DNA of 64,000 bases from an uncultured Clostridia bacterium (lineage in GTDB: Bacteria; Bacillota; Clostridia; Christensenellales; CAG-314), in NCBI GenBank assembly GCA_947601445.1, contig CANQGD010000001.1:130417-194416 (forward strand), read 5' to 3'. The notes beneath the pieces were generated by a model. The model saw only the letters and a program-made list of their open reading frames with translations, searched no databases and was not told the DNA's origin. The position numbers were made by a program, and so were the translations under genes. This document shows, in pieces, positions 1-64,000 of the stretch; the stretch's first letter is position 1, and every line of letters starts with the position of its first letter.

Positions 1-129
1 ATTATGGATACGTTGCAAAAACTCGGATATGTAGAAACGCTTTCTCCGAGCGAACCCAGCTCCAAACCGCTGAGGGTGCTTGTCACGCTTGATGATTTGG
101 ATAATCTGTTCCCGGATCTTCCGGATTAA
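1..129 (+). CDS. FtsK/SpoIIIE-family DNA translocase, extreme C-terminus (partial; gene begins upstream of window)
   Basis: Frame is open from base 1 to TAA at 127-129. It reads IMDTLQKLGYVETLSPSEPSSKPLRVLVTLDDL..., resembling the gamma-domain tail of FtsK/SpoIIIE. Its position upstream of rimO-pgsA-cinA-recA fits Firmicutes synteny. Confidence 0.5.
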   Translation: MMDTLQKLGYVETLSPSEPSSKPLRVLVTLDDLDNLFPDLPD

Positions 130-137
130 CGTAAATT

Positions 138-1463
138 ATGAAAACAAAAGTAGGAGTGGTATCCCTCGGCTGTGACAAAAACCGTGTGGATACCGAGGTT
201 ATGCTTTCAAATCTCGCGGCCGGGGGTTATGAAATTGTATCCGATGCAAGCATTGCCGACGTAATAATTGTAAACACCTGTGCCTTTTTGGAATCTGCCC
301 GTAAGGAAGCAATCGAAACCGTTTTGGAAATGGCAAATTACAAAAACGGCAATTGCAAGAAAATAATCGTTACGGGTTGCCTCGGACAAAAATTCGGAGA
401 CGAACTGTACAAAGATTTGACCGAAGCGGATGCGATTGTCGGCGCTTATGAATATGGCGATATATGCAAAATCGTCGCAGAAACTCTGAGCGGTAAGCGG
501 AAACTGTACAACAGCTGTGACAACGGCATAACATTCGGTTCGCGTATACTTACAACGGCACCGCATGTTGCCTATCTCAAAATAGCGGATGGGTGCGACA
601 ATTTTTGTACATATTGTCTTATTCCTTATATTCGCGGACATTATCGTTCCGTTGAAATGGATAAATTGTTGTTGCAGACGCGCGAATTGGCATCGCAGGG
701 AGTGAAAGAGCTTATTCTCGTGGCGCAGGATACCACGCGTTACGGCAAGGATATATACGGAAAGGCTTCGTTAAAACAACTGATAGAACAATTATCTCAA
801 ATTGACGGAATACATTGGATCAGGTTGCTGTATTGTTATCCCGAACTTATGGATGACGCTCTTATCGAGGAAATAGTACACAATCCCAAAGTCGTCAAGT
901 ATGTAGACATACCGTTACAGCATGTTAACGACGAATTGTTGAAAAAAATGAACAGAAGATCCGACGGTCATTCAATAAGAGAATTGTTTGCTAAATTAAA
1001 TGATAATTCTGTGACGGTTCGTTCTACGTTTATTTGCGGTTTCCCGGGAGAAACAAAACAAACCATCGGCGAATTGATTGACTTTTTGAAACAGTTCAAA
1101 TTGCGCAATGTCGGATTTTTCCCCTATTCGAAGGAAGACGGTACCGTCGCGGCTAAGTTCGACAATCAAGTACCCGAACGCGAAAAACAGTGTTATGTAA
1201 AGAGGTTGTACGAAGTTCAACGCGATATCGCCGAACATCTCAATCAAGAAGATTTCGGCAAAACATACGAATGTGTTATAGACGAATTTGAGAATTTCGA
1301 CGGTAAATACTATTTTTATAGAGGGAGAAGTTATTTTATGACTCCCGAAATAGACGGTTGCGTGTACATATCGTCTCTTACTCCTTTAAAAGTAGGCGAA
1401 TTTTATCAAGTTGCGATCAATGGCGCGCAGGAATATGATTTGTGCGGAGAGGTGGTGAAATGA
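138..1463 (+). CDS. rimO: Ribosomal protein S12 methylthiotransferase RimO (radical SAM, MiaB family)
   Basis: 441 aa. N-terminal MTTase Cys motifs (VSLGCDKN, NTCAF), radical-SAM CNFCTYCLIP, C-terminal TRAM-like region. Confidence 0.88.
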   Translation: MKTKVGVVSLGCDKNRVDTEVMLSNLAAGGYEIVSDASIADVIIVNTCAFLESARKEAIETVLEMANYKNGNCKKIIVTGCLGQKFGDELYKDLTEADAIVGAYEYGDICKIVAETLSGKRKLYNSCDNGITFGSRILTTAPHVAYLKIADGCDNFCTYCLIPYIRGHYRSVEMDKLLLQTRELASQGVKELILVAQDTTRYGKDIYGKASLKQLIEQLSQIDGIHWIRLLYCYPELMDDALIEEIVHNPKVVKYVDIPLQHVNDELLKKMNRRSDGHSIRELFAKLNDNSVTVRSTFICGFPGETKQTIGELIDFLKQFKLRNVGFFPYSKEDGTVAAKFDNQVPEREKQCYVKRLYEVQRDIAEHLNQEDFGKTYECVIDEFENFDGKYYFYRGRSYFMTPEIDGCVYISSLTPLKVGEFYQVAINGAQEYDLCGEVVK

Positions 1464-2104
1464 ACTTACCTAACAGACTTTCAACATTGAGGATTTGCCT
1501 TGTGCCGTTGTTTGTTGCGATATATTTTGTGCCGTATTGGTGGTGTTCGCTAATCGCCGTCGGTATTTTTGCGTTAGCCGCTTTTACGGATTTCCTGGAC
1601 GGACATATAGCGCGTAAATACAACATGGTTACCGATTTGGGTAAACTTTTAGACCCTATTGCAGATAAAATACTTGTTTGCGCGGCACTTTTCTGCGTGG
1701 TGGCAACCAATCCGCTTCAATTTATCGATATAATGAGTTTTGCGTCGGGAAATTCTCGGATACTCATTTTCGGCAGGATATTTTTAACAGTGGGCGGCAT
1801 AATAATCATTTCACGAGAATTGCTTATCAGTGCGATGCGACAGATTGCGGCGGCAAAAGGAGTTGTTGTTCAAGCAAATATCTACGGTAAAGTAAAAACC
1901 GTATTTCAGGATATTGCATTGCCCGTATTGATAGCACTCAATGCCACAAATTATCTGAATAGGTCTACACTGACGGAAAACGAAAACCTATTTCTTGTCG
2001 GTTGGTGGCTTGGCATATTACTGTTTTTAGTAGCGGTTGTCTTGACGATTGTGTCATGCGTCATTTATTTAGTACAAAATAAAAAGGTATTCAGCACCAA
2101 ATGA
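1460..2104 (+). CDS. pgsA: CDP-diacylglycerol--glycerol-3-phosphate 3-phosphatidyltransferase
   Basis: CDP-alcohol phosphotransferase motif DFLDGHIARKYNMVTDLGKLLDPIADK in a multi-TM protein. ATG at 1460 is preceded by GGAGAGGTGG and overlaps the rimO stop. The ORF track's GTG at 1442 is the alternative start. Confidence 0.88.
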   Translation: MNLPNRLSTLRICLVPLFVAIYFVPYWWCSLIAVGIFALAAFTDFLDGHIARKYNMVTDLGKLLDPIADKILVCAALFCVVATNPLQFIDIMSFASGNSRILIFGRIFLTVGGIIIISRELLISAMRQIAAAKGVVVQANIYGKVKTVFQDIALPVLIALNATNYLNRSTLTENENLFLVGWWLGILLFLVAVVLTIVSCVIYLVQNKKVFSTK

Positions 2105-3261
2105 TAAAAATTTTAGCAAAAGTTTACAGTATGGCAGTGGAGCAGATTTGTGAAAAATTAGACAACGAATTGGCTCAATATGACCTGCTTTTATCAAAAA
2201 ACAACGCTTCTTCCTCGCAATTTTTGAAGGAATCGATAGGTTGCAGCGCTTTGTTGATTATCGGCGATGTGGGAGATAACGGTACATTATTCGCGGATAC
2301 TTTCGGTTTGTCTATGTTTTATGATAAATTTGCCGAACGCAATGTAAAAGAGTACTGTAAATTGTCCAATATTGCTCTCCCGCCGCAACATATTATGGAC
2401 AAATTATGTATCGCGCCGGAAACATTTAATCACTTTGCGTCGTCTTACGGTTATCGATGCGCTTGTTACGGTGAATTTAAAAAGACGCACATTTATTTGA
2501 TTCCCGACGATGTAAGAGAGTGCGTTTCCACATTTGATAATTATATAAATAAAGTTCTTTTTAAAACACCGACAACGGCAACGAGATTGGTTTTTAAGGT
2601 TTTCGGTTTGAGCTTTGCAGCTGTAAGCGAAAAACTTGACGCGCTTGGCAAATTTGTTTCACACAAATGTGAAACAAAAAATTTAGACAGTAAAATCATT
2701 ATCACCTTTCCCCCGAAGTGTGCCAAATCCATTATTGCCGAAACTACGGAAAAAATGGAAGAATTGTTTGGCAATTTTATATATGCAACGTCCGATCAAA
2801 GCCTTGCAAGTACGGTAGTGCAATTGCTGAACAGATTGGGCAAAACGATTTCCACTGCCGAATCCATAACAGGCGGAATGATAGCCTCATCGATTGTGTC
2901 TGTCCCCGGTGCAAGCAGTGTGTTTTTTGAGAGCGCCGTGACCTATTCGGTACAGGCAAAAAACAACAGATTGGGAGTTAGCCCCCACTTGGTGGATGAA
3001 TATGGCGTTGTTTCACAACAAGTAGCGCAGAAAATGGCGCTCGGATTGAAAGAGAACGGTACGGACATTGCCGTTTCTACCACGGGATTCGCAGGTCCTA
3101 CGTCAGCGGACGGTATGCCTGTGGGGTTATGTTATATCGGAATTGCAACGGAAAAAGGTGTTTCTGTGTATCGAAACGTATTTACCGGCGACAGAAATTC
3201 CATCAGAACACAGGCGGCAAATATGGCGCTTTATCTCGTTTGTAAAACACTTACTAAATAA
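2101..3261 (+). CDS. cinA: CinA-family protein (C-terminal PncC-type nicotinamide-nucleotide amidohydrolase domain; divergent N-terminal domain)
   Basis: C-terminal half contains STAESITGGMIASSIVSVPGASSVFFESAVTYS...TTGFAGP, typical of CinA/PncC. ATGA start/stop overlap with pgsA. Classic cinA-recA adjacency. The N-terminal half only loosely resembles the usual MoCF-binding domain. Confidence 0.8.
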   Translation: MIKILAKVYSMAVEQICEKLDNELAQYDLLLSKNNASSSQFLKESIGCSALLIIGDVGDNGTLFADTFGLSMFYDKFAERNVKEYCKLSNIALPPQHIMDKLCIAPETFNHFASSYGYRCACYGEFKKTHIYLIPDDVRECVSTFDNYINKVLFKTPTTATRLVFKVFGLSFAAVSEKLDALGKFVSHKCETKNLDSKIIITFPPKCAKSIIAETTEKMEELFGNFIYATSDQSLASTVVQLLNRLGKTISTAESITGGMIASSIVSVPGASSVFFESAVTYSVQAKNNRLGVSPHLVDEYGVVSQQVAQKMALGLKENGTDIAVSTTGFAGPTSADGMPVGLCYIGIATEKGVSVYRNVFTGDRNSIRTQAANMALYLVCKTLTK

Positions 3262-3288
3262 ATTATTGAGAAAATAAGGAGACATTTT

Positions 3289-4308
3289 ATGACCGACGAC
3301 AAGAAGAAAGCATTGGAACAAACGATCTTGCAAATCGAAAAAGAGTTTGGCAAGGGATCGATTATGAAATTGGGCAGTTATGCGGCGTCTCGCAATATAG
3401 AGGTAATACCTACCGGTTGTTTGCCTCTTGACGTAGCGCTCGGCGTGGGCGGACTTCCCAAAGGACGTATTATTGAAATTTACGGACCCGAAGCCTCCGG
3501 TAAAACAACCGTTACGCTTCACGTTATTGCACAGGTACAAAAGATGGGCGGTACTGCGGCATTTATCGACGCAGAACAGGCGTTGGACCCCGTATACGCT
3601 GCAAATTTGGGAATAAATCTCGATGATTTGTATATTTCGCAACCGGACAGTGGCGAACAAGCGTTGGAAATTCTCGATTACTTGGTCAGAAGCAATGCTA
3701 TCGATCTTGTCGTTGTTGACTCGGTCGCAGCGCTTACTCCTCGCGCAGAATTGGAAGGGGATATGGGCGATAGTCATATGGGAGTACAAGCCCGTTTGAT
3801 GTCGCAGGCATTGAGAAAAATAGTTGCAATCGGCAACAAATCCAACACGTGTATTATATTCATCAATCAATTGCGCGATAAAATCGGCGTTATGTTTGGT
3901 AATCCCGAGACAACTACGGGCGGCAAAGCGCTTAAATTTTATTCAAGTGTACGTTTGGATGTAAGAAAGACCGACCAAGTAAAGGACGGGTCCGAGATCG
4001 TTGGCAGCAAAACGCGCGTAAAGGTAGTAAAAAACAAAGTCGCGCCTCCGTTTAAGACAGCGGAATTTGAAATAATATTTGGTAAAGGCATTTCCAATTC
4101 GGGCTGTATTTTGGATATGGCAGTGGCAAACGGCTTTATCGAAAAGAGCGGTTCATGGTTCAGCTATAACGGAGAGCGTATAGGTCAGGGGCGTGAAAAT
4201 GCCAAGAGTTATCTTGAACAACATCCCGATGTGATGGATTTACTTTCGGACCAGATAAAACAAAAGCTAAATCCCGCTTCGACAGAAACCGATTCCGCGA
4301 CAGAATAG
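3289..4308 (+). CDS. recA: Recombinase RecA
   Basis: Walker [10 protein letters not shown]. Near-canonical RecA sequence throughout ([31 protein letters not shown]..., [22 protein letters not shown]). AAGGAGA RBS. Confidence 0.97.
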
Positions 4309-4432
4309 CGCATACAACAATCTGCCCGTAAATAGTGCAAGATTCATTAAAATTTTAATTTTAAAATTAAATTCAGAGAACAATGTTTTTGCACGGAATT
4401 ATATAACTTGTATTAAAATTATAAATTAAGTT

Positions 4433-4468
4433 AAACGGCTTGACGTCAATCAAGTCGTTTATTTTTAT
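4433..4468 (+). terminator. Rho-independent terminator after recA
   Basis: AAACGGCTTGA / TCAAGTCGTTT stem (one G-U pair), 6-nt loop, followed by ATTTTTAT. Confidence 0.6.
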
Positions 4469-4576
4469 CGATTGTTTGACAAAGTTCAGAAGTAGCAGAC
4501 TTAATTTGAGCATTATTGTTGATAAACGTAATTAGCATTGAATCGCTTGTCAGGCGGTTTGGGGCTTTTTATTTGA

Positions 4577-4753
4577 TTTAACAACACTAATTTATGGAAA
4601 CAAGCAGGGGAAATCACAACAATTGATAAAGTTCAATCGGCTAACGGTTTTGCAGCAGTAGTTTCGGTAGAGATAGAACATTTGAATAAAAAAATAGAAG
4701 TTTACAATTTGAATGTTCTATGTTATCATACTTATGTCATCGGAGAAGGTTAG
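4577..4753 (+). pseudogene. Start-less remnant of a Hint (Hedgehog/intein-like) domain C-terminus from a polymorphic toxin
   Basis: Open frame between TGA (4574-4576) and TAG (4751-4753), with no start codon. It reads FNNTNLWKQAGEITTIDKVQSANGFAAVVSVEIEHLNKKIEVYNLNVLCYHTYVIGEG. This matches the W..A.el..gD.....G....V.s.e....-VYN(F/L).V...HTY.V pattern of pre-toxin Hint modules. Confidence 0.55.
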
Positions 4754-4818
4754 ATTGCAGTACTAAGTTATTTAAAATCATAAAATTCATTCCTATAAAA
4801 TAGGGGAGGAGCTATTTA

Positions 4819-5316
4819 ATGTTTAACATGTACTTAAATGAGCAATTATTCGAAAATTTGCAAGATTTAGGATTAAAAATTGATGAAGTATGCAATGATT
4901 TCTACAAGGAAATTATATGGATAGAAGAAATATATCGTTATCCAACTGCAAAAGAATTGGCAAAAGATGATGAGGACGAAGCGGATGATTTCCGACTGAC
5001 TCCAACCACAAAAATATTAAAAAATACCAAAGTTTATGTAAAGGATAGAAATTGGATACCAAAGGATGACGAATTTCATCACTATTTTAAAACTATTTCT
5101 ACAGGTATGATATTAAATTATTTGCAGGAAAAGTTGAGCGATTATGAGTTTGTAATTAACTTTAAAAATTATGGACAAAATATGCTGTATGCTGAAATCT
5201 CATTTAAGAATGAAACAAAAGTTTATGAAAGTCCGAAAGATCAACTCCCATCGTGTCTATTAATTGACCAATTGTATGATTTCTTGCACTGGTTGTTGGA
5301 AGAAAAAATCGTTTAG
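4819..5316 (+). CDS. Hypothetical protein, candidate immunity protein of a toxin cassette
   Basis: 165 aa ORF with a strong RBS (GGGGAGGAG) 65 nt after the Hint stub. Acidic, with no recognisable motifs. The immunity call rests on position only. Confidence 0.5.
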   Translation: MFNMYLNEQLFENLQDLGLKIDEVCNDFYKEIIWIEEIYRYPTAKELAKDDEDEADDFRLTPTTKILKNTKVYVKDRNWIPKDDEFHHYFKTISTGMILNYLQEKLSDYEFVINFKNYGQNMLYAEISFKNETKVYESPKDQLPSCLLIDQLYDFLHWLLEEKIV

Positions 5317-5580
5317 ATATATAACGCTTGTACCGTTAAAGAAAATGGCGTCTATGAAATTGACTTTGATGATGGTAAAAAATATATAGGTAAAGGTTCG
5401 CATCAAAGGATGCAACAATCTATCAAGAGACTGTCTAGCGAAACTAGAAATCTAGTATCAAAGCAATTTACGCCTTGCTCAAGTGACAAAGCCGCCTTTA
5501 TGCTTGAACATATTAAAATGATGGAAACGGGATTTGGCACGGAAGGTGAATTGCTAAATAAGATTTATAGTCTGGCATGA
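5317..5580 (+). pseudogene. Start-less orphan toxin C-terminal module with GIY-YIG (URI)-nuclease-like motifs
   Basis: Frame continues directly after the stop of the 4819-5316 ORF, with no upstream start. It reads IYNACTVKENGVYEIDFDDGKKYIGKGSHQRMQQSIKR...AFMLEHIKM...LLNKIYSLA*. Motifs are GVY-x9-YIG, then R, then E, then N in the order and spacing of GIY-YIG domains. Confidence 0.4.
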
Positions 5581-5657
5581 AGCTTTTCATGATGTTCTTT
5601 TAAAATAGTTAGTCCTGCTTGTAGGAATCTATACAAGCAAGACTAGGGAGTGAAATT

Positions 5658-6565
5658 ATGAAAATTGTTATAAACGAGAAAAAAAATATCGTGATTTTTC
5701 TACAAGATACGATTTAAATTACTGGTATCAAACACCGGAACGTTTTTTAGAAATCCAATCTTGGGAACTAGAGTCAGACATTAAAGCAGTAAAAAAAATG
5801 TTATTAGACAACGAAATTTATTATTTGTCTATTAACACACAAGGGAACAATTATAGAGTAGATCTTGCGAACCTGGAAGAACTCTTTTTTTTGGAGTATC
5901 TCGGGCTACCATGTGGAAGTTTCATTAATGTTAGTACATTAGAAGGTTTAACCAAGTTAAAATCACTGTTTTTATTTAATGACAACGATGGAGAAGCTAT
6001 TGATTTATCTAAACTGCGGTCTCTTAAAAGATTATATATACAAAATTCATTGGGTAAGATTGAAGGGATTGAGTCTCTTGTTGGACTCCATACCTTATCT
6101 TTGCAAAAGTTAAAAGCAACAGATTTACAATCTTTATCAAGTCTAACGAATTTGGAATCGTTAGAATTAGTTCAATCTACAATTGAATCATTGGATGGAA
6201 TAAGTTTGTTGAAGAAACTAAAGTGTTTGACAATGTTTTATTGTAGCAAATTGAGTAGTTTGAAGGGCGTAGAGTATTTATCAAAACTTGAATACTTAAA
6301 ATTGGACACATGCAAGGCTTTAAGCGATTATCATTTTCTTGCCGATGCACAATTATTGAAATATTTGTTCATTGGTAGTTGCGGAGCTGTAAATGATTTA
6401 AAGTGGCTGCATAATTTAAAGAGAATGAATTATATAGGACTAATTGACACGGATGTAACAGATGGGGATGTTTCTTGTTTATTAAGTGTTCCGGATCACA
6501 GATACACAAATAAAAAGCATTTTAATTACTACCAAAATAAATACGGTGTAGATATTAAACGATAA
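5658..6565 (+). pseudogene. Leucine-rich-repeat protein (immunity-like), frameshifted at an A8 tract (or phase-variable)
   Basis: The 5798-6565 ORF has about 9 LRR units (L..L..L.L....I..I..L). The same frame is open back to 5654 but has no start codon. ATG at 5658 has a good RBS (AGGGAG) but is one frame off. Adding one A to A8 (5679-5686) fuses the two frames. Confidence 0.6.
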
Positions 6566-6774
6566 TGTTTTTTTAACAATTGTTTGGGTACTTGCTGGTA
6601 AATCACAAAGAAGCGGGTACCGGAATGAGAATGCTACAAGCAAAAGTGGACTTTATGAATACTTTACAAAATGTCACTGCAATAAAAAAATTTATTTAAT
6701 TAATTGAGGTGTAAGATGAGCTATTATTCAAGTGTTAGTTATATATATATCGTATTGAGAAAGAATTCAATATT

Positions 6775-7206
6775 ATGAAAGATTATTGTCCTGAGATGGC
6801 CAATTTTAATAAACATCAAATATTGAATATGTTTAATAATATTAAGACTTATTTTGGTGCTGTTCAATTTGATACTATATGTGCTTTGTGTAGGTACATT
6901 GATGGAAAAGGATATTTCAAGACTAAGAATAACACTTATTTCAAGAGAAAAATTGATACAGGCATTCAAAAGATATTTTTATCAAATGATGATTATCAGT
7001 GGAATACTTATACAGTATCTTTTTCTGCCCTAAAGTATCCGAATATTGATGTAATGTTGACCGATAGCGGTTTAACGTTTAATCTGGATCATGAAAATGA
7101 ATTGTCAAAAGCAGATATTGAAGAATTGCGCAAATTAGCAATAAATTGTCTGTCCGATACAAGAATTATTAAAATAGTGGACCAAATAAATACTCCAAGA
7201 AAATAA
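6775..7206 (+). CDS. Hypothetical protein (immunity-like); true start possibly ATG 6716, separated by a (TA)5 frameshift
   Basis: 143 aa ORF. The upstream ATG at 6716 with GAGGTG RBS opens a 20-codon frame ending in ATGA overlap with 6775. Deleting one TA from (TA)5 at 6740-6749 joins the two frames. Confidence 0.5.
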   Translation: MKDYCPEMANFNKHQILNMFNNIKTYFGAVQFDTICALCRYIDGKGYFKTKNNTYFKRKIDTGIQKIFLSNDDYQWNTYTVSFSALKYPNIDVMLTDSGLTFNLDHENELSKADIEELRKLAINCLSDTRIIKIVDQINTPRK

Positions 7207-7215
7207 AACATTTAT

Positions 7216-7251
7216 GGGATTCTGCTTAATGCGGAATCCCTTATAATTTTT
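7216..7251 (+). terminator. Rho-independent terminator
   Basis: GGGATTC...GAATCCC hairpin followed by TTATAATTTTT. Confidence 0.5.
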
Positions 7252-7304
7252 GAAGTTAATTAATGAAACATATATTTTATTAAAATTTTAAATAGTGCTT
7301 TATT

Positions 7305-7341
7305 TCTATATAATACTATTACTGTAATAGTATTATATAGA
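7305..7341. repeat. Perfect 37-nt palindrome (18-bp arms, 1-nt centre)
   Basis: TCTATATAATACTATTAC-T-GTAATAGTATTATATAGA, read directly from the sequence. Confidence 0.85.
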
Positions 7342-7490
7342 ACGGCAATTTTGTGCATAGAAACATTTATTTTACAAAATTTTTTCAAGTTGTATTTGTT
7401 TATTAACCTGTTACAGCGATTATTCATCTACGAATAAGCTAATATAAAATAAATTTTTGTATATTTTTATTCTTTATTTTTTTAAATATC

Positions 7491-7519
7491 TTGACATATT
7501 GCAATAAAATCGTTAAAAT
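7491..7519 (+). promoter_or_regulatory. Sigma-A-type promoter for rny
   Basis: TTGACA (7491-7496), 17-nt spacer, TAAAAT (7514-7519), about 65 nt upstream of the rny start. Confidence 0.5.
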
Positions 7520-7585
7520 AATATCGAGTGATAGTGGGGATTTCTATCAAACTGTCACTACTGATTTTTAGGAGGAATATTAACA

Positions 7586-9196
7586 ATGAATACATTGATT
7601 ACATTCTTCCTTGCCGACAGTACTATTCCTTCTTGGATTTGGATTCTTTTACCGGTAATAGCCGTTGCATTTGCCGCAATCGGTGTAGTGGTGGGAATCT
7701 GCGTATATAGAAGATATAGAAACCGCAAAATAGGCTCCACCCAAGCGCAAGCCGATTCCATTATGGAATTTGCGCGAGAGGAAGCCAAATCGTTGAAAAA
7801 TGATGCCATAAAAGAGGCAAGAGAAGAAAGTCAAAGACAAAAGAATGAAGCGGAACGTCAGATAAGAGAACGCAGCAACGAACTTGCGAAACAAGAAAAT
7901 CGAATGAGTCAAAAAGAAGAAGCTCTCGACAAAAAAGAGGAGATGCTTCTCAAAAAATTGGATCAAATCGACGTTCAACAAAAACAACTTATCTCTCAGC
8001 AGGGAGAACTTAACAAACGCGCTCAGGAACTTACCAAATCCGAGGATAAAATTCAGCAGGAGTTGGAACGCGTTGCAGGCTTGACGCGCGATGAGGCAAA
8101 GCAGATATTGGTGGACGGAATGGTTTCCGAGGCGCGCAAAGACGCTGCCGGTCTTGTTCGCAAAATTGAAACAGAAGCCAAACAAAGCGGCGATCAAAAA
8201 GCTCGTGAAATTATCGCAACGGCAATTCAGCGTTGTGCAAGCGATCAAGTCAGCGAAATGACTGTCACAACGGTACCTCTTCCCAATGATGAAATGAAGG
8301 GGCGTCTAATCGGGCGCGAAGGAAGAAACATTCGCGCATTGGAAAACGCAACGGGCGTGGAATTGATTATCGATGATACGCCGGAAGTCGTTATCCTATC
8401 GGGATTTGATCCCGTTCGCCGTCAAATTGCGCGTATTACCATTGAAAAACTTGTTTCCGACGGTCGCATACACCCCGCTCGTATAGAGGAAATGGTGGAG
8501 AAGGTCAAACGCGACATGGAAATTACGATTAAGGATGAAGGTGAAGCCGCATCGTTTGACACAGGCGTTTTTGGATTGCATCCGGAACTTATCAAATTGC
8601 TTGGTCGGCTTAAATTTCGCACTTCTTACGGACAGAATGTGTTGCGTCACTCCATAGAGGTAAGTTACATAGCGGGTATTATTGCTTCCGAACTCGGGCT
8701 CGATGTTGCTTTGGCAAAAAGAGGCGCATTGTTGCATGATATAGGTAAAGCTGTGGATCAGGAAGTTGAGGGCACTCACATGCAAATAGGCGCCGATCTT
8801 GCCAAAAAGTATAAAGAAAGCAAAGAGGTTGTCAATTGCATTGCGTCTCATCACGGAGACGTGGAACCGATAACGGTAGAGGCGGTTATCGTTGCCGCTG
8901 CCGACGCGATAAGTGGAGCGCGCCCGGGTGCTCGCAGAGAATCTCTTGAAAATTATGTAAAACGTCTTGAAAAGTTGGAAGAAATTGCCAATTCCTTCAA
9001 AGGCGTTCAAAAGTCTTATGCGGTACAGGCAGGACGTGAAATTCGTATTATTGTCAAACCGGAAGAAGTAAATGACGAAACGACCGTATTGTTGGCAAAT
9101 GACATTGCCCGTCGCATTGAAAGCGAGCTTGAATATCCGGGACAAATCAAAGTCAATGTTATTCGCGAAACGCGCAGCATTGATTATGCAAAATAA
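7586..9196 (+). CDS. rny: Ribonuclease Y
   Basis: 536 aa. N-terminal TM helix, long coiled-coil region, KH domain ([15 protein letters not shown]), HD domain (LLHDIGKA...HH). GGAGGA RBS. Confidence 0.95.
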
Positions 9197-9233
9197 TATT
9201 ACCGATATTAGGAAATAATTTTTACAAAGAACA

Positions 9234-9270
9234 AGCTGCCGCGGTTTGACTGCGGCAGCTGTTAATTTTA
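9234..9270 (+). terminator. Rho-independent terminator after rny (possibly bidirectional)
   Basis: AGCTGCCGC / GCGGCAGCT perfect 9-bp stem, followed by GTTAATTTTA. Confidence 0.6.
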
Positions 9271-9334
9271 TAAGCACTTCAACGGTTTATCAACTACAAA
9301 AAAGAGTAATTTGCGATGAAATAATAAATTATTT

Positions 9335-9811
9335 TCAATTTGATAAATTTGAAGATTCTATTATTTTTTTGTAACGATCCACTTCCCCTCGTGCAAGTTC
9401 GTCACATCTTTCATTAAGTTCAACATCCGCGTGACCTTTTACTTTAACAAATTGTACTTTGTGTTTGTTCACTTCGTAAAGTAAAGCTTTCCACAAATCT
9501 TGGTTTTTGACTTCGGATTTACCTGCGGTTTTCCAACCGGATTTTTGCCAAGCGTCAACCCATCCCTTGTTAAAGGCGTCTGCAATATATTGCGAATCTG
9601 TACAAATATCCACATCACAGCGTTGATTCAAACAGCGCAATCCCTGTATAACGGCAAAAAGTTCCATTCGGTTGTTTGTCGTGCTTTTATCATAACCGGC
9701 TGTTTCTTTTTTTATTCCGTTATAAATCAGTACTGCCGCCCATCCGCCAATTCCGGGATTTCCCGAGCAGGCGCCATCAGTGTAAATAGTGACTTTCTTC
9801 ATAATTTCCAA
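9335..9811 (-). CDS. rnhA: Ribonuclease HI
   Basis: 158 aa. IYTDGACSGNPGIGGWA, NNRMEL, TDSQYI, KGHADVELNERCDELA match the RNase H type 1 catalytic DEDD pattern. Confidence 0.9.
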   Translation of the reverse strand: MEIMKKVTIYTDGACSGNPGIGGWAAVLIYNGIKKETAGYDKSTTNNRMELFAVIQGLRCLNQRCDVDICTDSQYIADAFNKGWVDAWQKSGWKTAGKSEVKNQDLWKALLYEVNKHKVQFVKVKGHADVELNERCDELARGEVDRYKKIIESSNLSN

Positions 9812-9903
9812 ACATTTTTTATCGTTTCAATTGACATTAAACGTCCTTTACATTATAATAGAAAAGTACTTAAAGTTGCAATCTTTTTGCAGCAAAATAT
9901 TTT

Positions 9904-9978
9904 AGGGGAGTGGCTCAACGGTAGAGCAGCGGTCTCCAAAACCGCCGGTTGCGTGTTCGAATCGCGTCTCCCCTGCCA
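9904..9978 (+). tRNA. tRNA-Trp (anticodon CCA)
   Basis: Cloverleaf by eye. Acceptor AGGGGAG/CTCCCCT, D-arm GCTC-AACGGTA-GAGC, anticodon stem GCGGT/ACCGC with loop CTCCAAA, TTCGAAT T-loop, encoded 3' CCA. Confidence 0.9.
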
Positions 9979-10010
9979 AGCGCATCTACAACAAGGTGCG
10001 CTTTTGTTTA
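9979..10010 (+). terminator. Terminator after tRNA-Trp
   Basis: AGCGCA(TC)...(GG)TGCGCT hairpin followed by TTTTGTTT. Confidence 0.5.
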
Positions 10011-10043
10011 CCTAAAAAGTGGTAGTCGTGTGTGTCTCGGTAA

Positions 10044-10071
10044 ATCAAAGGAGTTGCCAAGCGACAACTCC
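10044..10071 (-). terminator. Terminator after the PadR-family gene
   Basis: GGAGTTG / CAACTCC stem. On the minus strand it is followed by UUUGAUUU. Confidence 0.45.
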
Positions 10072-10096
10072 TTCTTATCTTTTGTAAAAATGATTA

Positions 10097-11416
10097 TCAA
10101 TATTGTTTGTAAAGGACTTCGTAAATTCCGACGAAAATCGGTATAAGTATTGCATAGCCCATCGGAATCATGATGCTTTTTGATGTCTGTTCAAAATTGC
10201 TGAATTCCACATTGCTCAAAGCGCTTATTCCAACCGAAGCAAGTACGATAATAACGCAAACCACCGAGGCAATTATCATAGCAATCTTAAAGTTGAATGC
10301 AACTTTATTTTTACGCGTCGGGTCAACAATTGCATAAATTGTAAAGCCGACGGGTACAAGCATAAGTACGGCAAGCGCAATAACAAACGGTTGCCAATTG
10401 CCTATTGAAATGGAGCAGAGTGCAAACACGCCGAAATATATCAACGCAACAAGATATGTAAGCCAGGATGTTTGACACAATACCTTTGCTTTGGGTATCA
10501 ACATCTTGGATTTGTAAGTAGCGGTGGCATGGTTGTATATGCGCAAACGGATACCTTCTTTTGCAAGAATATCGGCAACGTCTTCCAATGCCGCATGACG
10601 ATCTTCATAATAAGTTGCAGTTGTCGCGGCTGTCGGAATTTGGTTGATTTCGTCCAACTGATCACCGATGATATTGTTTAGAACATGTTGATAGTTTTCT
10701 CCCTCGTTGCTCGGCTGACGTTCGGATACTTCCCTCGCACGTTCTTCAAATGCCTGCATAAATTCTTCCGCGTTATCTTGATTGACCTCGAAACGAGATT
10801 TATTATCTTGTTGCTCGTCAGGCTGCGGTTCGGGTTCCGGCTCGGATTCAGGCTCTTTTTCAATCGGAACATAAACGATTTTTTCGATAACGGTAGGTTT
10901 CGTTTCTTCCTCGACAGTTTCCTCTTTTGATTCAACGGTTTCATCGTTACCCGATAGCTCGCGCAAGCGTCTGGCAATTTCATCCTGTTGATTTAATTCT
11001 TCCTGAAATTCATTGTGTTTGTTTTTGCGAGGACTTCTTCTGCCGAATAACGGTGTGGCGTCTTCCTGCGAAATTTCCACGCCGTTTGCAGTACCGTCAA
11101 CAAGATCGCTCAAAACAGCGCGATGATATTGCCATTCCGAAATAAATTGCTCGCAGTTGGCTTTGCCCGTTTTCGTCAACGCGTAGTAACGGCGGCGTCC
11201 GCCATTGGAGTTTTCTCCCCAATATGATACGATCAAATCGTCCTCTTCGAGTCTTTTCAGATAAGAATAGAGGGTGGGCTGTTTAATTTCGTAACGGTTA
11301 TTTGTTCTTTCTTTTATTTCTTTTGCAATTTCGTAACCGTATTTGTTTCCGTTATATAGCGAACACAAAATAATTGTTTCGATATTGCCTTTCAAAAAGG
11401 TAAAATCCCCACTCAT
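10097..11416 (-). CDS. PadR-family transcriptional regulator fused to an acidic linker and a C-terminal 4-TM membrane domain
   Basis: N-terminus LKGNIETIILCSLYNGNKYGYEIAKEI...KQPTLYSYLKRLEEDDLIVSYW...GGRRRYYALTKTGK is a PadR winged helix. The mid region is rich in E/P/Q (EPESEPEPEPQPDEQQ). The last ~130 aa form four hydrophobic helices. Confidence 0.8.
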   Translation of the reverse strand: MSGDFTFLKGNIETIILCSLYNGNKYGYEIAKEIKERTNNRYEIKQPTLYSYLKRLEEDDLIVSYWGENSNGGRRRYYALTKTGKANCEQFISEWQYHRAVLSDLVDGTANGVEISQEDATPLFGRRSPRKNKHNEFQEELNQQDEIARRLRELSGNDETVESKEETVEEETKPTVIEKIVYVPIEKEPESEPEPEPQPDEQQDNKSRFEVNQDNAEEFMQAFEERAREVSERQPSNEGENYQHVLNNIIGDQLDEINQIPTAATTATYYEDRHAALEDVADILAKEGIRLRIYNHATATYKSKMLIPKAKVLCQTSWLTYLVALIYFGVFALCSISIGNWQPFVIALAVLMLVPVGFTIYAIVDPTRKNKVAFNFKIAMIIASVVCVIIVLASVGISALSNVEFSNFEQTSKSIMIPMGYAILIPIFVGIYEVLYKQY

Positions 11417-11592
11417 AACAGACCTCCTGTACTTATTTTAGAATATATGTCTAAATATGTCAATAACTTAGACTACTATTTGTGACATAGTTGCTTTTAT
11501 GCAATATCAAATATATTTCTTTTGACATTTGTTGCAAAAAAAACATAAAAAAAATCAAAAAAAGTATTGTCATCCATTGTACATTTGTGCGT

Positions 11593-12330
11593 ATGAGAGT
11601 GGAAATAACGGGTACTTTCAAAAAAATAGTTAAAATGCGATTTGAAAACGGTATATTAAAGGTGGTGGCAAATCGATTTCTTTCCGATAAAAAGATAAAA
11701 GAAATTATCGAGGAAAACATCGATTGGATAAACGCACATAAAACCAGCGTCAAAGAGGAGCCGAAGCCGCAAATCGAAAAAGCAAAAAACGACGACAAAG
11801 AACGTTGCTGTCCACAATCAAAGGATTCGCAGGGACAACTTGTACAGGATATGTTTGCAGCTCGACAAACGTTAATTTTGGGTGATCCCGTTAATATAGC
11901 CTCATGCAGTTCGGGATGCAGCTATCTCGACGGAAAAACGCTTTATATTTCCGAAAAATTTTATGCAAATAGAGACAGTCGCCTTAAAGCAGTCAAAAGT
12001 TTTCTAAAAAAACTTGCCGCCTCGGGAGTAGCCGATGAGGTCGCGGATTTTGGAAGCAAAACGGCAATGTGTCCAGTAAAAATCGAATTTCGTGAAAACA
12101 ACGGTTCTTGGGTAAAGTGTTCATTGGCAAATCAGCGTATCCTTTGTTTCGATTTTCGAATTGTGCAGTTGCCGCAGCAACTTCGAAAGTATGTGATAGT
12201 TCACGCTTTTGCCCATTTTTCACATCCGTTGCATGATTGCGGTTTTTGGAAGTTTGTATCGGAATTTTTACCGGATTACCGTATTTTGGCGAGTGAATTG
12301 GACGAATACAAAATTCTAAAAGATATTTGA
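11593..12330 (+). CDS. YgjP/DUF45-like (SprT/M48-like) protein with altered metal-binding motif
   Basis: N-terminus (..ILKVVANRFLSDKKIKEIIEENIDWI) and C-terminus (VIVHAFAHFSHPLHDCGFWKFV) follow the DUF45 pattern. HExxH reads HAFAH. Start chosen at ATG 11593 (ORF track 11491); no clear RBS. Confidence 0.55.
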   Translation: MRVEITGTFKKIVKMRFENGILKVVANRFLSDKKIKEIIEENIDWINAHKTSVKEEPKPQIEKAKNDDKERCCPQSKDSQGQLVQDMFAARQTLILGDPVNIASCSSGCSYLDGKTLYISEKFYANRDSRLKAVKSFLKKLAASGVADEVADFGSKTAMCPVKIEFRENNGSWVKCSLANQRILCFDFRIVQLPQQLRKYVIVHAFAHFSHPLHDCGFWKFVSEFLPDYRILASELDEYKILKDI

Positions 12331-12341
12331 TTAAACAAAAA

Positions 12342-12380
12342 ACCGTAAAACCGATATTCACAGTTTTACGGTGTTTTATT
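12342..12380. terminator. Bidirectional terminator between the convergent DUF45-like gene and lexA
   Basis: ACCGTAAAAC / GTTTTACGGT perfect 10-bp stem, flanked by AAAAAA and GTTTTATT. Confidence 0.6.
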
Positions 12381-12388
12381 GAATTTTA

Positions 12389-12991
12389 TCAAAATTTTTT
12401 TATACAGCCGATAACCTTGCCGATTATTGCGGGGTCTTCGTCCGGAGTGATTACAATATCGTCCAATTCACTGTTTTCGGGGTGCAACACAAGGTTGGGA
12501 GAAGTGGCGCGCAAACGTTTTACGGTAGCTTTATCCTGCCACAGCGCCACGACAATTTCTCCGATTTCAGCGTTATTCTGACTGTGTACAATCACATAGT
12601 CGCCATCGGATATGCCCGCTTCGATCATGCTGTTGCCTTCAACGCGCAACATATACAAATCGTTTTCTCCGAACATATCTTGCGGAACGGGAATTTCGCC
12701 TTCGATGTTCTCTGTTGCAAGCATCCCTTTGCCGGCGCTGACGTTACCAACCAATGGGATATAGTTTGACCGCCCGCGCGTTTGCGTGATAGAAAAAGCG
12801 CGTTTTCTGTTGGCGTCTTGGGTTATCCAACCGCGATTTCGCATTTTTTCCAAATAGTAGTGGACTGTGGAGGTGGATTTTATATTAAATTTCTCGCCTA
12901 TTTCTCTGACAGAAGGCGGAAAACCGTTGTAGTCCACAAAGTCTTTTATATAGTTGTAAATTTCTTCCAAACGAATATCGCCTTTTTTCAT
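12389..12991 (-). CDS. lexA: LexA repressor
   Basis: 200 aa. N-terminal wHTH (GFPPSVREIGEKFNIKSTSTVHYYLEKM), A-G cleavage site (VSAG), S24 peptidase Ser (GNSM) and Lys (VKRL). Confidence 0.93.
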   Translation of the reverse strand: MKKGDIRLEEIYNYIKDFVDYNGFPPSVREIGEKFNIKSTSTVHYYLEKMRNRGWITQDANRKRAFSITQTRGRSNYIPLVGNVSAGKGMLATENIEGEIPVPQDMFGENDLYMLRVEGNSMIEAGISDGDYVIVHSQNNAEIGEIVVALWQDKATVKRLRATSPNLVLHPENSELDDIVITPDEDPAIIGKVIGCIKKF

Positions 12992-13035
12992 AAAAATATT
13001 TTAGCATATTTGCCCAAATAACGCAATAGCAAAAC

Positions 13036-13049
13036 AAAACTTTTGTTCT
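13036..13049 (-). promoter_or_regulatory. Candidate SOS (Cheo-type) box upstream of lexA
   Basis: Minus strand reads AGAACAAAAGTTTT (GAAC-N4-GTTT), about 45 nt upstream of the lexA ATG. This is a partial match to the Firmicutes consensus CGAAC-N4-GTTCG. Confidence 0.4.
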
Positions 13050-13054
13050 ATTTT

Positions 13055-14311
13055 TCAAAATTTGATATATTTGGCAAAAATCGAAATATATTTTTTGGCT
13101 ATTATCACGTTGATGTCGGCGCCGTATTCGTCATATTTTACATTTTTAAGCTGAGCATTGTATTTGTTTAAATCGGAAAGCAATTTAGCGCTTTCGCCCA
13201 GCGCTACATGCAAATTTACAATGGCATATTTTTCCATTACAAATTCCTGTATTTTCATCATCAGCAGATCGATATTTTTACCGGTCAGCGCAGATATAAA
13301 CACGGACGGCGTATTTTCAAATACGACGTCGCCCAATGATTCAGTTTTAATTATTTTGTCGCTTTTGTTGTAAATGCGCACAATTGGTGCCGTCGCATTT
13401 AATTGTGCAAGGGTATTCTCGGTAACGTCGATATGTTTTGCCACATTTTCGTCGGATACATCGCACACATTCAAAATCAAGTCGGCGTTTCGTGCTTCTT
13501 CCAATGTGGATTTGAAAGCGTTTAAGAGCGAATGAGGCAAATCCTTAATAAATCCTACGGTATCGCATAACAAAATTTCCACTCCGTTCGGTGTTTTCAG
13601 ACGTCTGACGGTGGTGTCCAACGTGGCAAACAGTTTGTTGTCGGCATACACATCCGATTGCGTGAGTCTGTTAAACAACGTGGATTTGCCCGCATTGGTA
13701 TATCCGACAAGCGCAACCGTAAACAACCCGTTTTCTTCGCGTTGCTTGCGGGTTATCATACGATGTTTTTCTATTTCTTTCAGTTCTGTTCTAAGCCGAT
13801 ATATCCGTTCGCGCGCGGTGCGTTTGTTTGTTTCCAACTGAGTTTCACCCGGACCGCGAGTTCCTATTCCCGCGCCTTGACGCGAAAATCCCTTTTCCGG
13901 CTTGGTAGCCAAATTGTAGTTAAGCTGCGCCAACTCAACCTGTTTTTTCCCTTCTGCGGAAGTGGCGCGCAACGCAAATATATCCAAAATCAAATCGATC
14001 TTGTCAATTACATCGCAATCCAATTCTTTCGCGAGAGTTACGCGCTGAGTTGCGTTTAGCGGACAGGAAAAAATTACGACGTCGATATTGCAGTCGATTG
14101 TTTCAAGTGAATGTTTCAGTTCTTGAAGTTTGCCTTTACCGATAACGGTGTCCGGCTCTGCCGAATTTCGTTTTTGCGAGCATTGCAACTTTATTTCACC
14201 TTTTGCCGTGCGTATCAATTCGGTCAATTCATACAAATCTTGCTCAATGTCGCTATTCGGAAGTTCCAAATAGACCAATGCAACGTTTTCGATATTTATA
14301 TTCATAATCAA
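13055..14311 (-). CDS. hflX: GTPase HflX
   Basis: 418 aa. HflX N-domain (GTRGPGETQLETNKR), G1 GYTNAGKST, G2/G3 ATLDTT/DTVGF, NKSD. Confidence 0.9.
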   Translation of the reverse strand: MIMNINIENVALVYLELPNSDIEQDLYELTELIRTAKGEIKLQCSQKRNSAEPDTVIGKGKLQELKHSLETIDCNIDVVIFSCPLNATQRVTLAKELDCDVIDKIDLILDIFALRATSAEGKKQVELAQLNYNLATKPEKGFSRQGAGIGTRGPGETQLETNKRTARERIYRLRTELKEIEKHRMITRKQREENGLFTVALVGYTNAGKSTLFNRLTQSDVYADNKLFATLDTTVRRLKTPNGVEILLCDTVGFIKDLPHSLLNAFKSTLEEARNADLILNVCDVSDENVAKHIDVTENTLAQLNATAPIVRIYNKSDKIIKTESLGDVVFENTPSVFISALTGKNIDLLMMKIQEFVMEKYAIVNLHVALGESAKLLSDLNKYNAQLKNVKYDEYGADINVIIAKKYISIFAKYIKF

Positions 14312-15372
14312 TCTTTTTTATCTGTCGGCGCTCCCCTCAAACTTACTTTGGTGGAGGCGTTGCGGCGAATATCTTCCGTTATTGCCGCATAATGGCGTTT
14401 GGTTGTATTTACGTCCTTGTGCCCCAAAACATCCGCCACAACATATATATCCCCCGTATTTCGATAAAGTTGCGTGCCGAAAGTGGAGCGGAGTTTGTGT
14501 GGGGTTATATGTTTCAGCGGTGTGGCTACCAAGCTGTATTTTTTTACGATGTTTTCCACGGCGCGCGTGGTTATGCGTCGTTTTTGCAAGGATAAAAACA
14601 ATGCAGGTTCGTTTTTTACGGTTGAATCCGCCGCACGCATAGAGTAGTAGTCGTAGAGATAGCCGGCGATTTCTTCTGAAAAATAAAGTATCACGCGAGC
14701 GCCGCCTTTACGCGTTACAACAAAGCTCAAATCATCGAAATTTACGTCATCCATATCTATTCCAACCAATTCGCTGACACGTATTCCCGTTCCCAACAGC
14801 AGGCTGACTATGGCAAGATCGCGCACGCGCGTGTTTTCCTGATACCTTTGTTGCCTCTCGGTCAGTCCCATGCCGGTATCCACAACATCCATCATCGTTT
14901 CTATTTCTTCTCCATCCAAACGAATTATTTCTTTTTCATGCAATTTGGGAGTATCTACGGAAGCGGTGGGATTGTATCGAATAAGTTGTTTCTTTTCGAA
15001 ATATTTTACCATAGAGCGTATTGCGGCAAGTTTGCGACTTTTTCCTCTGGCTCCGTTTTTTACAATGGTGCCGTTTTTGCGATATATTTCCACATAACTC
15101 AAATACGCCTCGATTTCGAAAGGCGAAAGGGACTCAATATCCGCTGGAGTAATATCTTTGGTAGATTTATCTTTGAAACGCGAGATTTTCGACGCAAGAT
15201 AATTGAAAAAGGTACGTATATCGTATGCGTAATTCAATCGTGTGAGCGGAGTGGTATCAGAGGAGATTCCGACAAAATATTCTCGGCAAAAATCGGGTAA
15301 ATCTTCATCCAATATTTTGTTCAATTTTTCCATGTTTTCCGCATCTCTGTTGTTGAAATATGTTTTGCTCAT
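14308..15372 (-). CDS. Tyrosine recombinase, XerC/XerD family
   Basis: Catalytic residues GTGIRVSEL (R), HKLRSTFGT (HxxR), LGHKDVNTTKRHYA (H..Y), plus an N-terminal SAM-like core-binding domain. Start set at ATG 15372 (GAGGA RBS) rather than the ORF-track 15612. Stop overlaps the hflX start (ATGA). Confidence 0.85.
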   Translation of the reverse strand: MSKTYFNNRDAENMEKLNKILDEDLPDFCREYFVGISSDTTPLTRLNYAYDIRTFFNYLASKISRFKDKSTKDITPADIESLSPFEIEAYLSYVEIYRKNGTIVKNGARGKSRKLAAIRSMVKYFEKKQLIRYNPTASVDTPKLHEKEIIRLDGEEIETMMDVVDTGMGLTERQQRYQENTRVRDLAIVSLLLGTGIRVSELVGIDMDDVNFDDLSFVVTRKGGARVILYFSEEIAGYLYDYYSMRAADSTVKNEPALFLSLQKRRITTRAVENIVKKYSLVATPLKHITPHKLRSTFGTQLYRNTGDIYVVADVLGHKDVNTTKRHYAAITEDIRRNASTKVSLRGAPTDKKD

Positions 15373-15770
15373 TATTATCCTCGCAAAATTCAAAATACAT
15401 TTTTGACAAATTTGATAGTGCAGCGTTTGTTTACATTTTATATTAGTGTAAAATCTTTGCTTATTTGCCGGGGCAAATCCGATGTTACATCGGTATGTCT
15501 TAATTATACAAACGTTTAAATCAATTCCATTATACCCCAAATGTATTCGTAAAGCAAATATTTTACGAATAATATTGTCGTCAAAATATAAAATATTGCA
15601 CAAGCGGTGCAATAATTGCTTTCGGATTGACTACGGTATTATTGCGCGGGAAAAATCTTATTGTCGTTCGATCAAAAATAAATATTCCCTCATAAACATT
15701 TATTTTCTGCATAAATTTTATTGAATTATTCTGCAAAACAGTATTTTAGAGAATACTATTTTTGACATAA

Positions 15771-15863
15771 CAGTATAAAACGACAAAGTTCAACATAAAA
15801 CGGTGTGCATTAAAAAGTTTCAAAAAGGTTTACAATATAAATATTTTATGTTATCATACATAA
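15771..15863 (+). pseudogene. Second start-less remnant of the Hint C-terminal junction
   Basis: Frame between TAA 15768-15770 and TAA 15861-15863 ends ...SFKKVYNINILCYHT*. Nucleotides 15828-15860 are near-identical to 4703-4735 (GTTTACAAT..AAT.TT.TATGTTATCATAC). Confidence 0.5.
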
Positions 15864-15973
15864 GTAATGGAGCCACTCCGCGCTTGTCATCTGAATTAAA
15901 TCTGCGGAAAAAAAAATTCAACCAACTCAACATTCTGTAAATAAAACTATTACAATCACTACGTGAGAGATAT

Positions 15974-16357
15974 ATGATAGAGTTTAATGGCACATTGTCG
16001 TCCAAGTGCGTTCATTTTTATATTAAAAAGGATATTTTAAAATCCTTAATTATATTCTCATTGCCGACATTGCCATTTATAATTTCTATGATAGTTTTGT
16101 CTATTTTAAGGGCAGAGTTGTTTTGGGGTGTATTTGCAGGCTTAATTCTTGTTATAGCCGTGAGTATGGCGATTATTGAGGGTACAATATTTCTGAAAAA
16201 GAAATTACCTACTCAGATAACAATTGTCGACGGAAGAATTGACAAGGTAAGTATATTGGAGCCCAAAAACAATCCAATCAGTGAGATTGAAACAGTGGTT
16301 GACTACGGTGAGTGGTATCAAATCCATTTCAATATCGGATTAGAAATAATTATGTAA
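15974..16357 (+). CDS. Hypothetical 2-TM membrane protein, probably 3'-truncated by a frameshift
   Basis: 127 aa ORF with two hydrophobic helices. An alternative frame reads on as ..YVICQKDLIAKGTLEEFEKLLGDKIVCSKK* to 16443, suggesting a disrupted longer gene. Confidence 0.4.
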   Translation: MIEFNGTLSSKCVHFYIKKDILKSLIIFSLPTLPFIISMIVLSILRAELFWGVFAGLILVIAVSMAIIEGTIFLKKKLPTQITIVDGRIDKVSILEPKNNPISEIETVVDYGEWYQIHFNIGLEIIM

Positions 16358-16511
16358 TTTGTCAAAAAGATCTTATTGCGAAAGGAACTCTTGAAGAATT
16401 TGAAAAGCTGCTTGGAGACAAAATAGTCTGTTCAAAAAAATAACAATTATATGATTTTTTACACATTGACGAAAGAATAATAGTGTGGCAAATCAGTTTA
16501 TGTGAGAAAAT

Positions 16512-17194
16512 ATGAAATTTTATCGAATTGATGATTCGCATATGTTTTATAATCGTAAGTATGCATATCTTAGTGTAAATTCAACAAACAAAATACCAAA
16601 TGAATATCAAGGCCCTACGGAAGAATATCTTACATTTAGGTGTCCCTATTGTGGCTACGAGAGATATAATATATTTTATCCGGAAAAGTTTATTGCTGTA
16701 TTTAATAAAGACAGTGTGGGAGATATTTCTGTTGGTGTTGTAAACTTCCAACTCGCCCGTATCTGAAAAATTTTTGAAAATGATTGAAAAATATCAATTT
16801 AAAGGTATTGAAGAAATTAGATAGTATAAATACATGGAAACCACGCGACATAAATGTTGAAGGATCTTACTTTGAAACGCGAGTTCATTTTGAACCTTTG
16901 CGATGGAGACATGTGGATAAAGAGAATGAATGCTTGATAGTAGTACATAATCGAACATGTGGTTGCTCGAAATGTTTAGGAAATAGAGACTTTTTAAAAA
17001 TTCCTAAAGATGCGAAGCTTTACCTCGATGGTTTAAACGAGGTTGAGTATGATATCTTTTCGACGATTGATAATCCCGGACATATTTTTGTGTCGGAAAG
17101 ATTTGCGGAAGCTTGCAAAACGGAAAAAATAACCAATATTCTAGATCGATTGGTCGAGGTGTTCGATTACACGGATTTAATGCAAACAAGTTAA
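16512..17194 (+). pseudogene. Decayed gene for a two-Cys-pair (CPYC..CSKC) protein, split over three frames
   Basis: The frame of 16512 ends at 16766. The next frame reads TSNSPVSEKFLKMIEKYQFKGIEEIR* (16744-16824). The third frame carries the 16784-17194 ORF. Both halves contain a (I/F)VSE(K/R)F motif. Confidence 0.45.
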
Positions 17195-17405
17195 ATAAAT
17201 GGATAGTTCTTTGTATTTTTTTTAAAATAGAGTAAAAGTAGCGTAACTTGTCACAAACAATTGACGGCTCGATGTTTTTGATTTTGCTCAAAATGTTCTT
17301 TGAAGTCGGAACGTCCGAGTATAAATGGGGCAAGCAATTCATTGCTATAAATTGTTAGTTTATTTTTCGTTGGTTTGAAAAAAATTGTCACCCCACACAT
17401 CTATA

Positions 17406-17441
17406 TATCTATTCGCAAAAGGCAACTTTTGCGAATAGATA
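17406..17441. repeat. Perfect 16-bp inverted repeat with GCAA loop
   Basis: TATCTATTCGCAAAAG-GCAA-CTTTTGCGAATAGATA, read directly from the sequence. Confidence 0.8.
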
Positions 17442-17531
17442 GCGGTTAAAACGGGTTTTTTAGAGCAATTAAACGTTTTTTACTAGTTTCAGACTTATCA
17501 AAAATCAGCCTAAATCAAAACAAATTTATAA

Positions 17532-17587
17532 TAGTTACTTGAAAAATAAGTATTATACAATTAGTTACTTGATAAATAGTTATTTGA
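17532..17587 (+). repeat. Three direct copies of TAGTTAYTTGA
   Basis: Copies at 17532-17542, 17562-17572 and 17577-17587 (the third has C to T). Starts are spaced 30 and 15 nt apart. Confidence 0.7.
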
Positions 17588-17924
17588 TATTCATGTAAAA
17601 TTACCCGAAGATGGGTTTTTTAAATTTTTAAAATGTCGCTTTGTGCTAAAGTTAGTTAATAAATATTTGCTTAAAAGCCTTCCTTACACGCAAAAAAACG
17701 AAATCCTTACGTCAAATTTTATAAGTTATTGGCGCTCATTCCGGGAAAAGCTTGCAAAATTCCTCCTAATAATTTAGAATTTGAAATTTTTTGTTGTCTA
17801 TTTTGAGTACTCGGTTTTGTTTTTTAAATTCTCGTGTAAACGGTGGTAAATTTGTAATTATTTTGAATTAAAAGTTGATTTCTCATTTCGTTCGCCTCTT
17901 AACAAAACTGTTTGTTTCAAAGCT

Positions 17925-19133
17925 TTACAGATTATCCAAAACTTTTTCCAAAGCCAAAATACCGTGCTCGAGCGTGAGTCCGCCTTGCAAATAAACCGTA
18001 TACGGCGGGCGTATGGGACCGTCGCAACTCAGCTCAATTGAGGCGCCCTCCACAAAGCAACCGGCAGCCATTATAACCTTATCGGCATAACCTGCCTGCT
18101 GCCACGGTTCCGGTTTGACAAATCCGTCAACAGGTGAAATACTTTGTATGGCTTGGCAAAATGACGCCATTTTATCGGGATCGCCGAGTTTAACAGAGCA
18201 AACAATATCGCCGAGATGTTCGCCTACGTGCGGAGTTACTTCAAATCCTTGTTTTGCAAGCACGTAAGAAAAAAGCGTAGATATTTTGAGCGCCTGATTT
18301 ACTATATGAGGTGCAAGAAAAATCCCTTGAAAAAATAGCCTGTAACCGGGTTGATATGACCCGACTTCCATTCCCAATGAAGGAGCCGTCAGCCGACCCG
18401 CCACCAATTCGACAAGGTCGGTTTTGCCTGCGATATATCCGCCCGTCGGAGCAATGCCTCCGCCGATATTTTTGATAAAAGAACCGGCACAAATGTCCAC
18501 GCCGACTGTCGTAGGCTCGTGTTTTTCGACAAACTCACCGTAACAATTGTCGCAAAAAACAATGATTTGAGAGTCGATTTTCTTTACAAAACGGCAAATT
18601 TTCTCAATTTGAGCAATGGAAAGCGCAGGACGTAGAGAATACCCTCGCGAGCGTTGAATATACACCATTTTCACGTGATTGTTACGCAGATAATTCTCGA
18701 TTTTATCAAAATCGAATCCGTCGTCAGTAAGATCGATTGCTTCAAAATCAATCCCGAAATCACGCAAACTGCCTATACCGGATTTGAAAACAACATCCAA
18801 AAGAGTGTCATAAGGCATTCCAGTTACCGAAAGTACTCGATCGTTGGGTCGTAAAACGCCGAAAAGCGCCGACGAAATGGCTGCCGTGCCGGAAACGATC
18901 AACGGACTGACAATTGCACTTTCCGTCTCGAATATTTCTGCCACAACATTTCCGAGCGTTTGCCTGCCAACATCATCCGAACCGTATCCGCTGGTTCCAT
19001 TGAAATGTCTCAATGCCACATTGTTGTTTTTAAAAGCGTTTATAACCTTTTCTTCATTGTACAATGAAATTTCGTCTAATTTTGTAAAAATATCCCGAGT
19101 GTTTTGCAATGCTTCCGTTATTTCTTGTCTCAT
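17925..19133 (-). CDS. PLP-dependent Cys/Met-metabolism family protein (YnbB / methionine gamma-lyase-family, so-called aluminium resistance protein)
   Basis: 402 aa. The N-terminus (EISLYNEEKVINAFKNNNVALRHFNGTSGYGSDDVGR) is typical of the YnbB family. It lies near hflX, as ynbA-ynbB do in Bacillus. Confidence 0.75.
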   Translation of the reverse strand: MRQEITEALQNTRDIFTKLDEISLYNEEKVINAFKNNNVALRHFNGTSGYGSDDVGRQTLGNVVAEIFETESAIVSPLIVSGTAAISSALFGVLRPNDRVLSVTGMPYDTLLDVVFKSGIGSLRDFGIDFEAIDLTDDGFDFDKIENYLRNNHVKMVYIQRSRGYSLRPALSIAQIEKICRFVKKIDSQIIVFCDNCYGEFVEKHEPTTVGVDICAGSFIKNIGGGIAPTGGYIAGKTDLVELVAGRLTAPSLGMEVGSYQPGYRLFFQGIFLAPHIVNQALKISTLFSYVLAKQGFEVTPHVGEHLGDIVCSVKLGDPDKMASFCQAIQSISPVDGFVKPEPWQQAGYADKVIMAAGCFVEGASIELSCDGPIRPPYTVYLQGGLTLEHGILALEKVLDNL

Positions 19134-19214
19134 TTGTCTCCTTAAATTACTATGTATGTCATAGTATTCTGTATTTAGTCAATTTATAGAGTAATTTTCA
19201 TGATTTATTGAGTT

Positions 19215-20129
19215 TTATTCGATAATATTTGACAAATTCTTTACTTTTGTATATATATATTGGGCTATTTCATCTGTACTTTCACCGTCGATATTTATAT
19301 ATTCCGTTACGTTCATGCGTTTATAGTACGAAATTTGTCTTTTCGCATAATGTCTCGTGTTTAATTTTATACGACAAATTGCTTCGTCCAAATCAATATT
19401 TCCCTTTAAATACTCCACTATTTCTTTGTAACCTATTGCTTGAAAAGCAGGTGTATCGCAATATCCGTATTTGGCGACAAGTGATTTTACTTCGGCTACA
19501 AGTCCGTTTGAAATCATTTCATCAACACGTTTTTCTATTCGTATGTACAACTGCTCTCTTTCCGATTGCAGAACAAACAGCACCATATTGTATTGAGGAT
19601 TAAACTTTGTATGCCCGCAACTGATGCTGCTTCCGCTTTCGGCAATCTCGATTGCACGAATCACCCTTTTGTAGTTGTGAATATCCACCGATTTTGCTGC
19701 CTGTTCGTCCTTTTCCGCCAGCATTTTTTGCAAAGGTTCGATGCCTTGTTGCTCATAGATCGACAGCAATTCCGCACGTCTTTCCTGTGAAGGATTCCCG
19801 TATTCCGGAGGATAAACCAAGTTGTCGAAATAAAACCCCGTTCCGCCGACGACTATCGGAATCGTCGGCATTGCGTCGATTATTTTTGCCGCTTGTTCTC
19901 GGTATAAAAAAGATGAAAAATTTTCATTCGGGTCAGCCACATCGGTCATATGATGCACAACGCCCTGCATATCACGCAAACCGAGTTTTGCTGTTCCTAT
20001 GTCCATTCCCCTGTATATTTGCATCGAGTCGGCGGAAATAACCTCTGTACCCATATACTTTGCGAGCTGCACCGCAACGTCGGACTTGCCAACCGATGTT
20101 GTACCCGTTATTCCAACAAAAGTTTTCAT
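19215..20129 (-). CDS. miaA: tRNA dimethylallyltransferase
   Basis: P-loop GTTSVGKS, ISADSMQIYRGMDIGTAK. Lies in the miaA-mutL-mutS-miaB block. Confidence 0.93.
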   Translation of the reverse strand: MKTFVGITGTTSVGKSDVAVQLAKYMGTEVISADSMQIYRGMDIGTAKLGLRDMQGVVHHMTDVADPNENFSSFLYREQAAKIIDAMPTIPIVVGGTGFYFDNLVYPPEYGNPSQERRAELLSIYEQQGIEPLQKMLAEKDEQAAKSVDIHNYKRVIRAIEIAESGSSISCGHTKFNPQYNMVLFVLQSEREQLYIRIEKRVDEMISNGLVAEVKSLVAKYGYCDTPAFQAIGYKEIVEYLKGNIDLDEAICRIKLNTRHYAKRQISYYKRMNVTEYINIDGESTDEIAQYIYTKVKNLSNIIE

Positions 20130-22025
20130 TTACACAATCCTCTTGAACAGCTTTTCAATCTGAGCCTTGGTAAAAATCACAGTTATCGGTCTTCCGTGCG
20201 GACATTGCAAAATTTGGTTGTCGCAAACTTGTTTCAATATGTATTTTATTTCATATTCATTTAGCGCATAGCCGGCTTTTACGGCTGCTTTACATGCTTT
20301 CTTTGCAATTTTTTCCACAATCAGCGCATGATCGTCAATTTTAAATTCCTCAATCGAAGAAAGCAAAAATTTCACAAAATCCTGCATCTGCAAATCCGTA
20401 AGCAATGTTGATATTGCGGTTATGCGAAAAGTATTTCTTCCGAAATTTTCCACTTCTATTCCTGCCGACAGAATATCCTGTCGGTTTTCTTCGATAAACA
20501 GAGCCTCTTCATCGCTAACGCTGAAAACATACGGTATTACAGCCTGCATATCGTTTGTTCTGTTTTGCATAAAGTTGTCAAACAACAGTCTCTCGTGCGC
20601 GGCGTGCTGATCCACAAAAATAACTTTATCGTCTATTTCCAGTATCAAATATGTTTTGAAAGCAACGCCCAATATTTTAGCTTTATCAAACAACAAATCT
20701 TCTTCGCTCGGGATATAGGTCGTCGTTTGAGGTTGTATAATCAGTGCATCGGGGTGTTTTACTTGGTCTTGATTGTCCCATCCCAAATTTGCTCGCGCCT
20801 TTTCCACGGTTACTTCGCGTTCCAACAGTGCGCCCAATTCGCTAAGAGATTTTTTTCGATCCGCTTCTTCGGTGGATTTTTCCATTGCGTTGACGGCAGC
20901 CGTCTGATCTCTGTTCATACAGTCCAGTCGGTCTTCTTCGGCAAGCCTGTTGAATACTGTAATAAAATCCTCTTGGCTATATTTAGGAGAATCACTTTCA
21001 GACTGCTGTCTCGCAAAAATTTCGTTCGAACGTTGTTCTGTGTAATTGTTCAAAGCGTTTGAAACGCAGTTATAAAAAGCACCGCATACTTTGCGCGAAT
21101 CGAAAAATCTTACTTCACTCTTTTTGGGATGCACGTTGACGTCCACCATATCGCTCGGAATATATAAATCAAGAATATATACGGGAAACTGACGCGTCAT
21201 CAAGTAATTTTTGTAAGCCTGCGCTATGGCGCCGGAAATGCCTTGGTCCGCAACGTACCGGTGATTTACGGAAAGAGTTTGAAAGTTTTTGTTGGACTTG
21301 GTCAGTTCGGGACTGCCTATGTATCCTTCGATACGCATATTTTCACGCGCGTAGTCTACCTTTATACAATTTGCCAAAAAGTCCGTCCCGTAAATGGCGA
21401 AAATGGCTTCTTCCAAGCCGTTTCCCTTTGTGGAATACACTGTCTTTCCGTCCGAAATGTATGTAATTTCCAATGTCGAATTGGTCAAAATCAGTTTGGA
21501 CACAAATTTTGTAATCTCGGCATTCTCCGCCGTGCAACTTTTCAGAAACTTTTTGCGAGCAGGCATATTATAAAATAAATCTATAACTTCTATTTTGGTT
21601 CCGAAGTTGGTTGCGACAAACTGCTTGTCCGATACTTTTCCGTCCTCAACATACACTTTGGTCGCGGTTTCCGCATTACGTGTGCGTGTTGTAAGCGTAA
21701 TCTTGGATACCGCCGCAATGCTTGAAAGCGCCTCTCCTCTAAACCCCAATGTATCGATGGCGCGCAGATTTTCCGCGCTCTGCAATTTGCTTGTGGCATG
21801 GTTAAGAAACGCGAGATCAACGTCATCTGCCGATATTCCGTAGCCGTTGTCGCTTACGGAAATCAATTCGAGTCCGCCCTTTGTGACTTCTATTACTATC
21901 CTTGTCGCGCCTGAATCGATGCTGTTTTCCACCAATTCTTTTACTGCGCCGTACGGTCGTTCCACCACCTCACCGGCAGCTATTTTATTGTATACGGATG
22001 GCGTCAATAATTTTATACTACCCAT
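20130..22025 (-). CDS. mutL: DNA mismatch repair protein MutL
   Basis: 631 aa. GHKL ATPase motifs (IAAGEVVERPYGAVKELVENSIDSGAT, DNGYGI, GFRGEAL). C-terminal dimerisation/endonuclease region (DQHAAHERLLF). Confidence 0.95.
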   Translation of the reverse strand: MGSIKLLTPSVYNKIAAGEVVERPYGAVKELVENSIDSGATRIVIEVTKGGLELISVSDNGYGISADDVDLAFLNHATSKLQSAENLRAIDTLGFRGEALSSIAAVSKITLTTRTRNAETATKVYVEDGKVSDKQFVATNFGTKIEVIDLFYNMPARKKFLKSCTAENAEITKFVSKLILTNSTLEITYISDGKTVYSTKGNGLEEAIFAIYGTDFLANCIKVDYARENMRIEGYIGSPELTKSNKNFQTLSVNHRYVADQGISGAIAQAYKNYLMTRQFPVYILDLYIPSDMVDVNVHPKKSEVRFFDSRKVCGAFYNCVSNALNNYTEQRSNEIFARQQSESDSPKYSQEDFITVFNRLAEEDRLDCMNRDQTAAVNAMEKSTEEADRKKSLSELGALLEREVTVEKARANLGWDNQDQVKHPDALIIQPQTTTYIPSEEDLLFDKAKILGVAFKTYLILEIDDKVIFVDQHAAHERLLFDNFMQNRTNDMQAVIPYVFSVSDEEALFIEENRQDILSAGIEVENFGRNTFRITAISTLLTDLQMQDFVKFLLSSIEEFKIDDHALIVEKIAKKACKAAVKAGYALNEYEIKYILKQVCDNQILQCPHGRPITVIFTKAQIEKLFKRIV

Positions 22026-24618
22026 TTGTCTTTACCTTTTTTACCAACGAATTTAAAATGTCAAACGCCTCTATCGGAGAAATTCGATCCATATCTATGT
22101 CTCGCAAAATCGAACTGACTTCCTGAGATGTTTTCGTCACTTGCCGCGTCGAACCGATTTGCTGGACTTCGTCCAAATTGAGACTTATGTTACTGTTTTC
22201 CAGCATAGTGACGATTTCACGCGCTCGTGTACAAACATCGTTCGGAACGCCCGCAAGAGCCGCCACTTCTATTCCGAAACTCTTGTTCGTACCTCCGCGT
22301 GCGATTTTATGTAAAAATACAATCGTACCGTTGAGTTCTTTTACCGTTATTCTGTAATTTTTAACTCCTTCCACCCTGCCTTCCAAGTCGGTTAGTTCGT
22401 GATAATGAGTAGAAAACAATGTTTTGGCGCGAATATTTTTTGAAACATACTCCATTACCGCCCAAGCTATGGACAAGCCGTCGAATGTGGAAGTTCCCCG
22501 CCCAACCTCATCGAGAATTATCAGACTGTTTTGAGTTGCATTGTTGAGGATATTGGCAACTTCCACCATTTCCACCATAAAAGTACTTTGATTGAAAGCA
22601 ATATCGTCGCTTGCTCCTACGCGCGTAAAAATCTTATCCACAATGGGAATCTCCGCGCTTTTGGCAGGCACAAACGAGCCTATATGCGCCATCAAGGTAA
22701 TCAATGCAACCTGCCGCATATATGTGCTTTTACCTGCCATATTTGGACCGGTAATTATCATCGTACGATTTTCATCCGTATCGAGATTGACGTCGTTTGC
22801 AATAAAGTTATCGCGTTTGAGATAACACTCCACAATCGGATGTCTGCCGTCGGTAATGTGCAATTGCGTCCCCGTAGAATTGATTTTCGGCTTGCAATAT
22901 CCATTGGATTGAGCGACCGACGCAAGAGAGTTTATGCAATCCAATGCGGCAATCGCTTGCGCCGTTTGCTGCATAATCGGTATATATTGCAAAAGGTTGT
23001 TGCGCAGCTCGTCAAACAACTTTTTTTGCAACTTTATCTTGTTCTCCATTGCGGTAAGCATCTTTTCTTCCAACTCTTTCAGTTCGGGACTGACAAATCT
23101 TTCGCCGTTGGTAAGAGTCTGTTTGCGAATAAAGTTATCCGGAGCGAGATTCAACATTGAATTTGTTATTTCAAAATAATAACCGAATACTTTGTTGTAA
23201 CCCAATTTGAGGTTTTTAATTCCCGTACGGTTGCGTTCATATTCCTCCAAGGCGGAAATACGCGCGCCGCCGTGTCGGGCGAGATCGTACAATTCGTCCA
23301 ATTCGGCATTGTAACCTTCCAAAATGTAATCCGTCGTATCCTTTATAACCGCCGGGACGTTCGGGTTTATCGCCCTACCGATAAGGTCTGCCGCTTGAGG
23401 TACAACGGAAATCGAATTGTCGATTTCGCGTAAAAGTTTGCTTTGAGCACGGTTGAGCAATCTTTTTATGTCGGGAAGCAATTCAAGCGATTCTTTCAGA
23501 CTGACGCAATCCTTGGGAGTAACGTTGTTGTACGCGATCTTTCCCACCAATCTTTCGATGTCGCTCATTCTGTGCAGTAGTTTTGCTATTTCGGAACGCA
23601 AAACGTAACCGCGGAACAATTCCTCCACCGCATCCAGGCGTAAGTTGATTTGAGACGCCTTTTGCAGCGGTCTGTCAATCCAATCGGACAACATTCTTGC
23701 GCCCATACTTGTCTCTGTTTTATCCAATAGCCACAGCAAGCTGCCTTTACGCTTACCTTCGCGATAACTCACGGTCAGTTCGAGGTTTTTACGCGTTTTG
23801 ACGTCTATGGACATATATTTATTTTTTTCAACATATTTTATTGGCTTTATGTGCGGCAATTCGCGTTTTTGTGTTTCTTTTAGATATTGAAACATCGCTC
23901 CGCAAGCACATATAGCCGCCGTTTTTCCTTGTACTCCGAATCCTTCCAAAGTATTGATTTTGTAGTGATTCAACAATTTTTCTTTGGCAAAACGCTTGTC
24001 AAAGTTATCTTCGTCATATGCGGAAAATTCGGGAATATATCCCGCTCGGACACATTCCAAACCAGCGGAGAGTTCTCGCGCAGTATTATTGGCAATAACT
24101 TCCGCAGGTTTATAACTTACCAAAAATTCCTGCAAATCTTTAATATGCGTTACTCCGTCAAACTCCGAGACAAACACATCGCCCGTAGACAAATCGCACA
24201 GAGCTACGCCAATCTTGCCGTCGGCGTAAACCGCTGCGATAAAATTGCTTCTGCCGCCTTCGAGAATTTCGCTTTCCATCACCGTTCCGGGAGTTATAAC
24301 ACGTACGACATCGCGATCGACAAGCTGTTTGCCGTTAGGTTCGCTGAGTTGTTCGCAAATAGCAACTTTTTCTCCTGCCGCAATCAGTTTGGCAATGTAG
24401 GCGTCAACCGCATGATACGGAACTCCGCACATCGGCGCACGTTCTTCGAGACCGCAGTTTTTGCCCGTTAATGTCAGGTCCAATATTTTGCTTGCCTTTT
24501 CGGCGTCCTCGAAAAACATTTCGTAAAAGTCGCCGAGGCGATACAACAATATACAATCTTTGTACTGCTCCTTGGTTTGCAGATAATTTTTCATCATAGG
24601 TGAAAGTTTATCGTTCAT
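22018..24618 (-). CDS. mutS: DNA mismatch repair protein MutS
   Basis: N-terminus MNDKLSPMMKNYLQTKEQYKDCILLYRLGDFYEMFFEDA. Walker A GPNMAGKST. Start set at ATG 24618 (GGAGG RBS, ATGA overlap with the miaB stop) instead of the ORF-track 24711. Confidence 0.95.
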   Translation of the reverse strand: MNDKLSPMMKNYLQTKEQYKDCILLYRLGDFYEMFFEDAEKASKILDLTLTGKNCGLEERAPMCGVPYHAVDAYIAKLIAAGEKVAICEQLSEPNGKQLVDRDVVRVITPGTVMESEILEGGRSNFIAAVYADGKIGVALCDLSTGDVFVSEFDGVTHIKDLQEFLVSYKPAEVIANNTARELSAGLECVRAGYIPEFSAYDEDNFDKRFAKEKLLNHYKINTLEGFGVQGKTAAICACGAMFQYLKETQKRELPHIKPIKYVEKNKYMSIDVKTRKNLELTVSYREGKRKGSLLWLLDKTETSMGARMLSDWIDRPLQKASQINLRLDAVEELFRGYVLRSEIAKLLHRMSDIERLVGKIAYNNVTPKDCVSLKESLELLPDIKRLLNRAQSKLLREIDNSISVVPQAADLIGRAINPNVPAVIKDTTDYILEGYNAELDELYDLARHGGARISALEEYERNRTGIKNLKLGYNKVFGYYFEITNSMLNLAPDNFIRKQTLTNGERFVSPELKELEEKMLTAMENKIKLQKKLFDELRNNLLQYIPIMQQTAQAIAALDCINSLASVAQSNGYCKPKINSTGTQLHITDGRHPIVECYLKRDNFIANDVNLDTDENRTMIITGPNMAGKSTYMRQVALITLMAHIGSFVPAKSAEIPIVDKIFTRVGASDDIAFNQSTFMVEMVEVANILNNATQNSLIILDEVGRGTSTFDGLSIAWAVMEYVSKNIRAKTLFSTHYHELTDLEGRVEGVKNYRITVKELNGTIVFLHKIARGGTNKSFGIEVAALAGVPNDVCTRAREIVTMLENSNISLNLDEVQQIGSTRQVTKTSQEVSSILRDIDMDRISPIEAFDILNSLVKKVKTNG

Positions 24619-25964
24619 TGTGCCTCCGTAATTATGTTCCCCCAAAGCGTAGCCGAGTTTGCTCGCTCGATTTCCACTGTGACAAACTGCCCTATTTGCG
24701 ATTTGTCGCATTTAAAATTTACAAGCCGTCCGCTTTCCGTTCGACCGCACATAGTATTCTGATAATGAGAGTTTTCCCCTTCTACCAACACTTCATATCG
24801 AAGCCCCAACATCGAACGGCTGATTTGCTTGGTTACTTCGTTTTGACATGATAGCAACCGCGTTATTCTGTCTTTTTTAACGGGATAAGGGATTTGATCG
24901 TTCATAGAATAAGCGGGCGTTCCTTTGCGTCTCGAATAAACAAAACAAAATGCGGAACTGAATTTAACACGCCGTACGAGATCCAACGTGTCCTCGAAAT
25001 CCTGCTCGGTTTCTCCGGGGAAGCCCACCATGATGTCTGTTGTAATACCCACATCGGGAAGTTTCGCTCTTATTTTGTCGATAAGCGCAAAGTAATCGTC
25101 CCTCGTATATCTACGGTTCATTCTGCGCAGAATTTCCGTACTGCCGCTTTGAACGGGCAGATGAATATTATTGCATATAGTCGGATATTCCGCTATCGCG
25201 TCTATCACATCCTGCGACAAATCTTTGGGATGCGAAGTCATGAAACGCAAGCGAAATTTTCCGTCTGTCTTGCCGATTTCATGAAGCAAGCTTGCAAACG
25301 TAACGCCGTTGTCGAGATCATGTCCGTAAGAATTGACGTTTTGTCCGAGCAACGTTATTTCTTTATAGCCGTCGGCAAGCAAGCGTCTTATTTCTGTCAT
25401 TACATCTTCCAACGGACGACTGCGTTCACGTCCGCGAACATAGGGTACAATGCAGTAAGTGCAAAAGTTGTTGCACCCGTAGTTGATATTGACCCAAGCA
25501 TTCGGATAGCTTGTGCGTGCCTCGTAAAAATCCTCTTCGCGATATTTCAAAAATTCAACATTGCTGTATTTTTTCTTTTTTTGAGCGGAAACAAGCGCCT
25601 CTTTCAGCAGATTGAGATTGCTTGTACCCAATACAACGTCAATAAACGGATAGCTTGTTCTTATTTTTTCCGCGACGCCTTCCTGTTGCGACATACAGCC
25701 GCACACGACGGCTATCATGTTCGGATTGGTTCGTTTCAGTTTTTTTATTGCACCGATATGACCGTATATTTTTTGTTCGGCAGTTTCTCGGATACAACAT
25801 GTGTTAAAAACAATGACATCGGCAAGTTCCGCCTTGTCGCATGCTTCATACCCGAGTTGCTCCAATATTCCCGCAATCTTTTCAGAATCATGGATATTCA
25901 TCTGACATCCGTATGTGTGGATAAAATAATTCAAAATAACCTCCGAAAGTATCTCATTTGACAA
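24615..25964 (-). CDS. miaB: tRNA-2-methylthio-N6-dimethylallyladenosine synthase
   Basis: 449 aa. MTTase N-domain (TYGCQMN, NTCCIRE), radical SAM CNNFCTYCIVP, TRAM domain. Confidence 0.92.
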   Translation of the reverse strand: MSNEILSEVILNYFIHTYGCQMNIHDSEKIAGILEQLGYEACDKAELADVIVFNTCCIRETAEQKIYGHIGAIKKLKRTNPNMIAVVCGCMSQQEGVAEKIRTSYPFIDVVLGTSNLNLLKEALVSAQKKKKYSNVEFLKYREEDFYEARTSYPNAWVNINYGCNNFCTYCIVPYVRGRERSRPLEDVMTEIRRLLADGYKEITLLGQNVNSYGHDLDNGVTFASLLHEIGKTDGKFRLRFMTSHPKDLSQDVIDAIAEYPTICNNIHLPVQSGSTEILRRMNRRYTRDDYFALIDKIRAKLPDVGITTDIMVGFPGETEQDFEDTLDLVRRVKFSSAFCFVYSRRKGTPAYSMNDQIPYPVKKDRITRLLSCQNEVTKQISRSMLGLRYEVLVEGENSHYQNTMCGRTESGRLVNFKCDKSQIGQFVTVEIERANSATLWGNIITEAQ

Positions 25965-26054
25965 ACTTTCACTAATAACAATATTCTACTATTATTTCAA
26001 TATTTTTTCAAGAGAAATAAATATAAAAGTATAAATCACAAAAAATATCAGTGT

Positions 26055-28289
26055 ATGAGAAAGAAATTTTGGAAAATTTTCGGAATAGTTTGTTCTTCCA
26101 TTATCATTACCGTAACTCTCGGCGCGGTAATATTTTTTAGCAGTTTTCGCAACAGTGCCGACTTTGTAACGTTTGATAAAGGCAAACTTAACGAGGTATA
26201 TACATCGTTAACGGTTTTGGATGACGACGGAATGCCGCTCAACGAACCGTTGTATTTAAACGACTACAAACAAATTCCTCTTTCCGCTCTGCATAATTAT
26301 ACCTACAATGCGTTTGTTGCCGTAGAAGACAAGCGATTTTTCGATCACAACGGCATAGATTTCAAACGCGTTATCGGAGCGGCGTTACACAACTTAAAAA
26401 GCAAAAGTTACAAAGAGGGTGCGTCTACCATTAGTCAACAGTTGATAAAAAACACGCATCTGGACAATTCAAAAACGCTAAAACGCAAGCTTAATGAAAT
26501 GATGCTCGCAACCGATTTGGAAAAATCTTACAGTAAAGACGAAATCCTCGAAATGTATGTGAACACGATATATTTCGGACGGCACGCATATGGAATAGAA
26601 AGTGCGGCAAACGTCTATTTCAATAAAAGCGCGGCGGATTTGACTCTTTCGGAAAGTGCCGTACTTGCGGGAATGATAAAAGCGCCAAATGTTTATGCGC
26701 CCGATAAAAACGAAGAAAAATGTAAAGCGCGCAGAGATACCGTACTTAAACTTATGTTGAATCAAAATTTTATCGACAACGATGCTTATTCGGAGGCAAT
26801 TGCCGAAAAAATCGTATACAATCCGCAGACGTCACGTTCGGAGCGCAACTATATTTATCATGTCATGCAAGAGGCATGTCGATTACTCAACATGAGCCCG
26901 CTGCAACTTGCAAAATCGGATTTTGTAATTGAAACCTATTGTAACAAACGTACTCAACATCTCCTTACGGAAATGGCAAATGCGGACACTACTCAAACCG
27001 TCGCAGGACAAAATGCCGATATATCTGCAATAGTACTTAATAACAAAGGCGGAGTTGAGGCATGTCTTTTACGCGGCGAAACCGCAGGAACAAGCAGGCA
27101 AGTAGGCAGCGCTCTGAAGCCCATCGCCGTTTATACGCCCGCATTGAATGAAAAAATCATTACACAGGCATCGCCCGTTCTCGACGAGGAAACGGATTTC
27201 AACGGATACCGTCCGACAAATGCGGGAGGATACAATGGGTGGACCACCGTCAAATACGCCGTTGCAAAAAGTCTCAATGTGCCTGCGGTTAAAACGCTCA
27301 ATGCCCTTACTTTGCCCACCGCACAAAAATATCTCGCCGAATTTGGCATCAACGGACAACAAAATTTGTCGTTGGCTCTTGGCAATGCCGAAGGCGGAAT
27401 GGATATATTTACACTCGCCAAATGTTATGCGGCGCTTTCCAATGACGGGCAAGTAAACGAAACGGGGTTCATAAAAAGAATATACAATTCCCAAGGACTT
27501 GTTTATAGTCGCAAATTGCAAGACAAAAGAGTGTTTCAATCCGGTGCGGATTTTTTAATGACGGATATGCTATTGAATACCGTGGAATCGGGCACTGCAA
27601 AATCGCTCAAAAGCGACAGATTTCAAGTAGCGGCGAAAACAGGTACCGTGGGAAACGCTGACGGCAATACCGACGCTCTTGTTGCAGGATACACCACCGA
27701 AAATACTTTTGTCGTATGGTATAGCGGCGACTTACCCAATCAAGTAAACGGAGCAACTGCGCCTTGCGTATTCGGAAGAAAATTGTTGACCGAGATTTAC
27801 GCTTCATCCGTGCCCGACAATTTTACACCGCCGTCAAGCGTCGTCAGGTTGAGCGTAGATAAAGAAAATCTTTACGAAAATCAATTGATCACGCGATGTG
27901 AAAACGGAGAAAAGTTTTGGTTTGATAAAACCAATCAGCCCAAAGAAATATCGGTCCAAACCGAATACGACTATTTGCTCGACGTCACTACGGAAGGTTC
28001 CTTTGTAACGGTAAAGTTGCCTTGTGTAAACGGAATTTGGCAACTTTACAAACAGACTACCAATAAGCCTCAAAAAGTTTCCTTTTGCGACAATATTTTT
28101 CGTGAAGAAATAGAAAGCGATACGATATATTACGCAGAATTGTATGAAAAAAACAAATTGGTATACACCACTCCGTCGGCAAAAGTTTATTCTGTAAAAC
28201 AAAACGACAATACCGATTTGACGGAAGAAAATGAACCTCCGACAAAATGGGATTTGCCTGATTTGACAAACTTTTGGTATTGGGGATAA
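26055..28289 (+). CDS. Class A penicillin-binding protein (GT51 glycosyltransferase + transpeptidase)
   Basis: N-terminal TM segment. GT51 motifs EDKRFFDHNGID, GASTISQQLIKN, RKLNEM. Transpeptidase motifs SALKP and KTGT. Confidence 0.9.
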   Translation: MRKKFWKIFGIVCSSIIITVTLGAVIFFSSFRNSADFVTFDKGKLNEVYTSLTVLDDDGMPLNEPLYLNDYKQIPLSALHNYTYNAFVAVEDKRFFDHNGIDFKRVIGAALHNLKSKSYKEGASTISQQLIKNTHLDNSKTLKRKLNEMMLATDLEKSYSKDEILEMYVNTIYFGRHAYGIESAANVYFNKSAADLTLSESAVLAGMIKAPNVYAPDKNEEKCKARRDTVLKLMLNQNFIDNDAYSEAIAEKIVYNPQTSRSERNYIYHVMQEACRLLNMSPLQLAKSDFVIETYCNKRTQHLLTEMANADTTQTVAGQNADISAIVLNNKGGVEACLLRGETAGTSRQVGSALKPIAVYTPALNEKIITQASPVLDEETDFNGYRPTNAGGYNGWTTVKYAVAKSLNVPAVKTLNALTLPTAQKYLAEFGINGQQNLSLALGNAEGGMDIFTLAKCYAALSNDGQVNETGFIKRIYNSQGLVYSRKLQDKRVFQSGADFLMTDMLLNTVESGTAKSLKSDRFQVAAKTGTVGNADGNTDALVAGYTTENTFVVWYSGDLPNQVNGATAPCVFGRKLLTEIYASSVPDNFTPPSSVVRLSVDKENLYENQLITRCENGEKFWFDKTNQPKEISVQTEYDYLLDVTTEGSFVTVKLPCVNGIWQLYKQTTNKPQKVSFCDNIFREEIESDTIYYAELYEKNKLVYTTPSAKVYSVKQNDNTDLTEENEPPTKWDLPDLTNFWYWG

Positions 28290-28357
28290 ATCAAAAACCG
28301 TCAATACCATCGGCTTATTTGAAAAAACCCTATAAAAATCAAAATAAGGTAAAAATA

Positions 28358-28395
28358 TTGTCTGACGGCGGCTATACGCTGTCAGACAAGTTTTA
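28358..28395 (+). terminator. Terminator after the PBP gene
   Basis: TTGTCTGAC / GTCAGACAA 9-bp stem followed by GTTTTA. Confidence 0.5.
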
Positions 28396-28798
28396 CGATT
28401 TCTTAAATTACGGTTGGCAAGTCGAAGTTTCTGACAGCCGCACCTTCGTTAAACAATCACTTATTTATTTTTATTCGAAGTTTGTAAATAAGAGGAAATA
28501 TTATTCGCCGTATCTTTCGAAAAAGTTGCTCCCCTATTTAATTCTTATCCTCCGTAAAATAGGCTTTATTTCCGTTCTCACTTGGCAGAATCAATTATAT
28601 TTTTCAAAGCTTTTTAATTGGTTGCATTGATTTGCCGTAAATGTTTAATATTCCGTAATTCATTTTGCATGCGTTTATGATATGCCAAACTTTTTTATGT
28701 CGTCAACGTATTCGTTAAGTTGCATTTCTATGGCAAATGTTTGTATTGTTTTGCAACCGGGCACAAAGCGCCATTTTTCAATCTGCTGCTTGCGTTCG

Positions 28799-29950
28799 TT
28801 ATTCGATTACAACCGTCTCGATACTGTTAATTGCATTGTCCACAAGCGTATCCACGTCTAACACGCTTTCAACTTTCAAAACATGTTCGAGACGCGGTTT
28901 TGTAACGGGACGTTTTGGCAAAAAAATCGTACAACAATCTTCGTATGGCAAAATAGATGTTTCAAATGTGTTTATTTTTTGTGAAATTTCGATGATTTCG
29001 TCCTTGTCAAAACCGATCAACGGTCTGAAAACAGGGATGGTTGCAACGGAATTGGTACTTGTGATACTTTCCAACGTTTGACTTGCTACCTGTCCGAGAC
29101 TTTCTCCCGTAATTATAGCGCCTGCTCCGTGACGCTTTGCGATACGTTCGGCAATGCGCATCATAAAGCGACGCATGATCGTAATCATGTATTCCTCCGG
29201 GCACTTCTCATGAATTGCCGTTTGAATTTCCGTAAATCCAACAACATCCACCGTCATTTGCAAAGTGTATTTTTTGATGATTTTTGCAAGGTCCAACACC
29301 CTTTGACGCGCCTGCATACTTGTATACGGAAAACTGTGAAAATGAACTGCTCGAAGCGTCATTCCGCGTTTTGCCATCATATATGCGGCAACGGGACTGT
29401 CAATACCACCGGAAAGCATTACCACTCCTTTTCCGCCTGTCCCCACGGGCATTCCGTTGACGGCTTTAATCGTTTCTCCGTAAACAAAGGTTTTGCCGTT
29501 TTCGCGAATATCTATGTTGACAACGTGATCGGGAGCAAACAAATCCACTTTAAGGTTGGGGTTTGCGTCCAATATATCGCCTCCGATTTCAGCGGATACC
29601 GACATGGAAGGAATAGGAAAACGCTTGTCGGCTCTGTTGGTATTTACTTTGAAAGTGCCTTGATGAGGAGCAAATTTAAGCGCCGCAGCGGAAATATGTT
29701 CCATATCGGAAGGAACTTCCTCTGCAATGCTCAGCGAGTGGACGCCGAATACATTTTTTACCGCGTCGATTATATCTTCGATACGCGATTCGTCAAAGTT
29801 TCTCAAAACATATCTGGCATTGCTACGACCGAATTCATACTCAAAATCTTTAAGCACATATTTGATATTGGAAATCAATACGTTTTCGAAATAGTCGCGA
29901 TTGTTTCCCTTCAAGTGAATTTCGGAATATCTTATGATAATTACTTTCAT
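28799..29950 (-). CDS. thiI: tRNA 4-thiouridine(8) synthase ThiI
   Basis: 383 aa. N-terminal ferredoxin-like/THUMP region (RYSEIHLKGNNR). PP-loop SGGIDSPVAAYMM. Confidence 0.92.
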   Translation of the reverse strand: MKVIIIRYSEIHLKGNNRDYFENVLISNIKYVLKDFEYEFGRSNARYVLRNFDESRIEDIIDAVKNVFGVHSLSIAEEVPSDMEHISAAALKFAPHQGTFKVNTNRADKRFPIPSMSVSAEIGGDILDANPNLKVDLFAPDHVVNIDIRENGKTFVYGETIKAVNGMPVGTGGKGVVMLSGGIDSPVAAYMMAKRGMTLRAVHFHSFPYTSMQARQRVLDLAKIIKKYTLQMTVDVVGFTEIQTAIHEKCPEEYMITIMRRFMMRIAERIAKRHGAGAIITGESLGQVASQTLESITSTNSVATIPVFRPLIGFDKDEIIEISQKINTFETSILPYEDCCTIFLPKRPVTKPRLEHVLKVESVLDVDTLVDNAINSIETVVIE

Positions 29951-30017
29951 ATTTCTCCTTGTAAAATTTAACGATTTTTATTTGAAAATACAAATATGCG
30001 AAATTATTTGCGAAATT

Positions 30018-31157
30018 TTATTTGCCGAACATTATCTTACGCAATTCCGTCACGCTTTCGGCAAGTTTATCGGCGAGCAAACAGACTTCTTCGGCGGTAT
30101 TGTATTTGGAAAAACTGATTCTGATCACGCCTTCGGAATAATTTGACTCCAAACCTATCGCTTTTGCTATACGACTTTGTTTGTTTTTGGAGCTGCAAGC
30201 CGAACCCGTACCGACAATTAAATCGTAGCGTTCCAACATATGCAGTAACACCTCGCCCTTTATACCGCCAAATGCCAACGACAAAATCGCGGGAGAACAG
30301 TTTTCTTTGCAGATTTCCTTCCATTCTTTCACTTTTTCGAGCGACTGTCTAATTGTGTTTTTGTAACTTTCGAAACTTTGGCTGTTTGATGGAAGCAAAT
30401 TCAAAGCCTTTTCCAATGCCGCGGATAATGCAATAATTCCCGCAACATATTCCGTGCCGGAACGCAGACCTTTTTCTTGCCCGCCGCCGAAAAGAGCAGG
30501 CGAAAGACGTATTCCGTCTTTTACATACAATGCTCCGATTCCTTTGGAACAATGAATTTTATGCCCCGCGAAGGAATACAAATCTACTCCGAGATGACGT
30601 AAATTGACGGGAACTTTTCCTACGGCTTGAATACCGTCCGAAAAGGTTACCGTTTGGGGATATTTTTCTTTAATCAATTGATTTATAAGTTTTACGTCGT
30701 TAACGGCTCCCGTTTCATTGTTTACGTGCATAAAACAAGCTAATAATGTTTCATCGTCCACCTTGGAAACAAAATTGTCCACATCTATATGTCCGTCAGG
30801 GAGAACATCGGCATATCTCACTTCGTAACCCTTGCTATTCAGTTCCGCAACAGTGTTGTATGTGGCTGAATGTTCGGCTGCGGTTACAATTATATTCCCT
30901 TTTTTAGAGCGTAACGAACCGAATATCGCAAGATTGTCTGCTTCGGTTCCTCCCGAGGTAAATAAAATTTCTCCCGACGAAGCGCCTAACAACTTACGGA
31001 TTTTATCGCGCGCAGCCGAAATATCGTTTGATATTCGCAAACTGAAAGTACTGCGTGCCGATGGATTGAAATATTTGGTTGTATGGTATTGAACAATCAA
31101 ATTAGCAATGTCGTCGTCAACACGGGTTGTTGCACAATTGTCAAAGTAATGTATCAT
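30018..31157 (-). CDS. Cysteine desulfurase (NifS/IscS class, thiI-linked)
   Basis: 379 aa class V aminotransferase fold. AGHKIHCSKGIGALY (PLP Lys) and GSACSS (active-site Cys loop). Immediately upstream of thiI. Confidence 0.88.
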   Translation of the reverse strand: MIHYFDNCATTRVDDDIANLIVQYHTTKYFNPSARSTFSLRISNDISAARDKIRKLLGASSGEILFTSGGTEADNLAIFGSLRSKKGNIIVTAAEHSATYNTVAELNSKGYEVRYADVLPDGHIDVDNFVSKVDDETLLACFMHVNNETGAVNDVKLINQLIKEKYPQTVTFSDGIQAVGKVPVNLRHLGVDLYSFAGHKIHCSKGIGALYVKDGIRLSPALFGGGQEKGLRSGTEYVAGIIALSAALEKALNLLPSNSQSFESYKNTIRQSLEKVKEWKEICKENCSPAILSLAFGGIKGEVLLHMLERYDLIVGTGSACSSKNKQSRIAKAIGLESNYSEGVIRISFSKYNTAEEVCLLADKLAESVTELRKIMFGK

Positions 31158-31233
31158 TTTTTACCTTTAATCGAATTTTTTTGTAATTTCTCAAAAGAAT
31201 TTTTTATATTTTTCTATATATAATCGTTCTTAT

Positions 31234-31280
31234 ACTATGTCGAAAATAGTATTATCTGTTTTTGGAATTTTCGACATAGT
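31234..31280. repeat. 14-bp perfect inverted repeat with 19-nt spacer, between the mutS2 stop and the nifS-thiI promoter region
   Basis: ACTATGTCGAAAAT (31234-31247) and ATTTTCGACATAGT (31267-31280). Confidence 0.8.
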
Positions 31281-31284
31281 CAAC

Positions 31285-33657
31285 TCACTTCAACGTGACC
31301 ACGGTAACACCGCTTTCGCCTTCACCGTATGCGCCCAATCTGAATTCGGCAACAGAAGGATGATGACGCAAATGCGCATGCAAGCCAGCGCGAAGCCGTC
31401 CCGTTCCCATGCCGTGTATAATCCAAATACGATGCAATCCGGCAACAACAGCCGCGTCGATAAATTCGTCCACCGCTATCACGGCGTCATCGACGGTTTG
31501 ACCTATAACATTTATTTCATTGTTAACGCTGCGAGTATTCAATTGTGCCTTGGATTTTGTACCTACCGTTCGTTTTGAATGGTTATATTCCGCTACGCTT
31601 TGATACAAATCGTCTGCACCCACCTCCGTTGAAATTCCGCCGCATAACACTTTGATACGATATTTATTGCGTATTTCCGTAATTTTAACACGAACGCCCA
31701 ATTTTTTGGAATAGACCACATCCCCCGGTTTCAGATTTTCGAAGTTGACTTTGTCGCCTGTGAAAATAATCTCATCGGGATCATCTTCCTGCTTGATTTC
31801 AATCGAATTGAGACGTTTTGCCGCATTACGAGCCGCAAACAGGTCCTTATCCGAAACACTGTCTTTTGACAGCAATTCCTTTATTTCATTCACAATTTCG
31901 GTTGCTTCGTCTTTGGCTTTTGCCACTATTTTCTTCGCTTCATCCCGTGAGGCCGCCAACAATTTATCTCTTTCGTTTTGCAAATTTCCGTTAAGGCGCG
32001 CCGTTTTTTCTTTTTCCGTTTGCAATTGCGCGTATTCCTCTCCGAGGGTGACAAGTTTTTCTTCGTATTGCTTTCGTATTTCGTCGGCGTTTTGCAGCAC
32101 TCTCTCAAAAGCAAGTTTTTCCTCGGAAACATTTGCGCGAGCATATTCTATTACATCTTTTCGCAAACCCAATTTAGAGGCTATGGCTATTGCATTTGAA
32201 CTGCCCGGGACCCCCATTATCAATCTGTACGTCGGCGCAAGCGTATGCAGGTCAAATTCCATGGAAGCGTTTTCTACGCGCGGAGTCGTTAGAGAATATT
32301 CTTTGAGCGCGCCGTAATGAGTCGTAATAACGCACTTTGCGCCGCTTCTGCGCAAAAAATCGGTAATCGCCAACGCTAACGCCGCACCCTCGTTGGGTTC
32401 CGTCCCCGCACCGACTTCATCTATAAGTACAAGCTGTCCTTTTCCGCAAACATCAAGTATATCTCTTAAATTTGTAATATGTCCCGAAAAAGTGGATAAA
32501 TTTTGTTCGATGCTTTGCTCGTCCCCTATATCGCACAGTATATCGTCAAAAAAAGAAACAACGCTTTCTTCCTGACAAGGAATAAAAAGTCCGCTCATAG
32601 CCATAGCACACATAAGTCCTATGGTTTTAAGCGTTACCGTTTTTCCGCCCGTGTTAGGCCCCGTTATTACTATTACATCGTAGTCGTTCCCCAATTTGAC
32701 CGAAATGGGCACTACTTTCTTTTTATCAAGCAAGGGATGTCTTGCCTTTTTGATGTCGATAAAGCCGTCCGAATTCATTTTAGGCAACGTACATTTGTTT
32801 TCCAAAGCATATTTTACTTTGCTGAAAATAACGTCTATATCGCTTATCGTATCCACAGCCAAAGCAATTTTTTCCGCAACAGGAGAAATTCTATCAGTAA
32901 ATGCTTGCAAAATACGTTGAATTTCCGTCTTTTCTTCAAGGATCGCCTCTCTGAGCGAATTGTTTAACTGAACTATCGCCATCGGTTCCACAAACAGCGT
33001 CGCGCCCGTTGAAGATTGATCGTGAACGATTCCCGATACAAACGATTTGAATTCCTGCTTTACGGGAATAACGTATCTGTCTCCGCGCATTGTAACGATA
33101 GTATCCTGCAAGTATTTGGAGACTTCGCTGTTTTTTGTATAGCTCTGCAATTTTTGTTTTATATCCGCGTTGATTGCCTTTATCCGTTTGCGTATGGCAA
33201 ACAAATCGTCCGACGCTTTATCATTCATCTCGTCATCGGAAAGAATTGCAAAGTCAATGTCTTCTTCCAACTGTTTGTCATTGTACAAAGCGTATGCCCT
33301 TGCTTGCAACAAAGAAATATCAATGCCGTAATCTGTAAATAATGACGCTTGCAAATATCTCGCCGTACGCAAAGCGCGCATAATTTGCAAAAGCTGCTTC
33401 ATAGACAAGCATGAACCCACACGTGCAAGCGCGCACGTTTCCGAAACGTCGTCAACAGACAAATCAAAGGAAGTCTCGTACTGAAACAACGCATAACCTT
33501 GCTTGGTTTCCTCAATTGATTTTTGCGCCTCTTCCGCTTGACTTGACGGCAACATATCGCGTACTTTCCGTTGCGCTATGCTACTGACGCAAAAAGAACT
33601 TACATCACGCAAAATGTCGAAATATTGTAATTTGTTCAGAGTTTTATTGTTTATCAT
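31285..33657 (-). CDS. mutS2: Endonuclease MutS2 (MutS-family ATPase with C-terminal Smr domain)
   Basis: 790 aa. Walker A GPNTGGKT, coiled-coil middle, C-terminal Smr (IIHGMGTGRLRAGLHAHL). Confidence 0.93.
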   Translation of the reverse strand: MINNKTLNKLQYFDILRDVSSFCVSSIAQRKVRDMLPSSQAEEAQKSIEETKQGYALFQYETSFDLSVDDVSETCALARVGSCLSMKQLLQIMRALRTARYLQASLFTDYGIDISLLQARAYALYNDKQLEEDIDFAILSDDEMNDKASDDLFAIRKRIKAINADIKQKLQSYTKNSEVSKYLQDTIVTMRGDRYVIPVKQEFKSFVSGIVHDQSSTGATLFVEPMAIVQLNNSLREAILEEKTEIQRILQAFTDRISPVAEKIALAVDTISDIDVIFSKVKYALENKCTLPKMNSDGFIDIKKARHPLLDKKKVVPISVKLGNDYDVIVITGPNTGGKTVTLKTIGLMCAMAMSGLFIPCQEESVVSFFDDILCDIGDEQSIEQNLSTFSGHITNLRDILDVCGKGQLVLIDEVGAGTEPNEGAALALAITDFLRRSGAKCVITTHYGALKEYSLTTPRVENASMEFDLHTLAPTYRLIMGVPGSSNAIAIASKLGLRKDVIEYARANVSEEKLAFERVLQNADEIRKQYEEKLVTLGEEYAQLQTEKEKTARLNGNLQNERDKLLAASRDEAKKIVAKAKDEATEIVNEIKELLSKDSVSDKDLFAARNAAKRLNSIEIKQEDDPDEIIFTGDKVNFENLKPGDVVYSKKLGVRVKITEIRNKYRIKVLCGGISTEVGADDLYQSVAEYNHSKRTVGTKSKAQLNTRSVNNEINVIGQTVDDAVIAVDEFIDAAVVAGLHRIWIIHGMGTGRLRAGLHAHLRHHPSVAEFRLGAYGEGESGVTVVTLK

Positions 33658-33729
33658 ATTTTACGTCCGATTAAAAGCATTTCGCCTTAAATTTGACAAA
33701 TATTTGTCCTCACCGTTCTATGGAAATTA

Positions 33730-35997
33730 CTATTTTACGCCGTCGAAAAGCCTGCCCTTGGTATGCGGCGCAATTTCAACATACTCGGTTTTGCCGCCAT
33801 TATTCAATTCCAGATAATGGCTCACTATTTTTTCATCATAATCTACCAAAAATCTACCGCCTTTTTTCAATTTGGATACGACGGACAGTTTGTTTCCGTT
33901 TACCAATTCAAAGGTGCAAAATTTATCTCGTCTGCGGTTTATTTCGAATTTATTGCCCAATTCATCGGTATACACGAGCTTTTCATCCGCCTTGCATTTG
34001 TCGCAACCGCACGAAAACGCAACGGCATATGGACAATGTACAAATTTCATCAATATGATCTTGCCGTCCACAAAAATCAACCCGCGCCCGTTTACAAATT
34101 GAGAAATTTCTTTTAATGAAAGTTCGGGAGAATATACAAACGTTTCCGCGTCGTCGAATTGTCGAGCAATATAATCGTTATATATATTCAGTCCGCTGCC
34201 GGCAATATATTTCAAACCCAATTCCCGTGCAATTTGAACGTGACCGACATTATGACAAACCACTCCCGCACCTGTCAATCTAAGAAGATCGAACATGTAT
34301 TTGCCGTCCGCAAAGGATGGAATATCGACAAACGCATCCGATTCTTTTGCAAGCAACAACGAATTTTCGTCGATAAATCGAGGTTTGTATATTTTGTATC
34401 CGACGTCGCCGGGCACCGATTTTAATTGATCGGAGGTATAACAAACAACCGCCAACGTATTTGCACAAGACGTCGATTTTCTGCAATTGCAAACACTTTC
34501 CGCGTTGATGAATTTCTCAAAATTTGCAATATTCGTTTGCGCTCTATCGGAAAATTTACTGTTGTAATCTTCCGCAATTTTTTTATCGAGAGCTTCCAGC
34601 ACTTTCCTACGCATTGCATTGATTTGCGATTTTGCAAGAAAAATATTGCCCATTTTAATATCTATGTCACAAATAGTATTATGCGAATTGCCCGTTTTTT
34701 GCAATTGTTGTAGAATTTCTTCACGCGTAGTTGGCGTCTTTTGTGCTTTTTGTGTAATAAAATCCGATTCAACGGTGACAAAAGATTTGCCGCTTGAAGC
34801 CGTCAGCTTGGCGGTTTTCCCTTCGTATGCTTCAAAAGTCAAGCAGGTGTTTATTTTGCGCCGCTCGTTTTTTATTTCTTCGCACAACTTTACGGAAGTC
34901 GTACGCCGTACTTCCATGCCGTCTCTGACAGTTCCACCGAATTCGGCCGTTACAAAACGATTGCCGCATCCCGTAGCGATTCCGCCGCAAACTTCTTTAC
35001 CGTTGTCGAATATTTTCAATCCGTCGCCTTTGAAAATTTCTTTTGTTGCTGCCACACCGTTGCCGCTGACGGTACCCACTGCAACGCCGCTGTGATTTTG
35101 CGAATTTGGGGAAATAATTCCCATTTTACTTCCGTCCGTATAGCCGAGCGAAGACATATCGCGATTGTACATTTCCGCGAGATTGTTTACATCTTCTTCT
35201 TCGAATTTGAAATCGTTTTCAAAAAGATTTTTATAAACCTTCGAAGTAATTCCCGCGTATTCCGCACGACGGTTGCGCCCTTCTATTTTGTAAACCGTGA
35301 CTCCCGCGTCGTACAATTTTTTTGCAATATTCAAACCGCACAAATCCCGTGCCGACAGAAAGTATTTCATTGGCGAATCGTTTATCGAGTAAAGCTTTCT
35401 GCAAGGTTGCGCGCATAATCCGCGGTTTCCGCTGTTACCGCCTACCATTGCCGAAAACAGACATTGTCCGGATTGGCAAACGCACGTTGCACCATGGATA
35501 AAACACTCTGTCGTAATGCCTGTCGCCGCTATTTCCTTTATCTGTTCGATGCGCGACTCTCTCGCGCACACTACCGTAGAAGCGCCGAGTTTCTTGACAA
35601 AACGCACACCGAATTCATCATGCACGTTTAGCTGGGTGCTTGCAACCACCTCAAAAGGCTTCGGAAGTTGCGCCGCTATCTCTATTAACGCCAAATCGGT
35701 AAGGATAACTCCGTCTGCATTTTTGTCATATACCTCTTTCAACAGCCTTACCGCTTCGGCAAATTCGCTGTTTTTCAGAGATGTATTTATTGCAACATAC
35801 ACCTTTACGCCGAAAATATGACAGTAGTCTATCCAACCTTTTATATTTTCTTCTGTAAAGTTCGGCGCTTTCATACGCGCGTTGAAGTTGCCCAAACCAA
35901 GATAAACGGAGTCGCATCCGTTATTTACGGCGGCAATCAATTGTTCTTCGCTGCCGGCAGGTGCAAGTATTTCTATTTTTGATTTTTCATTGAACAC
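33730..35997 (-). CDS. Peptidase U32 family protein (long form with C-terminal extension)
   Basis: 755 aa. N-terminus EILAPAGSEEQLIAAVNNGCDSVYLG..FNAR and E..IHGA.C....G.C are typical of U32. Confidence 0.82.
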   Translation of the reverse strand: MFNEKSKIEILAPAGSEEQLIAAVNNGCDSVYLGLGNFNARMKAPNFTEENIKGWIDYCHIFGVKVYVAINTSLKNSEFAEAVRLLKEVYDKNADGVILTDLALIEIAAQLPKPFEVVASTQLNVHDEFGVRFVKKLGASTVVCARESRIEQIKEIAATGITTECFIHGATCVCQSGQCLFSAMVGGNSGNRGLCAQPCRKLYSINDSPMKYFLSARDLCGLNIAKKLYDAGVTVYKIEGRNRRAEYAGITSKVYKNLFENDFKFEEEDVNNLAEMYNRDMSSLGYTDGSKMGIISPNSQNHSGVAVGTVSGNGVAATKEIFKGDGLKIFDNGKEVCGGIATGCGNRFVTAEFGGTVRDGMEVRRTTSVKLCEEIKNERRKINTCLTFEAYEGKTAKLTASSGKSFVTVESDFITQKAQKTPTTREEILQQLQKTGNSHNTICDIDIKMGNIFLAKSQINAMRRKVLEALDKKIAEDYNSKFSDRAQTNIANFEKFINAESVCNCRKSTSCANTLAVVCYTSDQLKSVPGDVGYKIYKPRFIDENSLLLAKESDAFVDIPSFADGKYMFDLLRLTGAGVVCHNVGHVQIARELGLKYIAGSGLNIYNDYIARQFDDAETFVYSPELSLKEISQFVNGRGLIFVDGKIILMKFVHCPYAVAFSCGCDKCKADEKLVYTDELGNKFEINRRRDKFCTFELVNGNKLSVVSKLKKGGRFLVDYDEKIVSHYLELNNGGKTEYVEIAPHTKGRLFDGVK

Positions 35998-36009
35998 TCT
36001 ACACCTATT

Positions 36010-38391
36010 TTATTGTTCGCGAAGCACGACATTGTACTTCTCTTTCAGCGCGCGCAGCGCTTTGGCGCTTTGTTTTTCTATATCGCTGTCCTGCAACGTT
36101 TTGTTCTTGTCGCGGAAAACAACGGTTATTGCCACGCTCTTTTTATTTAATCCCAACTTTTCACCGCGATATACGTCAAACATATCCGCACTTTCCACAA
36201 GCGGCAGATTCAAAAATTCGTCCAATATATCTTGTGCAGCCACATCTTCGTCGCATAAAAATGCAAAGTCGCGACTTACCGAAGGAAACTTCGCAAAAGG
36301 TTTATACTTTATTTCCGCACGAGCGATACCGAACAATTTATCGAGATAAATTTCCGCATAGAAACAGTCTGTCTGAATATCGAAATTTGCCGCGACTTTC
36401 GGATGCAGCTTACCGAGCCGTCCCAAATTCGTTTCTTTTGCAAATATATCGGCAGAAATGCCCGGGTGCAACATGTCGTAATCCGAACGTTTTAAACTGA
36501 TTTTTTCATCGGTAACCGAACAAACAACTTGCAGTACATCTCGACGGAACGAGTCAAAATCGATGTCTGTTGCGCAAATTGAAAGTCTACTTTGCTCGAA
36601 AGGCAATTCAACAAGCGGCAACTTATCCGCAATATATGCCTTGCCCACTTCAAACAAGCGTAAATTTTTGTTGTTTCGGGACAGGTTCACGGATATGCAT
36701 TGCAACATGTTGGGTGCAAGACTGCGATTCATTCTGGAAAGTTCCTCCCCGATGGGATTAAGCAGTTTGATATATTCATTATCATCGATTTCCCGAGTAC
36801 TTGCTTTTTCAAACAACGTTTTTCCACCGAAAGGATAAAACACGCACTCATTGTAACCGATACCGCACAAAACATCTTTAATATTATCTATTCTTTTTGC
36901 CTCATCCGTTTTGCCTCCGCATGTAATGCGGGATTTTTCCATCAGTGTTCCCGAGATATTGTTATAACCGTATACCCTTATCAATTCTTCTATAATATCG
37001 CAATCACGCAAAATATCATCGCGATACGGCGGAACGATACACCAAACGTTATTTCCGTCTATTTTTGTAGGTATATTGAGAGAATTCAATATGGACAAAA
37101 TTCTTTCGTCGGGAATTTTGATACCCAACAGCTGCGATATACGGCGTTTGTCAAATTTAACGTCGCGGCATTGCGCCGTTTCTCCTACTGCAATTCGACC
37201 GCGGGTAATTTTTCCGCAGCCCAACTGTTCGATAAGATGTAACGCGCGCGAAAGACCGAGATTGTTTGTGTAGGTATCGATACCCTTTTCAAAGCGAGCT
37301 GAGGAATCGGAACGTATTCCCAAACGATGACCTGTACGACGTACATTCATGCGCGCAAAGGTTGCCGATTCAAAAAGAACGCAAGTCGTATCATTTTTGA
37401 TTCCCGAATTTGAACCGCCCATTATACCCGCCAATCCGATTGCATGATCGCAATCGGCAATTACCAGATCATCGTTGTTTAAAGTGTATTCTTTACCGTC
37501 CAACGGTACTATTTTTTCTCCGTCGAAAGCCCTGCGTACAATTATTTTGTGGTCGCCGATGTCGTTATAGTCAAATGCATGCATCGGTTGACCGATTTCG
37601 AAAAGTACGTAGTTGGTAATATCCACCAAATTATTGATGCCGTGCAATCCGACTTTTGCCAAACGCGACGTCATCCAAATCGGAGACTTTCGTATAGTTA
37701 CATCCGTAACACCCTGCATAAAGTATCCCTTGCAAATGTCTTGCGCCTGCACGTCAACGTTTACAAGTTTATCCGTGTCAACGCCGTTTTCGTGATACTC
37801 TATACTCGGATTGCGACAGGTTTTTCCAAGCGCAACAGCCACTTCTCGTGAAAGTCCGAGTACACTATTGCAATCCTGACGGTTAGCCGTTACACTGACG
37901 TCCAAAACATAGTCGTCAATACCCACTTCTTTACGAATATCTTCACCGACTGTTGCTTCGTTTCTCAATATCAATACGCCATCCGTATCTGCGTCGGGGT
38001 ACATATCTCCGTTTATTCCCAATTCCTCAGCGCCGCAAAACATTCCCCACGATTCCTCACCGCGCATTTTGCCTTTGGTAATACGAAGTCCGTTTGCAAG
38101 AGTTGCACCGTGCAACGCCACGGGAACTTTGTCATTTACCTTTATATGATGGTCGTTGGTAACTATTGGGATAATTTCACCGCCTATATCTACTTTGCAA
38201 CACAGCAAACGCTCGGCATTGGGATGGCGAGTCACTTCTTTTATTTGACAAACTTTTACATTGGTAACATGTTCGCCGAGATAAACCACTTCTTCGATTT
38301 CCAAGCCTATGCCTACCATTTTGTCGCAAAGGGTTTGAATATCAACATCCACATCTACAAATTCTTTTATCCAAGAAAGAGGTAATTTCAT
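36010..38391 (-). CDS. pheT: Phenylalanine--tRNA ligase beta subunit
   Basis: 793 aa. MKLPLSWIKEFVDV..., tRNA-binding domain, B3/4, B5 and FDX-ACB domains in order. Confidence 0.95.
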   Translation of the reverse strand: MKLPLSWIKEFVDVDVDIQTLCDKMVGIGLEIEEVVYLGEHVTNVKVCQIKEVTRHPNAERLLCCKVDIGGEIIPIVTNDHHIKVNDKVPVALHGATLANGLRITKGKMRGEESWGMFCGAEELGINGDMYPDADTDGVLILRNEATVGEDIRKEVGIDDYVLDVSVTANRQDCNSVLGLSREVAVALGKTCRNPSIEYHENGVDTDKLVNVDVQAQDICKGYFMQGVTDVTIRKSPIWMTSRLAKVGLHGINNLVDITNYVLFEIGQPMHAFDYNDIGDHKIIVRRAFDGEKIVPLDGKEYTLNNDDLVIADCDHAIGLAGIMGGSNSGIKNDTTCVLFESATFARMNVRRTGHRLGIRSDSSARFEKGIDTYTNNLGLSRALHLIEQLGCGKITRGRIAVGETAQCRDVKFDKRRISQLLGIKIPDERILSILNSLNIPTKIDGNNVWCIVPPYRDDILRDCDIIEELIRVYGYNNISGTLMEKSRITCGGKTDEAKRIDNIKDVLCGIGYNECVFYPFGGKTLFEKASTREIDDNEYIKLLNPIGEELSRMNRSLAPNMLQCISVNLSRNNKNLRLFEVGKAYIADKLPLVELPFEQSRLSICATDIDFDSFRRDVLQVVCSVTDEKISLKRSDYDMLHPGISADIFAKETNLGRLGKLHPKVAANFDIQTDCFYAEIYLDKLFGIARAEIKYKPFAKFPSVSRDFAFLCDEDVAAQDILDEFLNLPLVESADMFDVYRGEKLGLNKKSVAITVVFRDKNKTLQDSDIEKQSAKALRALKEKYNVVLREQ

Positions 38392-38403
38392 ATCAGTCCG
38401 CTC

Positions 38404-39417
38404 CTATTTACCGAATTGTTTGAGAAAACGCAAATCGTTTTCGTAAAAAAGACGGATGTCGGGTATACCGTACTTTATCATTGCCACACGCTCTACGCCT
38501 ATTCCGAAAGCAAAGCCGCTGTATTTGCCGCTGTCTATGCCGCAGTTTTCCAATACAAACGGATTTACCATACCTGCGCCCAATACTTCGATCCAGCCGG
38601 TTTCTTTACAAAGCGAACAACCTTTTCCGCCACAGTTGCTGCACGTTAAATCAACTTCTACGCTCGGTTCGGTAAACGGAAAGTATGAGGGACGAAAGCG
38701 AACTTTTGTTTGCGGTCCGAACAGATGTGCCGCAATGTATTCAAGCGTCCCTTTTAAGTCACAAAGCGTAACGTTTTTGTCTACAACCAAGCCTTCGATT
38801 TGATTAAATACAGGCGAGTGAGAAGCGTCGCTGTCCGAACGGTAAACTTTTCCCGGACAGACTATTTTCAACGGCGGTTTCTTCCGTTCCATTACTCGCG
38901 CCTGCATCGCAGACGTTTGGGTCCGCAGCAAAATATTGTCAGTGATATAAAAAGTATCTTGCATATCGCGTGCAGGATGATCATAGGGAATGTTTAACGC
39001 CTGAAAATTATAGTAGTCGGTTTCGATTTCCGGACCGGACAACACCTCAAACCCCATCGCAATCATCAGATCGCAAATTTGATTTTCAACCAGCGTTATT
39101 GGATGCAATGCTCCGCGGTGTGAACACGACGTCAGACTCACATCCACTCTTTCTTCCCGCAAACGACGTTCAAGCTCTGCCGCAAAAAGTTCCTCACCTT
39201 TTGAAGAAAACCTATTTTCCATTTGCTTGCGCAGTTCGTTTACTTTTGATCCGAATATCGGACGTTCTTCTGCGGGCAAATCTTTGATGCTTTTAAGTAA
39301 CGACGTAAGCGCTCCCGATTTTCCGAGATATTTCGATTTCAGCTCTTGCAATTCATTTGCATTTTTGCAAGCGGCTATTTCAACATCGAAAGTTGATTTG
39401 ATTTGTTCGATTGTCAT
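38404..39417 (-). CDS. pheS: Phenylalanine--tRNA ligase alpha subunit
   Basis: 337 aa. Class II motifs (HPARDMQDTFY, FRPSYFPFTEPS, GFAFGIGVERVAM). Confidence 0.95.
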   Translation of the reverse strand: MTIEQIKSTFDVEIAACKNANELQELKSKYLGKSGALTSLLKSIKDLPAEERPIFGSKVNELRKQMENRFSSKGEELFAAELERRLREERVDVSLTSCSHRGALHPITLVENQICDLMIAMGFEVLSGPEIETDYYNFQALNIPYDHPARDMQDTFYITDNILLRTQTSAMQARVMERKKPPLKIVCPGKVYRSDSDASHSPVFNQIEGLVVDKNVTLCDLKGTLEYIAAHLFGPQTKVRFRPSYFPFTEPSVEVDLTCSNCGGKGCSLCKETGWIEVLGAGMVNPFVLENCGIDSGKYSGFAFGIGVERVAMIKYGIPDIRLFYENDLRFLKQFGK

Positions 39418-39428
39418 AATTTTCTCCT

Positions 39429-39665
39429 AAAAAAACCCCAAACTGCCATTGCAGTTTAGGGCGATAAATTAACCGCGGTACCACCTAAATTCAAAAGGTT
39501 AAAGCCTTTCCTCTGTGTTTTGTAACGGAAACAGACCGCAAACGACTACTTTTTTCACCGTTCGAACTCGGAAGTGAATATCTTTTTGCGCATAGACGGG
39601 GCTTACACCATCCCCCGTTCGCTGAATCTAAGTTTATCGCAAACTCTTATGCTTCGTCTTTGTTT
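39429..39665 (-). promoter_or_regulatory. T-box riboswitch leader of pheST
   Basis: Minus strand carries the T-box AATTTAGGTGGTACCGCG (39474-39491). A terminator follows: CCCTAAACTGC-AATG-GCAGTTTGGGG + T7 (39429-39461). Stem I-like elements are GCGATAA, AGCGAA and GGTGTAA. UUC triplets occur in the expected specifier region (for example AUUCAC at about 39575-39580). Confidence 0.85.
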
Positions 39666-39671
39666 TTAATC

Positions 39672-39700
39672 AGTATACCAAAAAAACAGCCGTTTGACAA
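39672..39700 (-). promoter_or_regulatory. Sigma-A-type promoter of the pheST leader
   Basis: Minus strand: TTGTCA (39700-39695), 17-nt spacer, TATACT (39677-39672). Confidence 0.55.
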
Positions 39701-39984
39701 CAGTTTTGAGGCAACTGCAAACTAAAACATAAATTATTATCGAAAATACGATTTTCCCGATCGCGAGAATAATTCGTTGTTCGCGACAGATAGAATAAAA
39801 TTTCAGTTTTTACCCGCCGATATAATCCTTGCAAAGTTGTCGATTTGAAAAATCTCGCTCACGCAAAAAAGCGTGGGACAAACAACAATCACAAATCCAA
39901 ACAACTTTTAAGTTCACGATATTTTGCCTTAGGCAATGTTTTACGCCATAAAATAACTAACCCCCGACTTTGCATTTTCTTTTA

Positions 39985-40881
39985 TTAACGATAAAATTGT
40001 TTGTATATACCCGCCCATATATTATCCGTAGAATTAGATTCCGACATGTCAAATCGAATGGTAAATTTCTTTACACCGTGCCCGGACATACCGTCGTGGA
40101 AATAGTTTATCAAAGCAGTCAGATACTGTTTATCGTACCGCAAATATCCGCGCAGTTTCGACATGAAACTTGAAGCAATCGATGCAATAACGACGCATAC
40201 AAATATTAAACCAAACAACATATACATCGTATAATTTTCAAATAAATCAGGCATCTTTATATCAAGTACGACAACTATCGCAAAAATTAAAATACTGATA
40301 AATGAGCAAATAAAATTAACCTTGATATATTTGCGATATTTTACCAAAAAATCATCGTATTGCTCCGAAAGAGGGGCAAAATATTCTTTTACGCTCATCG
40401 GACTCCCGTCGCTTTTTTGTCCGACTATCACGTCGGGGTTTGCGACTATTCTGCGACCGAGAAGCAAGAAATCGTGCTGAGTATTACGTTTTGACGTATA
40501 TTGATCCTTGTTGACTATTTCTACGCCAAACGGTGCAAAATAAAAAACGGAAATTTTTTTCAGTTGTAAACCTATGGGAATGCCGATGATTGTTATACAT
40601 AACACCACCGTCAACAACAAATAAACAATGCAACCGACAAGACCGCCACCGAACAACAGCCAAAGCGTGTTCATTACGGGATGAGAACCGTAATGCGTTA
40701 CTACCGTTTTACCGGCAGGAGCAAATACCAAAGGGATAAACTTGAAATGTTGCAATCCAAACGGTATGCCTATGATTGAAAGCATGTATCCGATACCCGT
40801 GAAAGCACTGGTTACTACACTTGATATTCCCACAGTAATCACCCAAAAAAAGTTGAAAATAAAATTTAAGACCTTGCGCAT
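39985..40881 (-). CDS. YccF/DUF307-domain inner-membrane protein with extra C-terminal TM region
   Basis: Two tandem YccF-like units (IIGIPFGLQHFKFIPLVFAPAGK and IIGIPIGLQLKKISVFYFAPFG), followed by additional TM helices. Confidence 0.7.
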   Translation of the reverse strand: MRKVLNFIFNFFWVITVGISSVVTSAFTGIGYMLSIIGIPFGLQHFKFIPLVFAPAGKTVVTHYGSHPVMNTLWLLFGGGLVGCIVYLLLTVVLCITIIGIPIGLQLKKISVFYFAPFGVEIVNKDQYTSKRNTQHDFLLLGRRIVANPDVIVGQKSDGSPMSVKEYFAPLSEQYDDFLVKYRKYIKVNFICSFISILIFAIVVVLDIKMPDLFENYTMYMLFGLIFVCVVIASIASSFMSKLRGYLRYDKQYLTALINYFHDGMSGHGVKKFTIRFDMSESNSTDNIWAGIYKQFYR

Positions 40882-40919
40882 TACATATTTCTCCTTTGTA
40901 ATTTAATACAGTCATTATA

Positions 40920-40954
40920 TCCCACATTTCGTGGGAAGTCAACAAAACGTGGGA
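40920..40954. promoter_or_regulatory. Candidate operator in the divergent yccF-like/XRE intergenic region
   Basis: TCCCAC-ATTTC-GTGGGA inverted repeat (40920-40936), plus a second CGTGGGA direct copy 18 nt downstream (40948-40954). Confidence 0.4.
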
Positions 40955-40976
40955 ATAATGCAGTAAATTTTTCTGT

Positions 40977-41189
40977 ATGAAAAACAATGAACTAGGAACA
41001 AAAATAAAAGAACTCCGTTTGGAGCAAAAAATTTCTCAACGTCAACTCGGAGCAGTGTTGGGATTCAGTAATCAAGCGATCAGCGCTTGGGAGTCGGGTT
41101 TGCGCGAACCGGACTGCGATTCTATCGTTAAATTGGCAAAATATTTTAACGTTACAACCGATTATCTTCTGGGATTAAGTAATATTTGA
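40977..41189 (+). CDS. XRE-family (Cro/CI-type) HTH transcriptional regulator
   Basis: 70 aa. LRLEQKISQRQLGAVLGFSNQAISAWESGLREPD...LAKYFNVTTDYLLG is a canonical HTH_3 domain. Confidence 0.8.
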   Translation: MKNNELGTKIKELRLEQKISQRQLGAVLGFSNQAISAWESGLREPDCDSIVKLAKYFNVTTDYLLGLSNI

Positions 41190-41226
41190 TTTCAATTTTT
41201 ATAGCAAAATATTTTGTTGAATTACG

Positions 41227-41910
41227 TTATGCAGCGCCGAGCAAAAGTCCCCCTTGCAAAAATGTATCGGGAACTTTGCCCACTATCACGCTTTCGCACA
41301 ACAAAATAGGCGTATTTGTTTCTACCTCCGTATGAGATGTGGGCAATATCAAATCTACACGGCATACAACATTCAAGTAAATCCTGTGTAAAGTTTGATT
41401 TATTCCCGCCGTCTCAAAGGCAGACGTAAAATTGCACCCAACGTTTCCGATGGGCGACACTTTTACAGATACAGTCTCTCCCAATTCGGATAACAACGGA
41501 ATACCCGACAGCGTGCCGATCGGAATATCTACTTCAAAAGAGCCTAGTTCGGCAATTTTTTGTTGAGTCAATATGGCGGTACTGCGTGCAAGATTGTTTA
41601 CCAACACACTGTTTGCCGTTAACAATACAATATCATTCTCTGCGTTTCTTTCCACCGTTACAAATTGTGAGTAATCCGCGTGATCTGCCAACGCCACCGC
41701 CACCGCTTCGTTGATTGCCATGGTTGTCTCGGCTTTCAAACGCGTTTGCGCTATATCCAAAATGATAGGATTCATTGATCTGCGGTAAAAAAACAATGCA
41801 AGCAATATGGACAGAATAACCGCGATACTAAAAAAAATCGCGATTTTTCTTGTACGTTTACGTCTCTTTTTTTGTTTGGATTGTGTGTTTACTACCGAAT
41901 ATTGAGCCAT
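41227..41910 (-). CDS. yunB: Sporulation protein YunB
   Basis: 227 aa. Basic N-terminus plus a single TM helix, then the YunB-like region (..IVLLTANSVLVNNLARSTAILTQQKI..IPIGTLSGIPLLSELGE..V.V.PIG). Confidence 0.7.
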   Translation of the reverse strand: MAQYSVVNTQSKQKKRRKRTRKIAIFFSIAVILSILLALFFYRRSMNPIILDIAQTRLKAETTMAINEAVAVALADHADYSQFVTVERNAENDIVLLTANSVLVNNLARSTAILTQQKIAELGSFEVDIPIGTLSGIPLLSELGETVSVKVSPIGNVGCNFTSAFETAGINQTLHRIYLNVVCRVDLILPTSHTEVETNTPILLCESVIVGKVPDTFLQGGLLLGAA

Positions 41911-41953
41911 TGTCGTCTTGCCACATTATATTCGGAACAAATCGTAAAAGTTA

Positions 41954-42328
41954 CTATTTCTTTTTTGTGCGGGGACGGAACAGCACCGCCACAAGATAGC
42001 CAGAAACGATTGCGATGCTTACACCGGTGGCACAAGCTGCAAGACCTCCCGTAAACGCGCCGTAAACGCCGTCTTGCTTTGCCGCCTGTACCGCGCCGTG
42101 AACCAAGGCATAACCGAATCCCGATATAGGCACGCTTGCACCGGCGCCCGCAAATTCCACAAGTTTACCGTATAGTCCGAAACCCTCCAAAACAGCGCCG
42201 GCAATCAAAAACAGCACCAAAATTTTTCCGTTGGTAAGATGCGTGTAATTGATTATGATTTGTCCCACAAGACAAATTGCCCCGCCGACCACAAAAGCCT
42301 TTACAAACATTAAAAATATATCCATCAT
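41954..42328 (-). CDS. spoVAE: Stage V sporulation protein AE
   Basis: Start set at MMDIFLMFVKAFVVGGAICLVGQ (ATGA overlap with the spoVAD stop). About 124 aa, 4 TM. The upstream part of the ORF-track frame overlaps spoVAD. Confidence 0.85.
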   Translation of the reverse strand: MMDIFLMFVKAFVVGGAICLVGQIIINYTHLTNGKILVLFLIAGAVLEGFGLYGKLVEFAGAGASVPISGFGYALVHGAVQAAKQDGVYGAFTGGLAACATGVSIAIVSGYLVAVLFRPRTKKK

Positions 42329-43326
42329 GCCGTAACCTCCACAAGATGTGTTATTGCGGGAATACTGTCTCCTTGAAAGGATGTCGTCGGACTCATCAAT
42401 GCGCCCGTTCCCGCAAGTAATATTTTTTTGTATTCGCCTCTGCGCAAGCGGCTCAACAAAACGCTGTTGAACAGCAATGCCGAACAAGCCGCTCCGCTGC
42501 CGCCTTGATATGTTTGTTGCTCGTCCCAATACAGAGACGCACCGCAATCATGCAATTTCGAAGAAATATCGTATCCTTCTTGTGCGGTAAGGTCCATCAA
42601 AATGTCGCTGCCGAGTTTTCCCAAATCACCGGTGTATATTACATCGTAATCGTTCGGCGAAGTATTTGTATCCTTGAAGAACGTCACAATGGTATCGCAT
42701 GCGGAGGGAGCCATTGCAGCGCCCATATTATTTGTATCCATAACGCCGTAATCAATTACTCTGCCAATTGTCGCACGAGTAATTCTCGGCACTTTTTGCT
42801 CGGATCTATCCGACAAAACGGTTGCACCAACTCCCGTTGCGGTCCATTGCGTGACGGGCGAACGTAAAACTCCCAATTCCAAAGGATAACGATACTGTCT
42901 TTCCGCAGTGGAAAAATGGCTGCCGGCACAACATACAACATTCTCCAACCCGCTGTTCAGCATAGATGAACCGATAATAAGACTTTCCGCAAATGTAGCG
43001 CAAGCATTATATATTCCCAAAAAGCCCGCGTGGTTCTTTTTTGCGGCAAAGGAAGCCGAAACGATCTGGTTCAACAAATCTCCGGCTATGACTGCGTCTA
43101 TATCCACTTCGTTTAGGTTGGCTTTTGCAATCGCACCTTCTATCGCGTGTTCGAACATTTTACGTTCCGCGCGTTCAAACGTGTTTTGAGCAAACATATC
43201 GTTTTCCAATGCAAAGTCGAAAAAGCCCTTGTAGCGTCCGTCATTTTCTTTGGGACCGGCAATTGTATATCCCTCTACGACAAAAGAATTTGAAAAACAA
43301 AGCGTACGTTTTTTATAGTAGTCCAT
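42325..43326 (-). CDS. spoVAD: Stage V sporulation protein AD (thiolase-fold)
   Basis: MDYYKKRTLCFSNSFVVEGYTIAGPKE... and the rest of the sequence are typical of SpoVAD. Start trimmed to ATG 43326, just after the spoVAC stop. Confidence 0.9.
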   Translation of the reverse strand: MDYYKKRTLCFSNSFVVEGYTIAGPKENDGRYKGFFDFALENDMFAQNTFERAERKMFEHAIEGAIAKANLNEVDIDAVIAGDLLNQIVSASFAAKKNHAGFLGIYNACATFAESLIIGSSMLNSGLENVVCCAGSHFSTAERQYRYPLELGVLRSPVTQWTATGVGATVLSDRSEQKVPRITRATIGRVIDYGVMDTNNMGAAMAPSACDTIVTFFKDTNTSPNDYDVIYTGDLGKLGSDILMDLTAQEGYDISSKLHDCGASLYWDEQQTYQGGSGAACSALLFNSVLLSRLRRGEYKKILLAGTGALMSPTTSFQGDSIPAITHLVEVTA

Positions 43327-43327
43327 A

Positions 43328-43783
43328 TCAACCACCCAATCCGAATAAAAGCGTAATAAGCGCAACGACAACGGAAATTGTGACTCCGTTTACAATTACG
43401 GGTCCGGCAACCAAAAACATTTTCGCTCCGACTCCGTATACATATCCCTCTGCACGAAATTCCAATGCCGGCGATACAACAGCATTGGAAAAACCCGTTA
43501 TCGGAATTGTCGATCCTGCGCCGGCAAAGCGCCCGATCGAATCATATACTCCGAAACCCGTCAGCAATGCGGCTAAAAAGACCAAGGTTGCCGAAGCAAG
43601 AACCGAAGCGTCTTGGGCATTAAACCACAAAGAATACAAGTAAATAAACGCCTGCCCAATAGCACATATAGTACCGCCTATCAAAAAAGCCCATATCATA
43701 TTTTTCCAATGCGAGCTTTTGGGCATTTTTTCAAATACGTAGGACTTGTAATTTTCTCTTGTAATTTCTGCGTTAGACTCCAT
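43328..43783 (-). CDS. spoVAC: Stage V sporulation protein AC
   Basis: 151 aa, 4 TM. Conserved GAGSTIPITGFSNAV segment. Confidence 0.9.
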   Translation of the reverse strand: MESNAEITRENYKSYVFEKMPKSSHWKNMIWAFLIGGTICAIGQAFIYLYSLWFNAQDASVLASATLVFLAALLTGFGVYDSIGRFAGAGSTIPITGFSNAVVSPALEFRAEGYVYGVGAKMFLVAGPVIVNGVTISVVVALITLLFGLGG

Positions 43784-44197
43784 ACTTCACCTATTTTTCG
43801 GAAATTTGATTGTTTTTGTTTTCCAAATCAAATACAGCAGGAAAAAGCGTTTCGCGTTCGTCGCTGTTGCTTCCGTATTTTCTCTCCTTGGGATATTTCA
43901 TAACACCATTTTTGCCATAAATACTCCTATTTATTCGCAATTTTTTTTTACATTCATCATTTGTTATCGAGAATTTCAAAGGCAAATAATTTATTATGTC
44001 TGAAATAGTAATATACAAAATAGCGATTTCCGTAATAGTAAAAGTTATTTTCAAAAAACTAACAACAACTAAGATATAGCTGCAATATATAAATATTATA
44101 TATATAAGTACTGTTTACAAACGAGACAAACAAATAAAAAAATACTCACTTAAATTTGATAAAAAAATTTTTGTTAAAAATTCACCTCTTTTACACT

Positions 44198-44234
44198 ACA
44201 AAATAGTAAAGGCTGCCGCATAAAACGACAGCCT
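44198..44234 (-). terminator. Terminator after glgA
   Basis: Minus strand: AGGCTG...CAGCCT hairpin followed by TTACTATTTT. Confidence 0.45.
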
Positions 44235-44306
44235 AAAACAAACAATTTGAATTTGTCTCTACGGTATCATATAATAAACGGTCATATAAACAAGGAGACA
44301 CGTCGA

Positions 44307-45737
44307 TTAGTTCGTTAATTCACGATACAACATTTCATAACCTTCGGCAGATTTTTTCCAAGTAAAATCTGTATCCATGGCTTTTTTCACCAATTCGTTC
44401 CATTTATCCGTTTGTCGATAAAGCGCAAGCGCTTCTTTAAGAACGTAATGCATATCATGAGCATTGTAGTTGGCAAATGTAAACCCGTTTCCGCCTGCAC
44501 CATATGGTTTTATGCTATCTTTGAGTCCACCTGTTTCGCGCACTATCGCCACCGTTCCGTAACGGGACGCGATCATCTGCGACAGCCCGCACGGTTCGCT
44601 TTTTGAAGGCATAAGGAAGATGTCCGCCCCCGAATAAATCTGACGGGACAACTCCGGATTAAACGCGATTATCGCCGCCACTCTTTGCGGATGACGAGCA
44701 GCCAACTCGGTAAAATAATGCTCGTAGTATCCTTCCCCTGTGCCGAGTATGACGAGTTGCATATCTTCTTCAAGCGCTTCGTCGATAGCTGCCGTTACCA
44801 AATCAAGTCCTTTGTGATCCACAAGCCGCGTTATCATTGCGACAATCGGCGTATCGGGACGCACCTGTAAATTAAGCATACGTTGCAATTGCTCTTTGCA
44901 CACCGCCTTCGGCGCAAGATTGGTCGCGTCGTAGTTGGCAAATAGCGCTTTGTCCGTAGCGGGATTGTAGTATTCATAATCGATTCCGTTAAGTATTCCG
45001 CAAAGTTTGGCTTCGTTTCTGCAAACCATTGCATCCAACCCATGCGAGAAATATGGATTTTTAATTTCCTCGGCATAAGTCGGCGATACTGTTGTAAACC
45101 GATCGCAACACTCTATCGCGCCTTTCATTAAATTGATGCATCCGTTATATTCCACCATGCCTTGATAATATCCATCAATGCCGAATAGCCATTGAAGGTT
45201 ATCTATCGAATACTTACCTTGATATTCGATATTATGAATGGTAAATACAGTCTTAATGTTTCGATATTCTTCTGTGCGGCAATAAATTGTTTTAAGGTAT
45301 ATTGCAGCCAAAGCCGCTTGCCAATCGTGACAATGCAAAATGTCGGGGTAAAAATCTATCAGCGGCATAATTTCCAAAACGCTGCGACAGAAAAACGCAA
45401 ATCTTTCTCCGTCGTCGAAATGTCCGTAACAACCCTTACGCTTGAAATAATATTCGTTATCGACAAAGTAGAACGTTACGCCGTCTTTTACATATTCGAA
45501 AACTCCGCAGTACTGATTGCGCCATGCAACGGGAACCGTAGTGTTGCCGATAAATTTGAACTGCTCACGGTATTCCTGCTTTATTTCCATATATAGCGGA
45601 ATTACAACTCTTACGTCATAACGTTTGCTTTTTGCGGCAAGCGCTTTGGAAAGCGAACCGATCACCTCAGCCAAACCGCCGGTTGCAATAAACGGAGACG
45701 CTTCCGACGCCACAAAAAGAATTTTTTCTCTTTTCAT
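44307..45737 (-). CDS. glgA: Glycogen synthase
   Basis: 476 aa. N-terminal FVASEASPFIATGGLAEV (KTGGL-type motif). GT5 family features. Confidence 0.93.
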   Translation of the reverse strand: MKREKILFVASEASPFIATGGLAEVIGSLSKALAAKSKRYDVRVVIPLYMEIKQEYREQFKFIGNTTVPVAWRNQYCGVFEYVKDGVTFYFVDNEYYFKRKGCYGHFDDGERFAFFCRSVLEIMPLIDFYPDILHCHDWQAALAAIYLKTIYCRTEEYRNIKTVFTIHNIEYQGKYSIDNLQWLFGIDGYYQGMVEYNGCINLMKGAIECCDRFTTVSPTYAEEIKNPYFSHGLDAMVCRNEAKLCGILNGIDYEYYNPATDKALFANYDATNLAPKAVCKEQLQRMLNLQVRPDTPIVAMITRLVDHKGLDLVTAAIDEALEEDMQLVILGTGEGYYEHYFTELAARHPQRVAAIIAFNPELSRQIYSGADIFLMPSKSEPCGLSQMIASRYGTVAIVRETGGLKDSIKPYGAGGNGFTFANYNAHDMHYVLKEALALYRQTDKWNELVKKAMDTDFTWKKSAEGYEMLYRELTN

Positions 45738-45748
45738 TTTTTCCTCCT

Positions 45749-46864
45749 TTACAACATTTTACCCTTAGAGACATAGTACGGCAATTCCTCACATCCGGCA
45801 AGACGCCGTCTGTCGCGTATTACTACGTTTTTATCCGTAATTACGCAATCCAACTGTGCCGCAGAGCCGATCATTGTTTCCTGCATCAGTACGGAATTGC
45901 GCACAATACTGCCTTTCCCCACCTTTACTCCGCGGAATAATATACTGTTCTCCACCGTCCCTTCTATCAAGCAACCGTCCGAAACAAGAGAATTTTTTAC
46001 AACAGCGCCTTCGATATATTTTGAAGGGGCAGAGTCGCGCACTTTGGTATAAATGTCTCTCGCGCCGAACAATTCATCTCGAACGTTTTTATCCAACATT
46101 TGCATACTGTATTTGAAATATCTGGATAGAGACGTTATACCTGCATAGTAACCGTTGAATTTATATCCGAAAATGCGCATTGTGTTGACATTTTTAGATA
46201 AAATTTCTCTTCCGAAACTGGAATAACCGCTTTGTACGGCATTTTGTATGATGTCCATCAAATATTCGCGTTGTACAACCATCACATTGATGTACAAATT
46301 GATTTTTTCACCGTTGTTAACACGCGGATTTATCTTCAATCCATTGACGCGGCCGAAAGAATCAGTGTCCAAGGTTATGTAATAATGTGATTCAACGCTA
46401 TCCGTCTCGTGATAAACCATGGTTATGTCGGCATGCGATTCTTCGTGAAAACGCACCACGTCGGCTATATCGATTCGAGAAACGCCGTCTCCGTCATACA
46501 AAACAACGTAATCTTCTTTTCTATGACGCAAAAATCCCGTTATTCCTTTCAACGCTTCGAGACGATTTTTATAAGGAGCGTCAGTCTCGTTGCTATATGG
46601 CGGCAACAAGATAATACCTCCGTCTTTGCGAGCCAAATCCCACTCTTTTCCGCTTCCTATATGATCGATAAGGGATTGATAGTTGTTTTTGGTAACAATA
46701 CCCACCGTTGTGATACCCGAATTTACAAGATTGCTAAGCGCAAAGTCAATCAAACGGTATCTGCCGGCAAATGGAATTGATGCCAATGTCCTGTGCGACG
46801 ACAGCTCGGGAATGTTTTTATCCTGTATGTTTGTAAAAATAACGCCTACGGCTGAACGTGCCAT
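45749..46864 (-). CDS. glgD: Glucose-1-phosphate adenylyltransferase subunit GlgD
   Basis: 371 aa GlgC paralog lacking the GGxGxRL loop (reads TLASIPFAGRYRLIDFALSN). Sits between glgC and glgA, as in Firmicutes. Confidence 0.87.
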   Translation of the reverse strand: MARSAVGVIFTNIQDKNIPELSSHRTLASIPFAGRYRLIDFALSNLVNSGITTVGIVTKNNYQSLIDHIGSGKEWDLARKDGGIILLPPYSNETDAPYKNRLEALKGITGFLRHRKEDYVVLYDGDGVSRIDIADVVRFHEESHADITMVYHETDSVESHYYITLDTDSFGRVNGLKINPRVNNGEKINLYINVMVVQREYLMDIIQNAVQSGYSSFGREILSKNVNTMRIFGYKFNGYYAGITSLSRYFKYSMQMLDKNVRDELFGARDIYTKVRDSAPSKYIEGAVVKNSLVSDGCLIEGTVENSILFRGVKVGKGSIVRNSVLMQETMIGSAAQLDCVITDKNVVIRDRRRLAGCEELPYYVSKGKML

Positions 46865-46868
46865 TTGT

Positions 46869-48065
46869 CTAATCCCCCTTGTAGTCTTTGTCGATTATTT
46901 TTCCGCTTTCAACCTTGGCATCGGGCGACACTGTTAAATTTCTACCCAAAACGGTTATGCCTTTTGCAGTTTCTTTACTCTCGCCCACCGTAGCGTTGCT
47001 TTCTATCGTAACATTTTCGTCTATTACCGAATAATAAACTTGTGCGCCGCGTTTTATTACCGTACCGGACATTATCACGCTGTCAACCACTTTGGCGCCG
47101 TCTTCCACTATCACGTTACTCGATAAAATGGAGTTTTGCACCGTACCGTATATTTCGCACCCCAATGCGATCATACTGTTGTCCACTCTGCCGGTTTCAC
47201 TGATATATTCCGGCGGCGCAAGAGGATTGCGCGAATGAATTTTCCAAGTAGGGTCGCTTACGTCGAAAGCCGGTTCGGAACCCAACAGGTCCATATTTGA
47301 TTCCCACAACGCCGAAATAGTTCCAACGTCTTTCCAATATCCCGCAAAACGATATGAGAACATTTTCTCACCCGCATTTAGCATTGCAGGCAAAACATCC
47401 TTACCGAAGTCTTTGCTCGAAGCTGCGTCCTGCTCATCTTGTTCAAGATATTTGTAAAGTTTTTCCGCCGTAAAAATGTATATTCCCATTGATGCAAGAT
47501 TGCTTTTGGGAACTTTGGGCTTCTCCTCAAATTGATATATGGAACCGTCATTGTTTACATTCAGAATACCGAAACGAGACGCTTCTTCAAAAGGCACTTC
47601 TATCGCCGCTATGGTACAGTCCGCGCCCGTGGCGATATGTGCGCTAAGCATCTTTGCGTAATTCATCTTGTAAATATGGTCTCCCGAAAGGATCAACACA
47701 TAATCGGGATTATATTTTTTCATAAAGCCCATATTCTGATATATCGCGTTTGCCGTGCCCTCGTACCAAGACGATTTCTTCTTTGCTTGATAAGGAGAAA
47801 GAATATGGACACCGCCAAAACTCCTATCCAAATCCCACGGCTGTCCGTTTCCGATATATTCGTTAAGCTCCAACGGTTCGTACTGCGTCAAAACGCCCAC
47901 TGTATCTATACCGGAATTGATACAGTTGCTCAAAGGGAAATCTATAATACGATATTTTGCGCCAAACGCAACAGCAGGTTTGGCAATATTGTTAGTCAAA
48001 GCATACAATCGACTGCCTTGTCCTCCCGCGAGAAGCATTGCAACACATTCTTTTTTTCTTTGCAT
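46869..48065 (-). CDS. glgC: Glucose-1-phosphate adenylyltransferase
   Basis: [41 protein letters not shown], left-handed beta-helix C-terminus. Confidence 0.93.
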
Positions 48066-48195
48066 ACATCCTCCGTCGGCAAATTTGCTTTATAGCAAAT
48101 AATACCATATTTGAATTATAGCACATTAAAATTTACTTTTCTATACTTATTAAAAATTTTTACGGATAAAATGTAAAAAAATTATTTGTCAAACA

Positions 48196-48223
48196 TAAAA
48201 AACAACCGCACACACGGTTGTTT
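48196..48223 (-). terminator. Terminator after scpB
   Basis: Minus strand: AACAACCG-TGTGTG-CGGTTGTT followed by TTTTT. Confidence 0.6.
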
Positions 48224-48244
48224 CAAACAGAAAAATTTTATCGA

Positions 48245-48874
48245 TTATTCTACTTTTTTTACGTCCTCGCCCACAAGAAAATCGGGAACTTCCTCAACAT
48301 TATCGAACATCGGTTTTTCCACTATTTCCACGTGAGCGCCGACAGATATTTGCTGTAATTTGTCAAGCAGCGTTTCATAATCCGGCAAATCCTTGATATC
48401 GCTGATTGAAAATCGCTTCAAAAATTCATCCGTAGTGGCAAAAAGCAAAGGTTTTCCGATGGTTTCTTTTCTTCCGACACATTCCACCAATCCCAAACGC
48501 ACCAAATTTTGAACCGAATAAGTGCAGTCAACGCTGCGGATTTCCTCAACCTCTATACGCGTTACGGGCTGTTTATAAGCGATTATCGCCAATGTTTCAA
48601 GCATAGCGTTCGTCAACTCTTTTTCTTTTATCGGGTTCAACACCGCTTCTACCTCTTTGGCGTAGGACGGATTTGTTGCAAATTGTAATTTTTTGTTGAA
48701 ACGTAACAAATGTATACCGCTTTCTCCGCTGTATTTGACAAGCAACTCGGATACTGCTTCCGTAAATTGTTTATCGGAAGCATTCAATTTTTCTTTTAAA
48801 AAACTTTCCTCAACCGCTTTGCCCGATACAAACAACACCGATTCGATTTGATTAGCCAACAGATTCATATTCAT
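48245..48874 (-). CDS. scpB: Segregation and condensation protein B
   Basis: 209 aa. IESVLFVSGKAV..., two winged-helix repeats (ETLAIIAYKQPVTRIEVEEIRSV). Confidence 0.9.
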   Translation of the reverse strand: MNMNLLANQIESVLFVSGKAVEESFLKEKLNASDKQFTEAVSELLVKYSGESGIHLLRFNKKLQFATNPSYAKEVEAVLNPIKEKELTNAMLETLAIIAYKQPVTRIEVEEIRSVDCTYSVQNLVRLGLVECVGRKETIGKPLLFATTDEFLKRFSISDIKDLPDYETLLDKLQQISVGAHVEIVEKPMFDNVEEVPDFLVGEDVKKVE

Positions 48875-49664
48875 CTCCGATTAAAGCCTCGATATTATCG
48901 CTATCGGGGCGCTTTTCTATTTCTATTTCTTCAAAAAGACCCTTTTGAGTAACCTTGATAATTTGCAGTTTCAACAGCTCGAGCACTGCCAAAAAAGTAG
49001 TTACAATTTCGTTTTTGCTTGTACTTTCATCGAACAACTGACTCAACAAAAATCTATCCTCTACAAGTAGAATTTCTCTTATGTGAGCTATCTTTTGAGA
49101 TACGGAAAAACTTTCCTTTGTAATTGCGCGAGAGACGTTTTCGGCGGCATTTTTAACTTGCATACGCATCAAAAACTTTCCAAATGCTTCGATAAACCCT
49201 TCGACGCTCAGATTTTCCTTTACAACCGTCACTTCTTTGCCGACGTTTTTGTCCGGTTCTCTGTAAAACCTGTCCACGTTTTCCTGTTCTTTCAGCTCCG
49301 TGACAATTTCCTTGAAGAGTTTATATTCTTCAAGTTGCCTGATGAGCATCTTTTCGGGACTTTCATCGCCGTTGTCCGTTTCTATAATTATCGGTAAAAG
49401 AGCACGGGATTTTATTTCCAACAAGGTTGCCGACATCGCCATATATTCACTTGCCTTATCCACATCCAAATCGGCAATTTGATCCATATATTGTAAAAAC
49501 TGCTCCGTAACCTGCGAGACAAAAATATCCTTTATTTCGATTTTATTTTCTTTTACAAGCGCAAGCAGCAAATCCAGCGGACCGTTGAAATTCGATAATT
49601 TCAGTTCCAACTCCGACTTTTGCTCATCGAATATATACTGTTGTTCAAGTTGTTTTTCAGCCAC
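48852..49664 (-). CDS. scpA: Segregation and condensation protein A
   Basis: 270 aa. FNGPLDLLLALVKENKIEIKDI and C-terminal VVTFLAVLELLK are kleisin ScpA hallmarks. Confidence 0.9.
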   Translation of the reverse strand: MAEKQLEQQYIFDEQKSELELKLSNFNGPLDLLLALVKENKIEIKDIFVSQVTEQFLQYMDQIADLDVDKASEYMAMSATLLEIKSRALLPIIIETDNGDESPEKMLIRQLEEYKLFKEIVTELKEQENVDRFYREPDKNVGKEVTVVKENLSVEGFIEAFGKFLMRMQVKNAAENVSRAITKESFSVSQKIAHIREILLVEDRFLLSQLFDESTSKNEIVTTFLAVLELLKLQIIKVTQKGLFEEIEIEKRPDSDNIEALIGDEYESVG

Positions 49665-50391
49665 GGAAAATTAACCCCCAAAACAGTTGAAATCCAATAT
49701 CGATTTTGTTTCCCAGCCAACCTATATATAGATTGAGCGGAGAATAATTGCTTACAATCGGGATATAGTCCAAAACGATAAATCCCAACAAAATGTAAAA
49801 GCTGTATTTGCGCAAAAATGTCATAAATTTATTGCGTTCATCCACAAAGCAACTCAGCAATCTATATCCGTCCAACGGATACAACGGCAAAATGTTAAAC
49901 AATGCAAAATTCACGTTCAGTTGCATTGCCAATACACACAGCGCAAACAAAAAGTATACAAAGTAATACATAGAAGTCGCTGTTTGTAACGTAAGCAGCA
50001 AATTACCGAACAGTACAACGCCCATGGCAAAAAGAAATGCCAATAAAAGGTTCGTCACTACACCGGCAACCGAAACGGTAATACAGCCCAATTTGCGATG
50101 CTTGAAATTGTTTGGATTTATCGGCACGGGTTTTGCCCAACCGAAACCCACAAGTATCATCATTATCAATCCGATCCAGTCGAAATGCCTGACGGGATTC
50201 AAGCTGAGCCTGCCGTACATTTTGGCGGTTCGATCACCGTTCCACAACGCGACCAAACCGTGAGCGATTTCATGCAATATCAACGCCGAAAGCAATGCAA
50301 CCGTAAAAGCAACGACATTAAGTAAACCCTCGCGAGAGAAACCCGTTTGTCCGCTAATCAGATTGTTTTGCAATAGCCTAAAAATATACAT
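49657..50391 (-). CDS. Site-2 protease family (M50) membrane metalloprotease
   Basis: HEIAHGLVA zinc motif, NILPLYPLDGYR second motif, multiple TM helices. Confidence 0.8.
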   Translation of the reverse strand: MYIFRLLQNNLISGQTGFSREGLLNVVAFTVALLSALILHEIAHGLVALWNGDRTAKMYGRLSLNPVRHFDWIGLIMMILVGFGWAKPVPINPNNFKHRKLGCITVSVAGVVTNLLLAFLFAMGVVLFGNLLLTLQTATSMYYFVYFLFALCVLAMQLNVNFALFNILPLYPLDGYRLLSCFVDERNKFMTFLRKYSFYILLGFIVLDYIPIVSNYSPLNLYIGWLGNKIDIGFQLFWGLIFRG

Positions 50392-50610
50392 AAAAATATT
50401 TTATCAAATTACGCCGATAAAGTCAATATTATGCGTTATATTTACCCGAAAGAGTTTGATAGAATTTGTTAATTAAAAGAAATTATCGACAGTCAAAAAA
50501 TTTTATTCAGACAAAAATTGTACTCAAACGACTCGTTAAATTAAGCACATCTTTATACTTGTTCTTTTTAGTTGATAAAGCTTATTTTCAAAATAATTAT
50601 CAATTAGTGA

Positions 50611-50645
50611 CAAAGCAAAACAGCGATCGAATTTCAATCGCTGTT
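50611..50645 (-). terminator. Terminator after the D-Ala-D-Ala carboxypeptidase gene
   Basis: Minus strand: AACAGCGAT...ATCGCTGTT 9-bp stem followed by TTGCTTTG. Confidence 0.55.
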
Positions 50646-50657
50646 TGCCCGTTCCGA

Positions 50658-51800
50658 CTAATGTTCACATACTATGTCTTTTACATAGTCCCAATAAGTC
50701 TTTGCTTCCACGTCCGTCTTTGCTACAAGATTGACTTCCGAAACAACACCGCCTTCTTTATCCAATAAAACGGCGTTTCCCAAACAATCGCCTGATTTAA
50801 CGGGCGCTTTTACATATTCCGGCAAATTGACTTTTACGTTAAAATCCACGCCGCCCTTTTTGCCGAAAGCAAGCAGTTTTCCTTCGGCTTGCACCTCTAC
50901 ACTTTTTTCTTTTCCGCCTTGAACGGCAATTTTGTCAAGTGAAGAATTTCTATCCAAATAAACTTTACTTTCATAGTTGGCAAACGCATAGTTAAACATA
51001 TCGCTTACTTCTTTGAAACGCGTCTTGCTGTCCGATGCGCCGACTACAACGGCTATAACACGGGTTTCTCCGCGTTTTGCCGTAGCTGCAAGACAATGCT
51101 GCGCTTCGCTTGTATATCCCGTTTTTCCTCCGTCGCACCCGTCGTAAAATCTGATCAACTTGTTTGTGTTTGTCATGCCGGTAATGCGTCCTGACGGATG
51201 AACAAAATCTTCCATCCAAACGTTCGCGCAGGTGAAATAATGCGGATGTTTTATAAGCTCGGAAAGCATAATGCCTACGTCTTTTGCACAAGAATATTGA
51301 CTAACCGCAGGCAGCCCCGTACAATTTTCAAAATGAGTCGCTGCAAGTCCCAGAGATTTTGCTTTGCTGTTCATCGCGTCAACAAAAGCTTCGACGCTGC
51401 CGCTCAAATATTCGGCTACTGCAACGCAACTGTCATTTGCCGAACAAACAACAATTGATTTTATCAGATTATTCAATTTGTACGTGGCGTTTGCGTCTAA
51501 AAATACCTGAGAGCCGCCCATAGACGCGGCGCGTTGACTTGCCACCACGTCATCGTCAAGCGACGCTTTGCCGCTGTCGATTGCGTCATAAGTACACAAA
51601 AGCGTCATAATCTTTGTCATACTTGCTATCGGACGTTTCTCCGTAGCATTGTGTTCAAATAATACTCGCCCGTCTTCCGACATCAAAACCGCTTCTTTTG
51701 CGGAAATTTGCAATCCCGATGTTTCGGCGCAAGCTGTCATCGGTACGATAGCCGCTATCAGTAAAGATAATGCAAATAAAACTACAAGAAATTTTTTCAT
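50658..51800 (-). CDS. D-alanyl-D-alanine carboxypeptidase (S11, DacB/DacF-like)
   Basis: Signal peptide. SMTK (SxxK), SAND (SxN), KTGYT (KTG). Confidence 0.88.
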   Translation of the reverse strand: MKKFLVVLFALSLLIAAIVPMTACAETSGLQISAKEAVLMSEDGRVLFEHNATEKRPIASMTKIMTLLCTYDAIDSGKASLDDDVVASQRAASMGGSQVFLDANATYKLNNLIKSIVVCSANDSCVAVAEYLSGSVEAFVDAMNSKAKSLGLAATHFENCTGLPAVSQYSCAKDVGIMLSELIKHPHYFTCANVWMEDFVHPSGRITGMTNTNKLIRFYDGCDGGKTGYTSEAQHCLAATAKRGETRVIAVVVGASDSKTRFKEVSDMFNYAFANYESKVYLDRNSSLDKIAVQGGKEKSVEVQAEGKLLAFGKKGGVDFNVKVNLPEYVKAPVKSGDCLGNAVLLDKEGGVVSEVNLVAKTDVEAKTYWDYVKDIVCEH

Positions 51801-51881
51801 GTTTATCTCCTCTGTCGTTTGCAGTTAGTATTTGCATAATACTCGCTATTATTCTCGGTTTGCAAAGAGTTGCTTTTGTTT

Positions 51882-52157
51882 TCAACCGTTTATTCTATCC
51901 GCAAAACTTTGAGAGGGTTTGAAAACTACTACTTTTTTTGCCGGGATAGTAATATATTTTTTTGTTTGGGGATTAACGCCCTTTCGTTCGGGACGTTTTT
52001 TTATTCTGAAAGTTCCTATTCCCGTCAAACAAACTTCTTCACCCTTTTTCAGCTGTTCTTCGATACCTTTCCAAAATGCGTCGAAAAACTTGCCCGTATA
52101 TTTCACCGTTGATCCTGTTTTATCGGTAACATATTCGATAAATTCGCTTTTTTTCAT
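51882..52157 (-). CDS. hup: HU-family DNA-binding protein
   Basis: Start set at MKKSEFIEYV (AGGAGA RBS). GIGTFRIKKRPERKGVNPQTKKYITIPAKKVVVFKPS is the HU beta-arm signature. Confidence 0.87.
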   Translation of the reverse strand: MKKSEFIEYVTDKTGSTVKYTGKFFDAFWKGIEEQLKKGEEVCLTGIGTFRIKKRPERKGVNPQTKKYITIPAKKVVVFKPSQSFADRING

Positions 52158-52457
52158 ATAATCGTCTCCTTTTTGCCGTTTTGAAAAGTGTAGACTTTGT
52201 ATAGACAAAAAATACCTCCTGTTTATTAAATTATAAACCTTTATATAGTTTTTTTCGGTACGCGCTTACTTTCTCCGCCGAGCATAACTATTGCGCGCTA
52301 CTGTCATAACGATTTATAAATCGAGTTGCTATTGAGTGTAAAAACGCCAAACTTCGATAAAATCGCGACAATGTTCACTCCGCAAAGAAAAAGGCACGAA
52401 ATCGCACCTTTACAATTATGAGATGATTGCGTGCCTTGGAATAATTATGATAAAAGC

Positions 52458-53876
52458 TCAACTTTCGGCGGAAATATCTTTTTCGTCTATCATTCTTTTT
52501 TCTTCCAAACAAAGTTTTTTCCAAATCCATATCATGACGGGAAGGGTAATTAGGATCGCTGCCGCGTCTGCAATTGGAGCCGCCCACGCAACGCCCATAA
52601 CGCCGAGACCGAGGGGAACGAGAAATGCGGACAAAATCAATAGAATATCTCGAAGAAATGCGAGCGGCGCGGCAAGTTTTGCATATCCGATTGATTGCAT
52701 AAAGATAGAACATACCTTTTGCAGACAGGTAAACACGATAAACATCAGATAGATACGCAAGCAGGGAATTGCAAATTGCATATATAGCTCGGTATCGAGT
52801 CCTTCCGCACCTCCGCCGGCACCGAACATGGAGATAAATATTCGAGGAAATGCTTCGAACAATACAGTAAATAACAAACAAATTCCCGCTGTCCACAAAA
52901 GGATTAGTTTTAAGAGCTGTTTTACACGTTTGTATTGCTTTGCTCCGTAATTATAACCTACAATCGGCTGTGCGCCCGCCGCTATTCCGAACGCAACATT
53001 GAGAACGATCTGGAACAACTTCATTATTACGACGAACGCCGCAAGAGGAATATCTGCCCCAAACGTGCTGCTCATGCCGTAGCGAACAAACTGGACGTTA
53101 TTGACAATCGTCGTAGCGACAATGCACAACTGCGTAAGAAAGCTTGACGCGCCGAGCGTCATAATTTTCGTCAAAATCTTGAAGTCGGGAATGAAACTTT
53201 TCCATTTGATTTTGAAAGTTTTACTACGCATAAGATAGCAAGCGCAAATGACAAAGCTGACAAACTGTCCGATAATGGTCGCGTAAGCCGCACCTTTGAT
53301 ACCGAGATCAAGCGCGTATATTGCCACAGGGTCGCCGATAATATTCAGTACTGCACCCACAATCATGGCAAACATGGCATATCCCGGTGCGCCGTCCGCG
53401 CGGATAATTGCCGCAAGACAGTTTTGCACAAGCGCAAGCGGCATCATTGCATATATAATAACGCCGTAATCATGCGCAAGGGAAATATTTGCATCCGTTC
53501 CGCCGAGAAGCATCAAAAGGTTGTCTCCCCAAAGATATGCAATGAGAATAACAATACAACCGGATAAAAAAGAGGCAAGAACAGCGTTTCCGACTCCGCG
53601 GTGAATTTTATCGCTTTTCCCCTCTCCCAAGGAAACGGAGAGCCATGCCGCCGCACCGTCTCCGAAAAACAGAGAAAAACCCCAACCGACAACCGTTATG
53701 GGGAATATAACTCCCGTTGCGGCATTCCCCAAGTATCCTACTTTGCTGTTTCCGACAAATATCTGATCTACAATGTTGTACAGACAAGAAATTATTAGGG
53801 AAAAGATACACGGAACGGCAAACTTCACAAGAAGCTTACCGACTTTTTCTTTACCGAGATAATCGTTTTTATTCAT
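52458..53876 (-). CDS. MATE-family efflux transporter
   Basis: Start set at MNKNDYLGKEKVGKLLVKFAVPCIFSLIISCLYNIVDQIFVG (GGAGG RBS). 12-TM MATE organisation. Confidence 0.88.
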   Translation of the reverse strand: MNKNDYLGKEKVGKLLVKFAVPCIFSLIISCLYNIVDQIFVGNSKVGYLGNAATGVIFPITVVGWGFSLFFGDGAAAWLSVSLGEGKSDKIHRGVGNAVLASFLSGCIVILIAYLWGDNLLMLLGGTDANISLAHDYGVIIYAMMPLALVQNCLAAIIRADGAPGYAMFAMIVGAVLNIIGDPVAIYALDLGIKGAAYATIIGQFVSFVICACYLMRSKTFKIKWKSFIPDFKILTKIMTLGASSFLTQLCIVATTIVNNVQFVRYGMSSTFGADIPLAAFVVIMKLFQIVLNVAFGIAAGAQPIVGYNYGAKQYKRVKQLLKLILLWTAGICLLFTVLFEAFPRIFISMFGAGGGAEGLDTELYMQFAIPCLRIYLMFIVFTCLQKVCSIFMQSIGYAKLAAPLAFLRDILLILSAFLVPLGLGVMGVAWAAPIADAAAILITLPVMIWIWKKLCLEEKRMIDEKDISAES

Positions 53877-54016
53877 AAAAACCTCCAAGAAGAGCAAAAC
53901 GGCGCGAGTTTGCCCGTGCCGTAAAAAAAGACACCTGCAACCGCTTCCGTACCGTAATCAGATTTACGCGCGGATAGCGCCACATGTGTCGTTAAGCTCT
54001 ATTAAATTGTAATTAT

Positions 54017-54044
54017 ATTATATCAAAAAAACCTTAAATGTCAA
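54017..54044 (-). promoter_or_regulatory. Strong sigma-A-type promoter upstream of the MATE gene leader
   Basis: Minus strand: TTGACA (54044-54039), 16-nt spacer ending in TGA, TATAAT (54022-54017). This is an extended -10. Confidence 0.6.
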
Positions 54045-54201
54045 GCAAAATTCAAAACGGGAGATATAAATCACGTTTTTGAAATCTATTTGTACATAAA
54101 CGCTCTTTATAAATTTTTGTTTTTACTTGAAGCAAATTATTTAAGTTTTTCGTGCAAAATTTTGCTGCTGTAATTTAAACTTTCTAACGTACTGCGCAAA
54201 A

Positions 54202-55350
54202 TTATCTTGTTATTTTTTCCCATACGGATTTGGTGCCGCCACCAATACCGAGTTGATCTCTGATTGTATCGCAAATTACGTCAAATCCTTTGAGCGTGCC
54301 GAGATCTGTGGGAACAATATCACAACCGTAAATCAACAAAGGCGTATATTCACGCGTATGATCTGTGTGAGCCTTGTGTGTGGGATCGCAGCCATGATCT
54401 CCAGTGATGTACACTACGTCGTCATGGTGCATAACTTTGATAAGCTCGGATACTTTTCCGTCTATTTCTTCCAAAGCCTCGGCGTATCCGAATACATCTC
54501 TGCGATGACCGTACTTCATATCCGTATCCACAAGATTGACAAACACCAAGCCGTCAAAACGTTCTTTGGCGATTTCTATTGTTTTATTGAGACCGTCAAG
54601 ATTGCTTTCGGTATGCAGACTGCGGGTAATGCCCTGTCCGTTGAATATGTATTCTATTTTACCGACGGCAACGCTTTCCATTCCCGCGTCTTTTACAAAA
54701 TCGAGTATGGTTTTAGCAGGTGGATTCAACGAAAAATCTTTTCTTTCCGATGTACGCGTAAATGGATATGCACCTGTAAATGGACGTGCTATGACGCGTC
54801 CGACAGCATATTTGCCGCTACAAAGCCGACGCGCTTTCTCGCACATTTCGTAGAGTTCTTCAATTGTATACTTATCCATGTGTACGGCAATTTGCAGTAC
54901 GCTATCCGCGGAGGTATAAACAATGGGATATCCCGTTTGCAAATGTTCTTCACCGTAATCTTTTATTACCTCCGTGCCGCTATACGGTTTATTGCACAGC
55001 ACCTTTGTGCCCAATTCTTTTTCCAATTTTGCAATAAAACTATGCGGAAATCCGTCCGGAAACGTCGGCATTGGCTCGTTGGTTATTATACCGCCCATTT
55101 CCCAATGTCCCACCGTTGTGTCTTTCCCTTTTGACAACTCTTCAAGCCTTCCGTAGGCTCCTATCGGCTGACGATCGTCATTGTAAGTACCTTCGATATT
55201 GTACAAACCCAAATCGGCCAAAACAGGTAAATTCAAATCATAGGCAGCTCGGATATTTTTGAGGGTATTGGCTCCGAAATCATTAAATTTTTTACAATCG
55301 GGCATAGCGCCGATACCAAAGCCGTCGATAACAAGAATAAATGCTCTCAT
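54202..55350 (-). CDS. deoB: Phosphopentomutase
   Basis: 382 aa. MRAFILVIDGFGIGAMPD, GHWEMGG, DHGCDPT metal-binding motifs. Confidence 0.93.
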   Translation of the reverse strand: MRAFILVIDGFGIGAMPDCKKFNDFGANTLKNIRAAYDLNLPVLADLGLYNIEGTYNDDRQPIGAYGRLEELSKGKDTTVGHWEMGGIITNEPMPTFPDGFPHSFIAKLEKELGTKVLCNKPYSGTEVIKDYGEEHLQTGYPIVYTSADSVLQIAVHMDKYTIEELYEMCEKARRLCSGKYAVGRVIARPFTGAYPFTRTSERKDFSLNPPAKTILDFVKDAGMESVAVGKIEYIFNGQGITRSLHTESNLDGLNKTIEIAKERFDGLVFVNLVDTDMKYGHRRDVFGYAEALEEIDGKVSELIKVMHHDDVVYITGDHGCDPTHKAHTDHTREYTPLLIYGCDIVPTDLGTLKGFDVICDTIRDQLGIGGGTKSVWEKITR

Positions 55351-55400
55351 ATTTTTCTCCTTCTGTAAATTAGTATATCAAAATTTTTGCCTTTAATCAA

Positions 55401-55976
55401 TCAAATGACGGCAGTTAACAGGCGTAATATCACAAAAAAAGTCAGAATTTTTATAAGTAGCGACGCAAGTAAAATTGCAAGTGACTGTTTTGTATCGCAA
55501 ATTGCTTCTTTGAACGTTCTGCATGCGGCAGGCAAACAACAACACGCAATACAAGCCAACCAATAACCCACCGCCTCTGCCAAACTGACGAGCAATGCAA
55601 AGAGAATGCCCCACATCGACCAACATATTACTGCGGCGGCTGTATTTGCCCCCACATAGAAACATGCCGCAAACAGCACAGCACAGCTAAAATATTTGAA
55701 ACGCGGCACAATTTGGCAACAAACAATACAAAGGTAGAACACCGTCGTCCAAAGCAAAAAGGAAAAAAACAGTCCGAATCCACCCTCAAACAAAGAGTAT
55801 GCGTAATTACAGCGATTTTCGTACCACCAACTGTAACTGAACACATTTACAAATACCGCGCCTACAACTAACCCGGCAATGGCTGCAACGGCACATACAA
55901 TAGACTTCCATTTGTTTACGCATATTTTTTGCAGTAAATCTTCGACAGAAAATTTTATTTTAGTGAAAATTCTCAT
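55401..55976 (-). CDS. Polytopic membrane protein (possibly SpoIIM-like by position next to deoB)
   Basis: Start set at MRIFTKIKF. About 5 hydrophobic helices and Cys-rich. The first TM (AAIAGLVVGAVFVN) loosely recalls SpoIIM. The call is weak. Confidence 0.4.
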   Translation of the reverse strand: MRIFTKIKFSVEDLLQKICVNKWKSIVCAVAAIAGLVVGAVFVNVFSYSWWYENRCNYAYSLFEGGFGLFFSFLLWTTVFYLCIVCCQIVPRFKYFSCAVLFAACFYVGANTAAAVICWSMWGILFALLVSLAEAVGYWLACIACCCLPAACRTFKEAICDTKQSLAILLASLLIKILTFFVILRLLTAVI

Positions 55977-56052
55977 ACAAATTATTATGAAATAAATTGT
56001 CCGTTTATGCAAAATAAAGTAAAACAATGTCTCAAAGCATTTTTACAAAACG

Positions 56053-56075
56053 AAAGGGCGACTTTTTCGCCCTTT
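56053..56075. terminator. Bidirectional terminator at the inner edge of the accessory island
   Basis: AAAGGGCGA-CTTTT-TCGCCCTTT, with T/A runs on both sides. Confidence 0.55.
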
Positions 56076-56095
56076 TGTATCGAAGATTAATAAGT

Positions 56096-56188
56096 CAACA
56101 TCCACTTGGCGTACATGCCGTAGCCGCGCGTCGGATCGTTGACAAACACGTGAGTAACTGTCAATAAGTTATAAACAAATTAAAAAAA
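56096..56188 (-). pseudogene. Short higher-GC coding remnant (30 codons, no start)
   Basis: Minus-strand frame between two TAA codons reads FVYNLLTVTHVFVNDPTRGYGMYAKWMLTY*. Local GC is visibly above the surrounding AT-rich DNA. Confidence 0.3.
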
Positions 56189-56402
56189 TATTAAAATGTG
56201 GCCAAACGACTTATGAGTCGTATCAACGCTAATGCAAAACCAGACTCATACTATTATATCACAGCAGTACGAAATTATATTCCCCTTCGGACATCATCAC
56301 CACCATAAGTATCACATATTTCTGGGATTTCATAAACACCGAAAGGTCATATACTCTTGTAGGCGCTATTTTGTACGTCAAAATAGCGCATTTTACGAAA
56401 CC

Positions 56403-57542
56403 TTATTTTTTCGTATCTAATATTTTTTGTACGCGCGTTTGAACGAATGCCTCGATGATTTTCAAACGGTAGACAGGTAAATTATACTTAGGATGCTTCT
56501 CAAACTTGAAGTTAATCAGTTTGCGCAGCTGCTCCCTTTGCCTATCCGATAAAAATTCGTTGACCAATGCATCATAAGATACACCTTCAAAAGCCGGCGT
56601 GCGAGTCTGCGCGTACTTGTCTATTTCCAGCAAATCCTCTTCCATCGCATAGTTGAACAACGACAAGCCGTTATCAAAGATCGGAGCCAATCCTATCGGC
56701 TTGTTTGTTGCGTTATCGACTAACAAACCGAAATTTCCGAAATGCCTATCGGTATTGCAGATAAGAGCGTCGAAGATCATCATATCGGCGAAGCTATCGT
56801 AAAAACTTTCGCCAAGAGATTTCAAATACTCCACCGTTTTCGTCAATGTGCAATTCGGTAAAAATCTGTGGATCGGAACATACGATGTGTTTATGTCCGT
56901 AAATAACTCGCAAGTAGAACATAGTTGTCTTTTCCATTTGGACAGACCGTATGCGACGTGCTTGATCCCCATTCTTTCGGCAATTTGCGCGGCGTAAAAT
57001 TCGGAATATGGTTCGTTGCCTGCATTAGCAGCGCCCGATGTTCCACCCTTGTAAAGATAAATTTTTTTGTTTAGCCTACGCCAGCATTTTCTCAGCGTGC
57101 CGTTCGTGGTATATTCCGGCGATGAAGTAAAACCCTTGCGAGTATTGCTGCCATAGCCTGTATATGCTATCAACGCCAGCGTGCGAGCAAAACTGTTTTC
57201 GTAAAGGTTGTAGTCCGCAAATTTGCCTGCGAACCCCTCCTCGACAATCCAATAGCTGTCGTTAAGAGAAAGCCCTTTACTCAATCTTATAATTCCAAGC
57301 GTATCGTTCGCGGAAAGTCCACTCTTCGAGAGAATCTGATCGACGAACTCTCTGTTTTTTGGTATTACACGCGAGGACAACCATTTTGCAAGGCCATCGG
57401 GGGTGGGCGTTAACCCAATCGGCAACAAATGTTTCAACTCATCGTTTATCCAGTCAATATTGTAAACAATCTCCCCCAAACTTGTTCTGTCCATATAGAA
57501 CCTTAATAGATTGTTATCATATTGTTTGAGTTCAAAAACCAT
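56403..57542 (-). CDS. HipA-like serine/threonine kinase family protein (no adjacent antitoxin gene seen)
   Basis: 379 aa. The catalytic-loop region MIFDALICNTDRHFGNFGLLVD...APIFDNG matches the HipA C-terminal kinase motif (..GN.D.H..N...). AAGGAGG RBS. Confidence 0.72.
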   Translation of the reverse strand: MVFELKQYDNNLLRFYMDRTSLGEIVYNIDWINDELKHLLPIGLTPTPDGLAKWLSSRVIPKNREFVDQILSKSGLSANDTLGIIRLSKGLSLNDSYWIVEEGFAGKFADYNLYENSFARTLALIAYTGYGSNTRKGFTSSPEYTTNGTLRKCWRRLNKKIYLYKGGTSGAANAGNEPYSEFYAAQIAERMGIKHVAYGLSKWKRQLCSTCELFTDINTSYVPIHRFLPNCTLTKTVEYLKSLGESFYDSFADMMIFDALICNTDRHFGNFGLLVDNATNKPIGLAPIFDNGLSLFNYAMEEDLLEIDKYAQTRTPAFEGVSYDALVNEFLSDRQREQLRKLINFKFEKHPKYNLPVYRLKIIEAFVQTRVQKILDTKK

Positions 57543-57577
57543 TGAATGCCTCCTTGTTAAAATGGAACCTTGTAGTA

Positions 57578-57606
57578 ATTATAGCATGTATAGCAGAAAA
57601 TTTCAA
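57578..57606 (-). promoter_or_regulatory. Near-consensus sigma-A promoter of the HipA-like gene
   Basis: Minus strand: TTGAAA (57606-57601), 17-nt spacer, TATAAT (57583-57578). Confidence 0.6.
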
Positions 57607-57695
57607 CTGCTCATAAGATTAATTTGATCCGTCGTCTGTTTGGCGTTTCTAATACGCAATTCTTGGAAAAATAATTTGAATTTGTGTTGTAAACT

Positions 57696-57727
57696 AAGGA
57701 AAAAGTGCCTATACGAAATAGACACTT
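57696..57727 (-). terminator. Rho-independent terminator after the KAP NTPase gene
   Basis: Minus strand: AAGTGTCTAT-TTCGT-ATAGGCACTT (one G-U pair), followed by TTTTCC. Confidence 0.6.
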
Positions 57728-57776
57728 AATACTCTGATAAGAACGATAAAATTTAACTTCAGCTTTTTTATATTTT

Positions 57777-60700
57777 CTAACTCACAAGCTTTTTAACATA
57801 GCTCTTAAACATACTTTTCCGCCGAGAATTCTCTTTCCACAAAAGATTATATATATGCATTTTAATTTCGTAATCAGTCAATAATTCATCAAATTGACCA
57901 TTACACAAATACCTTTGTATGCTATTACTATCTTCCAATGAATCAATACGTTCGATTTTAAGAATATAATTTTTCCTTTGCTCCATATCTTTACATTGTT
58001 CCATAAATGCTTTTAGTAATTCAATGCGCTGCCCCCAAGTATTGTAAATAAGTAATTGCTGCAGGGACAAACGTTCGAACTTTCGAGCAATGTACACCGC
58101 CTCTAAGAACTGCTGACAATTTGACATATAGTCAAACATTTGGTCTACGGTAACATAAACTAATATATATTCATCAATATCTATCGTTGGATCAAACGAA
58201 AATTTATTTTCATATAATGTGCGTCCAACAATATACTGCCAATATTGGTGCCTATTGCGTAATTCAATCGTTATTTGGGGCGGCATGGCTCCACAATAAT
58301 CGTTATCTATGATAAGATCAATTAATTTATTGCTCCCAATATTTAATTGGTCTAATAAAGCGATAAACTTCTTAATATATTGGAGACAAGCAGTTCTATC
58401 AGTTGTATTTGCAATTTTTTTAATTATCTTTTCCTCGATCAAAGTAGGCATATCTGATGTAATATCCGCAAATTGAATGAGTTCATCAAATGAAGTAAAT
58501 TGACAAGTATCTTCATATGATTGTGCAATTTCTTCCTTTTGAGCCGATTTTAATACATGGTAATCGACTTTTTTAAACGGAATTTTCTTAAACAGCTCTT
58601 TCGTATTTTGAGAAGTGTTTTCAAACAAAAATTTTGCCAACAAATATGCATCTGTTGCACTTCGGATCAAAAACTGAAAAATTTCACCTGCTTGTGATGG
58701 GCTCTGAATCAATCGTGTTATTAAACCGAGATCCAGGCAATCCTCTAACGTTATTATTCTTGCTTCCTCTTCAGTTAATATAGCATACTGCGCATCATAC
58801 AAGAATTTATAAGCCCGTCTTATTTCAATCGATTGTTGAATTAGACCAATTCTATATTTAGTAAACAATGATTTGTGTCGACTGAACAACTCATTCATCA
58901 TTTTACTGTCAAATATACTTACATCATATATACGCGTTTCAAAATTATTTAACGTGATGCAATATTGGAGAAAAGTACTATAATATTTCTGTTCATAAAG
59001 ACTATTGAGTATATTATCATTTATGTTTAAATACCTTTCATAACCTTTTAGGCATTCGCAATACTCCCTACTGATCGGCTCGTCAAGAGAATTTAGATAA
59101 TTTTCTATTTCCTCATAAATTTCACTTCGGTTTTTTGATATAAACTTGAAAATTGTATCGTCAACAATTTTATTCAAGGACATCAAAGAAAGTACACCTC
59201 GCAACATTTCATCGGTCGGGGCCACAACGGCCGTATGACGTTTAATCATATCGACTAATTTAACTTTTTGCATCTCAGTCAACTCGGTTTTTGCCTTGTC
59301 AGCCAAAGCAACCAACAAAGAATTTGTACATTTACTTGGCTCAAGCAAATCAAATATTATATTCACATCACTTAAAGCTAATACTTCTTCGCTACTAAGG
59401 CAAGGAACGTTGCTATATATAAACATATTCTTAAACAACAGAATATCATTGCCAAATTTTTGTGTCAATTCAAACCGACATTGAGTGAAATATTCATTAA
59501 AATTTGTGGTCTTTTTATACAACTCCTCGGAATATTTTTTTAGTAGGTCACACTTACTTGAAAATGCGTAGCTGTAAACTCTAAGTAATGTTTCAACAAC
59601 GCTTTCGGTATTTTCTTTACTCCAAGGATAATTAACAACCATCGTATTAATTATTTGATCGGGATATTTTCTATAACAATATTCTAAAAGGCGTTCATCT
59701 TGTAAAATTACAACAGGAAAAGTCTTTTTAAGTTGCATTAGCTGGTTCATGCAGGCATCGGCAACTTTACATTCACCATCTTCAGAGAAAGACTGCTCTA
59801 TAATGTTAATAAATTCATTTTCTTCACAACTATTTCCAAGCAATAATACATCTTCTAATTTTCGCTCGCCTACATTCTTGATGTAACTACCATTCGGATA
59901 ACTGAAAAAATACTGTTTGAAATTATCGTCTATTATTCTATCGATAATCATACCACTGATTTCTTGCACAAAATCATCCGCTAATTCGAATTCACCAGTG
60001 AATACTTCTTTAATGTACTTAACAAGTTTTCCTATCTTTTCTTCACGTCCGGACGTAGATTCAATTCTCAACAAATTGCCATTATCTACTATTTGCTCAA
60101 ACTTCTTATCATTATTTACGAGCTTGTAATAATTTTGTTTATACTCGCTTTTAAGATATGCAACAGCACAGCATGTTATCATACTGGGGTTTCCCTGCTG
60201 ATTTTTATACTGTCTTGAACAAATGGTCTTATATAAAACGATAGCATCATTGAGACGATGTTTTAAATCACGAATTGTCAACTTACGACCTTGAATAAGA
60301 TATGAAAATTGTCCATATATAGAATCAGGTATGTTTTTATCTTGTTCGCCTACGGTAAACATTTTTCGTATCTCTTGCTCTTTCTCTTTGAGCAATTCTT
60401 GGAGTATTTTTGAAAAATCATCAATATGCACTGCTTTTAAGTCAAGCATATAATCAAAAAATTTGCTGTAATTTTCGCTTTTACCTGCATTGTCACCATT
60501 AGTTTGAGCAGTATTACTGCGTTTATCAATGTCAGGTCTAATTGCTACGATAAAGTGGATTTTTTTATTATCACATGCATTGGAAAGTCTATAAAGTACT
60601 TTTATAAAATTATCTATAAGATTCTCCTTCTCGGCTTTGTCCATTTCTATTCTATCTAAGTCTTCAATCAAAATTATTCTATTTTTACTTTTATTTTTGC

Positions 60701-61397
60701 AAATTGTATCCACTATTTCTTGATAAATCGAAAATATATCGCTACTATCTAGTTTTCTATGTCCCTCACTTTTCCATGTGGAAAATGCAACGTTATATTT
60801 TTTTAGACCGATAACCAAAAATATAATTGACATAGCATAAAATAACGGATATATATCTATCTTTAATAAAAATTGCCATCCATTCCAAATAGTTTCTAAA
60901 TACGGGATATCCACTGTTGTCATATGGAAAATCAATCCAATGACAAAAGATAACAAGGCTAACGATAAAAGCCCCCAGATCTTTTTAGAACTGAAAGTTA
61001 TGGATAGCAAGCCACTATTACCGCTAAGTCTTTTATTTACGTATTTTACTAAGTCTCTGTCTTCACTGTTTTTCGCAAGTTGAAATAAAAACGACTTTTC
61101 TAACCGTAATTCTTGAGATTCTACATCCTCATTGTCTTGTTGTCGCAACCCATCCCACATATTAATTTTAATGGTTTTATCGTACTTATCAGTGTTGGCG
61201 GTCAACATACCTACCATGCTTGATTTTCCATAGCCATAATCGCCAATTAACCCAATCATTTGTGCGCCCGAGTCTATAGCATCGTCCAACGCATCCCTTT
61301 GAGCCTGAAAACCAATGTGATCTTGATTTTCTTCATTGATCTCATGATTAACATACGAATAGCTACTCTTCTGACCATTCTTTTGTTTTTTTACCAT
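57777..61397 (-). CDS. KAP-family P-loop NTPase with two TM helices inserted in the NTPase domain and a ~800-aa uncharacterised C-terminal region
   Basis: Walker A GLIGDYGYGKSS. Two hydrophobic helices (LLSLALLSFVIGLIF; IYPLFYAMSIIFLVIGL) sit before Walker B RIILIEDLDRIE. FIVAIRPD and TIRDLKHRLND follow. Start set at ATG 61397 (GGAGGA RBS); the ORF-track GTG 61445 is the alternative. Confidence 0.8.
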   Translation of the reverse strand: MVKKQKNGQKSSYSYVNHEINEENQDHIGFQAQRDALDDAIDSGAQMIGLIGDYGYGKSSMVGMLTANTDKYDKTIKINMWDGLRQQDNEDVESQELRLEKSFLFQLAKNSEDRDLVKYVNKRLSGNSGLLSITFSSKKIWGLLSLALLSFVIGLIFHMTTVDIPYLETIWNGWQFLLKIDIYPLFYAMSIIFLVIGLKKYNVAFSTWKSEGHRKLDSSDIFSIYQEIVDTICKNKSKNRIILIEDLDRIEMDKAEKENLIDNFIKVLYRLSNACDNKKIHFIVAIRPDIDKRSNTAQTNGDNAGKSENYSKFFDYMLDLKAVHIDDFSKILQELLKEKEQEIRKMFTVGEQDKNIPDSIYGQFSYLIQGRKLTIRDLKHRLNDAIVLYKTICSRQYKNQQGNPSMITCCAVAYLKSEYKQNYYKLVNNDKKFEQIVDNGNLLRIESTSGREEKIGKLVKYIKEVFTGEFELADDFVQEISGMIIDRIIDDNFKQYFFSYPNGSYIKNVGERKLEDVLLLGNSCEENEFINIIEQSFSEDGECKVADACMNQLMQLKKTFPVVILQDERLLEYCYRKYPDQIINTMVVNYPWSKENTESVVETLLRVYSYAFSSKCDLLKKYSEELYKKTTNFNEYFTQCRFELTQKFGNDILLFKNMFIYSNVPCLSSEEVLALSDVNIIFDLLEPSKCTNSLLVALADKAKTELTEMQKVKLVDMIKRHTAVVAPTDEMLRGVLSLMSLNKIVDDTIFKFISKNRSEIYEEIENYLNSLDEPISREYCECLKGYERYLNINDNILNSLYEQKYYSTFLQYCITLNNFETRIYDVSIFDSKMMNELFSRHKSLFTKYRIGLIQQSIEIRRAYKFLYDAQYAILTEEEARIITLEDCLDLGLITRLIQSPSQAGEIFQFLIRSATDAYLLAKFLFENTSQNTKELFKKIPFKKVDYHVLKSAQKEEIAQSYEDTCQFTSFDELIQFADITSDMPTLIEEKIIKKIANTTDRTACLQYIKKFIALLDQLNIGSNKLIDLIIDNDYCGAMPPQITIELRNRHQYWQYIVGRTLYENKFSFDPTIDIDEYILVYVTVDQMFDYMSNCQQFLEAVYIARKFERLSLQQLLIYNTWGQRIELLKAFMEQCKDMEQRKNYILKIERIDSLEDSNSIQRYLCNGQFDELLTDYEIKMHIYNLLWKENSRRKSMFKSYVKKLVS

Positions 61398-61523
61398 TCT
61401 ATCCTCCGTACAATAATTGTTGAAACTGTTTTTTTTAGAATTCACATCTCAATTATTTTATTGATATTGCAAATCCACTTAGAATTGCCAGACTCCAACG
61501 CATTGAATAATTGCAAAACGTTG

Positions 61524-62072
61524 CTACTTGGCACAAAGGTGTATGTATCTTTCAACCGCGCCAAACGTCGTTTTCATTTCCGCGTAATTTTGCGATGTAA
61601 TTTTATTTACGATTGCCTTACGTTGCTGTTCAGTTGCGTTATAATCTTTCACGCCCGTCAATCGCTCCACCGTTGCAGCGTTATCAGTTTTGCTATTGGA
61701 GATCAATTTGACCGCATCGAAATGCAGCAACACCACTTGCAACGTACAAGGATTGACAAAGAATACAACTTGATCCGCTACACCTTTATCGTGAAATTTA
61801 TCTATCTTTTGTTTCATTGCAACAAACTGGTTATACGGATACTTTTCGGTATCGCAAAAAATCACAATCAACTTGTAGTTGTTTGTTTTGTAGTAATATG
61901 AGTACATCGCAGAGATATTGCTTATAGATTTGGCATCTTTTGTATGAACCGAAAAATTTTTGTTCCACACGCCGCAAGCTTTCAATCGATTGATATAGTC
62001 GCATTCCTCTGCACCCTCACATACAATAAGAACATTATTCTCATTGCTCGCGTTAGGTAATTTGTTCGCCAT
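61524..62072 (-). CDS. RloB-like (Toprim-related) protein
   Basis: NVLIVCEGAEECDYINRL near the N-terminus and VVFFVNPCTLQVVLLHF near the middle match the RloB pattern (i.i.CEG..tE..Y...; SNPcFE.WlLlHf). Start ATG 62072 lies 1 nt after the ATPase stop, with GGGGG upstream. Confidence 0.72.
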   Translation of the reverse strand: MANKLPNASNENNVLIVCEGAEECDYINRLKACGVWNKNFSVHTKDAKSISNISAMYSYYYKTNNYKLIVIFCDTEKYPYNQFVAMKQKIDKFHDKGVADQVVFFVNPCTLQVVLLHFDAVKLISNSKTDNAATVERLTGVKDYNATEQQRKAIVNKITSQNYAEMKTTFGAVERYIHLCAK

Positions 62073-62073
62073 T

Positions 62074-63369
62074 TCAATTACCCCCGTTACTTCTTGTGTC
62101 ACTCAAAAGTATGGATATCATATCGGGTTCCGGTAGCGCCCCCAACACACCCGAATTATATCTATCAAACACATCTGTTTCCGAACGAATTTTATCTTCT
62201 TTTGCAGTAAACTCCGCTAATGAATATAGGTATTCATTTTCGCTATCTTTGGATGCAAACCAAATTTGATCTTTACGGAATAATTTTTTACAATCTAACA
62301 ATGTCGCATCGTGCGCTGTAAATATCAACTGCGCTTTTACATTCAATTCATTGTTAAACAATGCAACAATAGCTCGTGTAAGTCTGAGCTGCAAGCTGCT
62401 GTCCAATTCAGCTACTACAAGAGTTTTTCCTTCATCTAATGCTTCTACAATATAACTCGCAATTGACACAATCTTTTTTGTCCCGGTTGAATCAAAAGAA
62501 AAACTTTGCACCGATTTACCCTTATGAACAGATGTCAACCGCAACATGTCTCCAATAGCTACTTTTAATTTGAGAACCTCCTCTCTTGGATTGGGGGCTT
62601 CTTCCTCATTGGTAATACCTATTACTTCGGATTTTGAACTATCTGCATAATATAGAAAATCATCTATATCCAAATCTGCAAGACGAATAAGCTCCACGGT
62701 TTTTTCTTTAATTTTTTCATTATTCTTCAAAACATCAATTGTTCTGTTGATTGGTATATTATTCATATCAAGTACCGTGATACTATCTGCGAATTTACGC
62801 AAAATATCTTTATATTCGCCTATCTTAGAAATAATAGAAGTATTTACTGTATATATTAGAATATTATCATTTGACACAAGACTTAAAATTTTGCTTAATT
62901 CGTCATCTTCATGAAAACGATAAATACCATTTATAACATCTCGTATAAACAATTCTTTAATTGAAATGTTCTTATGAGAGTCAAACGTCAGCTCTTTTAA
63001 GCACTCATATACAAAGCCTCTTTTATAACCGTTCAAAAGCGTAGAATCATATTTAAAATCATATTCAAATACTCTATCGCATTCCATGAATGTTACGCCA
63101 AATGAGCATACTTTGTCGTTTCTGAATATATTTGACGGCACCTCGGCAACTAAACCAAGTAACACATTCTTTATGGAGTTAATTGCACGAACAAGGCAAG
63201 TCTTGCCGGAATTGTTTGCACCGTAAACACAAAGGGATTTCAACACGTTAAAACCCATATTTTCATACACGTTATCTGCAAATCTCTTTATCCGCATATC
63301 TGCAATCAAAGATAATTCCACATCATTAGAGTAAACCAAAAAATTGTCAACACGGACTTTTATTAGCAT
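62074..63369 (-). CDS. ABC-type AAA ATPase (AAA_15/AAA_21-like; AbiLi/RloA-type partner of RloB)
   Basis: 431 aa. Walker A GANNSGKT, signature-like DSTGTKK, Walker B region TLVVAELDSSLQL, H-loop IFTAHD. C-terminal DQIWFASKD..G.S.LYSL...YNSGVLGALP tail is typical of this family. Confidence 0.82.
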   Translation of the reverse strand: MLIKVRVDNFLVYSNDVELSLIADMRIKRFADNVYENMGFNVLKSLCVYGANNSGKTCLVRAINSIKNVLLGLVAEVPSNIFRNDKVCSFGVTFMECDRVFEYDFKYDSTLLNGYKRGFVYECLKELTFDSHKNISIKELFIRDVINGIYRFHEDDELSKILSLVSNDNILIYTVNTSIISKIGEYKDILRKFADSITVLDMNNIPINRTIDVLKNNEKIKEKTVELIRLADLDIDDFLYYADSSKSEVIGITNEEEAPNPREEVLKLKVAIGDMLRLTSVHKGKSVQSFSFDSTGTKKIVSIASYIVEALDEGKTLVVAELDSSLQLRLTRAIVALFNNELNVKAQLIFTAHDATLLDCKKLFRKDQIWFASKDSENEYLYSLAEFTAKEDKIRSETDVFDRYNSGVLGALPEPDMISILLSDTRSNGGN

Positions 63370-63402
63370 ATCTTTACTTGCTCCTTTTTATTTTCAATAT
63401 AT

Positions 63403-63445
63403 AGTATAGCATAGCAATATTTTTTTGTGCAAGTTTTTTGCACAA
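63403..63445 (-). promoter_or_regulatory. Promoter with overlapping palindromic operator upstream of the ATPase gene
   Basis: Minus strand: TTGTGCAA-AAAAC-TTGCACAA (63445-63425). The second arm supplies a -35 TTGCAC. An 18-nt spacer precedes -10 TATACT (63408-63403). AAGGAG RBS at 63386-63381. Confidence 0.5.
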
Positions 63446-63555
63446 TTTCTGCAAATAAATTATGCCAACTTTATCATCAAATAAAACCACTATTCTAAAA
63501 TTAACTTTATAATTTTTTTACGATACATAAACCAATTTGTGTAGCGTCAGTATAC

Positions 63556-64000
63556 CTACAATAACACTTTATCTTTAATCTTATCAACTATTATCTTTGT
63601 TTTTCTCTTGCCGAGCCCAACATACGCCGCCAAGTTCATCAAATCCTGCTCGGCGGGATTGGGATTGCCCATCACGGTCATTTCATGTTCGGGCTTGTCA
63701 ATAGTTTTCGTCAAATCGTATGCCGGAGACAATCTGTATCCATTGACCGTTTCGTCATATACAAAAGAAAAATTTTTCCCGTGGTCGTCCTTTTTGCCGT
63801 ACAACACATTGAACGTCATGCGAGCAAAAGCTTCGTATAGGTCGCTCTTGTCTGCGCAGATGTTTTGAACCACTTGAAAGAGATGCACATAGTCCAGGTT
63901 GGGAATTCTATGAGTCGTTTCCAAAATGGACGACAACGAAACGACATGTATTCTCTTGCCGTCTTTGCGATCAAAACGTTTTGCACCGAAATATCCCGCA
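63556..64000 (-). CDS. HipA-family kinase, C-terminal part (partial; continues beyond window end)
   Basis: Frame is open to base 64000 (..AGYFGAKRFDRKDGKRIHVVSLSSILE..). It contains FNVLYGKKDDHGKNFSFVYDETVNGYRLSPAYDL, the canonical HipA C-terminal motif. Confidence 0.8.
   Translation of the reverse strand, partial: AGYFGAKRFDRKDGKRIHVVSLSSILETTHRIPNLDYVHLFQVVQNICADKSDLYEAFARMTFNVLYGKKDDHGKNFSFVYDETVNGYRLSPAYDLTKTIDKPEHEMTVMGNPNPAEQDLMNLAAYVGLGKRKTKIIVDKIKDKVLL

Follow-up and report, generated by a model that had tools for sequence, protein, structure and literature searches.

Orphan toxin/immunity modules are known from Rhs and CDI systems (Poole et al. 2011, PMC3150448; Koskiniemi et al. 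2014, PMC3967940), and in Salmonella the exchange of a main Rhs gene with an orphan has been documented across 522 bp of homology at 95 % identity (PMC3967940). Orphan immunity genes grouped in low-GC arrays that also contain pseudogenised remnants have been described from gut Bacteroidales as AID and rAID-1 systems (Ross et al. 2019, 10.1101/471110). An rAID-1 system is defined by a 5′ XerD-like recombinase gene and two or more co-directional, low-GC genes downstream of it (10.1101/471110); the recombinase is required to be at least 44 % identical to BF9343_RS08045.

The stretch of DNA analysed here (the window, 64 000 nt) comes from an uncultured lineage of Clostridia whose closest RecA proteins, 93 % identical, are from MAGs. 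Two low-GC islets in this window each contain one copy of a 41–46 nt repeat (copy 1 in islet 1 and copy 2 in islet 2). Most probably, both copies are homologous scars of the PT-HINT domain of an RHS toxin, and they mark disarmed toxin/immunity cassettes of foreign origin. Like orphan Rhs/CDI modules, the islets contain start-less, 5′-truncated fragments that keep part of the pre-toxin region, and they share with these modules a variable tip, an intact immunity gene, cassettes in tandem, and the persistence of immunity genes beside pseudogenised toxin pieces. A putative cognate immunity gene lies directly downstream, to judge from adjacency conserved in relatives. Unlike orphan Rhs/CDI modules, the conserved region is PT-HINT rather than the Rhs core/PxxxxDPxGL or the VENN motif, and no tip follows the conserved fragment at either copy of the repeat. 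No full-length toxin of the same family lies upstream within the 64 kb, and the cassettes fill gaps between housekeeping genes, the upstream neighbours of the relics being recA (copy 1) and an Xer-like recombinase gene (copy 2). The homology within the window (41–170 nt at ~80 %) is also too short and too diverged for the documented route of recombination. Resemblance to AID and rAID-1 systems extends to the orphan immunity arrays, the pseudogenised remnants, the low GC content, the presence of the same cassettes in different contexts in co-resident gut bacteria and the position of islet 2 beside an Xer-family gene. The differences lie in the Gram-positive Clostridia host, in toxins of the RHS/PT-HINT type rather than T6SS effectors, and in the very small size of the arrays in the window (two to three genes). 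Relics of this kind are a known and fairly ordinary genomic scar of polymorphic toxin systems.

Copy 1 of the repeat occupies positions 4700–4740 and copy 2 positions 15828–15868 of the window. An initial annotation had reported a match at about 28 of 33 positions between 4703–4735 and 15828–15860. The match is present and the location of copy 2 was correct, whereas copy 1 had been placed 3 nt off (the actual core is 4700–4732). Within this core 28 of 33 nt are identical (counted by eye), and the repeat continues without gaps to 34 of 41 nt (83 %), with 13 nt as the longest exact run common to both copies. The peptides and the start-less frame that had been described also agreed with our translations: the frame of copy 1 lacks an ATG and ends in ...EVYNLNVLCYHTYVIGEG before its stop codon, copy 2 reads KVYNINILCYHT and then stops, and the −1 frame after copy 2 continues as SNGATPRLSSELNLRKKKFNQLNIL to a stop at 15940, with an A9 run visible just before 15920. 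Both regions have a GC content of ~31 %, a composition in which a low-complexity coincidence between AT-rich sequences could be envisaged. However, a degenerate 32-mer made from both copies matched just these two sites in 64 kb and gave no match in 100 dinucleotide-preserving shuffles. A DNA profile (nhmmer) built from five Hint loci, all in other genomes, likewise found exactly two sites in the window, 4587–4747 (E 6.5e-29) and 15825–15870 (E 6.3e-5), and the same core lies inside bona fide PT-HINT domains of three other loci (L001, L003 and L034). Chance is refuted as an explanation of the match and retains practically no probability.

PT-HINT (Pfam PF07591) is reportedly the pre-toxin Hint domain of polymorphic toxins (Zhang et al. 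2012, Biology Direct). Autoproteolysis of this domain requires both an N-terminal block with the Cys nucleophile and a C-terminal VHN|C block. The relic that contains copy 1 (4580–4750, + strand, repeat core at 4700–4740) comprises 57 codons, is truncated at both ends, has no start codon and ends in ...VYNLNVLCYHTYVIGEG followed by a stop; the ATG-less frame reads NNTNLWKQAGEITTIDKVQSANGFAAVVSVEIEHLNKKIEVYNLNVLCYHTYVIGEG. Its alignment covers the C-terminal half of the domain (profile positions 75–123 of 137, E 3e-4) and scores 21.4 bits, below the gathering score of 27.7 bits, which is passed by the homologues L001 (43.8 bits), L034 (71.7 bits) and P0017 (77.3 bits). Because the score is below the threshold while those of the homologues are above it, the window sequences are classed as PT-HINT fragments and not as members of the family. 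Copy 1 is 77 % identical in amino acids and 80 % in nucleotides to the L001 fragment, and 79 % identical in nucleotides to the complete Hint domain of the L034 RHS toxin. The 57-aa relic had no matches in a word-indexed protein search. The nucleophile block (CF[VI][AG]GT...) and the VHN|C block are both present in L034, L003 and P0017, and neither is found in either window copy, copy 1 stopping at ...YVIGEG and copy 2 at ...CYHT. To judge from their sequences, both copies are relics and not functional autoproteolytic domains. The term Hint junction, which had been used for the repeat, is apt in so far as a pre-toxin Hint relic is present, but the homology stops after ...CYHTYVIG, some 8–10 codons before the actual Hint/toxin boundary (HN|C). 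The dN/dS ratio of the Hint relic is 0.10 at a dS of 1.13, indicating that the divergence occurred while the sequence was still coding.

The relic of copy 2 is a 46 nt Hint core (KVYNINILCYHT and a stop codon; 15825–15870, + strand) with 84 % identity to L001 and 82 % to L034, and is too short for scoring with the PT-HINT protein profile. Its assignment to Hint therefore depends on a match of limited length (E 6e-5 in the window), and this core is the only demonstrable Hint remnant of islet 2. Homology upstream of the core, where the peptides DKVQ and LQNSILEN seemed collinear, was considered and rejected, being not significant in shuffle and segment controls: the upstream-only alignment to copy 1 was no better than those of 266 of 1000 shuffles and of 48 of 490 other window segments. 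One marginal match to L001 (14 of 15 nt) occurs upstream, and nhmmer limits the homology to 15825–15870. No homologue was detected for the −1 frame peptide after copy 2, and no toxin-tip homology was found 3′ of the copy.

A scan of one genome per species identified two relatives. One (L001) is a Clostridia MAG with a fragment that passes the PT-HINT cut-off (E 4e-11, positions 38–136), and the other (L002) is an Anaeroplasmataceae MAG in which a Hint relic with an internal stop codon is followed by an ORF for an AHH-type nuclease. A metagenome scan added three informative loci (L003, L004 and L005). L003 has an intact Hint domain with a glycine-rich region before it, and a Hint-core relic opens an orphan module downstream of its intact toxin–immunity pair; L004 and L005 have near-identical Hint DNA but unlike tips beyond the HN motif. 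When 1.84 billion representative proteins were searched exhaustively with HMMER, only 25 matches were obtained, most of which were short ORFs starting at varied points within the Hint domain, the pattern expected for orphan modules. A split intein or fixed split point, which had been suggested by the start of both L001 and L002 near profile position 38, was rejected because the database relatives start at many Hint positions, some with internal stop codons.

The architecture of the parent toxin is evident from relatives with the same core, in which the full PT-HINT domain lies between the RHS repeats and the tip. There are two full-length examples. P0017 (962 aa) combines YD/RHS repeats and an Rhs-associated core (E 3e-20) with a complete PT-HINT, and the metagenome contig L034 encodes a toxin of 2379 aa with RHS_repeat (112 bits) and a complete PT-HINT domain. 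The Hint domain of L034 contains ...KVYNLNVLCYHTYVIGNNQVVVHNAC, followed by a tip of 86 residues; the toxin gene ends at 9164, and a gene of the same cluster as window ORF165 lies 25 nt 3′ of it. Parent genes of this type consist of RHS repeats, a glycine-zipper region, PT-HINT and a variable toxin tip, followed by an immunity gene. Two blocks of the window match L034: 4595–4743 corresponds to L034 8715–8863 (79 % identity), and 4761–5317 corresponds to L034 9122–9678, which covers the end of the toxin and the immunity gene (93 % identity, blastn). This shows that the first cassette of islet 1 is an L034-type 3′ end, in which 17 nt (4744–4760) stand in place of about 258 nt that comprise the last Hint strand and most of the tip. 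A possible but very short microhomology (ATYGGWAA-like) is seen at this deletion junction.

Islet 1 lies between recA and rny. These genes are separated by 3277 nt in the window and by 360–480 nt in relatives with RecA proteins 91–93 % identical, and the direct adjacency of recA and rny in these relatives identifies islet 1 as an insertion. The GC content is 30.6 % in islet 1 and 31.7 % in islet 2 compared with 43–46 % in the flanking genes, and the same contrast is seen at the L001 islet. A repeat search of the whole window found no repeats flanking islet 1, and no mobility genes were found for the islet.

Three disarmed cassettes make up islet 1, which spans positions 4580 to 7263 approximately. 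In cassette 1, the relic of copy 1 is followed by a stub of the toxin tip (4761–4805, + strand) that represents the last ~14 codons of an L034-type tip (...TKLFKIIKFIPIK and a stop codon; 93 % identity by blastn, with junction alignment), and then by ORF165 (4819–5316, + strand), an intact putative immunity gene. The ORF165 cluster contains 18 sequences at 90 % identity, one of its members being the gene that follows the L034 toxin. ORF165 itself is identical in two metagenome contigs (L010 and L011) and has no match in Pfam, NCBIfam or a PDB sequence search. The TAG of ORF165 abuts the start-less tip of cassette 2, in frame and with no spacer (5311–5331). In a metagenome variant (P0280), CAG (Gln) replaces this stop codon and the frame reads through into the tip, while the 165-aa length of 11 of the 15 listed cluster members suggests that the stop codon is kept. 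The tight packing could be the effect of deletions or reflect a former fusion.

Cassette 2 starts with a toxin tip lacking a start codon (5317–5580, + strand), in which IYNAC is followed by a GIY-YIG-like domain (GVYEIDFDDGKKYIGKG...). By analogy with VHNxC, IYNAC is possibly a relic of the Hint C-terminus. This is the only near-complete tip, and it keeps just five Hint-like codons. The tip of L004 aligns to window 5347–5535 (tblastn, 37.5 % over 64 aa, E 4e-12) and has a weak match to the Pfam family SegE_GIY-YIG (E 0.07). The putative immunity partner of cassette 2 is a leucine-rich repeat (LRR) protein of 255 aa (5798–6565, + strand; Pfam LRR_4, E 7e-9). The gene after the L004 toxin resembles this gene (tblastn, E 5e-5 over 200 aa), and L001 5031–5709 is 96.5 % identical to it in nucleotides. 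An LRR variant in relatives (P0284, 302 aa) has an N-terminal extension of 47 aa that is absent from the window protein. The sequence of this extension is present at 5640–5800, with the start (MKIVINEKK) in a different frame; a frameshift has therefore probably cost the window LRR gene its original N-terminus.

Cassette 3 consists of a toxin 3′ relic (6585–6700, + strand), corresponding to the last ~31–39 codons of an L001-type tip (blastn and tblastn), and of ORF143 (6775–7206, + strand), an intact putative immunity gene whose homologue directly follows the Hint and toxin ORF of L001. Window 6585–7263 and L001 4354–5032 are 91.8 % identical (blastn), and the L001 tip matches the window at 77 % over 31 aa (tblastn, E 1e-10). 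ORF143 has a dN/dS ratio of 0.18 against L001 and is under purifying selection. No curated family in Pfam or NCBIfam matched ORF143, and neither ORF165 nor the L001 tip had a meaningful match among PDB sequences. The 90 % cluster of ORF143 has 14 members, which are found on contigs with other contexts. In a third context (L026–L033), the last 27 codons of the toxin relic precede an ORF143-type gene that stands alone, and the ORF143 cassette with its toxin 3′ relic is found at 92 % nucleotide identity in at least three genomic contexts. The segments of islet 1 are permuted relative to L001, and their identity differs between the Hint relic (80 %), the ORF143 block (92 %) and the LRR block (96.5 %), which points to a mosaic history. 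The pairing of toxins with immunity genes is based on adjacency outside the window, where an ORF165-cluster gene follows the toxin of L034, an ORF143 homologue that of L001 and an LRR-like gene that of L004.

The surroundings of the orphan ORF143-like gene were of two kinds in L026–L031. In one of them, the region 3′ of the gene contains HTH, SLFN-like helicase and KilA-N genes; in the other, genes with weak REP_ORF2-G2P and faint Zot Pfam matches hint at a filamentous-phage-like element. This suggests that these may be mobile-element neighbourhoods, although the degenerate core pattern had no match among a collection of viral contigs that was searched as a check for phage carriage.

Islet 2 is located between a conserved Xer-like recombinase gene (14308–15375, − strand) and a gene of the methionine gamma-lyase family, and its genes are on the + strand. 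ORF127 (15974–16357), together with its shifted 3′ end (15974–16443), is a frameshifted copy of a 156-aa protein with two TM segments; two such proteins (P0303 and P0304) are near-identical to ORF127 over the first ~122 residues and then follow the other frame of the window. ORF127 is a possible immunity protein, with no similarity to known immunity families and no match to a curated family in Pfam or NCBIfam. The adjacent ORF84 and ORF136 (16512–17194, + strand) are in different frames and each have a CxxC(x)G motif. Their weak family matches, all below cut-off, are to Imm11 (E 0.008–0.016; 15–16 bits for ORF136 alone or fused to ORF84, against a PF07791 cut-off of 22.1) and to the SitI6 double-CXXCG family TIGR02264 (E 0.004; 16.4 bits for ORF136 alone or fused, against a cut-off of 100). 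These two ORFs are possibly one split Imm11/SitI6-like immunity gene. Exact look-up of RecA and ORF136 found no record. The suggestion that decayed immunity genes follow copy 2 is borne out for the decay, which is evident in the frameshift of ORF127 and the split frames of ORF84 and ORF136, while their role in immunity is only suggested. A distant homologue of ORF127 (25 % identity, E 2e-6) was observed in a relative, as a 137-aa two-TM protein encoded with a 380-aa multi-TM protein on a low-GC insert (33.6 %) between RNase H and PadR genes (L014 13878–15692, equivalent to L022 18522–20336). The insert is absent from four other relatives (L017–L020).

The position of islet 2, which directly abuts the 5′ end of the recombinase gene, raises the question of whether the islet is an integron-like or rAID-1-like array that was built by this tyrosine recombinase, with the Hint core as a cassette boundary. 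The gap between the recombinase and methionine gamma-lyase genes varies among relatives in length and content (2.3 kb in the window, 1.65 kb with HTH genes in L022 and 3.9 kb in L023) and contains a conserved palindrome, as such an array might, and the islet has the low GC content (31.7 %) of rAID-1 genes. However, the recombinase gene is a conserved core gene that lies beside hflX in all relatives examined, its NCBIfam matches are to generic Xer and below cut-off, and it scores 55 bits against a cut-off of 265 bits for integron integrases. In addition, the islet 2 genes lie upstream of its 5′ end and diverge from it, whereas rAID-1 genes are co-directional and downstream of the recombinase gene (10.1101/471110). 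The Hint core pair aside, no integron-like intergenic repeats were found over the whole window, and islet 1 has no recombinase gene. An array built by the recombinase was rejected on the orientation of the genes, the type of recombinase and the missing repeats, and is very improbable.

The palindrome in this gap (17410–17445) is perfect, with the form TCTATTCGCAAAAG-N4-CTTTTGCGAATAGA. It was also found in four relatives (L022 12450–12490, L023 13717–13753, L024 and L025) and is kept where the flanking enzyme is only 77 % identical and the surrounding DNA is different. Possible roles are those of an operator, a terminator or a site of recombination.

The initial annotation had proposed that both islets derive from, or can recombine with, the same toxin gene family. 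Derivation is supported by the Hint profile and the homologues, which place remains of one family, with RHS repeats and PT-HINT, in both islets. Swapping of tips at the conserved pre-toxin junction, which had been cited as established for such toxins, is seen among the relatives: the near-identical Hint DNA of L004 and L005 gives way to different tips after the HN motif, and L003 shows a main toxin, an immunity gene and a Hint-core orphan in the classic order. Together with the exchange between main Rhs genes and orphans in Salmonella (PMC3967940), these loci would agree with a junction that is still a live substrate for recombination, at which the islets and a parent toxin elsewhere exchange tips. 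For the window itself, recombination of the islets is not upheld. The tract common to the two copies amounts to 41 nt at 83 %, with at most 13 nt exact, as against the 522 bp at 95 % of the documented case (PMC3967940). No usable tip that could be donated follows either copy, the near-complete tip of cassette 2 keeps just five Hint-like codons, and a tblastn search of the 64 kb with a full-length relative found neither a parent gene nor any RHS or Hint sequence besides the relics. The copies are also direct repeats with rny, lexA, hflX and xer between them, and core genes would be lost if the two recombined. Finally, three metagenome contigs of the same species are 99.7–100 % identical throughout islet 1, with no variants. 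Live recombination at the junction is accordingly unlikely, and the repeat pair is not supported as an active link between the islets, while the descent of both copies from a single toxin family has good support.

Taking the two copies as scars of such a toxin, each would represent the 5′ end of a low-GC foreign cassette that lodged in a gap between core genes. Disarming would have involved loss of the toxin trunk and either deletion of the tips or loss of their start codons, with putative immunity genes that are still intact in islet 1 but decaying in islet 2. As orphan immunity genes, those of islet 1 likely act at present against RHS toxins of neighbouring gut Clostridia; this protective role is our inference, as are the sequence in which the deletions occurred and the way the cassettes were transferred. 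Should the immunity genes be active, the islets would shape which RHS-armed neighbours a strain tolerates, and the near-identical cassettes in different MAGs of an accession series that includes a rabbit-gut ('Lapin') MAG would record recent exchange of defence genes. A repeat below the size of any ORF track was still traceable to one toxin family, and repeats as short as this can flag orphan-immunity islets in uncultured gut Clostridia. The value is mainly one of annotation, in that such regions can be labelled as toxin remnants and immunity genes rather than as hypothetical ORFs.

A possible explanation for the retention of this particular piece of the Hint domain, which would complement its origin as a toxin scar, is that the core also serves as a promoter of the SigA type, with an extended −10 element. 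In both copies the core reads TTTACA - 17 nt - TGnTATCAT. In an intact toxin gene, a promoter at this position would drive the tip and the immunity gene, and after loss of the toxin the core would be the minimal piece that selection would keep 5′ of the immunity genes. Both copies were called promoter-like in a consensus scan (4701–4729 and 15829–15857, each with 10 of 12 matches), and a TG-extended −10 element occurs at no other site in either islet. However, the 17 promoter-like matches in islet 1 represent no enrichment over the 20.4 expected from shuffles. Two terminator-like hairpins (4432–4461 and 4538–4562) separate recA from copy 1, which implies that ORF165 needs its own promoter, and the core lies ~90 nt upstream of the ORF165 ATG. 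The limits of the homology are also in keeping with a promoter: the −35 hexamer is the point at which the Hint homology sets in, both in copy 2 and in the L003 orphan, the flanks 5′ of it being unrelated, and in copy 2 the homology stops ~10 nt past the −10 element. In the LCYHT-subgroup sequences that retain an unbroken motif (L001, L003, L034 and the two window copies), the hexamers are spared by synonymous differences, which lie in the spacer and 3′ of the −10 element; the exception of L002, with TTTAGA as its −35 hexamer, is due to its in-frame stop codon. Tyr is encoded by TAC wherever that codon is kept, compared with 36 % TAC in the pooled background. The codon argument is nevertheless weak, as the compared sequences are related to each other, and in low-GC genomes the VYN...CYH motif nearly forces these hexamers. 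We regard a promoter function as a tentative addition to the scar interpretation. A dual-use core, in which the segment that encodes the VYNLNVLCYH strand is also a same-strand promoter and a retained piece of ~45 nt gives rise to a spreading, self-expressing immunity module, is somewhat doubtful on the present sequences. If true, such modules would spread between co-resident gut Clostridia and lodge in intergenic gaps, including that beside recA, as a Gram-positive counterpart to the acquired interbacterial defence islands of Bacteroidales.

Other features of the window were also recorded. A 1222-aa ORF (57777–61445, − strand) has only weak matches to KAP-family P-loop/AAA proteins (E about 3e-3) and might encode a defence-type NTPase. 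A T-box leader (39454–39669, − strand) lies upstream of an ORF (38404–39417) that precedes the gene for the Phe-tRNA synthetase beta chain (104 bits), and a tRNA gene (9904–9975, + strand) lies between RNase H-like and PadR-like genes; both the leader and the tRNA gene are ordinary features.
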